This document shows, piece after piece, positions 1 to 49,541 of a stretch of 49,541 nt of DNA; the first letter of the stretch is position 1; every line of letters starts with the position of its first letter. The notes beneath the pieces are model-generated. The model was not told the origin of the DNA. It saw only the letters and a program-made list of their open reading frames with translations, and ran no database searches. A program made the position numbers and the translations under genes. The stretch lies in contig CAYMCV010000001.1 of assembly GCA_964389005.1 (NCBI GenBank), positions 4,957-54,497 of the forward strand, read 5' to 3'. The stretch comes from an uncultured Lachnospiraceae bacterium. Lineage in GTDB: Bacteria > Bacillota > Clostridia > Lachnospirales > Lachnospiraceae.

Positions 1-54
1 ATAGTCTTCAAGGCAGAAGCCTTTTAGATAAAACACATTGGGAGGAATGGTTAT

Positions 55-1449
55 ATGGGCACAAAAAAAGAACCGGAAAAGAAAGGCGGAGATTTCGAGA
101 ACGGAATCTTTGACGCACGAAAACTCGGCACACCCAAAATGTTAATTTTGGGGGTACAGCACTTGTTTGCAATGTTCGGAGCCACAGTATTGGTACCGGC
201 ATTGACGGGACTCAGCGTTTCTGCAACGTTATTGTTTGCGGGCTTGGGCACGTTATTGTTTCACTTATTGTCAAAAGGAAAGGTTCCTGCATTTTTAGGT
301 TCCTCGTTTGCTTTCTTGGGCGGATATGCAGCGGTAAAGGCTGTAGAGTCCACAATTGCGACAACAGAAGCAGAGAGATTGCCGTATGCATGCATCGGTG
401 TTGCGTGTGCGGGGTTGTTATATCTGTTGCTTGCGGGATTGATTAAGGTTTTCGGAGCGAAGAAAGTTATGAGATTCTTCCCACCGATTGTAACAGGACC
501 GATTATCATTGCCATTGGTCTGACACTTTCTCAGACGGCGGTTGACAGTTGCTCGAATAACTGGTGGATTGCGTTGGTTGCAATTGTTGTAGTGATTGTC
601 TGCAATATTTGGGGCAAAGGCATGATTAAGATTGTTCCCATTGTGTTGGGCGTTATTGCATCCTATTTGGTGGCACTTTTGTTCCAGTGTCTAGGCTGGG
701 CACAGGTATTTGATTTTACCGCAATTAAGGAAGCGGCATGGATTGGTTTGCCGGTTCAGGGCAAAGACACGGTATTCGCGATATTCAAGAATCCGGATGT
801 TTCCTTGATAATTACATCCATTATTACGATTATGCCGATTGCACTTGCAACCATGGTTGAGCATATCGGTGATATTTCGGCAATTTCCAATACAACAGGT
901 AAAAATTACATTGCTGACCCGGGATTACATAGAACACTGCTTGGAGACGGACTTGCAACGATACTTGCATCACTGTTCGGTGCTCCTGCGAATACAACTT
1001 ACGGTGAGAATACAGGCGTTCTCTCATTAACCAAGGTTTATGATCCGCGTGTCATCCGTATTGCCGCGTATTTTGCAATTTTGTTCTCATTCTCCCCGAA
1101 ATTTGCGGCTGTCATCAGCTCAATTCCGGTCGCAACCTGCGGCGGCGTATCGCTCGTACTCTACGGAATGATTTCTGCAGTCGGCGTTCGTAACGTGGTT
1201 GAGAACAAAGTTGACTTTTCCAAGAGTCGTAATGTTATTATCGCAGCACTTATTCTGGTATTGTCCATCGGAATCAAGTATAGCGCAACCGGTGCCATCG
1301 GATTTACGGTATTCGGTGTTACCATCAGTCTTTCCGGACTTGCAGTCGGTGCAATTGTCGGAATTCTGTTGAATGCGATATTGCCGGGCAAGGATTATGA
1401 GTTTGGTAAAGACCCGAAAGGGGACGAAGCGGTGAACTTCGAAGTATAA
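55..1449 (+). CDS. NCS2-family nucleobase permease (uracil/xanthine permease type)
   Basis: 464-aa polytopic membrane ORF. Motifs GVQHLFAMFGATVLVP and NTTYGENTGVLSLTKV are typical of UraA/PyrP-like permeases. GGGAGG lies 8 nt upstream of the ATG. Confidence 0.9.
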   Translation: MGTKKEPEKKGGDFENGIFDARKLGTPKMLILGVQHLFAMFGATVLVPALTGLSVSATLLFAGLGTLLFHLLSKGKVPAFLGSSFAFLGGYAAVKAVESTIATTEAERLPYACIGVACAGLLYLLLAGLIKVFGAKKVMRFFPPIVTGPIIIAIGLTLSQTAVDSCSNNWWIALVAIVVVIVCNIWGKGMIKIVPIVLGVIASYLVALLFQCLGWAQVFDFTAIKEAAWIGLPVQGKDTVFAIFKNPDVSLIITSIITIMPIALATMVEHIGDISAISNTTGKNYIADPGLHRTLLGDGLATILASLFGAPANTTYGENTGVLSLTKVYDPRVIRIAAYFAILFSFSPKFAAVISSIPVATCGGVSLVLYGMISAVGVRNVVENKVDFSKSRNVIIAALILVLSIGIKYSATGAIGFTVFGVTISLSGLAVGAIVGILLNAILPGKDYEFGKDPKGDEAVNFEV

Positions 1450-1580
1450 AATGAATCATAAGGGAATCCGATATGAGAAATTGTATTGGGTTCCTTTTTT
1501 GTCCTTGAATATTTTGAGATTATGTAATATGATGTTGTGATAGACACCAAAAGAGTATATGTAATAAGAAAGGTAAGTAA

Positions 1581-2087
1581 ATGAGCGAAGCGTATAAGGA
1601 ACTATTAATTAAGCACAAAAAAAGCAGCAAAGATCAGGCATTGGGAGTTACGATACTGGTACTTTGCTTTCTTTCTTTTGTGGCGGTATTTTTCTTCGGA
1701 CCATTGGTACTTCTGGCAACGATCGCATTAGGGATTGCATCTTATTTCACATATTTTAGTCGCATGAATGTGGAATATGAATATCTCTACATGGACAAGC
1801 AATTGAACATTGACAGGATCAACAACGAAACCAATCGTAAGAATGTTCAGATCTATCAGTTGGAGGAGATGGAGATTCTTGCACCGGCGGATTCATATCG
1901 TCTGGACAATTATCGCAAGCGCGAATGCTCCGAGAAGGACTATTCCACGGGTACCGAAGAAGCACCTGAGGGGTTGCGACATTATGTAATGTATTTAAGT
2001 GGGAATCAAAAAGTGAAGTTAACGCTTTCGGAGGAATTTGCCAACAGTATCAGGATGCATCTTCCGCAAAAAGTCTTTTTATCATAG
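1581..2087 (+). CDS. hypothetical membrane protein (two adjacent TM helices, soluble C-terminal half)
   Basis: 168-aa ORF. The hydrophobic stretch LGVTILVLCFLSFVAVFFFGPLVLLATIALGIASYFTYF is followed by a charged soluble region. No family recognised. Confidence 0.55.
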   Translation: MSEAYKELLIKHKKSSKDQALGVTILVLCFLSFVAVFFFGPLVLLATIALGIASYFTYFSRMNVEYEYLYMDKQLNIDRINNETNRKNVQIYQLEEMEILAPADSYRLDNYRKRECSEKDYSTGTEEAPEGLRHYVMYLSGNQKVKLTLSEEFANSIRMHLPQKVFLS

Positions 2088-2146
2088 GAAATCGTTTTCT
2101 TTGATAAAAACTTCATAGGATTGACAGAAATTCAGTGACTTGTTAA

Positions 2147-3631
<1,485 letters not shown>

Positions 3632-3744
3632 TGAGGGTGCATGCCGAAAGGCATGCGGAAGAATAAACGCAGATGGCTATCGATAACTGAAATACAGTGA
3701 GCGAAGACGTCTGCGTTTTGTAGCAAAAGACAGGGGAGGCAGAG

Positions 3745-5259
3745 ATGAAATTAACTGATTTGGAGCGATACAATAATATTACGATTCAGTGTCATGATAA
3801 CCCGGATGCGGATGCTATTGCATCGGCGTTTGGATTGTATAAGTATTATACCTCCAAGAATAAACATGTTCGTATTATTTATAGCGGTCACAATCCGATA
3901 CAGAAAGCCAACTTGAAATTATTGATTGATAGGATTGAGATTCCGATTGAGTTTATCCCGGACTGCGATTGGCATGTGGAAGGTTTGTTGATTACGGTGG
4001 ATTGTCAATACGGGCAAGGAAATGTCAGCAAGATACCGGCGGATGCCGTTGCGGTCATAGATCATCACCAAATAGAGATTGAAGGCAATGATATGGTTGA
4101 AATTCAATCTTATCTGGGGAGCTGTTCGACACTTGTCTGGAAAATGCTGACAGAGGCAGGGTATGATATCGAACATGACAAAAAGCTCGGTACGGCATTG
4201 TATTACGGGCTGATGACAGACACTAATAGTTTCGCGGAACTTTATCATCCGTTGGATCGCGATTTACAAGACGAGATTATCTGTGATAAGACACTCATCA
4301 ACCTATTCTGCAATTCCAATCTTTCATTAAAAGAACTGGAGATTGCAGGAATTGCCTTAATTCGTTATATCTATAATGAGAAGTATCGTTATGCCATCAT
4401 TCATGCACAGCCCTGTGATCCAAATATCCTGGGACTTATCAGTGATTTGGTGTTGCAAGTGGATGCGATTGATGTATGTGCGGTATACAACGAAATGCCG
4501 GACGGATTTAAACTATCGGTGCGCAGTTGCGTGAAGGAAGTGCGGGCAAGCGAACTGGCGGTTTATCTAACGAAAGATATCGGCGCCGGTGGCGGACATG
4601 TGGATAAAGCCGGCGGTTTCATTGGCAAGAGGAAGTATGACAAAGCCTATCCGAAGGTTCATTCGGAAGCTTTTTTCGGTATGCGTTTAACGGAATACTT
4701 TGCATCTTCTGTTGTCATATATGCACAAACCTATGACCTTGACATGACGGGTATGAAAATGTACAAAAAGAAACGCCTCCTATTGGGCTTTGCGGATCCG
4801 TTGGATTTCCTTGAAAAAGGAACGCCCGTTACAATTCGTACATTGGAAGGCGACGTTGAAGTGAAGGCAGACGGAACGTTTTATGTGATGATTGGACTCA
4901 AGGGTGAGGTTTATCCGATTGATAAAGAGAAATTTTTGAAGACATATGATATATTGAAGGAAACCTATGATTTCGATGCAGAGTATCAACCCACCATCAG
5001 GAATTGTATTGACGGTGCTGCATGGGACTTGGTAAAATATGCCAAAACGTGCCGAGCACGCGGTGTTTCGTATATCTATGCACGAGAGTTGGATGTATGC
5101 GTGAAGATTTTTACGAAGTGGGACGAAGAAAAGTATATGATGGGCAAGCCCGGAGATTTTATTGCTTGCAGGAATGATGACAGACAAGATATTTATGTAG
5201 TGGAGCGAGATATCTTTTTTAAGACCTACGAAGAGGTTGAAGAAATTGCGAAAGAATAG
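3745..5259 (+). CDS. DHH/DHHA1-family phosphoesterase with ~170-aa C-terminal extension
   Basis: DHH motifs I-IV are present (HDNPDADAIASA, ITVDCQ, VIDHHQ, GLMTDT), as is the DHHA1 motif GAGGGH. At 504 aa it is about 170 aa longer than NrnA-type enzymes. Confidence 0.8.
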   Translation: MKLTDLERYNNITIQCHDNPDADAIASAFGLYKYYTSKNKHVRIIYSGHNPIQKANLKLLIDRIEIPIEFIPDCDWHVEGLLITVDCQYGQGNVSKIPADAVAVIDHHQIEIEGNDMVEIQSYLGSCSTLVWKMLTEAGYDIEHDKKLGTALYYGLMTDTNSFAELYHPLDRDLQDEIICDKTLINLFCNSNLSLKELEIAGIALIRYIYNEKYRYAIIHAQPCDPNILGLISDLVLQVDAIDVCAVYNEMPDGFKLSVRSCVKEVRASELAVYLTKDIGAGGGHVDKAGGFIGKRKYDKAYPKVHSEAFFGMRLTEYFASSVVIYAQTYDLDMTGMKMYKKKRLLLGFADPLDFLEKGTPVTIRTLEGDVEVKADGTFYVMIGLKGEVYPIDKEKFLKTYDILKETYDFDAEYQPTIRNCIDGAAWDLVKYAKTCRARGVSYIYARELDVCVKIFTKWDEEKYMMGKPGDFIACRNDDRQDIYVVERDIFFKTYEEVEEIAKE

Positions 5260-5278
5260 TTAGCATGGGGAAGCGGAT

Positions 5279-6343
5279 ATGTCGGAAGATATCATCAGAG
5301 AAGATTTGGAAGAACTGTTTCACAGGGAAATTGATTATACACGCTTTGACGGTAAGACCGTTTTGATTACGGGTGCATACGGAATGCTTGCATCGTATCT
5401 GGTTTATATGTTGGCTTTTTTGAATGAAAAAGGTCTGCATGTTCGCGTATTGGCACTTGTCAGGAGTAAGGCTAAATTCAATGCGAAATTTGGCGAGGAT
5501 TTTACCCAAAAATATCCCGTCGAAGTCATTGAGAGTGATTTGCATCAACCGATTGAAATTACCGAGCCGATTCATTTCATGATTCATGCGGCATCCATGG
5601 CGAGTCCGGATAAGTATGTCAAGTATCCCGTTGAAGTCATTGAGCCGAATATGATGGGAACCTATCATTTACTGTCATTGGCAAGACAGAAGAATATAGA
5701 GGGTTTTTTGTTATTTTCGACCGGCGATGTATATGGAGAGGTTGATGTACCGGAACGAATTACGGAGGAAACTTATGGAAGGCTCGATCCGTTGGACCCA
5801 CACAGTTGTTATGGAGAGAGCAAGCGAATGGCAGAGACATTGTGTTGTGCTTTTTATCGAGAATACGGTGTTCCTGCGGTAAGTGCAAGAATCAGCCATA
5901 CATATGGTCCGACGATGGACACAGAACATGATCCGCGCGTATTTGCATCCATGTTAAAGTGTGCGCTTGACGGGACAGACATCATCATGCAGAGTGACGG
6001 AAGTGCATATCGTGCATTCTGCTATCTTGCGGATGCAACTGCCGCATTTATGACACTGTTGCTAAAAGGCACCCCCGGGGAAGCATATAACGTCAGCAAT
6101 ACAAATGAATTCATGAGCATTCGAACATTTGCAGAAATTGTTGCCGGTTTGCGGGATGATACAAAATGCAAAGTTGTCTGTCGTGAGAGACCGAAAGACG
6201 ATAATTATCTTGAGAATCATAGGAACCGTGGCAATCTTTTAATCAACGACAAACTCCGAGAACTTGGGTGGGGCGCAAAATACACAACACGAGAAGGCAT
6301 GATGAGAACTATGACTTATCTGCAGAATGCGAGGCGGAAATGA
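5279..6343 (+). CDS. NAD-dependent epimerase/dehydratase (extended SDR, UDP-sugar decarboxylase/dehydratase-like)
   Basis: Rossmann motif VLITGAYGMLASY and catalytic YGESK (YxxxK). 354 aa. Confidence 0.85.
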   Translation: MSEDIIREDLEELFHREIDYTRFDGKTVLITGAYGMLASYLVYMLAFLNEKGLHVRVLALVRSKAKFNAKFGEDFTQKYPVEVIESDLHQPIEITEPIHFMIHAASMASPDKYVKYPVEVIEPNMMGTYHLLSLARQKNIEGFLLFSTGDVYGEVDVPERITEETYGRLDPLDPHSCYGESKRMAETLCCAFYREYGVPAVSARISHTYGPTMDTEHDPRVFASMLKCALDGTDIIMQSDGSAYRAFCYLADATAAFMTLLLKGTPGEAYNVSNTNEFMSIRTFAEIVAGLRDDTKCKVVCRERPKDDNYLENHRNRGNLLINDKLRELGWGAKYTTREGMMRTMTYLQNARRK

Positions 6344-7323
6344 AAACAATCAGTATCATGATACCATGCTATAATGAAGAAGAGAACGTTTCGCCGATTG
6401 CCGATGCAATCACGGCGTTGTTTGACAACGAATTGTCTTCTTACAATTATGAGTTGATTTTTATCGATAATGCGTCGACTGACCATACACGCGACATCTT
6501 ACGTATGATGTGTGAAAAGAACAAACGTATCAAAGCAATTTTTAACGTGCGTAATTTTGGGCAGAATAATTCGCCATATTATGGGTTATTGCAGACAACG
6601 GGCGACTGTACCGTATTGATGAGTTGTGATTTTCAGGATCCCGTGGAATTGATTCCGGAATTCGTACGCGAATGGGAGAACGGATATACACTGGTTACGG
6701 CAATTAAGAACGGAAGCAAGGAAAACAAGATTGTTTATTTATTTCGGAGCATGTACTACCGGATGTTTCGGAACATGAGCAATATTCAGCCGATTGAGCA
6801 CTTTACGGGGTTTGGATTGTATGACCGTGATTTTGTCAATATTTTACGGAAACTTGAAGACCCTACGCCATTCCTGCGCGGCACGGTTGCAGAATACGCT
6901 TACAATCGTAAAGAGGTATTTTTTGTGCAACCCAAGCGTAAAAACGGCAAAACACATAATAACTTCTTATCGCTTTACGATATTGCGATGCGTTCTTTTA
7001 CAAGTTATACCAAACTCGGAATCAGAACGATGTCAATCATCAGTTTTATTCTGGGGGTGTTGAGCATCATTGCTGCAATTGTTTACTTTATTCTGAAATT
7101 GCTTTTTTGGTACAATTACCCGACGGGAGCCGCACCGATTCTGCTTGCGGTATTGATTCTCGGTTGTTTTCAGTTGTTTTTTATCGGACTGCTCGGAGAG
7201 TATCTTTTTAACATGAATGAGCGAATTATCAACAGGCCGTTGGTGGTTGAAGAGGAGCGTATCAATTTCGATTCCGATGAGGTAATATGTCAAGAAAACC
7301 ATTCGGGAAAATCGAGCAGATAA
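6340..7323 (+). CDS. family-2 glycosyltransferase, polyprenyl-phosphate type (GtrB/ArnC/DPM1-like) with two C-terminal TM helices
   Basis: MKTISIMIPCYNEEENV, FIDNASTDHT and CDFQDP, with C-terminal TM helices. The ATG at 6340 overlaps the upstream stop (ATGA), so the ORF-track start at 6268 is an in-frame upstream extension. Confidence 0.85.
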   Translation: MKTISIMIPCYNEEENVSPIADAITALFDNELSSYNYELIFIDNASTDHTRDILRMMCEKNKRIKAIFNVRNFGQNNSPYYGLLQTTGDCTVLMSCDFQDPVELIPEFVREWENGYTLVTAIKNGSKENKIVYLFRSMYYRMFRNMSNIQPIEHFTGFGLYDRDFVNILRKLEDPTPFLRGTVAEYAYNRKEVFFVQPKRKNGKTHNNFLSLYDIAMRSFTSYTKLGIRTMSIISFILGVLSIIAAIVYFILKLLFWYNYPTGAAPILLAVLILGCFQLFFIGLLGEYLFNMNERIINRPLVVEEERINFDSDEVICQENHSGKSSR

Positions 7324-7336
7324 AAGAGAAAAAGGG

Positions 7337-7365
7337 TTGACGTTCGTAATTTCTCATGCTATACT
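7337..7365 (+). promoter_or_regulatory. sigma-A-type promoter for the BlaI-family gene
   Basis: TTGACG (7337-7342), 17-nt spacer, TATACT (7360-7365). Confidence 0.55.
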
Positions 7366-7405
7366 ACAAACACGAAACAGATATCGTATTATTTAGGAGG
7401 ACAAA

Positions 7406-7774
7406 ATGATGAAAGCACAACATGTAACGGAATGCGAATTGCTGGTTATGAAAAGTATCTGGTCAAAAGAAGACGATATGGCACTTCCTGCAATTGTAAG
7501 TCTTGTAAACGAGACTTATGGCAAGACATGGGCACCTCAGACTGTATCTACATTTTTAAAGAGACTCGTTACCAGAGGATTCTTGAGAATGTACCGTCAG
7601 GGAAGATCTTTTTACTATCATGAGATTATTTCCGAGAAGGAATACAGCCAGTTGGTAATCGTTGACAGCGTTGATTTTTGGTGGGGCGGTGATGCTGCCG
7701 AAATGTTAAAAGCATTTAACGAGCAGAGAAAACTTACCAAAGAAGAGAAAGCTGCGATTAAGAAGTTACTGTAG
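7406..7774 (+). CDS. BlaI/MecI/CopY-family winged-helix transcriptional repressor
   Basis: 122 aa. The sequence ECELLVMKSIWSKED...APQTVSTFLKRLVTRGFL...GRSFYY is the typical penicillinase-repressor fold signature. No C-terminal CxCxxxxCxC copper hook. Confidence 0.85.
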   Translation: MMKAQHVTECELLVMKSIWSKEDDMALPAIVSLVNETYGKTWAPQTVSTFLKRLVTRGFLRMYRQGRSFYYHEIISEKEYSQLVIVDSVDFWWGGDAAEMLKAFNEQRKLTKEEKAAIKKLL

Positions 7775-7805
7775 TTGTCGGAAGGGGTATTTGGAAGAAT
7801 ATAGC

Positions 7806-7857
7806 GAGGTCTGTGACGGTGAATTGTTATACAATTGATTGAGCAGACCTCGTTTTT
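7806..7857 (+). terminator. hairpin + T-tract after the BlaI-family gene, with a 15-bp palindrome at its tip
   Basis: Stem GAGGTCTG (7806-7813) pairs with CAGACCTC (7844-7851), followed by GTTTTT. The apical palindrome is AATTGT-TAT-ACAATT (7822-7836). Confidence 0.6.
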
Positions 7858-7876
7858 ACGTTGATGGAGAGTGAAC

Positions 7877-8347
7877 ATGCATGATGATACAATCGATGGG
7901 CGACAGGATATGAATGTAATAGAGGAAGAATTGAAAAAAGTAAGAGGGAGCGAGCCGGAGGTATCGGAGAATTGGTCGGACAGGCAAATGATTGATGAGG
8001 AACATCGGGAATTTGATATTATGTATCGCCTGATGAAAAAGATGAAACAGAATCTTTGCTTTATGGAAGACCTTTTATCTGAGGGAATGCAACGCCAGTA
8101 TCAACGTCGAAAGTGGAAATTGTATGAGGAGAGTTTCTGCGATTTTTATGCAGATGCGCTCAAAGAATATGAGGATGAAGAACTATCGCTGTCGGGAATT
8201 AAGAATGTTGTCTACAATAAAGAAGAAATCGGTAGTATCTTGACCAAATTGCAAGACTTTCGGAAGGAAATCGAAGCCATGGAACGGCACATGGAATACT
8301 TTGGGAACATAAAGCTATTGCAACCGGATGAAAAAGAAGATTTATAA
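7877..8347 (+). CDS. hypothetical acidic, helical cytoplasmic protein
   Basis: About 156 aa from the ATG at 7877, with GGAGAG 5 nt upstream. E/D/K-rich, no TM helix, no recognisable motif. AT-rich codon usage matches the downstream TIR gene. Confidence 0.55.
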   Translation: MHDDTIDGRQDMNVIEEELKKVRGSEPEVSENWSDRQMIDEEHREFDIMYRLMKKMKQNLCFMEDLLSEGMQRQYQRRKWKLYEESFCDFYADALKEYEDEELSLSGIKNVVYNKEEIGSILTKLQDFRKEIEAMERHMEYFGNIKLLQPDEKEDL

Positions 8348-8365
8348 TTCAATAGAGAAATATGC

Positions 8366-8394
8366 TTGACAAATGTGAAGCGGTTTGATATTAT
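8366..8394 (+). promoter_or_regulatory. sigma-A-type promoter for the TIR gene (a second candidate lies at 8429-8457)
   Basis: TTGACA (8366-8371), 17 nt, TATTAT (8389-8394). The alternative is TTGACG-17-TATCAT at 8429-8457. The track's TTG start at 8413 would place a promoter inside the ORF, so it is unlikely. Confidence 0.5.
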
Positions 8395-8502
8395 CGGATT
8401 GATAATAACAAATTGCTTTTTTGTTTTATTGACGATTTTAATCAGAATGGTTATCATAAGAATAGTGGTTGCGTTAAACGACACGCAGAAATGGAGAGTG
8501 TT

Positions 8503-11463
8503 ATGAATTTAAAAGAAACCAAATATGATGCATTTATCAGTTATCGACATTCAGAACTGGATAAGTATGTTGCAGAAACCTTACATAGACAATTGGAGAT
8601 GTTTCGTCTTCCCAAATCAATACTAAAACGACAGAAATTATCGCGTAAAAGGATTGAGCGGGTTTTTCGTGACAGAGACGAACTGCCGTTGGCAAGCAAT
8701 TTGGCAGAGCCGATTACCGAGGCATTAAAGAATTCGGATTTTCTGATTGTCATCTGCTCACCGCGTCTGCCGCAGTCGCAATGGTGCCGCAAGGAGATTG
8801 AGACATTTATTGCGATGCATGGAAGAGAGCGAGTATTTGCCGTGTTGGCGGAAGGAGAACCGTCGGAAGCGTTCCCGACGCAGTTGCAATATGAAGATAT
8901 AGAAGTGGTAAACGAGCGTGGAGAGAAAGAAATCGTTCGACGCATGATTGAGCCGTTGGCTGCGGATGTACGCGGGAAGAATCGTTCTGAGATCAAGAAG
9001 AAAATTAGGGAAGAAGTGTTGCGTCTTGCAGCACCGATGTTTGAATTAAATTATGATGATTTGAAACAACGTCATCGTGAGCAGCGTATGAAGAGAATTG
9101 TTGGTTTCACAGCTGCGATAGCGGGTGTGTTTTTGGCATTTGGTGCAGTCAGTACGACACTGGCATTGCGTATCAATCACCAATCCAAACTGATTGAACA
9201 ACAGAATGTCGAAATATCTGCGAAGAACGATGAAATAACCGCGCAAGCGGAGCAGATTGCGTTACAATATACGGAATCGCAGAAGGATTATGCCCGTGCA
9301 ATGGCTTCTGCATCGGAGCAAATGTTGGGTGACGGTAATTCTATGGCGGCTGTATATACGGCGATGAGTGTACTGCCGGAGAATTTGGAACAATCTGAGA
9401 TGCCGTATACACCGGAGGCAGAATATGCATTATCGAGAGCTTTGTATACCTATACGGCAGGCGGCAATTTCTTGCCTTATGATGTATATGATGCGGAATG
9501 CGAATTGAATTTTTACAAATTCAGTGAGGACGGGAGCAGAATGCTTTTGGCGGATAGCATTGACAGAGCAACAATATGGGATTTGGATACCCATGAAAAA
9601 GTGGCACAAATTCCGTGCAGTAGTTTGATTATGAGCAGCGACGCCGCATTCAAAGATAAGGATCATATTCTGTATAAAGGAAGCGGAGGCTTGATGGAGT
9701 ATGATATTGTCAACCAGACCGAAAGAATGATTTCTGAGAATTTCAGTGGAATTGCAGTATATCCGGAACACAATAAGTATATCGTGTGTGGATGGAATAT
9801 TGTTGAGTGCAGAGATTTGCAGAATGATGAAGTATTGTTTGAGATGGATTTGCCGGAGAACCACATACATGATGCAGAAATTATGTATATTACAGATGAT
9901 GGAGCATATATCATCATTGGAACAGAATCTGACGATAACTGTTATCTATCAGTATATCGCGGAGATAACGGTGAATTTGTCAAAATGATTCAGATTACGG
10001 AAGGGACAATAAAATCAGTTACAGAAGCCGCAGGGAAACTGTTTGTCATAACCAACGCTACAAAGAATTTTATCTCAATGGAAGGGTGGTGTACCTGTAT
10101 TGACTTAGCTTCTCTGGATGCAATATGGAGCAGAGTATGCATCGATAAGTATATCTACAAGGGGATTTATTGTGAGAGCGAAGGACAGGAGAGATTTATC
10201 ATTCAGACATATTACAATCTGATTTCGTTGGATGCAAATACCGGAGAAGAACTCTTTAGTCATCAAAGTGCAATTGAGATATTAAATATGTTTATGCCGG
10301 AAGATTCAGAGTCTGTTTTCTATATGTCGGAAGACGGATCGCTATTCTTCTACAATATTTTTACAGGCGTAAATGCGGATATGTCTTACTTTATAGAGTC
10401 ACCGAACAACCGATTGGGTGATTTCTATTGGAAAAAGGGTATAATCTTTCTGTTCCCAAGGAACTCAACAGATATCTTGGAATATCGCATCATGGAAAAC
10501 GGCAGTGCAGAGCCTATTGTAAAAATCGATTATGCAGCGCCAATGGTAATCAGTCCCCAGGGAACCACTTATTTGGAGAATCATACGAGGGACGGTTTGG
10601 CGACAAAGAGTATGCAGCTAAAAGATATCAATACACAGGAAGTGATTCAGAGTTTTGAAGCTCAGAAAGACGTGGCTGAATTTTGTTATGTCGGTGATGG
10701 GTCGGAAGCTGTAGCATTTATTGACAATTCCTGTAAGATATACAGTGTCAAAGACGGAAGTCTGATCAGAGAATTAAAGTTAGATGATGAAGATGATTAT
10801 TTCTCGAGCAGATTCAGTCCGAGCGGAAAAATGTTGATCATATCCAAGGGAGTTCAGAATGGTGTCAGAGCATACTCTTTGGAAACCGGAGAGATTTTGA
10901 TCAAAACACCGGATTGCGAGAAAGGTACCTCATTCAGTAATGTATATTTTGCTGAAACAGCGGATAAATTGGCTTGTAGAGATGAGGATAAAAACGAATT
11001 CAGATTCTATCATATTGGGGAGGAACAACCATATCAGACTGCAGATTTGAATCTTGGAAATGTCAACTCAATGACGTTTACAAGTGACGGGAAGTATTTT
11101 GTTACTTTGACCAAAGATTACAGCCTCGTATTCTATGACGCAGAGACTTTAGGAGAGGTTAAGACTTTTTATGACATACAAGCAGCTACGATTGACGGAA
11201 TTACGTATTATGAAGGAATTGGTCGATATATTGTTGATATAGCGAGCGGCGCTTATATGCTGGATGAGAATCTGAATATTGTTGCGGAGATTTGGAGTTA
11301 TTCGAGTTTCATTGTTGCCGAGAACAAGTTTGTTGTAAACGTTTCAAGAGAGGCAATGAAAATCCCATATTTTACGTATGAAGAATTACTCCAAAAAGGT
11401 GAGGAAAGAATTGAAGGATTTGAATTGTCAGAGAAGCTGAAAAAAGAGTATAATGTCAAGTAA
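8503..11463 (+). CDS. TIR domain - single TM helix - coiled coil - beta-propeller-like repeat protein
   Basis: Start taken at ATG 8503 (GGAG 6 nt upstream). The TIR signature is YDAFISYRHSELD...DFLIVICSPRLPQSQWCRKEIETF. The TM helix is IVGFTAAIAGVFLAFGAVSTTLAL (nt 9097-9168). At least 8 blade-like motifs follow, e.g. ATIWDLDTHEKV, VRAYSLETGEIL and LVFYDAETLGEV. Confidence 0.85.
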   Translation: MNLKETKYDAFISYRHSELDKYVAETLHRQLEMFRLPKSILKRQKLSRKRIERVFRDRDELPLASNLAEPITEALKNSDFLIVICSPRLPQSQWCRKEIETFIAMHGRERVFAVLAEGEPSEAFPTQLQYEDIEVVNERGEKEIVRRMIEPLAADVRGKNRSEIKKKIREEVLRLAAPMFELNYDDLKQRHREQRMKRIVGFTAAIAGVFLAFGAVSTTLALRINHQSKLIEQQNVEISAKNDEITAQAEQIALQYTESQKDYARAMASASEQMLGDGNSMAAVYTAMSVLPENLEQSEMPYTPEAEYALSRALYTYTAGGNFLPYDVYDAECELNFYKFSEDGSRMLLADSIDRATIWDLDTHEKVAQIPCSSLIMSSDAAFKDKDHILYKGSGGLMEYDIVNQTERMISENFSGIAVYPEHNKYIVCGWNIVECRDLQNDEVLFEMDLPENHIHDAEIMYITDDGAYIIIGTESDDNCYLSVYRGDNGEFVKMIQITEGTIKSVTEAAGKLFVITNATKNFISMEGWCTCIDLASLDAIWSRVCIDKYIYKGIYCESEGQERFIIQTYYNLISLDANTGEELFSHQSAIEILNMFMPEDSESVFYMSEDGSLFFYNIFTGVNADMSYFIESPNNRLGDFYWKKGIIFLFPRNSTDILEYRIMENGSAEPIVKIDYAAPMVISPQGTTYLENHTRDGLATKSMQLKDINTQEVIQSFEAQKDVAEFCYVGDGSEAVAFIDNSCKIYSVKDGSLIRELKLDDEDDYFSSRFSPSGKMLIISKGVQNGVRAYSLETGEILIKTPDCEKGTSFSNVYFAETADKLACRDEDKNEFRFYHIGEEQPYQTADLNLGNVNSMTFTSDGKYFVTLTKDYSLVFYDAETLGEVKTFYDIQAATIDGITYYEGIGRYIVDIASGAYMLDENLNIVAEIWSYSSFIVAENKFVVNVSREAMKIPYFTYEELLQKGEERIEGFELSEKLKKEYNVK
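11425..11454 (+). promoter_or_regulatory. candidate internal promoter for the flavoprotein/copA genes, embedded in the 3' end of the TIR CDS
   Basis: TTGTCA (11425-11430), 18-nt spacer, TATAAT (11449-11454). Confidence 0.4.
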
Positions 11464-11484
11464 GAAGTGAAAAGGAGCAAATGA

Positions 11485-12093
11485 ATGAAAGTTCTTTTAA
11501 TTAACGGAAGTCCGCACGAGAAGGGATGCACATATACCGCATTGGAAATCGTAGCACAACGATTGGGTGCACAAGGAGTCGAGACGGAAATCATTTGGAT
11601 TGGAAATCAACCGATTGGTGGGTGTATAGCTTGTGCAACTTGTAAAAAAACAGGAAAATGCATAATTGATGATTGTGTCAACGCAGTTTTGGAAAGACTG
11701 AATACAGCAGATGGTTTTGTATTCGGTGCACCGGTTCATTATGCGTCACCGACCGGCAACATGATTTCTTTCATGGATCGACTGTTTTATGCGGGAAGTG
11801 ATAAGATGCGTTATAAACCGGCGGCGGTTCTGACGTCGGCGAGACGTGCCGGTACCACAGCATCGTTGGATGTGCTTTCCAAGTATATTCAGTTTAATGA
11901 TATGCCGCTTGTTACCTCACGGTATTGGAACATGGTTTATGCTTCTAAGCCTGAGGATGTGCAAAAAGACAACGAAGGTATGCAGATTATGCGTGAGTTG
12001 GGTGACAATCTGGCGTGGATTTTGAAGTGTGTGGAACTCGGAGCACAAAACGGAATTACACATCCGATTCCGGAGGAAAAGATTTTTTCCTAA
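11485..12093 (+). CDS. iron-sulfur flavoprotein-like NAD(P)H-dependent FMN reductase (flavodoxin-fold)
   Basis: MKVLLINGSPHEKGCT N-terminus and a compact Cys motif CIACATCKKTGKC (CX2CX2CX5C) as in Isf-type proteins. 202 aa. Confidence 0.8.
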   Translation: MKVLLINGSPHEKGCTYTALEIVAQRLGAQGVETEIIWIGNQPIGGCIACATCKKTGKCIIDDCVNAVLERLNTADGFVFGAPVHYASPTGNMISFMDRLFYAGSDKMRYKPAAVLTSARRAGTTASLDVLSKYIQFNDMPLVTSRYWNMVYASKPEDVQKDNEGMQIMRELGDNLAWILKCVELGAQNGITHPIPEEKIFS

Positions 12094-12117
12094 CGGCGGA
12101 GTGTCAGGAGGCAATCA

Positions 12118-14469
12118 ATGAAAAAAACACAGAAATTTCAAGTACGCGGTATGGGATGTGCGGCATGTGTGGCTGCGGTTGAGAAGCATACGCGCGCACT
12201 AAAAGGAGTCGAGGTTTCGGAGGTAAATTTACTGACGAACAGTATGTTGGTCACATACGATACGAATTTGTGTAATACGGAGTTACTAATCAAAGTGGTC
12301 GAAGATGCAGGCTTTACTGCAGAGGCCGAGGATGATGGGGATGATGAGAATCCGGAAGCCGGTATGCGGCATCGGAAAGAGCGTCGAGAAGAAATCAAAG
12401 CCAAAGATAAACGAAGCGGCGTACGCATGAGAATCCGGCTGGTTTTGTCGATACTCTTTTGGGTGCCGCTGATGTTTCTTGCAATGTATCATATGTTCGG
12501 AGCCATCATACCGCAACGCATCATCAGTGCATTGGATGCACGTTTTCAAGGAACGCAGAATGCTTATTTTTATGCATTTTCGCAGTTCCTTCTTTTGCTT
12601 CCGATACTGGTATTGAATTATCGCTATTTTACCGGCGGATTTCGGGCGGTTTTGAAAGGAAGACCGAATATGGATACGTTGATTGCCATCGGAAGTACTG
12701 CGGCAACAGGCTACGGAATATATGCGACAATTGTAATGTATCTTGGTATGCGTTCAGGAAATGCAGTGCTTGCGGAGCAATATAGCCATGAGTTGTATTT
12801 CGAGACAGCCGGAACGATACTTACGTTGATTACGGTAGGGAAGTATTTGGAGAGCGTCAGCAAAGGAAAAACAAAAGCGGCGTTGGAAAAATTGATGGAT
12901 CTTGCCCCACAGAAGGCAATTGTAGTAAGAAATGGGAAAGAAACAGAAATCCCAACAGACGAAGTGATGGTTGGGGATATTTTTATCCTAAAACCGGGTA
13001 GTCGTGTACCGGTTGACGGAATTGTGACAGAAGGACACAGTAGTGTCGATGAGTCTGCAATTACGGGAGAGAGCATGCCTGCGGAGAAAACAGTCGGGAG
13101 TAACGTTGTTTCCGCAACCGTGAATAAAGACGGTGTTTTGCGTTGTGAGGCTGTAAAAGTAGGAGATGATACAACACTTCATAAAATTGTGGAATTGGTG
13201 GAGCAGGCGGGAATGAAGAAGGCACCGATTGCAGGTCTTGCAGACCGTGTTGCGGGTGTGTTTGTACCTGTGGTTATGGGAATCGCGGTGGTATCCATGG
13301 CGATATGGCTGATCTGCGGAGCATCTTTTTCATTTGCGATGTCCATTGGTATCGCTGTTTTGGTCATTTCCTGTCCCTGCGCACTGGGGCTTGCAACCCC
13401 GGTTGCAATTATGGTCGGAACCGGCATTGGTGCGGGCAAAGGGATATTGATTAAATCAGGAGAAAGCCTACAGGCAGCCGGTGAGGTGGATACGGTGGTA
13501 TTCGACAAAACCGGAACGCTGACCAAGGGAGAACCTCAGGTAAAAGAAGTCACCGTATGGAGTACACAGTATTCCAAAACCGAAGTATTGCGGTTGGGAG
13601 CGATATTGGAAGAAGGAAGCGAGCATCCGCTGGCAAAAGCGGTTATCAAACGTGCAGAAGAAATGCGCGAAAAAGAACTGACGCAAATACATGACAAAGC
13701 GAAAGTGGAGTCATTTACGGCGATTCCAGGAAAAGGAATCAAGGCGGTTTATCGCGCGGAGGCATTCATTATCGGAAATCGTGCTATGATGGACGAACAT
13801 GAAATTGAGATATCCGATGAGCAGGAAATGCGGATTCGGGCGTCAGAGGAGAAATCATATACACCGTTGCTTATGGCAAAAGAACGGGAATTGGTTGGTA
13901 TGTTTTCCATTGCGGATACGTTGAAAGAGACCTCAAAAGAAGCGGTTGCGGAATTGAAACATCATGGAATCAAAACCGTGATGTTAACCGGGGATTCCAA
14001 ATTGGTTGCGAATCGTATTGGCGATGAGGTCGGTATTGAACAGATTTTTTCGGAAGTTCTTCCTTGGGAAAAGGAACAATGTATTCGAGAATTGACCGAG
14101 AGCGGAAGCAAAGTTGCAATGGTTGGAGACGGAATCAATGACGCTCCGCCGTTGGTTGCGGCACATGTCGGGATTGCCATTGGTGCAGGAACGGATATCG
14201 CGATTGAGAGTGCAGATATTGTGTTGATGCACAGCGATCCGAAGGATGTTTATCGTGCAATCGCATTGAGTCGCGATGTGATGCGGAATATCAAGCAGAA
14301 TCTGTTTTGGGCATTTTTTTACAACAGTATCGGAATTCCGCTTGCAGCAGGTGCGTTGTATCCGCTGTTTGGAATTCGTATGAATCCGATGTTTGGGGCG
14401 GCAGCCATGAGCTTAAGCAGCCTTTTTGTGGTTGGAAATGCATTACGGCTTCGATTGAAAAAAAGATAA
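12118..14469 (+). CDS. copA: copper-translocating P1B-type ATPase
   Basis: N-terminal HMA domain with GMGCAAC; CPC in TM6 (SCPCALGLATP); DKTGTLT; GDGINDAP; the Cu(I)-type YN (FFYNSIG) and MSLSS motifs. Confidence 0.95.
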   Translation: MKKTQKFQVRGMGCAACVAAVEKHTRALKGVEVSEVNLLTNSMLVTYDTNLCNTELLIKVVEDAGFTAEAEDDGDDENPEAGMRHRKERREEIKAKDKRSGVRMRIRLVLSILFWVPLMFLAMYHMFGAIIPQRIISALDARFQGTQNAYFYAFSQFLLLLPILVLNYRYFTGGFRAVLKGRPNMDTLIAIGSTAATGYGIYATIVMYLGMRSGNAVLAEQYSHELYFETAGTILTLITVGKYLESVSKGKTKAALEKLMDLAPQKAIVVRNGKETEIPTDEVMVGDIFILKPGSRVPVDGIVTEGHSSVDESAITGESMPAEKTVGSNVVSATVNKDGVLRCEAVKVGDDTTLHKIVELVEQAGMKKAPIAGLADRVAGVFVPVVMGIAVVSMAIWLICGASFSFAMSIGIAVLVISCPCALGLATPVAIMVGTGIGAGKGILIKSGESLQAAGEVDTVVFDKTGTLTKGEPQVKEVTVWSTQYSKTEVLRLGAILEEGSEHPLAKAVIKRAEEMREKELTQIHDKAKVESFTAIPGKGIKAVYRAEAFIIGNRAMMDEHEIEISDEQEMRIRASEEKSYTPLLMAKERELVGMFSIADTLKETSKEAVAELKHHGIKTVMLTGDSKLVANRIGDEVGIEQIFSEVLPWEKEQCIRELTESGSKVAMVGDGINDAPPLVAAHVGIAIGAGTDIAIESADIVLMHSDPKDVYRAIALSRDVMRNIKQNLFWAFFYNSIGIPLAAGALYPLFGIRMNPMFGAAAMSLSSLFVVGNALRLRLKKR

Positions 14470-14503
14470 ATATGAATAATCGAAACTTTTTATGTTAAAG
14501 GTA

Positions 14504-14531
14504 TTGACATTTTTAGCCATGCTGTTATATT
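14504..14531 (+). promoter_or_regulatory. sigma-A-type promoter for clpB with extended -10
   Basis: TTGACA (14504-14509), 16-nt spacer, TGtTATATT (14523-14531). Confidence 0.5.
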
Positions 14532-14581
14532 ACATATAGAACAGATAACGCATAAAAGTTTTTTGACAGGGAGGTGTACTT

Positions 14582-17194
14582 ATGGATGCATCGAAATTTA
14601 CACAAAAATCACGCGAAGCGCTGCAAATGTGTGAGAAGGCGGCGTTTGAATACGGGAATCAGGAACTGACGCAGGAACACTTGTTGTATGCGCTTCTTTC
14701 TGTTGACGACAGTTTGATTCTTAAGTTAATCGAACGAATGGAAATTGATAAAACACACTTTTCAAATCGTATCGTACGAGAATTGGAGAAAAAACCGAAG
14801 GTGCAGGGAGGAGAAGTATATTTGGGACAGAGTCTTAACCGTGTCCTGATGGCAGCTCCGGACGAGGCGCAGAATATGGGGGATGAGTATGTCTCCGTAG
14901 AGCATCTGTTTCTTGCCATGTTGCAGTATCCGTCAAAAGAAATGAAGGAGGTTTTCCGCGAGTATGGAATTACCAGAGAGCGTTTTTTAAAGACCTTGTC
15001 GACGGTTCGCGGAAATCAAAGGGTTACGGGAGACAATCCGGAAGCAACGTATGACACGCTTGTGAAGTACGGACAAGATTTGGTGGAAAAGGCAAGAGAA
15101 CAGAAACTTGATCCCGTCATCGGGCGTGACAGCGAGATTCGAAACGTGATTCGAATTTTATCGAGAAAAACAAAGAATAATCCGGTGCTCATTGGTGAAC
15201 CGGGTGTCGGAAAGACCGCGGTTGTGGAGGGATTGGCACAGAGAATCGTGCGAGGTGATGTTCCGCTTGGATTGAAGGATAAAAAGGTATTTGCGCTGGA
15301 TATGGGTGCATTGGTTGCGGGAGCAAAGTATCGCGGTGAGTTTGAGGAACGTTTAAAGGCTGTTCTCGACGAAGTGAAGAAGTCGGAAGGGCAGATTATC
15401 CTTTTTATTGATGAATTGCATACAATTGTAGGAGCAGGTAAGACCGACGGCGCACTGGATGCGGGAAATATGCTAAAACCGATGCTTGCCCGGGGCGAAC
15501 TGCATTGTATCGGAGCAACGACACTTGATGAGTATCGGCAGTATATTGAGAAGGATGCGGCATTGGAGAGACGTTTCCAGCCGGTCATGGTTGAGGAACC
15601 GACGGTGGAGGATACCATTTCCATTTTGCGTGGACTGAAAGAGCGCTATGAGGTTTATCATGGTGTAAAAATCATGGATAATGCGCTGGTCAGCGCTGCC
15701 GTATTGTCAAATCGATACATTTCGGACCGCTTTTTACCGGATAAGGCCATTGATTTGGTGGATGAAGCCTGCGCACTGATTAAGACCGAACTGGATTCCA
15801 TGCCGACGGAATTGGATGAAATGCAGAGAAGAATCATGCAGATGGAGATTGAAGAAGCGGCATTGAAGAAAGAAGAAGACCGTTTGAGCATGGAGCGGTT
15901 ACAGAATTTACAACGCGAACTTGCAGAAGAAAAAGAGGTATTTTCTGCGCAGAAGGCGCAGTGGGAGAACGAGAAGGCTTCGGTTGCGAAACTGAGTAAA
16001 CTGCGTGAAGAAATCGACGATTTAAATCGTCAAATTCAGGTAGCGCAACGCGACGGAGACCTTGAAAAGGCAGCGGAGTTGAGTTACGGAACATTGCCGA
16101 ACCTTCGAAAAACCTTGGAAACGGAAGAGGAACAGATGAAGAAATCGGGGTTACAACTCTTGCATGAGAGTGTATCCGAAGAAGAAATTGCGAGAATTAT
16201 ATCGCGTTGGACGGGGATACCGGTTGCGAAACTGACGGAATCCGAGAGAAATAAGACGTTACACTTATCAGATGAACTTCATAAGCGTGTCATCGGGCAA
16301 GAGGAAGGTGTAACCATGGTAACGGAGGCAATTTTACGTTCCAAGGCCGGAATCAAAGATCCAACGAAACCCATCGGCTCATTTCTGTTTCTGGGGCCGA
16401 CAGGTGTCGGGAAGACGGAACTTGCCAAATCGCTGGCGGCAACGTTGTTTGATGATGAGAACAATATTGTCAGAATCGACATGAGTGAATATATGGAGAA
16501 GTTCTCGGTATCAAGATTGATCGGAGCGCCTCCGGGATATGTCGGCTACGATGAGGGCGGTCAACTGACAGAAGCAGTCAGACGGAAACCGTATGCCGTT
16601 GTATTGTTTGATGAGATTGAAAAAGCGCATCCCGATGTATATAATGTGTTGTTACAGGTTTTGGATGACGGACGTATTACGGATTCTCAAGGCAGAACGG
16701 TTGATTTCAAGAATACCATTTTGATTATGACATCCAATATCGGTGCTCATTATCTTCTGGACGGAATTGGTGAAGACGGAGAAATTGCACAGAGTGCAAT
16801 CGACAATGTGATGGAGGAATTGCGTGACGATTTTAAACCGGAATTTTTAAACCGTCTGGATGAAATTGTAATGTTTAAACCGCTTCGTCGTGAGAATATC
16901 AAGGGAATCGTGCAATTAATCATTGATGACTTGAATCGCAGATTGGATGATAAAGAGATTAAAATACGCTTGACGAAAGAGGGAGAAGAATTTATCGTAG
17001 AGAATGGATACGATCCAACTTACGGTGCGCGCCCATTGAAACGTTTTATTCAGAAACATGTGGAGACGTTGTTGGCCAAACTGATCCTGTCCGGTGAAGT
17101 CGGATGTAAAGATACGGTAATGATTGGTGTCAAAGACGGCAACCTGCAGGCGGTATCGATTCAAAAAGAAGAGAATGACGAGAGGGCACTGTAA
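14582..17194 (+). CDS. clpB: ATP-dependent chaperone ClpB
   Basis: 870 aa. Two AAA+ modules (GEPGVGKTA and GPTGVGKTE), a long middle coiled-coil domain and a Clp N-domain. Confidence 0.97.
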
Positions 17195-17367
17195 TGATAC
17201 CGAAGGATAGCGTGATGCTACTTAGTTATATCAACACGAAGTTGAGGGATTTTTATCCGAATTTGGAACGTCTGTGTGAGGAAGAAGATGCAGATATGAG
17301 TGCGATTGTTACGCAACTTGCACAGATGGATTATCACTACGATAAGGAGAAAAACCAATTTGTCTGA
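17194..17367 (+). CDS. small DUF4250-like protein (57 aa), absent from the supplied ORF track
   Basis: [57 protein letters not shown]. The ATG shares one nt with the clpB TAA (TAATG). The sequence matches my recollection of the DUF4250 pattern (LLS.VNTKLRD.Y......NQFV). Confidence 0.7.
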   Translation: MIPKDSVMLLSYINTKLRDFYPNLERLCEEEDADMSAIVTQLAQMDYHYDKEKNQFV

Positions 17368-18571
17368 ACAGATATCGGTCACCATACCAAACGGAAATTG
17401 TACGAATTGTACACAATGCGGCTTGTGTCAAAAAGGAAATCAAACTACGGTAGTAACAGATAGCGTATCGGCACCCATACAGGGTGCCGATGCCGAACAT
17501 CGTGTTGCAAGAACGGTCGTTGCCATCGATTTGGGAACCACGACGATTGCGATGTATCGACTTGATGCTGATACCGGGGAGCAATTGGGTGTATTCGTGG
17601 CATTGAATCCGCAACAGGTACACGGTGCGGATGTATTGTCGCGCATCTGTGCTGCTGCGGACGGCAAATCCGAAGAATTACAACGACTTTTGATAGAAAC
17701 ACTGGAGGCGGGAATACGAAAAGTGGCAAAAGAACCGCCGGAGATGATTGTGGTTGCGGGTAATACCGTTATGCAATATTTGTTGCTTGGTTACGACCCG
17801 GCGGAACTCGGTGTCTATCCGTTTCTTGCCCGTAACACGGCACAGGCGGAACTTACCATTGACGGAATCAGAACCATTGTCATGCCGGGGATATCTGCTT
17901 TTATCGGAGGAGATATTGTTTCCGGACTTGCGGCTTTGGAATTTGATCAAAAATCATCCGTTTCGTTGCTCTTGGATCTCGGAACGAATGCGGAAATGGT
18001 TATCGGAAATGGAGAACATATGCTTGCGACTTCTGCGGCGGCGGGACCTGCATTCGATAATAAGGTAAAAGGAACGCAACTGATTCAAGCGGTTGCTGCT
18101 TTGTTGCGTGAAGGAAAAGCGGATTCTACCGGTTGCCTCATCGAGGAATACTTTGATTCAGGTGTCCGCGTGGGAAATACATTGATTACGCAAAGCGACA
18201 TCCGCGCGCTTCAGACGGCAAAGGCGGCGATTCGTGCCGGATTGGAAGTCCTGACGGCGAAGTATGGATGCTTGGCGGAAGAAGTGGAGCAGGTCTTTTT
18301 ATCGGGGGGCTTCGGATACTATCTCGATTTGGAGTCCGCTTTTATCATTGGAATGTTTCCGGAATGGATGCGCGGACGAATTACGGTTTCGGGCAATACA
18401 TCATTGGAGGGCGCATATCGTTATGCCATGGCGAATGCACATGGCGAGCATACCTATGAAGAACGATTGCACCGATTGTGTAAGGCGACACAGGAGATGA
18501 ATTTAGCGGAGCAGGAAGCATTTTCACAATGCTTCATTCAGTATATGAACTTTCCGGAGGATACCGTCTAA
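17360..18571 (+). CDS. ASKHA-fold ATPase domain protein (DUF4445 / corrinoid-activase-like), N-terminal Cys cluster
   Basis: VAIDLGTTTIAM phosphate-1 motif, LLLDLGTNAEMV and FLSGGFG. N-terminal CTNCTQCGLC. The start is uncertain: TTG 17360 has AGGAG 10 nt upstream, and the track start at 17300 lies inside the DUF4250 gene. Confidence 0.7.
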   Translation: MSEQISVTIPNGNCTNCTQCGLCQKGNQTTVVTDSVSAPIQGADAEHRVARTVVAIDLGTTTIAMYRLDADTGEQLGVFVALNPQQVHGADVLSRICAAADGKSEELQRLLIETLEAGIRKVAKEPPEMIVVAGNTVMQYLLLGYDPAELGVYPFLARNTAQAELTIDGIRTIVMPGISAFIGGDIVSGLAALEFDQKSSVSLLLDLGTNAEMVIGNGEHMLATSAAAGPAFDNKVKGTQLIQAVAALLREGKADSTGCLIEEYFDSGVRVGNTLITQSDIRALQTAKAAIRAGLEVLTAKYGCLAEEVEQVFLSGGFGYYLDLESAFIIGMFPEWMRGRITVSGNTSLEGAYRYAMANAHGEHTYEERLHRLCKATQEMNLAEQEAFSQCFIQYMNFPEDTV

Positions 18572-18622
18572 TTCTTTTTTCTTTGCATAAAATGATAAAA
18601 AGTTGCTTTTGGGAGACGAACT

Positions 18623-19351
18623 TTGCGATATCGATTGATGATTGGTGGTATGTTGGCGGCGTTGTTTCTGTTATTGATGAACCTCGGTGCCGGTGCCGTA
18701 GAGACGGCAAGTATGCGAGAGAATGAGACCAATGTAGATAAAAATCAAGAAACGAGAGATGCGGATAAGAACCAAGCGGAGACTACGGTGCCTTATGAAG
18801 GCAAAATAGCATTGACCTTTGATGACGGACCGACGCCTGGCTTTACAGAAGCAATACTTGACATTCTGCTTGAAAGGGATGTGCGAGCGACCTTTTTTGT
18901 TCTTGGGAAACATGTGGAAGCAAATCCGGAGATTGTAAGGCGCATACAAACGGAGGGGCATCTCATTGGAAACCATACATATTCTCACATGGAGTTGACG
19001 GATGGAAACTGTGATTTGTTCATGGATGAAGTCGAGCAGACTAACGTAGTTCTGGAAGATGTCATTGGCTATCGTACCGCATTTGTAAGACCACCGTTTG
19101 GATGTTGTACTAAGCGTCTGCAAAAAGAAGCGTCAATGATTACCGTATTATGGACAATCGATTCCAAAGACTGGTGTTCGACGGATGCAGATGCCGTGAC
19201 AAATCGGGTAGTGACGAAAGCGGAAGATGGTGCTATTATATTGATGCATGACGGATATGATTGTACGGTGGAGGCGGTCGTCCGGATTGTGGATACCTTA
19301 CTTGCAAAAGGGTATGATTTTGTTACCGTGGATGAAATACTGATGAATTAA
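18623..19351 (+). CDS. secreted polysaccharide deacetylase (NodB homology domain)
   Basis: Signal-like N-terminus, with LTFDDGP, GNHTYSH and ILMHD motifs. TTG start with GGGAG 7 nt upstream. Confidence 0.85.
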   Translation: MRYRLMIGGMLAALFLLLMNLGAGAVETASMRENETNVDKNQETRDADKNQAETTVPYEGKIALTFDDGPTPGFTEAILDILLERDVRATFFVLGKHVEANPEIVRRIQTEGHLIGNHTYSHMELTDGNCDLFMDEVEQTNVVLEDVIGYRTAFVRPPFGCCTKRLQKEASMITVLWTIDSKDWCSTDADAVTNRVVTKAEDGAIILMHDGYDCTVEAVVRIVDTLLAKGYDFVTVDEILMN

Positions 19352-19367
19352 AGAAACAGAGGGAAGT

Positions 19368-20708
19368 ATGGATCTTTTTACTTATATGCGCGAGAACAAT
19401 CAAAAAGAAGAATCACCGCTTGCGGCAAGATTGCGTCCGCGGACACTCGATGAAGTGGTGGGGCAACAGCACATTATCGGGAAAGATAAGATGTTGTATC
19501 GTGCCATCATGGCAGATAAAATCAGTTCCGTTATTTTTTACGGACCGCCCGGAACGGGCAAGACAACGCTTGCAAAGGTCATTGCCAATACAACGAAGGC
19601 GGAATTTCGGCAGATGAACGCGACCGTATCCGGTAAAAAGGACATGGAAGAAGTGGTGGAAGAAGCCAAGAACACCATGGCGATGTATGGGAAGAAGACC
19701 ATTCTTTTTATCGATGAGATTCATCGTTTCAATAAGGCACAACAGGACTTTTTATTACCATACGTGGAAGACGGGACTGTAACGTTAATCGGTGCGACCA
19801 CAGAAAACCCGTATTTTGAGGTGAATCAGGCGTTAATATCACGCTCTAACATATTTGAACTACAATCTCTTCAACAGGAAGACATTAAGGAATTGATTCG
19901 TCGGGCAGTTTTCGACAAAGAGCGAGGGATGGGAGCATATCAGGCGACCATCACGGACGAAGCAGTGGATTTTCTTGCGGAAATGTCGGGCGGTGATGCA
20001 AGGCATGCCTTAAATGCCATCGAACTTGCCGTTATGACGACAGAACGTGCGGCAGACGGGACCATTCCGCTGACACTTTCTGTAGCGGAGGATTGCATCC
20101 AACGCAGGGTGTTGCGTTACGATAAGAATGGGGATAATCACTATGATACCATCTCTGCTTTTATCAAAAGTATGCGAGGCTCGGACCCGGATGCGGCGGT
20201 TTATTACCTTGCCAAGATGATTACGGCAGGGGAAAGCGTGACGTTCATTGCGCGAAGAATCATGATTTGCGCTTCCGAGGATGTCGGAAATGCCGATCCG
20301 AACGCATTGGTAGTGGCGGTCAATGCTTCACTGGCGGTGGAGCGAATCGGATTGCCGGAGGCACAGTTGATTCTGTCACAGGCGGCAATTTACGTTGCCT
20401 GTGCGCCCAAAAGCAATGCATGTACCGTGGCCATCGACGCTGCGAAAGCGTGTGTTCAGAAGTATGGCGATTTACCGATACCACCGCATTTACAGGATGC
20501 ACATTATAAAGGGGCACAAAAACTTGGACGCGGTACAGGCTATCTGTATGCGCATCTGTTCCCAAACAATTATGTAAACCAACAGTATCTTCCGTATGAA
20601 TTAAGCGGTGAGGTTTTCTATCAGCCGTCGGGAAACGGATATGAACAAAAAATCGATGCCCATATGAAGCGAATCAAAGAAGAAGAACGTAAAAGAGAAC
20701 AATCATAA
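19368..20708 (+). CDS. rarA: replication-associated recombination protein A (AAA+ ATPase)
   Basis: [22 protein letters not shown] and [16 protein letters not shown], plus the MgsA C-terminal domain ([19 protein letters not shown]). Confidence 0.95.
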
Positions 20709-21218
20709 GAGGTGTTCTGTCAGATATTGGTAGATTTCGGAACTTTTCTTCTGCCAATTGCGACAGACGGTATCGGCCAGTGCCTCCGTCGGCATATTGA
20801 TGCTCAAGCGAATAAGATCGTTACGGCGGTCTTTTGCAATCAGATTGGCAACATAATCTCCTTGCGGTGTCAAACGATAGTCGGCAAGAACGGAGACTTC
20901 GTCACGCAGTTTCAGTTCGTTTTGACGGAGATACTCCTCCACATCTTTACGGATTTCAAGACTCAGTCCGTTTTCAAGAAGTTGGAGCGTGCTCTGTCCT
21001 TCTGCGGTAATCGTAATCAGTGTACGATTGCGATATGTTTCATGAGCAATAAGCCCTTTGTCATCCAATTCGGACAAAACCTGCTGTAATGAAAGATAAT
21101 TTGTGTATTCTTTTTCCAAAAGGAAATCACTGATCTGTGCGTTGGAAAGCGGAAACGTTACCTTATCCAACATGTATAGAATAATCAATTTGTATAGTGT
21201 AAGCGGTTCCGGTAACAT
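20703..21218 (-). CDS. DUF4364-like putative winged-helix regulator
   Basis: 171 aa. LYKLIILYMLDKVTFPLSNAQISDFLLEKEYTNY is PadR-like. Its stop overlaps the rarA stop by 6 nt (convergent genes). Confidence 0.7.
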   Translation of the reverse strand: MLPEPLTLYKLIILYMLDKVTFPLSNAQISDFLLEKEYTNYLSLQQVLSELDDKGLIAHETYRNRTLITITAEGQSTLQLLENGLSLEIRKDVEEYLRQNELKLRDEVSVLADYRLTPQGDYVANLIAKDRRNDLIRLSINMPTEALADTVCRNWQKKSSEIYQYLTEHLL

Positions 21219-21522
21219 ATCTGACCTCCGTAAATTTCATATCTTTTTTTGAGATTAAGAACTCTGTTCCTATGATAGACCAATCACTTTCTTCATGCAA
21301 GTTAAAAATTTTACTTTCTTTTTTGGGACAGTTGTTGTATAATCAAATTGCTTTTAGGTTTTATCGAAGCAATCAAAGGGTATCTCCCGTCTAGGTACGA
21401 ATTCCCATTATTAGATAAGAAGTATAGATTGATAAGCGTTATGTATAAGTTGGGTGTTTTATCGGATAAAAGAACAGTAATTTTTTAACAGTGGACAGAC
21501 ATATTTTTAGAGGAGGTTATGC

Positions 21523-22905
21523 ATGAGAGAGAAATATGAATCGTTAAGTGCGACGGTTTTGCGTGATTTGGCGAAAGCGCGTGGAATTAAGGGTACTGCA
21601 ACGATGAAGAAAGAAGGCTTGGTGGAGGCGATGCTTTTGCTTGATGAGAAAGAGAAGAACGCTGCCGCAAAGCAGAACCAGGGAGAGAAAACAGGAGAGA
21701 AAAACAACGAGAAAGCTTCCGAGCGAACTGCAGATGAGGGAGATAGTGAACGCCCGAACGATAGGCAGGCGGAATTGGACAGCGGAATTACCGTTGGCGG
21801 AATCCTGGAAGTCATGGGTGATGGCTTCGGTTTCATCAGAAGTGAGAATTTCCTTCCGGGTGAGAGTGATGTTTATGTTGCGCCCAGCCAGATTCGACGT
21901 TTTTGTTTGAAGACCGGTGACATTATTGAAGGAAATACAAGAGTTAAGACACAGAATGAGAAATTCTCTGCGTTACTATATATCAAACGGGTTAATGGGT
22001 ACTTACCGGAAGAAGCACAGCGTCGTATGAATTTTGAGGATATGACACCGATTTTTCCGGATAAAAGAATACGTCTTGAGACGCCGGGTGCGCCTGTATC
22101 AATGCGTATTGCGGATTTATTGTGTCCGGTCGGCAAGGGACAACGTGGAATGATTGTTTCGCCGCCGAAGGCAGGTAAAACAACCTTACTTAAAGATATT
22201 GCGAAGTCTGTGAAGTATTCCTGTCCGGGAATGCATATGATTATTCTGTTGATTGATGAACGTCCTGAGGAAGTTACGGATATCAAAGAGGCAATTGAAG
22301 GACCGAACATCGAAGTTATTTACTCCACGTTTGATGAGACGCCGGAGCACCACAAGAGAGTTGCGGAGATGGTCATCGAACGTGCAAAGCGTCTGGTGGA
22401 ACATAAGCAAGACGTCATTATTCTGCTTGACAGCATTACGCGTTTGACACGTGCGTATAATCAGGTAATTCCTCCCAGCGGAAGAACATTGTCGGGAGGT
22501 CTCGATCCGGCGGCGCTTCATATGCCGAAGAGATTCTTTGGTGCAGCAAGAAATATGCGTGAAGGCGGTAGCTTGACTATTTTGGCAACGGCGTTGGTCG
22601 AAACCGGAAGTAAGATGGATGATGTGGTTTATGAGGAGTTCAAGGGTACCGGCAATATGGAAATGGTACTTGACCGTAAATTATCCGAACGAAGAGTATT
22701 CCCCGCAATTGATATTCCCAAATCGGGAACGAGAAGAGAAGACTTACTGCTTTCATCGGAAGAACATGAAACAATCAACAATATTCGCCGTGCTTTGAAC
22801 GGTATGAAAGCGGATGAAGCAGTCGATCGCATTCTGGACATTTTTTATCGGACGAAGGATAATCGAGAATTCTTAATATGGATGAAACAGCACAAAATCT
22901 TTTAA
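21523..22905 (+). CDS. rho: transcription termination factor Rho (with low-complexity N-terminal insertion)
   Basis: N-terminal SAP-like [21 protein letters not shown] in the RNA-binding domain, Walker A PPKAGKTT, and the conserved C-terminus. Confidence 0.97.
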
Positions 22906-22912
22906 AAAGGTA

Positions 22913-22941
22913 TTGCAAACCCAATAAAGCTATGTTACAAT
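22913..22941 (+). promoter_or_regulatory. sigma-A-type promoter for rpmE
   Basis: TTGCAA (22913-22918), 17 nt, TACAAT (22936-22941). Confidence 0.55.
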
Positions 22942-23022
22942 AAACGCGCTGTGTTAGAGCAAGTAGAGGAATATCCTACTATATAGAAACACATGGAATA
23001 GTATATATAGAGAGGTGAGAAG

Positions 23023-23229
23023 ATGAAAGAAGGAATTCATCCTGAGTATTATCAGGCAACAGTAACATGTAACTGTGGAAACACATTTGTGACCGGTTCA
23101 ACCAAGAAGGACATTCACGTGGAAGTTTGTTCCAAGTGCCACTCATTCTATACGGGTCAGCAGAAGGCTGCACAGGCTCGCGGACGTATTGATAAGTTCA
23201 ATAAGAAGTATGGTGTAGAAAGCAAATAG
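23023..23229 (+). CDS. rpmE: 50S ribosomal protein L31 (zinc-binding type A)
   Basis: [10 protein letters not shown]...CNCG...[10 protein letters not shown]. 68 aa. Confidence 0.97.
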
Positions 23230-23241
23230 GTCGTGCGAAAC

Positions 23242-23277
23242 AAGGTTGAGGTAGACATATCTCAACCTTATTTTTTA
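23242..23277 (+). terminator. rho-independent terminator after rpmE
   Basis: Stem AAGGTTGAG/CTCAACCTT with a 10-nt loop, followed by ATTTTTT. Confidence 0.8.
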
Positions 23278-23311
23278 ATGATACAGATACGAGAAAGGGC
23301 TGGGGTAAAAC

Positions 23312-24364
23312 GTGAAAAAGAAAAAGCAAATTTACTCGGGAATCGGCGGACAGGCGGTCATGGAAGGAATCATGATGCGCAACAAGAATCGTTACGCGGT
23401 TGCGGTTCGTTTGCCGAACAAGAAGATAGAAATACAAGTTGCGGATTGCGGAACTTCCAATAAGGGTGTCAGGAAGATTCCCTTTATTCGGGGTATTTTT
23501 AACTTTGTAGACTCGCTGGTATTAGGTATGAAGACGCTGTCTTATTCTGCGGAATTTTATGAGGATGCGGATGAGAAAGAGAGCGGATTTGATAAGTTTT
23601 TAAAGAAAATATTCGGGAAGAATACGGATAAGGTGGTGACCGGTTTTACGGTGGCAATATCCGTTATTTTTGCGATTGGATTATTTGTCGTTCTTCCGTT
23701 TTTTGTGGCATCCTATTTAGACGGAATTCTGCACAATGCCTCATTGTTGGCAATCATTGAGGGCGTGTTGCGGTTGGTTATTTTTATCTTATATGTATTG
23801 GCAATTTCACTGATGAAAGACGTACGTCGTGTGTTCCAATATCACGGCGCAGAGCATAAATGTATCAATTGTGTGGAGAAAGGTCGACCATTGACGGTAA
23901 GAAACGTTATGCGCCATTCCAGATTCCACAGGCGATGCGGAACCAGTTTCCTGTTGCTTGTTATGCTGATTAGTATCATTTTGTTTTTCTTTATTCGTGT
24001 AGATTCCATGTTACTCAAAATGGTTTTGCGAATTGCACTGGTACCGGTCATCGCAGGAATTTCCTACGAAGTGTTGCGGCTTGCCGGCTCACATGACAAT
24101 TGGTTGATTCGCATTATTTCGGCACCGGGTATCTGGTTACAGGGATTGACGACCAAAGAGCCGGATCCGGATATGGCGGAAGTTGCGATTGCGGCGGTGG
24201 AAGCGGTTTTTGACTGGAAAGCTTATTTACGTGAGAATTTTGACTATGATGTATCCGACAGTGAAGAATGGTTGGATGAAGGCGATGAGGAAGAAGAGAA
24301 TACCGAATCGAGTCAGGAGTCGACAGAAGCGCCTGTCGAAGAAGTTGAAGATTCCGAGAAATGA
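23312..24364 (+). CDS. DUF1385-family membrane protein (commonly linked to prmC/prfA), acidic C-terminal tail
   Basis: GTG start. IGGQAVMEGIMMRN and YHGAEHKCI motifs. Sits upstream of prmC-prfA, the conserved synteny. Confidence 0.85.
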   Translation: MKKKKQIYSGIGGQAVMEGIMMRNKNRYAVAVRLPNKKIEIQVADCGTSNKGVRKIPFIRGIFNFVDSLVLGMKTLSYSAEFYEDADEKESGFDKFLKKIFGKNTDKVVTGFTVAISVIFAIGLFVVLPFFVASYLDGILHNASLLAIIEGVLRLVIFILYVLAISLMKDVRRVFQYHGAEHKCINCVEKGRPLTVRNVMRHSRFHRRCGTSFLLLVMLISIILFFFIRVDSMLLKMVLRIALVPVIAGISYEVLRLAGSHDNWLIRIISAPGIWLQGLTTKEPDPDMAEVAIAAVEAVFDWKAYLRENFDYDVSDSEEWLDEGDEEEENTESSQESTEAPVEEVEDSEK

Positions 24365-24379
24365 TAGCTGAGGACAAGT

Positions 24380-25222
24380 ATGAACTATCGAGGATTGTAT
24401 CAATTTGGTACCAATCAATTACGAAACAGCGGTATCGAAACATATGAGACAGATGCAAGAATACTTTTAGAATACGTTTGTCATACAAAGAGGCATGATT
24501 TGCTGGCGCATCCGGAACGTGAAGTTTCAGAGGATGAAGAAGCTCTCTATCGGGCATTGATTCAGAAAAGAATGACGCATGTACCCGTTCAACATCTGAC
24601 CGGTGTACAGGAGTTTATGGGATTGGAATTTTATGTAAACCAATCGACATTGGTTCCCAGGCAGGATACGGAGACACTTGTAGAAGAAGCAATGCAACTG
24701 TTGCATGACGGGATGGAGATTCTGGATGTCTGTACCGGAAGCGGATGCATCCTGTTGAGTCTGCTTCATTACAGTAACGATTGTCGCGGTACGGGAACGG
24801 ATATCAGCGGTGAAGCAATTGCACTTGCCAAGAAGAATGCGGCGCATTTGGGTTTATCGGCGACTTTTATTGAGGGTGATTTATTTGAACATATCACCGG
24901 AAAATATGATATGATTGTGTCGAACCCGCCGTATATCAAGACAGAAGTGATTAAGACACTGATGCCGGAAGTGAAGACATATGAGCCGATTGCGGCATTG
25001 GACGGCGGCGAAGACGGATTGTTGTTTTATCGGCGGATTGCTGCTTGTGCCAAAGATTATTTCTATGGTGGCGGGAAACTGCTCATGGAGATTGGCTACG
25101 ATGAGGCGGATGCAGTGTGTGACATATTGGAAAAAGAACAGTATTTTGATATTATGGTAAAGAAAGACCTGGCAGGATTGAATCGGGTCGTGATTGGAAC
25201 GTTTCGCGGAGGAAATGAGTAA
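24380..25222 (+). CDS. prmC: release-factor glutamine N5-methyltransferase
   Basis: SAM motif ILDVCTGSGCI, catalytic NPPY (VSNPPYI), and abuts prfA. Confidence 0.93.
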   Translation: MNYRGLYQFGTNQLRNSGIETYETDARILLEYVCHTKRHDLLAHPEREVSEDEEALYRALIQKRMTHVPVQHLTGVQEFMGLEFYVNQSTLVPRQDTETLVEEAMQLLHDGMEILDVCTGSGCILLSLLHYSNDCRGTGTDISGEAIALAKKNAAHLGLSATFIEGDLFEHITGKYDMIVSNPPYIKTEVIKTLMPEVKTYEPIAALDGGEDGLLFYRRIAACAKDYFYGGGKLLMEIGYDEADAVCDILEKEQYFDIMVKKDLAGLNRVVIGTFRGGNE

Positions 25223-26302
25223 ATGTTTGATAAATTGGAAGATTTGCTTCGAAGATTTGAAGAAATCATGAATGAGTTACAAGAACCGGATGTTGTCAAC
25301 AATCAGGAGCGCTTTCGCAAGTTAATGAAAGAGCAGAGCGACTTAACACCGTTGATTGATGCATATCGGGAGTACAAGAAGAGCCGACAGGATATTGAAG
25401 ACAGTCTTCATATGTTGGAGAGTGAGAACGACGAAGAAATGCGTGAAATGCTGAAAGAAGAACTTTCGGAAGCACGCGATAACGTTGCGCAGTTAGAAGA
25501 AAAGATGAAAATTCTTCTGCTACCGAAGGATCCGAATGATGATAAAAATGTTATCGTCGAGATTCGTGCCGGTGCAGGCGGAGATGAGGCAGCTCTGTTT
25601 GCGGCAGAGATGTATCGTTTGTATGTTCATTATGCAGAAAGACAACGTTGGAAAGTTGAAACTGTGAATGTAGATGAAATTGGAATTGGCGGTATGAAGG
25701 ATGTCAGTTTCATGATTAACGGACAGGGCGCATATTCCAAATTGAAGTATGAAAGCGGTGTTCATCGTGTACAGAGAATTCCGGAGACGGAATCCGGCGG
25801 CAGAATTCATACATCCACAATTACGGTTGCAGTGATGCCGGAGGCAGAGGACGTGGATGTTGTAATTGATGATAAAGACATTCGTATTGATGTTATGCGT
25901 GCATCCGGTTGTGGTGGGCAATGTGTCAATACGACAGACTCTGCGGTGCGCTTGACGCATATTCCGACCGGAATTGTCATCTACAGTCAGACAGAGAAAT
26001 CACAGTTACAGAACAAAGCCAAGGCTTTTGCACTGTTACGTGCCAAACTATACGATATGGAACAACAGAAACAGCATGATGCAGAGGCGGAATTGCGTCG
26101 CAGCCAGATCGGAACGGGAGATCGTTCCGAGAAGATCAGAACTTACAATATCCCGCAGGGACGTGTTACCGACCATCGCATCAAATTGACGCTTTATAAG
26201 ATTGACGCCATCATGGACGGAGATATCGATGAGTTGCTGGATAGTCTGATAGCAGCCGATCAGGCAGCCAAACTGCTGAAGATGAATGACAATGAATCTT
26301 AG
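25223..26302 (+). CDS. prfA: peptide chain release factor 1
   Basis: PxT anticodon-like motif (RIPETES), GGQ loop (SGCGGQCVN), 359 aa. Confidence 0.97.
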
Positions 26303-26399
26303 CTTCTTTTATTCTGCTTAAGAAGGGCCGCATAATTACGGCATTTCGGGGGACTGTAGTATAAAAACGCAGCAGAATGAAAGGCTAGGTATATTTTAA

Positions 26400-27290
26400 A
26401 TGGAAATCGAATGGAAAAAAATTACTGCAGAGTGTACAGAAGTTTTTCGTACGTATTATGAAATGGTACGTCCGATGAGTTGCGAGTTTTCGGTCGGAAA
26501 CAATGTATTGTGGTCCGATTTTTATCATACGAAATGGGCAATTGTTGAGGATGCGCTGGTATTCTATTCCGGAGAGGAGAAAGAGTCGGTGAGTTTCCCT
26601 TTGTATAAGGAATTCCCGAGGAAAGCAATCGATGCTTTGACGGAGTGGTTTATGAAGAGAGACAAACCGTTTCGTATACATCTTGTCACAAAGGAACAGT
26701 TTAACGCTTTGGAGGAGAATTATCCGGGGCGTTTTGAGATTCATTTTTATCCGGAAGATGCCGATTATATTTATGAGTCGGAGAAACTCATCAGTCTTGC
26801 AGGTAAGAAACTGCATGCCAAGAGGAATCATATCAATCGCTTTTGCGAGAACTATCCGGATTGGAAGTATGAACGAATTACACAGCAGAACCTGGAGGAG
26901 TGTGTTACCATGGCATATGAATGGCGTGAGAACTCCGCACAGGGAGATGCCGAAAAGGATGCAGAGTTTCAGGTAACACTGAAAGCAATTCGGAATCTGG
27001 AACAATTGCACTTGACAGGCGGATTGTTACGGGCGAACGGCAAGGTTGCGGCGTTTACCGTTGGGGAACCAATCAGCGATGAGGTGTTCGTGGTTCACAT
27101 CGAAAAGGCACACGCAGAGATACAGGGTGCGTATCCGATGATTAATCAACAGTTTATTCAGAACGAAGCATCCGCTTACCGATATATCAATCGTGAAGAG
27201 GACGTGGGTGATGAAGGTCTGCGCAAGGCGAAACAGTCATACGCACCGGTTTTTCTTTTAGAGAAGGGGATTGTTACCGAAAAACAATAG
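26400..27290 (+). CDS. DUF2156-like protein (lysyl-PG synthase C-terminal/GNAT-like fold)
   Basis: 296 aa. GKKLHAKRNHINRF matches my recollection of the DUF2156 family. Confidence 0.7.
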   Translation: MEIEWKKITAECTEVFRTYYEMVRPMSCEFSVGNNVLWSDFYHTKWAIVEDALVFYSGEEKESVSFPLYKEFPRKAIDALTEWFMKRDKPFRIHLVTKEQFNALEENYPGRFEIHFYPEDADYIYESEKLISLAGKKLHAKRNHINRFCENYPDWKYERITQQNLEECVTMAYEWRENSAQGDAEKDAEFQVTLKAIRNLEQLHLTGGLLRANGKVAAFTVGEPISDEVFVVHIEKAHAEIQGAYPMINQQFIQNEASAYRYINREEDVGDEGLRKAKQSYAPVFLLEKGIVTEKQ

Positions 27291-27305
27291 GGTTTTGTAT
27301 CAGGG

Positions 27306-28646
27306 ATGGTGACGAAGATGGAATTAACGCTGAAGGAACAATTGGAGGATGCAAATCGGCAACTTACAATACTGATGGAGAATATGCCGGGCGGTTTTAT
27401 GATTTATGATGCCGTAACGGGTAAATTCAGTTATTTGAGTGACGGTTTACTCTCGATGTTCGGTTGCAGCGAGGAAGCATTTCGCGAGCACTTCTATAAC
27501 TCATTCGAACTTCTGATTTATAAACAGGAGCGGAAACGGGTGTTGGATATGATTACGGAACAGTTTTCTCTGATGGGTGCCGCCGAAGCAAATTTTCGCA
27601 TCAAAAGTATGTTGGACGAAGTGATGTATGTTTCCTACAAAGGCAGACGGGTTGTGGCGCGTGACGGCAAGGTATCTGTTTATGCGACTTTGACGGATGT
27701 GACGGAACAGGTTGCTGCGCAGATGGAATTGAATCGCATGAATGAGGCACTGTATGTTGAGACGCAGCGATTCAAATTATTACAGGAAGCATTGGATGAT
27801 ATTCCGTTTGATTTGAATGTGATTACAGATGAGATGACACTGATACTCAAAAGAGGTGACATGCATGAACTCAGGGTTCCGGCGTTTATGCAAGAAAATG
27901 CGTATCAGTCATTTGTACACCCGGAGGATTGTTCGGTTTATGAAAAGAACTTAAATTTGGCATTGGAGGAGCCCGCCAAAATTACAGCGGAATGCCGAAT
28001 GAGATTCGAAGGCGAAGATGAATATTGTTGGTATCGTGTCTTTTTTGCCAGTTTCGGAGAAGATGGCGGAACAGTATTGCGTGTGGTAGGAAATATGAAG
28101 GACATTGCACTCGAACGTGCACGTCAGGAAGAGATGCGCAACAAGATTCGCAATGATTCCATGACGGGAATACTCAACAAAGCGGCGATGCAAGCGTCAA
28201 TTGAGGATTATTTGTCAGGAACCACCAGAGACAAGTTACATGCCATGATGATGATCGACACAGATAACTTTAAATCCGTGAATGATACGATGGGACATCT
28301 TTTTGGAGATGAAGTAATTAAGTTTGTAGCGAAAACTGTCAAACAGACTTTTCGTGAGAGTGATTTTGTAGGTCGCGTTGGCGGTGACGAGTTTATGGTT
28401 TTCATGAAGAATACAACGAGACAAGTTACGGAGCTTCGCGCACAGGAACTAAATCAGGCAATGCGACAACGTTTCTGCAAAGACGGGGCATCGGTTCAAA
28501 TCAGTTGCAGTATCGGCGTTGCATACTATCCGAAGGCAGGTATTGATTTCGCATCGCTGTTTGCAAATGCGGATGAAGCCCTTTATCAAGCCAAGGCCAA
28601 AGGAAAGGATTGTTATGTTATTTCACAGGTCATTGCGTCACTGTAG
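27306..28646 (+). CDS. PAS-domain diguanylate cyclase (GGDEF) with intact I-site
   Basis: GGDEF active site (RVGGDEFMVF) and RESD (RxxD) 5 residues upstream. N-terminal PAS-like repeats. Confidence 0.9.
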   Translation: MVTKMELTLKEQLEDANRQLTILMENMPGGFMIYDAVTGKFSYLSDGLLSMFGCSEEAFREHFYNSFELLIYKQERKRVLDMITEQFSLMGAAEANFRIKSMLDEVMYVSYKGRRVVARDGKVSVYATLTDVTEQVAAQMELNRMNEALYVETQRFKLLQEALDDIPFDLNVITDEMTLILKRGDMHELRVPAFMQENAYQSFVHPEDCSVYEKNLNLALEEPAKITAECRMRFEGEDEYCWYRVFFASFGEDGGTVLRVVGNMKDIALERARQEEMRNKIRNDSMTGILNKAAMQASIEDYLSGTTRDKLHAMMMIDTDNFKSVNDTMGHLFGDEVIKFVAKTVKQTFRESDFVGRVGGDEFMVFMKNTTRQVTELRAQELNQAMRQRFCKDGASVQISCSIGVAYYPKAGIDFASLFANADEALYQAKAKGKDCYVISQVIASL

Positions 28647-28671
28647 AAAAACACTACGAATGTAAATAAAT

Positions 28672-29646
28672 CTAAATATGCGACAAGGAGAGACCGAACG
28701 GACTGAGTTTATCACGATGTTCGGTTTTGCTATTGTTTCGATATTGCGAGGGAGTACAGCCAAAGTATTGTTTAAACAACTTGTTGTAATAACTTGCATT
28801 GTTAAAACCGACGGAATAAGCGAGATCCGAGATGGAGGTGAAGGAGCGGTCATTCTTCAGTATCATTTCGGCAGATTGCAGTATCCGATATTTCATCAGG
28901 TATTCAATGGGTGTCATATCAACCGCACGTTTGAAACAACGGCAACATTCACTTTTGCTGATGTGAATGGACTCTGCGATATCTTCAAGCATAATCGGTT
29001 CGCTGTAATGTGTCTCGATGAAAGAAATGGCATCTTTGATACGGATTTCATCGGGAGAGAGTTGTTTGACTTTGGTTCGGTGAACAACCGGCTCCAAATT
29101 GGTTTTTTTGAGCAGATGCAACCAAAGCTGACAAAGATAACTCTTGGTCATCAGTTCAAAACCGAATTCTTTGGTCAGATTCGTGGAGAAAATGTCTTCG
29201 ATGTAGGCAAGCATACCACGATTCCACATATCGCCGCTTCTAAAGATGCAATAGCGCATTTGAGAATCTTCCAAAATCGGTTTCACATAGTTGGTGTGTG
29301 TTTGAGAGCCGGGATTCGGAAACAAAAATCGTGGATGAAAAATCAAAGAGAGAATGACGCATTTTCCTTCTTCACAGGTGATGGAGTGCCGCACATTACT
29401 ATTGATAAAAATAGCCTGTCCCGGATACATGGTCACAGTTTTATCACCAATCTTGAACATCGCATGTCCTTCACGTATCAGGTTGATTTCAATCTCCTCA
29501 TGCCAATGCCACCGCACATACCCCATGTACATTTTATCCGGTTCCACATAGTAGACACCGACGGGATAGTCAGGATTACTGTGTTCAACAATTTCTTCAA
29601 TATCGGTATAAGAGGCACTTTTTCTGAGTTCATTTGCTTCTTTCAT
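28672..29646 (-). CDS. AraC-family transcriptional regulator with N-terminal cupin sensor
   Basis: C-terminal double HTH (IAESIHISKSECCRCFK ... DLAYSVGFNNASYYNKLFKQYFGCTPSQYR). The N-terminal region reads as a cupin beta-barrel. Confidence 0.9.
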   Translation of the reverse strand: MKEANELRKSASYTDIEEIVEHSNPDYPVGVYYVEPDKMYMGYVRWHWHEEIEINLIREGHAMFKIGDKTVTMYPGQAIFINSNVRHSITCEEGKCVILSLIFHPRFLFPNPGSQTHTNYVKPILEDSQMRYCIFRSGDMWNRGMLAYIEDIFSTNLTKEFGFELMTKSYLCQLWLHLLKKTNLEPVVHRTKVKQLSPDEIRIKDAISFIETHYSEPIMLEDIAESIHISKSECCRCFKRAVDMTPIEYLMKYRILQSAEMILKNDRSFTSISDLAYSVGFNNASYYNKLFKQYFGCTPSQYRNNSKTEHRDKLSPFGLSLSHI

Positions 29647-29715
29647 CCATTTTCTCCTTGTATTGCCTTATATCACTTCTCTATCATTTTACGCAGTTTA
29701 TGTATGAAAAATCAA

Positions 29716-29744
29716 GAATAAAAAACAAAATAGAGAAGATACTA
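29716..29744 (+). promoter_or_regulatory. forespore sigma-G/F-like promoter candidate for spoVA genes
   Basis: GAATA (29716-29720), 17 nt, GATACTA (29738-29744). This compares with the sigma-G consensus GHATR-N17/18-CATXHTA. Confidence 0.35.
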
Positions 29745-29781
29745 ATGATACGGTTAAATAAATCTTTTCGGAGGGGTAAAC

Positions 29782-30408
29782 GTGTCCGCAAAAACACTGT
29801 ATTTAAAAGCAAATCAAAGCGTGGAACTCAGTAAGCAGGAAGTGCTGCTTTCCGATGTCGCAAAGGTCACATCTACGGATCAGGTGCTGTCAGCCAAGGC
29901 AAAAGCTATTCGTTTATACAAATTCAGCGGTAACAAGCACCGACACTGTGTAATCAGTATCATGAAGGTGATTGAACTTATGCAGCAACTCGATGAAAAC
30001 ATCGACATACAAAACATCGGAGAAACAGATATCGTGGTGGAGTACAGACCACAGGAGAAACAGGGTGGTAGGATGGAATGGCTAAAAATCACTCTTGTAA
30101 TCATGATTTCCTTTCTTGGAACCATGTTTACGATTATGTCATTCCACAATGATGTCGGAATTCAATCGGTATTTATGAGAGTATATGAAATATGCGGTAT
30201 TGAAAGCAGCCCGTTCGGCGTATTGGAAATTGCGTATTCCGTCGGACTCGCGATTGGTATCGTGGTGTTTTTTAACCACATCGGAAAGAAGAACATTACA
30301 ACGGACCCGACACCGATAGAAGTGGAGATGAAAATGTATGAGCAGGATGTGAATACAACGTGGATTCTGGATTCCGGTAAAAAGGGAGAGGAAATAGATG
30401 TTACTTAA
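29782..30408 (+). CDS. spoVAA: stage V sporulation protein AA
   Basis: GTG start after GGAGGGG. FHNDVG...VVFFNHIGKK...PTPIEVEMKMYEQD matches the B. subtilis SpoVAA C-terminal pattern. Confidence 0.85.
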   Translation: MSAKTLYLKANQSVELSKQEVLLSDVAKVTSTDQVLSAKAKAIRLYKFSGNKHRHCVISIMKVIELMQQLDENIDIQNIGETDIVVEYRPQEKQGGRMEWLKITLVIMISFLGTMFTIMSFHNDVGIQSVFMRVYEICGIESSPFGVLEIAYSVGLAIGIVVFFNHIGKKNITTDPTPIEVEMKMYEQDVNTTWILDSGKKGEEIDVT

Positions 30409-30859
30409 ACTGGTTATTTTGGCAGTCAGCAGCGCGTCATTCGGGTTGCTGGTTGCAAGCGGCGTCTTTACGGTACTGGTGGCGGTGGGCTTGGTGCCAC
30501 GTTTCGCCGCCAAAACGCATACGGCACACAAGGTTCGGCTTTACGAGGGCGCCATTGTATGCGGAACCATATTGGGCTGTATCGTGAGTATCTTTCCGTG
30601 GGAGGAACTGTTCTCATCACAATTGCAGGGCCTTGCAGCATTGCTTGCGCGTATCCTCATCGGAATCGGAGGATTGTTTGCCGGAATTTTTGTGGGCTGT
30701 TTTGCTATGGCGGTAGCCGAGGTGTTAAACAGCATTCCGATTTTTGCAAGAAGAATTCGATTTGAAAAAGGGCTAAAAAGCGCCGTGTGGGCATTGGCAA
30801 TCGGGAAAATGTTGGGAAGTGCGATTTACTTCATTTTTCAGTTTTATCTATATGAATAA
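30398..30859 (+). CDS. spoVAB: stage V sporulation protein AB
   Basis: 153-aa membrane protein. GLVPRFAAKTHTA...YEGAIVCGTILG and AEVLNSIPIFARR match SpoVAB. Overlaps spoVAA by 11 nt. Confidence 0.85.
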   Translation: MLLKLVILAVSSASFGLLVASGVFTVLVAVGLVPRFAAKTHTAHKVRLYEGAIVCGTILGCIVSIFPWEELFSSQLQGLAALLARILIGIGGLFAGIFVGCFAMAVAEVLNSIPIFARRIRFEKGLKSAVWALAIGKMLGSAIYFIFQFYLYE

Positions 30860-30915
30860 TCACATGCAAGCGATTGATTATCGGTAACTATCGTCATAAC
30901 AGAAAGGGAAATCAA

Positions 30916-31362
30916 ATGGAAAAGAAAGAGTATCAGGCGTATATCAAGGAAGTGACACCGACCAATCAACTTTGGGTACAGATGCTGAAAGCCTTCATTA
31001 CGGGGGGCATCATCTGTACGATTGGGCAGGCAATTCTGCAATTCGGAAGTGCAACGTTAGGCTTGGATGAAAAGATGGCAGGGAGTTTTGATGCCATGAT
31101 TTTGATTCTGCTAAGCATTCTGTTAACAGGATTCAATATCTATCCCAAAATCGTGAAATGGGGCGGCGCAGGCGCACTGGTACCGATTACGGGATTCGCA
31201 AATTCGGTGGCAGCACCTGCCATTGAATACAGAAAGGAAGGATTGGTTTACGGAATCGGTGTAAAAATTTTTACGATTGCCGGACCGGTTATTCTGTATG
31301 GTATTTTTACCAGTTGGTTATTGGGTCTTATTTATTGGCTGATGAATGTACTGACCACATAG
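30916..31362 (+). CDS. spoVAC: stage V sporulation protein AC
   Basis: MEKKEYQAYIKEVTP...AFITGGIICTIGQ ... GAGALVPITGFANSV. Start taken at ATG 30916, not the track's 30874. Confidence 0.9.
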   Translation: MEKKEYQAYIKEVTPTNQLWVQMLKAFITGGIICTIGQAILQFGSATLGLDEKMAGSFDAMILILLSILLTGFNIYPKIVKWGGAGALVPITGFANSVAAPAIEYRKEGLVYGIGVKIFTIAGPVILYGIFTSWLLGLIYWLMNVLTT

Positions 31363-31366
31363 ACGA

Positions 31367-32983
31367 TTATACATTCATTGCGCGGATAGCTTTTCGCAAG
31401 GGTAGAATCATAGAGGGTGAGACTGAAAGTTCGTCAATTCCCCATGCGATTAGTTGCTTGGCAAAGATGGGATCACCGGCGGCTTCTCCGCATACGCCGA
31501 CTCTGCAACCGGCACGGTGCCCGTTTTCAATGACGGTGTGAATTAGTCGAAGTACCGCTTCGTGGTTCGAGTTATAATATGAAGCCAGGTGGTTGTTCTG
31601 TCGGTCTGTGGCAAGCGTGTACTGAGTCAAATCATTGGTTCCGATACTGAAGAAATCAACCTCTTTTGCCAAAAGGTCGCTGATGACGGCGGCAGCGGGT
31701 GTTTCTATCATGATACCAATGGGCATATTGCCAAAAGGTTGATGTTCGTTTTGTAATTCACGCTTTGCTTCATCCAAAAGTTGCTTGCAGGACAAAATCT
31801 CATTGACAGACGTAATCATCGGAAACATGATACTAATGTTTCCGCAGACAGCGGCGCGAAGTAATGCACGCAATTGTGTGCGGAAAACTGCGGTTTCCGC
31901 AAGACAGAGTCGAATACCGCGTAAGCCGAGTGCCGGATTTTCTTCGCGGTGTTGCGGGAGACTTTTGAGCTGCTTATCTGCGCCAATGTCCATGGTTCGA
32001 ATGATTAATTTGCGTCCATTCAGCAGTTTGGCAGCCTGCATATAATCATGGAACTGTCGCTCCTCAGTCGGCAGAGATGCCGATTTCATATATAAGAATT
32101 CGCTTCGATAAAGTCCAATGCCTTCCGCATCATTGTTGAGAGCTTCTCGTATGGATGAGAGATCGCCGACATTGGCGTAAAGGTTAACATAATGTCCCAT
32201 TTGTGTCACGGTTTTGAGACCGATTTGTTCTTTGAGATGTTCCGATTCACATTGTAACTGTTTGCGGTGGCGATTGGCTTCTTCGATTTGAGCCGCATCG
32301 GGGTCAATAATCAATGTTTTTTGGGTACAGTCAAGAAGTGCCAAGTGCCCGTTCCAATCAGGTGAGATATCAACACCGCACATCGCGGGGATTCCCATTC
32401 CTCGTGCCAAAACAGCCACATGAGAGTTGGGGGAACCTGACTTGGTAATGATTGCGCATAACAAATCGGAATTCATTCGCACCGTATCACCGGGTGTCAG
32501 TGTCTCTGCAATGATCATGGACGGAACCGTAGGCATGGAAGGTGTGAGCGAGGTATCGCCCAGGGTAGAAAGCAACAATTGTGTGACGTCACAGAAATCA
32601 ACAGCGCGTTCACGAATCAGGGCATCCGTTGCTTTGGATAGGGTACTGCCCAATTCCTCGGCGGCTTTTTGCACTGCATATTCTGCATTGACTCGTTCCC
32701 GCAATATGTGCGAAGTAACATTTTCTGTAAAAATCGGGTCGAATAGAAGCAGTTTCTGTGCATCGAAAATCATAGCCTCATCTTCATAGGCCAAATCAAG
32801 CATTTCTTCTTTCAGTTCGTCAAGTCGTTTCGCGGCAATCTCGCAAGCATCGGAAAAACGCTGTATCTGCACATCAGGATTGGTAATAATGACTTTCTCC
32901 ATGGTGTGCATCTCCGATTTTATATAAAAAATGGGAGCAACGACAATGCCTGCAGATAAAGGTTGACCTTTGATGATTTCCAT
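31367..32983 (-). CDS. ptsI: phosphoenolpyruvate-protein phosphotransferase (PTS enzyme I)
   Basis: Phospho-His loop GSPNSHVAVLARGMGIPA, GLYRSEFLYM, and C-terminal FFSIGTNDLTQY with the catalytic Cys region. Confidence 0.95.
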   Translation of the reverse strand: MEIIKGQPLSAGIVVAPIFYIKSEMHTMEKVIITNPDVQIQRFSDACEIAAKRLDELKEEMLDLAYEDEAMIFDAQKLLLFDPIFTENVTSHILRERVNAEYAVQKAAEELGSTLSKATDALIRERAVDFCDVTQLLLSTLGDTSLTPSMPTVPSMIIAETLTPGDTVRMNSDLLCAIITKSGSPNSHVAVLARGMGIPAMCGVDISPDWNGHLALLDCTQKTLIIDPDAAQIEEANRHRKQLQCESEHLKEQIGLKTVTQMGHYVNLYANVGDLSSIREALNNDAEGIGLYRSEFLYMKSASLPTEERQFHDYMQAAKLLNGRKLIIRTMDIGADKQLKSLPQHREENPALGLRGIRLCLAETAVFRTQLRALLRAAVCGNISIMFPMITSVNEILSCKQLLDEAKRELQNEHQPFGNMPIGIMIETPAAAVISDLLAKEVDFFSIGTNDLTQYTLATDRQNNHLASYYNSNHEAVLRLIHTVIENGHRAGCRVGVCGEAAGDPIFAKQLIAWGIDELSVSPSMILPLRKAIRAMNV

Positions 32984-33141
32984 AAAAATGCCTCTTTTCT
33001 TATGACGTCAATTACAGTATAAATGACAAACACTATTTTTTCAAGCATCACACTTGCGTTATAGGGGATAACATGGCACAATAATGGTACGTGTGCGCAA
33101 TTTGTGCCGTAGGCGGTTACAAGGAAGGAGCGAGAGGTTGA

Positions 33142-33816
33142 ATGAAACGTGAAGATGCAGAACAATGTCCCTTATTCAAAGGACTTACGACAGAAGAATA
33201 TCTGTATGCATTAGAATTCTTTGAAGTCAGAACGGCAGCATATCATAAGGGAGAATTACTTTCACGTCTTGGCACGCCGCTATCGGAATTCGGGTTTGTA
33301 CTGTCCGGTACCATTCAGGTATATATGCACGACTTGGACGGAAACCCAATCATTATGGCGAATGTTGGGCGCGGCGGAACATTTGGAGAGTCGTTGTGTT
33401 TCTTGGGGACAATTCCCCCAATCTATATTCATGCCTGTACGGATGCATCGATACTCTGGATGAAAACGGACGGAATCAAGCGAACAGATGATATTGAGGA
33501 GTTTTCGGAAATTCGTTTGAAACTGACCAACCGTTTTATTACACTTCTTTCAAGTCGAACACTATCAATGAACGACCGCGTACAGATTTTATCTAAAATA
33601 TCTTTGCGGGATAAATTGATTACATACTTTTCACAGCAGATGAATCGTTTTCAAAGCAACCGTTTCACGGTTCCTTTTAACAGAAGCGATATGGCAGTTT
33701 ATCTAGGAACCAATCGGAGTGCGTTGTCAAGAGAACTTTCTCATATGCGAGACGAGGGGATACTTGAATTTGAAAATAATCGTTTCCGCATTCACCAAAA
33801 TTTTGAGCAAAAATAA
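33142..33816 (+). CDS. Crp/Fnr-family transcriptional regulator
   Basis: N-terminal cNMP-binding beta-roll (GTFGESLCF) and C-terminal HTH (SDMAVYLGTNRSALSRELSHMRDEG). No FNR-type Cys cluster. Confidence 0.85.
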   Translation: MKREDAEQCPLFKGLTTEEYLYALEFFEVRTAAYHKGELLSRLGTPLSEFGFVLSGTIQVYMHDLDGNPIIMANVGRGGTFGESLCFLGTIPPIYIHACTDASILWMKTDGIKRTDDIEEFSEIRLKLTNRFITLLSSRTLSMNDRVQILSKISLRDKLITYFSQQMNRFQSNRFTVPFNRSDMAVYLGTNRSALSRELSHMRDEGILEFENNRFRIHQNFEQK

Positions 33817-33821
33817 TCTAC

Positions 33822-33839
33822 GCGTTGCAATTGCAACGC
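33822..33839. promoter_or_regulatory. perfect 18-bp palindrome GCGTTGCAATTGCAACGC (operator or loop-poor hairpin)
   Basis: Read directly from the sequence. It lies 6 nt after the Crp-family stop and 112 nt before the ABC-transporter start, with no downstream T-tract. Confidence 0.4.
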
Positions 33840-33950
33840 ACTTTCCTGTACTGTGCGATTATACTGTGCTTAACGATGCGACATCTCCGGTTTCAAATCA
33901 GAGGTATTGTGTCGGATCAACGATTACATAGTTGCAGAAAAGAGGAGCAT

Positions 33951-34925
33951 ATGAAAAAATTACTTGGTATGGTATTGATTTTTAGCATGATGACCGCGCT
34001 GATTGCGGGGTGCGGTAAAGCAAAGGAAGAAGACGTGACGATTCGCGTTGCGGGACTGACGGGACCCACCACAATGGGGATGGTCGGACTGATGAAGGCG
34101 GATGCGGAAGGAACTTCTGCCAATGATTATGAGTTTTTGGTTGCGGGAAGTGCAGACGAGGTTACGCCGAAATTAATTCAGGGCGAACTTGATATCGCAT
34201 CTGTTCCGGCGAATTTGGCATCGGTACTTTACAACAATTCCGATGGTGCGGTACAGGTTCTGGCGATCAATACGCTGGGGGTTCTGTACATTGTCGAGAA
34301 GGGCGAGACAATACAGTCGCTGTCCGACCTCAAGGGTCAGACCATATATGCGACGGGGAAGGGTTCCACGCCGGAGTATAATTTGCGCTATTTGCTTTCG
34401 GCAAACGGCATTGACCCAGATAACGATGTGACCATTGAATTCAAAAGTGAACCGAACGAAGTGGTGGCACTGCTTGCGGAACAGGAGGGCGGAATTGCCA
34501 TGTTACCGCAACCGTATGTGACGGTGGCGAAGGGAAACGTTGAGGGTTTACGTGTTGCAATCAGTTTAAATGATGAATGGAATGCACTCGGAAACGGCAG
34601 TAACATGGTGACGGGTGTTGTTGTGGCAAGGAGCGCGTTTGTGGAGGAACATCCCGCAGCTGTTGCGGCGTTCTTGAAGGAGTATCAGGCATCGGTGGAT
34701 TATGTGAATGCAAACCCCGAAGAAGCGGCGGTATTGATTGAAGAAAACGGAATTGTGAAAGCAGCGGTGGCACAGAAGGCAATCCCCGATTGCAATATGA
34801 CATATCTCGCGGGGGCGGATATGAAGAATGCATTGCAGGGATATCTACAGGTCTTGTATGACCAGAATGCAAAATCGGTCGGCTCGGCATTACCGGCAGA
34901 TGATTTCTATTATGAAGGAAAGTAG
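33951..34925 (+). CDS. ABC transporter substrate-binding lipoprotein (NMT1/SsuA/TauA-like)
   Basis: Start ATG 33951 after AGAGGAG. Lipobox LIAGC in MKKLLGMVLIFSMMTALIAGCGK. Periplasmic-binding-fold composition. Confidence 0.8.
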   Translation: MKKLLGMVLIFSMMTALIAGCGKAKEEDVTIRVAGLTGPTTMGMVGLMKADAEGTSANDYEFLVAGSADEVTPKLIQGELDIASVPANLASVLYNNSDGAVQVLAINTLGVLYIVEKGETIQSLSDLKGQTIYATGKGSTPEYNLRYLLSANGIDPDNDVTIEFKSEPNEVVALLAEQEGGIAMLPQPYVTVAKGNVEGLRVAISLNDEWNALGNGSNMVTGVVVARSAFVEEHPAAVAAFLKEYQASVDYVNANPEEAAVLIEENGIVKAAVAQKAIPDCNMTYLAGADMKNALQGYLQVLYDQNAKSVGSALPADDFYYEGK

Positions 34926-35664
34926 TACATTAAAAAAACTGGCGGCATTTGCCGTTGCAATCTTGCTCTGGCAGATTGCCGCCGGTGTATTGAACCAAAA
35001 AATATTACTGGCGTCCCCGATTGCGGTTTTTATGCGTTTGCTCGTCATATGGACGGAAGAAGGATTTCTATCGACCATATGGTTTAGTTTCATACGCATT
35101 GTCGGGGGCTTTTTATGTGCATTATTGATCGGAACGCTACTGGCGGTTCTTTCATCGCGTGCGCGTATCATCGAGATTTTTCTCATGCCGTACATGGTGA
35201 CCATCAAATCCGTACCCGTGGCTTCTTTTATCATTATCAGCCTTGTCTGGCTGTCTTCCGCGCAGCTGTCAATTTTTATCTCATTTCTGATGGTCTTGCC
35301 GATTGTATATACGAACGTGCTGAACGGAATCAAGAGTGTGGATGTCAAAATGCTGGAAATGGCAGAAGTGTTCCGCCTATCATGGCGCAAAAAATTTCTC
35401 TACATTCTGTTGCCGCAGATGAAGCCGTTTGTGTTGGCGGCGTGCAGTGTCTCGCTGGGACTTTCGTGGAAAGCCGGAATAGCGGCGGAAGTCATCGGAA
35501 TTCCGCGCGGCTCCGTCGGGGAGATGCTCTATGAGGCCAAGGTCTACTTAAATACAGTGGATTTATTTGCGTGGACGGTTTTGATTGTGGCAATCAGCCT
35601 TGCGTTTGAGAAGGTCTTCATGTTGCTGCTGCGACGACTTTTTGCGAGATTGGAGCGTGTATGA
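34912..35664 (+). CDS. ABC transporter permease (SsuC/TauC-like)
   Basis: About 6 TM helices. EAA-like loop MLEMAEVFRLSWRKKFLYILLPQMKP. Overlaps the upstream gene by 14 nt. Confidence 0.85.
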   Translation: MKESSTLKKLAAFAVAILLWQIAAGVLNQKILLASPIAVFMRLLVIWTEEGFLSTIWFSFIRIVGGFLCALLIGTLLAVLSSRARIIEIFLMPYMVTIKSVPVASFIIISLVWLSSAQLSIFISFLMVLPIVYTNVLNGIKSVDVKMLEMAEVFRLSWRKKFLYILLPQMKPFVLAACSVSLGLSWKAGIAAEVIGIPRGSVGEMLYEAKVYLNTVDLFAWTVLIVAISLAFEKVFMLLLRRLFARLERV

Positions 35665-36236
35665 CAGAGATTCGTTTGGAACATATAGATAAAAATTACA
35701 AAGATAAGATAGTTCTGAAAGATTTCAGCGCAACATTTCCGGAAGGAAGCGTGACATGTATCATGGGACCGTCGGGTTGTGGAAAAACTACGGTTTTAAG
35801 ATTGATTTTGGGACTGGAAAAGCAATCTGCGGGAAGTATTTCAGGCGTTCCTTCGCGCACTTCGGTCGTGTTTCAGGAAGACCGGCTTTGCGAGGATTTC
35901 TCTGCGTTTACGAATATCTTGATGTGTGTCGATTCGAAGATGGATACGACAGGGATTATGGAGGATTTGGAAGCGGTGGGATTGAAGGAAAGTGCAATGC
36001 TTCCGGTAAGAGAACTCTCCGGCGGAATGAAACGACGTGTGGCGATTGTGCGCGCCATGTGTGCCCCCGGGGATTTGATTGTTATGGATGAACCGCTCAG
36101 TGGTCTGGATGAAGAAAACAAGCGCAATGTGATTGCGTATATCAAAGATAAAAGCATAGGTAAAACCATGCTGATTGTTACACATGACAAGGCGGAAGCG
36201 GAGATATTCGACGGTGAACTGCTATTGATGGAATGA
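35661..36236 (+). CDS. ABC transporter ATP-binding protein (compact, 191 aa)
   Basis: Walker A GPSGCGKTT, signature LSGGMKRR, Walker B LIVMDEP, H-loop VTHD. ATGA overlap with the permease gene. Confidence 0.9.
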   Translation: MTEIRLEHIDKNYKDKIVLKDFSATFPEGSVTCIMGPSGCGKTTVLRLILGLEKQSAGSISGVPSRTSVVFQEDRLCEDFSAFTNILMCVDSKMDTTGIMEDLEAVGLKESAMLPVRELSGGMKRRVAIVRAMCAPGDLIVMDEPLSGLDEENKRNVIAYIKDKSIGKTMLIVTHDKAEAEIFDGELLLME

Positions 36237-36261
36237 TTGAAGCCGGGATAATTATTTTTTA

Positions 36262-36290
36262 TTGCGAAGTACCGAAACGTGGGATATAAT
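36262..36290 (+). promoter_or_regulatory. sigma-A-type promoter for glnA
   Basis: TTGCGA (36262-36267), 17 nt, TATAAT (36285-36290). Confidence 0.6.
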
Positions 36291-36322
36291 TATGATATCA
36301 ATCGAAGGAGGTACTTTTTTTT

Positions 36323-37747
36323 ATGGGCAAAACAGTACAGGATGTTATGCAGATGATACAAGATCTGGACATCAAAATGGTGGACTTTAAGATGGTTGAT
36401 ATCAACGGACAGTTCCGCCATGTAACAATACCGGCACAGAATTTTTCTGAAGACACCATGAAAGACGGGGTTGGGTTTGATGCTTCCAATTACGGATATG
36501 CGGAAGTTCAGAAGTCAGACATGGTATTCATACCGGATCCGAACACGGCATTGGTGGATCCTTTTTGCGAGATTCCTACATTGTCGATGACGGGAAACGC
36601 GATGATGATTGATTATCCGAACAATCGTCCGTTGTCGCAGTATCCGCGAAACATCACGTTGGCGGCAGAGCAGTATCTGAAGGATTCGGGGATTGCGGAT
36701 ACGATGTTGATTCTTCCGGAATTTGAATTTTATCTGTTCAATCAGGCAGGATGGAAAATCGATGCCGATCAGATAACGGCGTTTGTGGATGCAGACCAGG
36801 CACATTGGAACAGCGAAACGGAAGGATTCGGCGCAGTCATTCCGCCGCAGAAGGCATATCATATTGCAAAACCGTTGGATGTTACCTATGAGTGCAGAAG
36901 CGAGATGTGTCTTGAAATCGAAAAAGCCGGAATTTCCGTAAAGTATCATCATCCGGAAGTCGGAGCGGCAGGACAGTTTGAAATCGAGCCGAAACTGGGC
37001 AAGATGTCCGAGATGGCGGATGCAACGATGATGATTAAGTACATCATTCATAATGTTGCAGCGAAGTATGATATGACGGCAACATTTATGCCGAAGCCGG
37101 TTTTTGGCGAAGCCGGAAGCGGTATGCACGTACATATGCTTTTGTTAAAAGACGGAGAACCGGTATTTTCGGATGATAACGGATATTCACACTTGAGCGA
37201 GACCGCACATTACTTTATGGGCGGATTGTTGAAGCATATTGCATCGTTGTGTGCGATTACGAATCCCAGCACCAATTCTTTCAAACGTTTGGTTCCCGGC
37301 TTTGAGGCACCGGTTACCGTAGGATACGCTACATCCAACAGAAGCGCGGTTATTCGTATTCCCGCATACGCGAAGACACCGAATATGCGTCGTTTCGAAC
37401 TTCGTAATCCTGATGCAACGACGAATCCGTATTTCTGCTATGCGGCAATTCTGATGGCAGGAATCGACGGCGTGAAGAATAAAATAGACCCGCATGCGAA
37501 CGGATGGGGTCCTTACGACATGAATCTCTATACCTTGTCTGAGGAAGAAAAAGCGAAACTGACAGGGTTGCCGACCTCCCTTGAGGAAGCATTGAAGGCA
37601 CTTGAGAACGATCATGACTATTTGACGGCTGGCGGTGTATTTCCGGAGCATTTGCTTCAGAATTTCATCCAAATCAAGAAAGCGGAATGCGCGAAGATGG
37701 CTGCGATACCGCATCCGGCAGAGTTTGAGAAATACTTTAATCTGTAA
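36323..37747 (+). CDS. glnA: glutamine synthetase, type I
   Basis: 474 aa. FDASNYGY, KYHHPEVGAAGQFEI, GSGMHVHMLL and NRSAVIRIP motifs. Confidence 0.95.
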   Translation: MGKTVQDVMQMIQDLDIKMVDFKMVDINGQFRHVTIPAQNFSEDTMKDGVGFDASNYGYAEVQKSDMVFIPDPNTALVDPFCEIPTLSMTGNAMMIDYPNNRPLSQYPRNITLAAEQYLKDSGIADTMLILPEFEFYLFNQAGWKIDADQITAFVDADQAHWNSETEGFGAVIPPQKAYHIAKPLDVTYECRSEMCLEIEKAGISVKYHHPEVGAAGQFEIEPKLGKMSEMADATMMIKYIIHNVAAKYDMTATFMPKPVFGEAGSGMHVHMLLLKDGEPVFSDDNGYSHLSETAHYFMGGLLKHIASLCAITNPSTNSFKRLVPGFEAPVTVGYATSNRSAVIRIPAYAKTPNMRRFELRNPDATTNPYFCYAAILMAGIDGVKNKIDPHANGWGPYDMNLYTLSEEEKAKLTGLPTSLEEALKALENDHDYLTAGGVFPEHLLQNFIQIKKAECAKMAAIPHPAEFEKYFNL

Positions 37748-37757
37748 GCTAAAAAAT

Positions 37758-37797
37758 AAGGATTTGCGGTTTCAACCGCAAATCCTTTTCTTTTTTA
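37758..37797. terminator. bidirectional rho-independent terminator between convergent glnA and purA
   Basis: 13-bp stem AAGGATTTGCGGT/ACCGCAAATCCTT with a TTCA loop. Flanked by an A-tract upstream and TTCTTTTTT downstream. Confidence 0.85.
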
Positions 37798-37800
37798 GGT

Positions 37801-39081
37801 CTATTTATTTCTATAAATGATGTCTTCACGTTTCGGTCCGTTGGAAACCATGGTAATCGGAAATCCGATTTGCTTCTCTACGAATTCAATATAGTTACGG
37901 CAGTTCTCCGGCAGCTCTTCGTAGGTCTTGATGCCGCGAATATCGCACTTCCATCCGGGCAATACTTGAAGTACCGGTTTTGCCTTTTCAAGCAATCCTG
38001 TTGTCGGGAAATCAGTGGTGATTTTTCCGTCGATTTCATAACCGATACATACGGGAATTTCATCCAGATATCCCAATACATCGAGAACCGTAAAAGCAAC
38101 ATCGGTGGTACCTTGGATACGGCAGCCGTACTTGGAGGCAACCGCATCGAACCATCCCATACGTCTCGGACGGCCGGTTGTTGCACCGAATTCGCCGCCG
38201 TCACCGCCGCGATTTCGAAGTTCGTCTGCTTCTTCGCCGAAGATCTCACTGACGAAAGCGCCTGCGCCGACTGCACTGGAGTAGGCCTTGACCACAGTGA
38301 TAATCTGCTTGATTTCATATGGCGGAATACCTGCACCGATGGCACCGTAAGCCGCCAAGGTGGAAGAAGAAGTTACCATCGGATAGATGCCGTGATCCGG
38401 ATCCTTGAGAGAACCGAGTTGTCCTTCCAAAAGAATGTTTTTCCCGTCTTTGATAGCCTGATAGAGATATGCGGATACATCGCATACATAGGGCGCAATC
38501 ATCTCACGATATTCCATTAGGGTATCATACAGCGCATCAACATCCAACAAGGGTTTGTGATACAAGTGCTCCAAAAGGATGTTTTTGGTCACTGCAACGC
38601 GCTCCAGTTTCTCTTTTAGTGTATCCGGCTGAAAAAGTTCATTGACCTGAAAGCCGATTTTGGCAAATTTATCTGAATAAAAAGGTGCAATTCCGGACTT
38701 GGTGGAGCCAAAGGATTTACCGGCAAGACGTTCCTCTTCGTAGGCATCAAAAAGAATGTGATAGGGCATCACAATCTGCGCCCTGTCCGAAATCAGCAAC
38801 TTCGGCATCGGCACGCCTTTGGAAGTGATGTCCGTGATTTCCTTGAACAGAATCGGAATATTCAGGGCAACACCGTTACCGATGATGCTGGTGGTGTGAT
38901 TGTAGAAAACGCCGGAAGGCAGTGTGTGAAGTGCGAATTTGCCGTAATTATTTACAATTGTATGTCCTGCATTGGCACCACCCTGAAAACGAATAATGAT
39001 ATCGGATTCCATAGCCAATGTGTCAGTGATTTTTCCTTTTCCTTCGTCGCCCCAGTTGGCGCCGACAATTGCTTTAACCAT
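37801..39081 (-). CDS. purA: adenylosuccinate synthase
   Basis: MVKAIVGANWGDEGKGKITD P-loop, GGANAGHT and TTGRPRRMGWFD. Start taken at 39081 (AGGAGA 7 nt upstream) rather than the track's 39171. Confidence 0.97.
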   Translation of the reverse strand: MVKAIVGANWGDEGKGKITDTLAMESDIIIRFQGGANAGHTIVNNYGKFALHTLPSGVFYNHTTSIIGNGVALNIPILFKEITDITSKGVPMPKLLISDRAQIVMPYHILFDAYEEERLAGKSFGSTKSGIAPFYSDKFAKIGFQVNELFQPDTLKEKLERVAVTKNILLEHLYHKPLLDVDALYDTLMEYREMIAPYVCDVSAYLYQAIKDGKNILLEGQLGSLKDPDHGIYPMVTSSSTLAAYGAIGAGIPPYEIKQIITVVKAYSSAVGAGAFVSEIFGEEADELRNRGGDGGEFGATTGRPRRMGWFDAVASKYGCRIQGTTDVAFTVLDVLGYLDEIPVCIGYEIDGKITTDFPTTGLLEKAKPVLQVLPGWKCDIRGIKTYEELPENCRNYIEFVEKQIGFPITMVSNGPKREDIIYRNK

Positions 39082-39182
39082 AATGATTTCTCCTATCCGA
39101 AGCATCGAATTCTTGGAGCCGAACAAGTAATTTGTCGGTTGTGCGTTTGTGATGCTTCTGTCAAACAGCACTTCATTATCAT

Positions 39183-39211
39183 AGTATAAAACACGGTATA
39201 AGTAAAATCAA
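39183..39211 (-). promoter_or_regulatory. sigma-A-type promoter for purA
   Basis: On the minus strand: TTGATT (39211-39206), 17 nt, TATACT (39188-39183). The ~100-nt leader contains a hairpin GAAGCATC...GATGCTTC (39099-39158). Confidence 0.5.
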
Positions 39212-39541
39212 TAATAATTATGTTGTGCATAATCCAAGATTATGACATCATGAAATAGTGATAGTTTTGAATGCTGTAAAAGTGTTGACGGTATTTTCAA
39301 TCTCATAATTTATCATAAAAATATCAATTATTTCATACAGCTGATGTTATATAGTCCGTCAAAACGACATATGAAGCATGAATACTTGCTATTTTAGGCT
39401 TAAATGTCGCAATAATACGCAGCATTCGACAAGATAACGCGCAATAATGCACGTTACAACAGAATAATACATTCAAAAATTTCATAAACTGGAAGATATT
39501 AGAAAAAAGATAAAAAATATAGAAAAAAACAGATAAATATG

Positions 39542-39570
39542 TTGACAAATGAGACGAGCTTGCATATAAT
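39542..39570 (+). promoter_or_regulatory. near-consensus sigma-A promoter with upstream A-tract (UP-like) element and no downstream plus-strand CDS
   Basis: TTGACA (39542-39547), 17 nt, TATAAT (39565-39570). Preceded by AGAAAAAAGATAAAAAATATAGAAAAAAACAGATAAATA (39501-39539). Confidence 0.6.
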
Positions 39571-39576
39571 AAGTTT

Positions 39577-39872
39577 ATAAAACAATTCAAATAGATGAAG
39601 CGAAAAAATACAGAAGAAAGAGAGGTATGGTCCACCGAAAACATAATTTAAAGTACCAAAGAATGAAGAATAGAAGAAACGGACGTAGTCGAGTACACAT
39701 GAGAAAGTAACGCAGCACATAAGATGAAATTTATGGCAGTTACAGTACTTCGTACAAAAGAAAAGTGGAAAGAGTACAGATGAGAAATTGGAGGTATGGA
39801 CCATTGGACAATGTAGTTGAGGTTCAGAAGTAAGAAGCCCTTGTGTTGATAGCAATAACGCAGGGGCTTCTT
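39577..39872 (+). ncRNA. candidate ~300-nt purine-rich non-coding transcript (unclassified)
   Basis: Bounded by the orphan promoter and a 12-bp-stem hairpin (39832-39843/39861-39872). Contains the 13-nt direct repeat GAGGTATGGNCCA at 39622 and 39791. Only 15-19-codon ORFs without SD sites. No match to RNA families I can recognise. Confidence 0.3.
39832..39872. terminator. strong hairpin downstream of the SGNH gene (minus) and at the end of the candidate RNA (plus), with no clear U-tract
   Basis: AAGAAGCCCTTG pairs with CAGGGGCTTCTT (12 bp, one G-U) around a 17-nt loop. Confidence 0.45.
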
Positions 39873-39912
39873 ACATGCTGTAAAAACTAAGCGAGTTCCA
39901 TTTTGGCGAACG

Positions 39913-40770
39913 TTATGGAAGAACAATGGCATGTGTTTTGAGGTAATCCACCCAAATTGTGTAATAACGTGCGAGCAGATGCGTATCGTCACCGGAATAC
40001 TCCTGTTTCAGTGCACCGTTCTCGTCAGTCAAGACCTCATTCTCATCAAGCCAGAAGACGGTTTGACCGTCGGCAAGTGTCTGTATGGCAGTATTTCGTT
40101 CCGCAATATGTGCATTGTTAAAAATTGCATCGGAATCGGAGCGTACGCTTGTTACACACATGATGGACTGAATATAGATGATGGCATTCGGTTGCAATTG
40201 CCGAATATGTTCCAATACTTCCTGATACTTTAAGAGAAATCCTTCTGTGGTATCACGTCCGAGTTCGTTGATACCGACCATGAGATAGACTTTTTGAAAT
40301 TGTTGTGCCGAAAGTGCGGTTTCGAGATCTGTTTTGCTACGACTACCTTCCACGGGAATGAATTTTTTATCAAACAAATCATAAACATTCATACCGACGG
40401 AAGCATAAAAAGTGGCATTTAATCCGGAATATTCTGATAGACCGACAATCCTCGAGTCCCCAATAAAGACTGCATCCGAAAAATAGTCATCATCGACAGC
40501 TGTAAATACAAGAGGCGACTCGGCATTGCTTTCTTGTGCAGGATCGTTATTGATTTCTTCTGTTTCGGAGGATATAACTTCTTCGGAAGGAAACTCTGTC
40601 AGATCATCCATCTGCATTTCATTTTCCGAAGAGGATGTAATCGTATCAGCAAGCGTTTGCTGATTAAAGCCCGGCCAAATTTTCTTGAAATCAGCGGAAA
40701 AATCCATGATTTCAAACATAACAATACTTAACATGACGGCTGTACAAAGCGGATATCCGGTTCTTTTCAT
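39913..40770 (-). CDS. SGNH/GDSL-family hydrolase or acyltransferase, membrane-anchored (partner of the MBOAT gene)
   Basis: Block I FIGDSR, block III VGINELG, block V DDTHLL. N-terminal TM helix. Start ATG 40770 after GGAGGAG (the track start 40824 is upstream of the RBS). Confidence 0.8.
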   Translation of the reverse strand: MKRTGYPLCTAVMLSIVMFEIMDFSADFKKIWPGFNQQTLADTITSSSENEMQMDDLTEFPSEEVISSETEEINNDPAQESNAESPLVFTAVDDDYFSDAVFIGDSRIVGLSEYSGLNATFYASVGMNVYDLFDKKFIPVEGSRSKTDLETALSAQQFQKVYLMVGINELGRDTTEGFLLKYQEVLEHIRQLQPNAIIYIQSIMCVTSVRSDSDAIFNNAHIAERNTAIQTLADGQTVFWLDENEVLTDENGALKQEYSGDDTHLLARYYTIWVDYLKTHAIVLP

Positions 40771-40833
40771 AATCTCCTCCATGCTGCAATTCGGGAAAGC
40801 AGCGAGTGACAAATATCTATACAAACGAAAAGT

Positions 40834-42153
40834 TTAAAAAAGTGAATATAAAAATGGATTGTTGAGGTTACTTTTGAGCATCCAAACAGATAGCCAGAGG
40901 ATGCAAAGCAACAACAGAATAACGAAACGATTGTTTCCGTTTCGACGAATGATTTTCTCCGGCCACGGAAGTGCGAACAGAACCGCAAAGAGGAGAAAAA
41001 CAGCGTTGGATTGGCCATATTTCATAAAGTCGGCAGTGTTCACGGTAACATCCGAAAAATGGATAAAAGGGGCAAACAGTTTGCAAAAAAACATTTGAAT
41101 CGATGAAATGTCGGGGAGTACAAAGAGCATCCAACTCATCGGAATCAAGAGCAACAGGTATAGATGCGACAACACCTTGGAACGCTCAAGAAATATACCG
41201 ATGCCAATCTTTTCTATGATAATGAGGAAGCAAATGGATGCACCCCACAGAAGGTAATGTAGAGAAAACCCGTGCCAAAGGGAGGTTAACAGCCATACAA
41301 TAATGAGATTTCGGATGGTGATTGCCATACCGCGGCGACTTCCTCCAAGCGGAATGTAGGTATAGTCACGGAACCAGCGACCAAGCGTAATATGCCATCT
41401 TCGGTAGAATTGAGATACCGTTTTGGCACAATAAGGGGAATCAAAGTTCTCCGGCAAGGTAAAGCCGAGCATTTCACCAATACCGATGGCCATGAGAGAA
41501 TAGCCTTGAAAATCATAATATAGTTGCAGGCTGTAAGAAAACATGGAAAGCCATGCCATCGGCGTTGAAATTGCATCGATACCAATGCTTGTTACGCCGC
41601 GCCATACGGAAGCAAGTCGGTCGGCAAGCAGAATTTTATAGCCGAGTCCGAGCAAGAAAGTGACCAGCCCGCGTTCCACATTTTCCAATGATGAAGAACG
41701 TTTGCTTATGACACTTTTTAATTCATTGTATTTTACAATCGGTCCGGAAATGACTTTGGCAAAAAGAGTTGTATAAACGCCATATTCTGTGAAAGATTTC
41801 ACTTGTGTTCGGTGGCGGTAAACATCAATGGACAGTGCAACCAATTCAAAAATCAAGAAACTCATTCCGGGGATTAAGTGTCCTGTTGCTTTGCAATGAA
41901 TCAGAATGCCGATATTGAAGAATAAAGACAGAATCAAAAAGAATCTGTGCTTGCGAATCAAGTATCTCGAAAGGAAATAGTTGACAAGAACACACAAAAG
42001 AAAAACGGGAAGATTAGAATAACCCGCAAATGCATAAAAAATCAGACTTCCGGCAAATAAGGTCAAATTCCGGAATTTTTGAGGAACTATATAGTAAATC
42101 ATCAAGAAAATCGGAAGGAATTTCAAGATGAAATTAAGGCTGTCAAACTGCAC
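40834..42153 (-). CDS. MBOAT-family membrane O-acyltransferase (AlgI/DltB/PatA-like)
   Basis: MQFDSLNFILKFLPIFL N-terminus. Conserved FYRRWHITLGRWFRDYTYIPLGG with the catalytic His region. Polytopic. Confidence 0.9.
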   Translation of the reverse strand: MQFDSLNFILKFLPIFLMIYYIVPQKFRNLTLFAGSLIFYAFAGYSNLPVFLLCVLVNYFLSRYLIRKHRFFLILSLFFNIGILIHCKATGHLIPGMSFLIFELVALSIDVYRHRTQVKSFTEYGVYTTLFAKVISGPIVKYNELKSVISKRSSSLENVERGLVTFLLGLGYKILLADRLASVWRGVTSIGIDAISTPMAWLSMFSYSLQLYYDFQGYSLMAIGIGEMLGFTLPENFDSPYCAKTVSQFYRRWHITLGRWFRDYTYIPLGGSRRGMAITIRNLIIVWLLTSLWHGFSLHYLLWGASICFLIIIEKIGIGIFLERSKVLSHLYLLLLIPMSWMLFVLPDISSIQMFFCKLFAPFIHFSDVTVNTADFMKYGQSNAVFLLFAVLFALPWPEKIIRRNGNNRFVILLLLCILWLSVWMLKSNLNNPFLYSLF

Positions 42154-42264
42154 CGTACATCACCGCTTTCTTTTGAAAAATTATACGATATTTTCACAAC
42201 AATTGCTATATAAATATGTAGAAAAATGTCGGAAATGCTTGGTAATTGAAATTCGCGTTACAGA

Positions 42265-42293
42265 TTGCAAAACAAAAATCGACATGTTATACT
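42265..42293 (+). promoter_or_regulatory. sigma-A-type promoter for the GH3 gene
   Basis: TTGCAA (42265-42270), 17 nt, TATACT (42288-42293). This shows the track's TTG start at 42265 is not coding. Confidence 0.55.
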
Positions 42294-42339
42294 AAAATGG
42301 ATTGAAAACACGATTGAAGAGATGAAATGGGGAGTATAC

Positions 42340-43653
42340 ATGGAAGATTATAAGGACGATATTCAGCAGAAAGCCAGACGGGAAGAACGCAGGAAAAAGC
42401 GAATCAGAACGACAGTGACAGCATATGTGTCGCTGGCTGTAGTTCTACTGGTACTGGGCGGCGGCGTATTCTTTGGCGTGACACAGTTGAATACGTATTT
42501 ACAGGCGAATCGACAGCCGGAAGAAGTCATCAACAGTGAAGTTCCCACAGAGGAACCGATTGTACTGACGGAGCCGGATTCTGTAGAAATTCCTTCGACT
42601 CCGGAGAGCGCGGAACCCGTCAAAGACCCGCTGGAGGAAGAAATTGACGGTATTCTGGCAGGCATGACGACACAACAGAAGGTTGCAGCATTGTTTTTGA
42701 CCAGCCCGGAAGCATTGACAGGCGTAGGACAGGCAGTACGTGCAGGCGACGGAACCAAGACTGCACTGGAAGAATACCCGGTCGGCGGACTGCTATATTC
42801 GGCAAAAAATATACAATCTCGTGATCAGTTTACAGAAATGCTTACCAATACGAAAACCATGTCCGCGTTTCCGATTTTTCTAGCGGTTACGGAAGAGGGC
42901 GGAAAGAATAATACAGTCGCAGGTAAAATGGGAATTACCGCAATAGAATCTGCGGAGACTTATGCGCAAGGTGAAGACGGGGGAATGGTTTCGGAGGCGT
43001 ACTTAACGATGGGCGCTTATCTTGCAGGACTCGGGATGAATCTGAACTTGGCACCGGTTGCGGATTTGGCAACGAATGCGGAGAACGTTAATCATGTTCG
43101 GATGTTTGGCTCAGATACGGCGAATGCTTCCAAAATGGTTACGGAGGCAGTTGACTCCCTGAATGCTGCGGGCATTGATGTGTGCTTGAAGTTCTTTCCC
43201 GGAGAAGGTGAAGTGACCGGAGCCGAAAAGATTACCAACAGAACCGCAGATGAAATGCGTGCGGCAGAATTCTTGACATTTCAAGCCGGAATCGAAGCGG
43301 GTGCAACCATGGTAATGGTATCTGATATATCTGCGCCGGCGGTCATCGGTTCGGATGTACCGGCGTGTCTTTCAGATGTAATGATGACACAGATATTACG
43401 GACGGAATTGGGGTATGAAGGGATCATTATTACTTCGGACTTGGCAGATCAAAGGATTACTTCCAAGTATGCTTCCGGTGACGCCGCAGTTATGGCGATT
43501 CAAGCCGGTGCCGACATGATTTTGAATACCGGTGATTTCAAGGGTGCGTATGACGGCGTGTTGGCAGCTGTGGAATCCTCAACGATTACAATGGAGCAAT
43601 TAGATCAGGCAGTTCGCAGAATATATCGCGTGAAATGCCAGTGGGATGAATAA
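42340..43653 (+). CDS. membrane-anchored glycoside hydrolase family 3 (NagZ-like beta-N-acetylhexosaminidase domain)
   Basis: N-terminal K/R-rich segment plus a TM helix (VTAYVSLAVVLLVLGGGVFFGV). GH3 N-domain motifs LKFFPGEGE and MVMVSD. ATG 42340 follows GGGGAG. Confidence 0.8.
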   Translation: MEDYKDDIQQKARREERRKKRIRTTVTAYVSLAVVLLVLGGGVFFGVTQLNTYLQANRQPEEVINSEVPTEEPIVLTEPDSVEIPSTPESAEPVKDPLEEEIDGILAGMTTQQKVAALFLTSPEALTGVGQAVRAGDGTKTALEEYPVGGLLYSAKNIQSRDQFTEMLTNTKTMSAFPIFLAVTEEGGKNNTVAGKMGITAIESAETYAQGEDGGMVSEAYLTMGAYLAGLGMNLNLAPVADLATNAENVNHVRMFGSDTANASKMVTEAVDSLNAAGIDVCLKFFPGEGEVTGAEKITNRTADEMRAAEFLTFQAGIEAGATMVMVSDISAPAVIGSDVPACLSDVMMTQILRTELGYEGIIITSDLADQRITSKYASGDAAVMAIQAGADMILNTGDFKGAYDGVLAAVESSTITMEQLDQAVRRIYRVKCQWDE

Positions 43654-43686
43654 GATTGAAAAGGTAAAAAAAGTACAAAAACTTTA

Positions 43687-43715
43687 TTGACAGAACAGAA
43701 ATCATATAGTACAAT
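43687..43715 (+). promoter_or_regulatory. sigma-A-type promoter for tRNA-Gly
   Basis: TTGACA (43687-43692), 17 nt, TACAAT (43710-43715). A leader hairpin CTTGTCC...GGACAAG lies at 43720-43743. Confidence 0.6.
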
Positions 43716-43747
43716 ACATCTTGTCCGTTGCAAAAAGGACAAGAAAT

Positions 43748-43820
43748 GCGATAGTGGCGTAGTTGGTAACGCGCGACCTTGCCAAGGTCGAGACCGCGGG
43801 TTCGAGCCCCGTCTATCGCT
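43748..43820 (+). tRNA. tRNA-Gly (anticodon GCC), CCA not encoded
   Basis: Hand-folded cloverleaf. Acceptor GCGATAG/CTATCGC, D-stem GCGT/ACGC, anticodon stem CGACC/GGTCG with loop TTGCCAA, T-arm GCGGG-TTCGAGC-CCCGT, discriminator T. Confidence 0.92.
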
Positions 43821-43823
43821 CGC

Positions 43824-43853
43824 AAGGAATCTGATTCGTCAGATTCCTTTTTT
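43824..43853 (+). terminator. rho-independent terminator after tRNA-Gly
   Basis: AAGGAATCTGA-TTCG-TCAGATTCCTT followed by TTTT. Confidence 0.85.
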
Positions 43854-43995
43854 CATGTAAAATGTTTTCTGACTAAAAATCGCAAAGAGTGCTTTATGGT
43901 TCGCAAATAATGGATTGATAGAAGTAAGAGATTCATATATAATTAAGCCGATGTGTTTTGCATTGGAAAAATATAGCAAAGAGAGAAAGGGACTT

Positions 43996-45513
43996 ATGAT
44001 GCAGAAAGAATATGTGATTTTCCCCGAAGATGTTGCCGAATTTTACAACCATACGGATGAGTGCATCGGAACGGGAAGAATGGGGCTTGCGTTACACAAG
44101 GAATATTTTGAACAATTAAAAATGGTTCAGGAAGAGATTGGCTTCAAACATATCCGAGGACATGGTTTGTTCTGTGATGATATGGCGATTTATCAGGAGT
44201 ATATAGACGAAGACGGGAATGCGAAGGACGAGTATAATTTTACTTATTTGGACAGAGTAATGGACAGTTATCGTGAACTTTCACTGAAACCGTTTATTGA
44301 ACTGGGTTTTATGCCGTATAAACTGGCATCGGGAACGCAGACACTTTTTTATTGGCAGGGGAATACAACGCCGCCGAAAGACCATGATGCATGGTGCGAA
44401 TTGGTAAAAGCAACATTAAGCCACTTAATGGAGCGTTACGGTGCAAACGAGGTAGTGACATGGCCTGTGGAAGTATGGAATGAGCCGAATTTGGCGGGAT
44501 TTTGGGAAAATGCCGACAAAGAAGCATATTTCAAACTGTTTGCATGTACATTCCGCGCAGTCAAGGAACTTGATGCGCGTTTCAGAGTCGGCGGACCGGC
44601 AGTTTGCGGAGGCACAGATGAGGAATGGATTCAGGCATTCATGACTTTTTGTCATGAGCAGAAGATTGCGGTTGATTTTATCACGAGACATCATTATACA
44701 ACGGAATTCCCAGAGTATGTCGGTCACTACGGATATGCGAAATTGAGCAATCCCGAAGATGGTTTTGCCAATTTGCAGACGACGAGAGACATCATTGACA
44801 GTTTCGAAGAATATCGTGGATTGGAGATACATATTACAGAGTTTAATACCTCATATATTCCGAATTGTCCGTTACATGACACCAATTTGAATGCTGCTTA
44901 TATAGCGACACAGTTATCTCGACTTGGAGATGTGAACACTTCCTATTCTTATTGGACGTTCGGGGACGTGTTTGAGGAGCGCGGCGTTCCGTACACACCG
45001 TTTCATGGCGGTTTCGGACTGGTGGCAAACGGATGTATTCCGAAACCGACATTTTGGACATTTCGATTTTTTAAGCAATTAACAGGAAAATGTGTGCAAC
45101 GTAGCGAATCCTTGGTCGTTGTGAAGCAACCGGACGGAAGTTACAGAGGCGTTCTTTGGAATCTGTGCGGTATGAATGCAGAAGAACTCACGGTGAAATT
45201 GAGTCTTAAAGATGTTTCCGGAGATGAATACTGGATGCTAAAACAAACGGTTGACGAAGAAGTGTGCAATCCACTCAAAACATGGCATGACATGGGAGAA
45301 CCGCCAATATTGACGAATACTGAGACTAAGTTATTGCAGCAGGCGGCACAACCGTTGACGGAAACGGCTATTTTACAGTCTGTGGAAGGAGAAATCACAT
45401 TTGAAGACACATTAAAACCGAATGCGGTGGTATATTTTGAAATCAAATGCAGAGAGGCACAAAGTGACAGAGGTTATTCTTATGAGCGTGCCATTGCGGG
45501 ACATGATTTTTAA
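43996..45513 (+). CDS. glycoside hydrolase family 39 (beta-xylosidase-like)
   Basis: Acid/base motif VEVWNEPN, nucleophile motif HITEFN, IRGHGLF N-terminal barrel strand. Start ATG 43996 after AAAGGGA. Confidence 0.85.
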   Translation: MMQKEYVIFPEDVAEFYNHTDECIGTGRMGLALHKEYFEQLKMVQEEIGFKHIRGHGLFCDDMAIYQEYIDEDGNAKDEYNFTYLDRVMDSYRELSLKPFIELGFMPYKLASGTQTLFYWQGNTTPPKDHDAWCELVKATLSHLMERYGANEVVTWPVEVWNEPNLAGFWENADKEAYFKLFACTFRAVKELDARFRVGGPAVCGGTDEEWIQAFMTFCHEQKIAVDFITRHHYTTEFPEYVGHYGYAKLSNPEDGFANLQTTRDIIDSFEEYRGLEIHITEFNTSYIPNCPLHDTNLNAAYIATQLSRLGDVNTSYSYWTFGDVFEERGVPYTPFHGGFGLVANGCIPKPTFWTFRFFKQLTGKCVQRSESLVVVKQPDGSYRGVLWNLCGMNAEELTVKLSLKDVSGDEYWMLKQTVDEEVCNPLKTWHDMGEPPILTNTETKLLQQAAQPLTETAILQSVEGEITFEDTLKPNAVVYFEIKCREAQSDRGYSYERAIAGHDF

Positions 45514-45567
45514 CATCTTCCATCCGGTTATTGTGATGATACTGCATTGAGATTAAGGGGGAATATT

Positions 45568-46494
45568 TTGAAAGATAAAAAGTTATTATGGTTTACAATT
45601 TTTATATGGTGGGTTTGCGATTTCTTGATTATCACTGCGTTGGCCGTGTTTGCCTTTTATCTACTCACAATGTTTTCATTTATGACGCAAATATTGGGTG
45701 TATTCGGTCTTGGAAATTCTTTTGAAATACATTCGATAAATTGGCTGATTCTTTTACCGATGTGCGCAATAATAGCAATACCGATTACATTTCTGGTAAT
45801 TAAAGTTATTATTCCGAAGTTTTTTTCGGGATATTTGAATCGATGTCGTAAGATTTTGAAGGATATAGAGGAGAACGGGAACTCTACAGAAACTATGATT
45901 GAAGTGCGAAAACTTCACAGCGAACTGGAACCAAAGAAGAACACATATTTTTCCATATACAATATTTGTACCCTCCTCATTGCAGCAGATTGTTGCGATC
46001 GCAGTGATTTTGCGGAGGCATATGCCTATTTGGACCGTATTGCGCAGGAAGAATATAAGGAAGTTCGGAAATTTGTTACGATTCAACAAAGTTACATACA
46101 GTATTTGACAGTCAAATTACAAATCGAGTGTAGTGCAAAGGATCGGGAGCGGGCGGATGAAACTTATGGCATAGCGAAACCTTTTTTTGACGAATATGGC
46201 GAAAAAACGCAGATGATTCTGCCGATTGAAGCGAGTCTTTCCTATTATGATGTTCTCTGTGAGCGATATGAGGAAGCGATTGCACGGATACAGGCGCTGG
46301 AAGCGAGTCGACCTTCGGAGAAATTGATGATTGCGGAGTGTCTCAAGCATGCGTATGAAGCCGGGAAGAGGTATGATGAGGCACTGCGATATTATGATGA
46401 AATGCTTGTGTGTTGTAAGAGCGAATACACCAAGAATATCATTCAACATCACAGAGATGAGTGTGTTGCGCTTCAAGAACAGATATCGGAGTAA
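45568..46494 (+). CDS. hypothetical membrane protein with helical-repeat (TPR-like) C-terminal half
   Basis: Three to four N-terminal TM helices followed by an alpha-helical Y/E/A-rich region. Likely start TTG 45568 after GGGGG. AT-rich. Confidence 0.55.
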   Translation: MKDKKLLWFTIFIWWVCDFLIITALAVFAFYLLTMFSFMTQILGVFGLGNSFEIHSINWLILLPMCAIIAIPITFLVIKVIIPKFFSGYLNRCRKILKDIEENGNSTETMIEVRKLHSELEPKKNTYFSIYNICTLLIAADCCDRSDFAEAYAYLDRIAQEEYKEVRKFVTIQQSYIQYLTVKLQIECSAKDRERADETYGIAKPFFDEYGEKTQMILPIEASLSYYDVLCERYEEAIARIQALEASRPSEKLMIAECLKHAYEAGKRYDEALRYYDEMLVCCKSEYTKNIIQHHRDECVALQEQISE

Positions 46495-46502
46495 GCGAGA
46501 CA

Positions 46503-46613
46503 GAATCAGTGAGATGGAATCAGGAAGATGGAATTAGGAAATTGTATCAGGAAGATAGAGTCAGGATAATAATATTAGGAAGATAGAATTAGAAAATAGT
46601 ATCAGGATATGTG
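46503..46613 (+). repeat. eight tandem degenerate 14-nt units, most carrying (C/T)AGGA
   Basis: The units read GAATCAGTGAGATG, GAATCAGGAAGATG, GAATTAGGAAATTG, TATCAGGAAGATAG, AGTCAGGATAATAA, TATTAGGAAGATAG, AATTAGAAAATAG and TATCAGGATATGTG. Confidence 0.85.
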
Positions 46614-46615
46614 TG

Positions 46616-46653
46616 GCGGATATACGTGAAAAGGTATATCCGCTATTTTTTTT
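46616..46653 (+). terminator. rho-independent terminator closing the repeat-bearing 3' region
   Basis: 10-bp stem GCGGATATAC/GTATATCCGC with an 8-nt loop, followed by TATTTTTTTT. Confidence 0.85.
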
Positions 46654-46688
46654 AAAACAGTAAGATGATTTTTATTAATTTTTTGTAT

Positions 46689-46761
46689 ATATGTATTGAC
46701 AAGACATATTATAGACAATATAATATAGACAATTTGATAGATATGTAAGAATCATACATAT
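46689..46761 (+). promoter_or_regulatory. PadR-operon promoter flanked by two ATATGT-N9-ACATAT palindromes
   Basis: TTGACA (46696-46701), 17 nt, TATAAT (46719-46724). Palindromes lie at 46689-46709 (overlapping the -35) and 46741-46761 (downstream of the -10). They resemble the PadR ATGT-N8-ACAT operator. Confidence 0.6.
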
Positions 46762-46822
46762 GTGACAAAGAAGTTTTTTTCTTGTTTTTTAGATGAGTTA
46801 TGAGCGAAGGAGGATATTAAGC

Positions 46823-47158
46823 ATGATTTATTCATTGAATGCTCCACTGACGGAGTTGCTGTTGCTATCCATCATATTGAAGGAAGACAGTTACGGGTAC
46901 ATCATCAGTCAGAATTTGAAGTCGGTATCGAATTTGAAGGATTCGGCGCTGTACCCGATATTGAAACGTTTGTCTGATGAACAATATGTTGATATTTACG
47001 ACCAGCAACATCAGGGAAGAAATCGGAAGTATTATCGCATTACCGAGAAGGGTGAGCGACGACGAATGGAACTGAAGGAAGAGTGGATTGCATACATCGG
47101 CGAAATTGATAAAATTATTGAAGTTCCGGCGTGTGAGGGAGGAAATGACAATGACTAA
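46823..47158 (+). CDS. PadR-family transcriptional regulator
   Basis: LLLLSIILKEDSYGYIISQNLK...ALYPILKRLSDEQYV...RKYYRITEKG. ATG 46823 follows AGGAGG. Confidence 0.9.
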   Translation: MIYSLNAPLTELLLLSIILKEDSYGYIISQNLKSVSNLKDSALYPILKRLSDEQYVDIYDQQHQGRNRKYYRITEKGERRRMELKEEWIAYIGEIDKIIEVPACEGGNDND

Positions 47159-47750
47159 GACGGAGTATATGGAGCAGTTACAGAAGAAACTTAAGAAATT
47201 GCCGAAAGAGGATTATTTGAAGGCGATTGAGTACTATGAGGAATATTTTGCGGAAGCGGGCGAGGATAATGAAGCACACGCGATTGAAGATTTGGGATCA
47301 CCGCAGGAGGCGGCAGACAATATCATTCGAGAGTTTGCGATTGACAATGTGCAGGACGACACGCGTAAGAAGGACGTTCGGAAGGGATTGCGCGGTGTAT
47401 GGATTGTCATACTTGCGATTTTTGCTTCACCGATTGCGTTACCGCTCATCATAACGATTGCGGCATTATTGTTCTCTGCCATTGTTGTGGTTTTTGCTTT
47501 GCTGTTTGCATTTTCAATTACCGGAATTGCATTACTGTTAACATCGGTGTTATCTTTGATTGGCGCAATTTCCATGCTGATTCGGGATCTTCCAGCGGCC
47601 TTGATTTGCTTCGGTATCAGTCTTTGTTCACTGGGAATCGGGGCATTGATGGTTTACGGTTCCTATTGGGTTTTAAAGAGATTTTTAAATGGTATCATCG
47701 TTGCGTTTGGAAAAAAATTTGCAAAGGGGGAAAAGAAAGATGAAGCATAA
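47151..47750 (+). CDS. DUF1700-like membrane protein (PadR-associated)
   Basis: MTKTEYMEQLQKKLKKLPKEDYLKAIEYYEEYF...LGSPQEAADNI followed by TM helices. Overlaps the padR stop by 8 nt. Confidence 0.8.
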   Translation: MTKTEYMEQLQKKLKKLPKEDYLKAIEYYEEYFAEAGEDNEAHAIEDLGSPQEAADNIIREFAIDNVQDDTRKKDVRKGLRGVWIVILAIFASPIALPLIITIAALLFSAIVVVFALLFAFSITGIALLLTSVLSLIGAISMLIRDLPAALICFGISLCSLGIGALMVYGSYWVLKRFLNGIIVAFGKKFAKGEKKDEA

Positions 47751-48909
47751 ATTTGTAATTTTTAGCTTAATATTTGTTGGCATCGGCGCGGTTCTGATCG
47801 GTATCGGATGCATGTTTGGAGGCAAGGTTTACGGCATCGGTATCGGGAGAGGCGGTGTGAATGTCAAAACCGAGGAGACGATTGTAACAGAGGTTATCAC
47901 GGAAGAAAGAGATTTATCGGAATTCAGCAGTCTTCAAATGGATATAGCATTTGCAGATGTTGAGATTGTGGAGTCGGATCGATTTGCAATTTCGTACCGT
48001 GTGCAGAAGGATAGAGATATCATCGAAGATGTGCAGGGTGATGTGCTGAATTTGCGGCAGAAGAATCCGATGCAGAATGTGATTGGGCTGTCGCTCGGTG
48101 ATTGGTCTTTTCATAATGTGAGTGAGAATTACTATGTGAAGGTTATGGTGCCGAAGGGAGAGGAATTCAAAGATATTTCCATCAGTGTCGATTCCGGTGA
48201 TATTACACTTGGCGAAGTGAAAGCAGAAAGCCTGGTTTTGGATGGTTCTTTCGGTAATGTGACAATTGATAAGGCAGATAGCGGTTCTGTCGATATTCAG
48301 TTGGATTCCGGAAATACGACTGCAAAGGAGATGATCGCGGATGACCTTTATGTGAAAGGGTCGTTTGGAGATATTGAAATTGATAAGTTGGTTTGCAAGG
48401 AAAATGAACTCAAACTGGATTCCGGCAGTATTATGCTTGGCAATGTTGAGGGTGACAATGTCAACTTGGATACATCTTTTGGGGATATTCAGATAGACGA
48501 TATCATTGCATCGAAACAATTGATATGCAATGCAGAGAGCGGTCATATCGAATTGGGAAATGCGGATGCTGCTGATATTACGGTGACAGGTTCATTTGGT
48601 GGCGTCAGTGGTCAAAAGGTGAACGCAAGTAAATGCTTTACATGTAATTATGAAAGCGGAGATTTGGATGTAAAGGAATTTAGCGGAAAAGAGGCAAATA
48701 TCACCTTATCATTCGGAAGCGCGTCTGTCGGTTATGCGGGAGATTTCGCGACGTGTGCTGTCAAAGCCAACACGGAGTTTGGCGAAGTTTACGTAAACGG
48801 CGACGAAGTTGGGACGGAGTATGTACAGACGACTTCCGAAGAAATATGTAAATTGACATTTGCCATCGATTCAGGTGATGTGAATTTGGATACGGTACCG
48901 ACAGAGTGA
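47740..48909 (+). CDS. DUF4097-like beta-strand-repeat protein (LiaG-like putative adhesin), N-terminal TM anchor
   Basis: At least 12 alternating SGDITLGEV / FGNVTIDK-type repeats. ATG 47740 overlaps the upstream gene by 11 nt. Confidence 0.8.
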   Translation: MKHKFVIFSLIFVGIGAVLIGIGCMFGGKVYGIGIGRGGVNVKTEETIVTEVITEERDLSEFSSLQMDIAFADVEIVESDRFAISYRVQKDRDIIEDVQGDVLNLRQKNPMQNVIGLSLGDWSFHNVSENYYVKVMVPKGEEFKDISISVDSGDITLGEVKAESLVLDGSFGNVTIDKADSGSVDIQLDSGNTTAKEMIADDLYVKGSFGDIEIDKLVCKENELKLDSGSIMLGNVEGDNVNLDTSFGDIQIDDIIASKQLICNAESGHIELGNADAADITVTGSFGGVSGQKVNASKCFTCNYESGDLDVKEFSGKEANITLSFGSASVGYAGDFATCAVKANTEFGEVYVNGDEVGTEYVQTTSEEICKLTFAIDSGDVNLDTVPTE

Positions 48910-48935
48910 TTTGTAATACAGAAGAATCGGTATTC

Positions 48936-49075
48936 ATTGTGGAGGATATGTGAGTATTCCGATAACGGATTAATGGCGGTATTTTTAGAAGTATGGCATG
49001 GAGAAGGCGTGAGTACTCCGATAGCGGATGGAATAGCCAGCATTCTAGAAATATGTCATTGGGAGGCTGTTTCAA
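48936..49075 (+). repeat. about 2.3 copies of a degenerate ~60-bp tandem repeat, each unit starting with an SD-like GGAG(G) + GTG
   Basis: Unit 1 is CATTGTGGAGGATATGTGAGTATTCCGATAACGGAT... Unit 2 is CATGGAGAAGGCGTGAGTACTCCGATAGCGGAT... The partial third unit is CATTGGGAGGCTG... Confidence 0.7.
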
Positions 49076-49153
49076 AGTAGACCACACTATAAATCTACAA
49101 ATGCAGCGCGAAAAGTGGCTAAATATCGCCATTTGACACAAGTGTCATAAATA

Positions 49154-49194
49154 TTTGGGGTACAAAATTGTAAAAATTGATTTTGTACCCCAAA
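49154..49194. repeat. 15-bp-stem palindromic element built on GGGGTACA
   Basis: TTTGGGGTACAAAAT, an 11-nt loop, then ATTTTGTACCCCAAA. It shares the GGGGTACA core with the hairpin at 49312-49348. Confidence 0.7.
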
Positions 49195-49311
49195 AACTTG
49201 TGTTATGTTAACTAAAATCTCATGCTAAAATCATGAATATGATAAAAAAGATATAAATATATCAAAAAGTCTATTTAATTAATGTTTTTTAACCGAATAA
49301 TTGAAGTCGAG

Positions 49312-49353
49312 TGGGGTACAGAATGACGAATTTGCCATCTGTACCCCATTTTT
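49312..49353 (+). terminator. terminator-like hairpin on the same GGGGTACA core
   Basis: TGGGGTACAGA, a 15-nt loop, TCTGTACCCCA, followed by TTTTT. Confidence 0.55.
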
Positions 49354-49421
49354 AGAAAAAGTCAATACTTATGTCAACCAAATACGAATTACGACATATG
49401 TCACGTTAATATTGTCAAGAC

Positions 49422-49541
49422 ACTCCATGTGACGTACGGCAGAGTAAAGAATAGTAAGCCAAGTCTGGCATATTCTTGTATTAATAACTCCATGTGACGT
49501 ACGGCAGAGTAAAGAATAGTAAGCCAAGTCTGGCATATTCT
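49422..49541 (+). repeat. two perfect 55-bp direct repeats separated by 10 bp, truncated by the window end
   Basis: ACTCCATGTGACGTACGGCAGAGTAAAGAATAGTAAGCCAAGTCTGGCATATTCT occurs at 49422-49476 and 49487-49541. Confidence 0.9.

Follow-up and report, generated by a model that had tools for sequence, protein, structure and literature searches.

How is a TIR domain wired when the protein that carries it appears to cross the membrane once and to end outside the cell in a large beta-propeller, and does such a protein work alone? Both questions are raised by a 986-aa protein encoded in the window (the whole 49,541-nt stretch of Lachnospiraceae DNA analysed here), which a first-pass annotation, made from the letters alone, had read as a lone gene, possibly a single-gene system, with Toll-like-receptor logic. 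Our best reading, which we find about equally easy to believe and to doubt, is that of a receptor-type TIR protein converting an event outside the membrane into a signal derived from NAD.

Predicted architecture of the protein

The open reading frame stood up well: it is free of stops over 986 aa, each peptide quoted in the first-pass annotation is found in it, and both the Glu98 codon (8794-8796) and the hydrophobic helix (residues 199-222, nt 9097-9168) lie where they had been placed. The same protein, identical, occurs on two metagenome contigs, and its neighbours are also the same on both. The gene, its 5' signals and the parts of its product are as follows.

8366..8394, + strand: sigma-70-type promoter-like site, TTGACA-17-TATTAT, with TG-extended -10 (11/12 matches; suggestive only)
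8493..8496, + strand: GGAG ribosome-binding site, 6 nt ahead of the ATG (read directly)
8503..11463, + strand: TIR-TM-tandem-propeller CDS, 986 aa (ORF free of stops on translation)
8524..9042, + strand: predicted cytoplasmic TIR domain, residues 8-180 (Pfam; AF2 pLDDT ~90; PDB profile search)
8794..8796, + strand: codon of Glu98 in W94-x-x-x-E98, the presumed catalytic Glu (invariance and alignment)
9052..9096, + strand: basic juxtamembrane helix YDDLKQRHREQRMKR, residues 184-198, conserved (alignment of relatives; AF2)
9097..9168, + strand: single TM helix, residues 199-222, predicted type II anchor (sole hydrophobic peak in the protein)
9169..9462, + strand: predicted extracytoplasmic helical stalk, residues 223-320, moderately conserved (AF2)
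9469..11367, + strand: predicted extracytoplasmic tandem WD40-type double beta-propeller, residues 323-955, hypervariable (AF2; Foldseek)
11377..11451, + strand: two C-terminal helices, residues 959-983 (AF2)

The claim that the gene has its own promoter survives in part. The site at 8366..8394 is the top-scoring promoter-like site within 3500-12300 and falls inside the 155-bp gap just 5' of the TIR gene, but the total of such sites over the same interval is not above that of shuffled sequence, and a promoter at this position is suggestive only.

That the N-terminal region is a TIR domain is borne out by three Pfam models, all above cut-off (TIR_2 at 48.0 bits against 28, ThsB_TIR at 27.6 against 21.2 and TIR at 25.5 against 21.3), and a PDB profile search with the TIR family matches AtTIR (3jrn), TLR2, BtpA/TcpB and AbTir (7uwg), the last as a search match only. 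The Glu98 column, read for AtTIR, BtpA/TcpB and 7uxr, holds the Glu of WCLDEL in the plant protein AtTIR, the Glu of QWPAREL in BtpA/TcpB of Brucella and the Glu of the TIR chain 7uxr, which is the catalytic position that had been assigned to it earlier. E98 is unchanged in 118 of 118 relatives, and W94, the core TIR residues and a set of pocket-region residues are likewise invariant. Judged by these residues, the domain looks catalytically competent and is predicted to be of the NAD-cleaving type. Conservation of the Glu is by itself no proof of NADase activity; animal TLR2, which aligns well with the family profile, also has a Glu in this column.

The TM helix has a Kyte-Doolittle value of 2.1 and is flanked by six K/R on its N side versus two on its C side. 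One hydrophobic peak is present in 118 of 118 relatives and the N-side K/R excess in 116, so that by the positive-inside rule the N-terminus and TIR domain are predicted to lie inside, and the C-terminus and propeller outside, throughout the family, as had been proposed for this protein. In the AF2 model the strongly conserved juxtamembrane helix runs unbroken into the TM helix; its D185, Q189, R190 and E193 are invariant among the 118 relatives, as are I224 and Q227 of the stalk. Because both are conserved, the juxtamembrane helix and the stalk may be more than an anchor, which fits a role in transmembrane coupling.

This topology bears on whether the protein could be a host-directed, Tcp-type TIR mimic that interferes with Toll-like receptor signalling in the gut epithelium. 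Source records place relatives in gut, rumen and faecal samples, and pathogen Tcp proteins bear similar WxxxE TIR domains. However, no signal peptide precedes the family TIR, and in 116 of 118 relatives its type II anchor is predicted to keep it on the cytoplasmic side; it therefore would not be exposed to the host, and no secretion-system context is seen in the window or in the neighbourhoods of relatives. We consider such a role highly improbable.

On the other side of the membrane, the AF2 model (mean pLDDT 90.3) places stalk helices at residues 220-276, 280-289 and 304-314 and about 60 strands between residues 323 and 955, with WD40-type profile matches at residues ~357-507 and ~700-895. 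Foldseek matches to the model are tandem WD40 propellers, including Utp21 (4nsx, E 1.5e-23) and Apaf-1 (3sfz), the latter having the highest query-normalised TM-score, 0.35, among the matches listed. The large extracytoplasmic propeller of the earlier proposal is thus modelled more precisely as a stalked tandem WD40 double propeller outside the membrane.

A large, stalked ectodomain would be suited to spanning a Gram-positive wall, and the protein might be a structural or adhesive surface protein whose propellers bind wall, glycans or cells and whose TIR is a non-catalytic oligomerisation or scaffold domain. TIR domains do serve as scaffolds in animal receptors, and both the good alignment of TLR2, with a Glu in the same column, and the housekeeping gene context would accord with this. 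We think it improbable, since W94, E98 and the pocket-region residue set are invariant in the 118 relatives and the repeated gene links are with nucleotide-handling partners (DHH, RyR), not wall or adhesion genes.

Family and gene partners

Far from being a lone gene, the TIR gene has relatives in at least 573 species-level genomes, mostly Lachnospiraceae, falling into 2302 clusters at 50% identity (TIR-TM module, E<=1e-30). We define this unnamed Lachnospiraceae TIR-TM-tandem-propeller family here by an N-terminal signature module, one TM helix and a propeller ectodomain of 600-800 aa; the window protein carries the signature (YDAFISYRH...SxWCxxE...EGEP..FP...EPLAAD.RG...YDDLKQRHRE) together with one TM and the propeller. 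A literature search found no published description of a TIR-TM-propeller family, in agreement with the earlier view that the architecture fits no described system. Full-length matches to the window protein have 30-39% identity, and family-wide identity to it is uneven, at ~67% in the TIR/cytoplasmic module, 40% in the stalk and only 17-19% in the propellers. The ectodomain comes in two size classes and the cytoplasmic module is common to both. By these comparisons the propellers change much more quickly than the remainder of the protein, and the putative sensor and output evolve differently.

The idea of a gene without partners fares no better. A DHH gene lies directly upstream of the TIR gene, and co-oriented with it, in 45 of 81 loci (gap -55 to +158 bp), and the pair recurs in 32 different contexts, flanked on the upstream side by 30 different neighbours and on the downstream side by 21. 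An ortholog, which clusters (c1) with the TIR-adjacent DHH genes of those 45 loci, is present in the window 3154 bp upstream of the TIR gene, with four genes between.

3745..5259, + strand: DHH/DHHA1 phosphodiesterase, 504 aa; additional beta-rich domain at the C-terminus (Pfam; AF2; clustering)
5279..8347, + strand: block of four genes between the DHH and TIR genes (sequence annotation)

The block encodes an NAD-dependent sugar epimerase/dehydratase, a GT2 glycosyltransferase, a CopY/BlaI-type repressor and an acidic 158-aa protein without assigned function, and none of the four intervenes in the 45 loci where the DHH and TIR genes are direct neighbours. Going by gene order, then, the DHH/DHHA1 gene is probably the one with which family members usually form an operon, displaced 3.1 kb upstream in the window. 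Its product there scores 58 bits with Pfam DHH and weakly with DHHA1, and its AF2 model matches GdpP, TM1595, DhhP, NrnA and Rv2837c, a fold match to cyclic-dinucleotide, pApA and nanoRNA phosphodiesterases. The pairing is not universal, and no DHH gene occurs within 8 kb upstream in 22 of the 74 loci with enough upstream sequence, and the window protein's closest relatives are among those 22. Since the DHH gene is better conserved than the TIR gene and is found without a TIR gene too (L085, L086), part of the linkage could be inherited synteny beside a housekeeping nanoRNase.

If the DHH protein is NrnA-like in function, it might clear short oligonucleotides or pAp, with the TIR acting on nucleic-acid-type substrates (NAD-capped RNA decapping, 2',3'-cNMP synthesis) and the propeller only localising or regulating this housekeeping function. 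The DHH fold is nearest to nanoRNases and pApA phosphodiesterases, its gene resembles a conserved core gene and is also present without the TIR gene, and according to PMC10937652 bacterial TIR proteins are able to strip nicotinamide from NAD-capped RNA. This explanation nevertheless leaves the hypervariable ectodomain and the RyR-domain and K+ channel partners (see below) unexplained, and neither Pfam nor AF2 reveals an RNA-binding element in the 986-aa protein; we regard it as quite improbable.

Some relatives, in a minority of lineages, have partners of a second kind and share operons with genes for K+ channels or for membrane proteins that carry a RyR domain. Multi-TM proteins with a RyR domain (assigned at E 2.3e-16 against the PDB) are encoded next to a TIR gene in 6 of the 7 loci inspected, the linkage being seen in only about 5 loci. 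In one operon (L093) a RyR-TM protein is followed by a K+ channel that has both TVGYGD and a RyR domain, and then by the TIR-TM-propeller gene, with gaps of 10-13 bp. The window contains no RyR-domain gene. RyR-domain proteins of the RyDEP type bind or cleave 2'cADPR and 3'cADPR (preprint PMC13232231). At another locus (L013), a putative NrtR-like Nudix gene lies directly 5' of the TIR gene.

Defence context and proposed mechanism

The view that no recognised defence partner is present in the window was upheld by PADLOC, which among 40 window proteins found no SIR2, ThsA, CBASS or STAND partner and no CD-NTase; its matches to 12 models are read as generic AAA/HTH/methylase-type similarity. Among 122 non-redundant neighbours of relatives there are only scattered generic-looking matches and no ThsA or SIR2. 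The idea that homologues might be enriched in defence islands gained no support: the family genes sit among housekeeping genes in a partly syntenic order (IMPDH, purine genes, DHH, TIR, GlnRS), no family member occurs in IMG/VR or INPHARED phages, and PLSDB holds only one on a replicon resembling a genuine secondary replicon.

The TIR domain has weak similarity to ThsB-like, PDC-S66 and SAVED-TIR models. The PADLOC SAVED_TIR match spans the TIR region only (residues 10-132, 27 bits), the NCBIfam Thoeris model ThcB4 scores 22.9 against a cut-off of 220, and the 986-aa protein has no SAVED, STING or CARF domain by Pfam and no NB-ARC, NACHT or other STAND NTPase domain. We rejected membership of Thoeris (no ThsA/SIR2 in the window or among the 122 neighbours, ThcB4 far under cut-off), a TIR effector of CBASS, Pycsar or type III CRISPR (TIR-SAVED, TIR-STING, Cat1; no sensor domain, and no CD-NTase in the window) and a STAND/NLR-like TIR protein (a TM helix and stalk, not an NTPase, between TIR and propellers).

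Anti-phage abortive infection could still operate if the propeller detected adsorption or envelope breach and the TIR depleted NAD+ or triggered the K+ channel, the gene being self-sufficient where it has no partner, as in the 22 of 74 loci without DHH. A catalytic-type TIR with weak likeness to defence models would suit this, as would a hypervariable sensor of the kind that an arms race predicts. So would two gene associations, namely that of a RyR-TM protein with a STAND-type TIR-NB-ARC-TPR gene and vWA/MoxR genes (L094) and that of a Sinorhizobium TIR-TM-TPR relative with an adjoining PLD-like gene. On the other hand, the housekeeping and often syntenic surroundings, the scattered, generic-looking matches of the 122 neighbours, the lack of phage-borne members and the single likely secondary-replicon copy all count against it, and the TIR module, at ~67% identity, is near the 55-61% of DHH, unlike typical patchy defence genes. 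None of the described defence systems known to us, moreover, has its sensor outside the membrane, and we judge abortive infection unlikely.

If the protein is instead a receptor-type TIR, as we prefer, then an extracytoplasmic ligand would bind or cluster the propellers and bring the cytoplasmic TIR domains together. This ligand is probably variable, since the propellers are only 17-19% identical to those of the window protein across the family, and in nature the receptor might respond to a phage, to another cell close by, to a factor from the host or to a cue from the envelope. NAD+ cleavage by TIR domains needs self-association, and clustered domains would therefore gain NAD+ glycohydrolase/cyclase activity. 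They would put out a nucleotide signal derived from ADP-ribose and probably use up some NAD+ locally. Degrading or processing that nucleotide would fall to the GdpP/NrnA-like DHH/DHHA1 phosphodiesterase; we know of no DHH enzyme that acts on cADPR-type molecules. In some lineages, RyR-domain membrane proteins encoded by adjoining genes, the K+ channel included, would read the signal. In the window, the TIR gene, separated from DHH by the 3.1-kb block, would apparently use its own promoter. In its fullest form, which we put forward tentatively, the scheme would make the family the receptor arm of an undescribed outside-in TIR pathway, in which a cADPR-like messenger gates RyR K+ channels in some lineages and a dedicated DHH clears it, serving physiological or ecological sensing in abundant gut commensals.

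Comparison with known systems

The known bacterial TIR systems, to our knowledge, all sense events inside the cell. If a TIR domain is indeed mounted on an extracytoplasmic sensor, then bacteria can couple surface recognition to NAD-derived signalling, and the gene partners suggest that outside signals may be relayed inward via NAD-derived messengers. Such a pathway would be a prokaryotic counterpart of the Toll-like-receptor layout and of the cADPR-ryanodine-receptor axis, not phage defence only. The family is very large, with thousands of sequence clusters in a dominant gut family, and the fast evolution of its propellers could point to an interaction at the cell surface, with phage, host or neighbouring cells, that influences the ecology of the gut community. 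The DHH and RyR K+ channel links lead to testable hypotheses on how the signal is terminated and read, and the RyR link bears on the old question of whether sensing ligands of the cADPR type is the ancestral role of the RyR repeat.

Thoeris resembles the family in having a TIR with a Glu at the catalytic position (ThsB_TIR is above cut-off), a likely ADPR-derived signal and a separately encoded reader, and the RyR-domain partners of relatives would fill the effector role. In contrast to Thoeris, the family has no ThsA (SIR2/SLOG or Macro/TM), its main partner is a DHH phosphodiesterase, its TIR is membrane-tethered with an extracytoplasmic sensor, and its context is housekeeping and syntenic. 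SARM1, AbTir, BtpA/TcpB and plant TIRs share the WxxxE, with a common Glu column in AtTIR, BtpA/TcpB and 7uxr, but these are soluble or secreted proteins with ARM-SAM, coiled-coil or NB-LRR parts, and none is a membrane receptor with a propeller. STAND/Apaf-like TIR-NTPase-WD40/TPR proteins also combine a TIR effector with tandem WD40 propellers, whereas the family lacks NB-ARC, NACHT or any NTPase and a TM helix divides its TIR from the outward-facing repeats.

The Toll-like logic of the first-pass annotation holds by analogy of layout, in that Toll-like and IL-1 receptors likewise have a repeat ectodomain, one TM and a cytoplasmic TIR, with ligand-induced clustering as a plausible shared logic. 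It fails on orientation and sensor: those receptors are type I, with a C-terminal TIR and LRR or Ig ectodomains, whereas the family is type II, with an N-terminal TIR and a WD40 ectodomain, for which reasons membership of the animal Toll-like receptors was rejected. The family TIR also looks catalytic, not like an adaptor scaffold, and has no adaptor or kinase partners. The resemblance is, in our view, most simply explained by convergence.

A similar logic is found in the PknD-type receptor kinases, which join a cytoplasmic enzyme through one TM to an outside propeller sensor, and in the CdaA/GdpP pairs, in which a membrane enzyme makes a second messenger and a DHH/DHHA1 protein removes it, in parallel to the TIR-DHH pair. 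The family differs from both in having a TIR as its output in place of a kinase or DAC/GGDEF domain, and its messenger, if any, would be NAD+-derived. Finally, the bona fide RyR domain carried by neighbours of family members recalls phage RyDEP and the R12 repeat of animal ryanodine receptors, but here it occurs in fusions with bacterial membrane proteins, one of them a TVGYGD K+ channel, and its gene is paired with the TIR gene on the chromosome.

Architecture and topology of a membrane TIR family

The first-pass annotation had read a TIR domain, a single membrane helix and a beta-propeller from the DNA, and its coordinates are right and all of its peptides occur in the translation of 8503..11463, with the glutamate codon and the hydrophobic helix at the nucleotides it gave.

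Features of the TIR gene
8503..11463, + strand: open reading frame, 986 residues in translation
8794-8796, + strand: codon of Glu98, read from the translation
9097-9168, + strand: hydrophobic helix, residues 199-222
6 nt 5' of the ATG, + strand: GGAG, from sequence reading
8366-8394, in the 155-bp upstream gap: promoter-like site TTGACA-17-TATTAT with TG, top-scoring of the region

Three Pfam models place the TIR domain at the N-terminus with scores above their curated cut-offs (TIR_2 at 48.0 bits for a cut-off of 28, ThsB_TIR at 27.6 for 21.2, and TIR at 25.5 for 21.3), and residues ~357-507 and ~700-895 match WD40-type propeller models. PDB sequence and profile searches bear out the assignment of E98 to the catalytic Glu column, its helix W94-C-R-K-E98 aligning with WCLDEL of plant AtTIR (3jrn), with QWPAREL of Brucella BtpA/TcpB (4lzp, 4lqc, and 4c7m), and with TIR chain 7uxr; AbTir (7uwg) is among the PDB matches by the hit table alone. 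Both W94 and E98 are invariant in the aligned family members, as are F11-I12-S13-Y14, F55-R56-D57, E150-P-L-A-A154, and R157 (118/118 each). In the PDB profile alignment, a Glu also occupies this column in TLR2. Since TLR2 is a non-catalytic TIR, E98 would be needed for activity yet is no proof of it. We consider it improbable that the window protein is a non-catalytic scaffold or an adhesin.

The family is large. At least 3880 proteins came back when homologs were sought over the full length. The matches listed are ~945-1050 aa long and 30-39% identical, and those that bear a name are called only "TIR domain-containing protein," from Lachnospiraceae or Clostridiales MAGs. Scanning one genome per species gave at least 573 loci, nearly all in Lachnospiraceae, and HMMER, run exhaustively with the TIR-juxtamembrane-TM module (residues 1-230, E<=1e-30), gave 2302 clusters at 50% identity, with two length classes of about 790-880 and about 940-1060 aa. 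Proteins of Fusobacterium vincentii (1018 aa) and Butyrivibrio fibrisolvens (814 aa) share the architecture and motifs of the family, and a Sinorhizobium protein combines the same order of TIR, juxtamembrane, and TM segments with TPR repeats. This last protein is 918 aa long (L090:4463-8304, plasmid pK101b of Sinorhizobium sp. K101) and carries the family's motifs in all three segments. The overlap of its gene with a PLD-like (NgoFVII-type) gene gives a hint of a defense-like context for this distant branch. One Lachnospiraceae MAG carries two TIR-family ORFs in tandem (L054:120-4300), which may stem from paralogous duplication or from a frameshift within one gene.

Only one segment of the entire window protein stands out as hydrophobic in a hydropathy scan (Kyte-Doolittle 2.1), in agreement with the single TM helix proposed, and exactly one such peak occurs in 118/118 aligned members. 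Six K/R lie in the 15 residues before this helix and two after it, and the same N-terminal bias holds in 116/118 members (mean 4.7 vs 1.9), upholding the positive-inside topology with the TIR domain in the cytoplasm. This predicted topology contradicts a host-directed, Tcp-like role, which we regard as extremely improbable.

An AlphaFold2 model built from the 118-sequence alignment (mean pLDDT 90.3, pTM 0.75) has a TIR fold at residues 8-180 and one helix running from residue 184 to 276 across the membrane, with low confidence confined to the TM stretch at 203-227, as expected since no membrane was present in the modeling. More stalk helices reach residue ~314, and residues 323-955 form ~60 beta-strands, followed by a pair of helices at the C-terminus. 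A Foldseek search of the PDB returned tandem WD40 double propellers, namely Utp21 (4nsx, E 1.5e-23), Pwp2, COPI, and Apaf-1, the last with the highest query-normalized TM-score among the matches listed (0.35). Model and fold search thus agree with the large propeller first suspected, and these tandem matches indicate that the ectodomain is two propellers with roughly 14-15 blades together. Measured against the window protein, identity across the family falls from 67% in the cytoplasmic module to 42% in the TM helix, 40% in the stalk, and just 17% and 19% in the two propellers; D185, Q189, R190, E193, I224, and Q227 are invariant in the juxtamembrane helix and the first part of the stalk. By computation, a catalytic-type TIR lies in the cytoplasm and is joined through a conserved juxtamembrane/TM/stalk connector to a double propeller that faces outward and evolves fast.

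The claim that the gene has its own promoter has suggestive support: the top promoter-like site of the region lies just 5' of it, but sites of this class are not enriched over shuffled sequence. No terminator-like site was found between the TIR stop and the FMN-reductase gene, which starts 21 bp past the TIR stop codon. An Rfam scan upstream of the TIR gene matched no RNA family, so a regulatory RNA was rejected there; the sole Rfam match in the window is a single tRNA gene at 43748-43820 (67 bits).

DHH and RyR partners of the family

The architecture is real and is now better supported than it was from sequence alone, with one correction: the gene is not the orphan, single-gene system that the first-pass annotation proposed. 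When ORFs were called and clustered for 80 homologous loci plus the window, a ~510-aa DHH-family protein proved to be the sole neighbor recurring across contexts. In 45 loci its gene immediately precedes the TIR gene, in the same orientation and at a distance of -55 to +158 bp; locus L083 shows a 4-bp overlap of the two called genes. These 45 pairs are embedded among 30 different upstream genes and 21 downstream genes, in 32 context combinations. By tblastn, the DHH gene is present in 52 of the 74 loci with enough upstream sequence and was not found within 8 kb upstream in the other 22. The window has the ortholog at a distance.

DHH features in the window
3745-5259, + strand: DHH ortholog, 3154 bp and four genes before the TIR gene
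4700-5259, + strand: its extra C-terminal beta-rich domain, ~180 aa, residues ~320-504

The intervening genes encode a sugar epimerase/dehydratase, a GT2 glycosyltransferase, a CopY/BlaI-type repressor, and an acidic protein without known function, and in a rough NJ tree the window protein falls in a clade in which the DHH linkage is often lost. Conservation is stronger for the DHH gene (55-61% identity) than for the TIR gene, and DHH also occurs without TIR, either directly followed by GlnRS (L086) or alone (L085), so DHH looks like a conserved gene of the family to which TIR is usually but not always coupled.

The DHH protein matches Pfam DHH at 58 bits and DHHA1 weakly, and by its AlphaFold2 model (pLDDT 85.9) it resembles the catalytic domains of GdpP, TM1595 (Thermotoga), DhhP (Borrelia), NrnA, and Rv2837c, which are phosphodiesterases for c-di-AMP, pApA, pAp, and nanoRNA. 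A nucleic-acid-directed TIR paired with a nanoRNase is a distinctly improbable reading of this pairing. The C-terminal domain has no relative in Pfam or PDB sequence searches and matches only phage families without known function (phrog_419 at E 1e-11, phrog_36774, and phrog_4502); in a fold search, small viral proteins match part of the DHH model. The domain could be a ligand-binding module that phages share.

Other enzymes adjoin the TIR gene in single loci. In L013, a 292-aa Nudix-fold gene (5042-5920) ends 30 bp before it, and its product, read by eye, appears to resemble NrtR, an ADP-ribose-responsive NAD regulator; in L003, an HD-domain hydrolase gene follows the TIR gene.

RyR-domain multi-TM membrane proteins (RyR-TM) are a second, rarer partner. 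They have N-terminal TM helices, a Rossmann-like middle, and a C-terminal EHxRW...HxCLxPxxEL motif, and form a small family of 67 clusters. In Fusobacterium, the gene for a ~600-aa RyR-TM protein begins 4 bp past the TIR stop; in Butyrivibrio, it lies 320 bp after the TIR gene; and locus L043 has it on the opposite strand, ~100 bp downstream of the TIR gene. A search with the L043 copy gave ryanodine-receptor RyR repeats (E 2.3e-16) as well as two structures of bacterial RyR domains, 6uag and 3nrt (about 2e-7). The Butyrivibrio neighbor, weak alone against Pfam RyR (E 0.15), is convincingly assigned through the L043 homolog and a three-way alignment.

A TIR gene adjoins the RyR-TM gene in 3 of 4 further members whose contexts were examined (L091, L093, and L094), with no TIR gene near the RyR-TM gene in L092.

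Loci with TIR and RyR-TM genes
L091:2910-7833 (Butyrivibrio sp. AE3004): TIR-WD40 gene, then RyR-TM gene 23 bp on
L093:4851-11619: RyR-TM, K+ channel, TIR-TM-propeller, in this order, with gaps of 10-13 bp
L094: RyR-TM gene beside a TIR-NB-ARC-TPR gene
L089:6974-11860, L088:6995-11574, and L043: other loci with both genes

The L093 K+ channel combines a TVGYGD filter with an RyR domain at its C-terminus. Operons of this type could encode a bacterial pathway from TIR to RyR-domain channel, on which we found no publication. According to a May 2026 preprint (PMC13232231), two TIR products, 2'cADPR and 3'cADPR, are cleaved or sequestered by phage RyR-domain proteins (RyDEP), and these share homology with the R12 domain of ryanodine receptors in animals. 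No RyR-domain gene is present in the window, and the strongest mechanistic clues, the tight DHH operons and the RyR/K+ channel operons, are found in its relatives and not in the window itself.

Genomic setting and the defense alternative

The main rival, in which the protein senses at the surface and triggers abortive infection, would suit a hypervariable sensor and the association of an RyR-TM gene with a STAND-type TIR. We nonetheless consider it unlikely, given housekeeping synteny, the strong conservation of the TIR module, and the absence of the family from the mobile elements and defense islands searched. Many loci share the order IMPDH, GGDEF/EAL, IMP-cyclohydrolase-like, AICARFT-like, DHH, TIR, GlnRS, DUF2225, and GntR/aminotransferase, in which the neighbors are housekeeping genes, and the window also carries IMPDH, ClpB, RarA, Rho, PrfA, GlnA, PurA, PtsI, and SpoVA genes. 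The enrichment in defense islands raised earlier did not materialize: PADLOC, run on 122 non-redundant neighbors (within two genes) and 40 window proteins, gave only scattered, generic-looking matches. Fairly strong ones among the window proteins were to PDC-M37B (E 7e-43), DolB (9e-33, two proteins), mad3 (2e-30), and mad2 (7e-21), which we guess to be housekeeping paralogs since the other window genes are all of housekeeping types. A known defense system was rejected for the window protein, its PADLOC matches being weak and at TIR level (PDC-S66 28 bits, SAVED_TIR 27 bits) and its NCBIfam matches to Thoeris III ThcB4, FxsC, and retron-TIR all sub-threshold.

No relatives were found in IMG/VR or among INPHARED/GenBank phages. 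A mobile-element origin was likewise rejected, as only 2 of 12 matching PLSDB records hold family members (a Butyrivibrio 243-kb replicon and a mislabeled 2.1-Mb Fusobacterium record) and the rest match the TIR region alone.

Around the TIR gene, a CopY/TcrY-type repressor gene (7406-7774) and a CopA-like heavy-metal P-type ATPase gene (12118-14469) enclose a 158-aa ORF without known function, the TIR gene, and the FMN reductase; the TIR gene and its neighbors may interrupt a cop-like locus. Elsewhere in the window, long ORFs overlap on opposite strands (28678-29721, +; 28672-29646, -), and since the + strand translation resembles antisense junk, the real gene is probably the 324-aa ORF on the - strand.

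A predicted receptor and its place among TIR systems

TIR NADases need self-association, so clustering of the ectodomains would switch on the TIR domain. Ligand-driven clustering or rearrangement of the propellers outside could thus lead to NAD+ cleavage or cyclization inside the cell. Because the DHH and RyR partners both handle nucleotides, a signal-producing TIR is favored over pure NAD+ depletion, with the GdpP/NrnA-like DHH protein a candidate signal-clearing enzyme and the RyR-domain channels candidate signal readers in some lineages. We hold this predicted, ectodomain-triggered scheme of production, clearing, and reading with about even confidence.

The first-pass annotation could not place this architecture in any described system, and our full-text literature search likewise found no bacterial TIR-TM-propeller protein, nor any TIR-DHH link or chromosomal TIR-RyR link. 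The window protein belongs to the TIR superfamily and has a catalytic-type motif. It falls outside Thoeris, as no ThsA is present; nor is it a CBASS, Pycsar, or CRISPR TIR effector, since it has no SAVED, STING, or CARF domain, or a STAND/NLR protein, since it has no NTPase. It may be Thoeris-like in chemistry. The Toll-like logic first proposed survives as a likeness of layout, but the protein is no animal TLR, its topology being inverted and its ectodomain WD40. This receptor-type membrane TIR is a predicted variant of TIR-based NAD signaling, in an abundant and unstudied family of gut bacteria.
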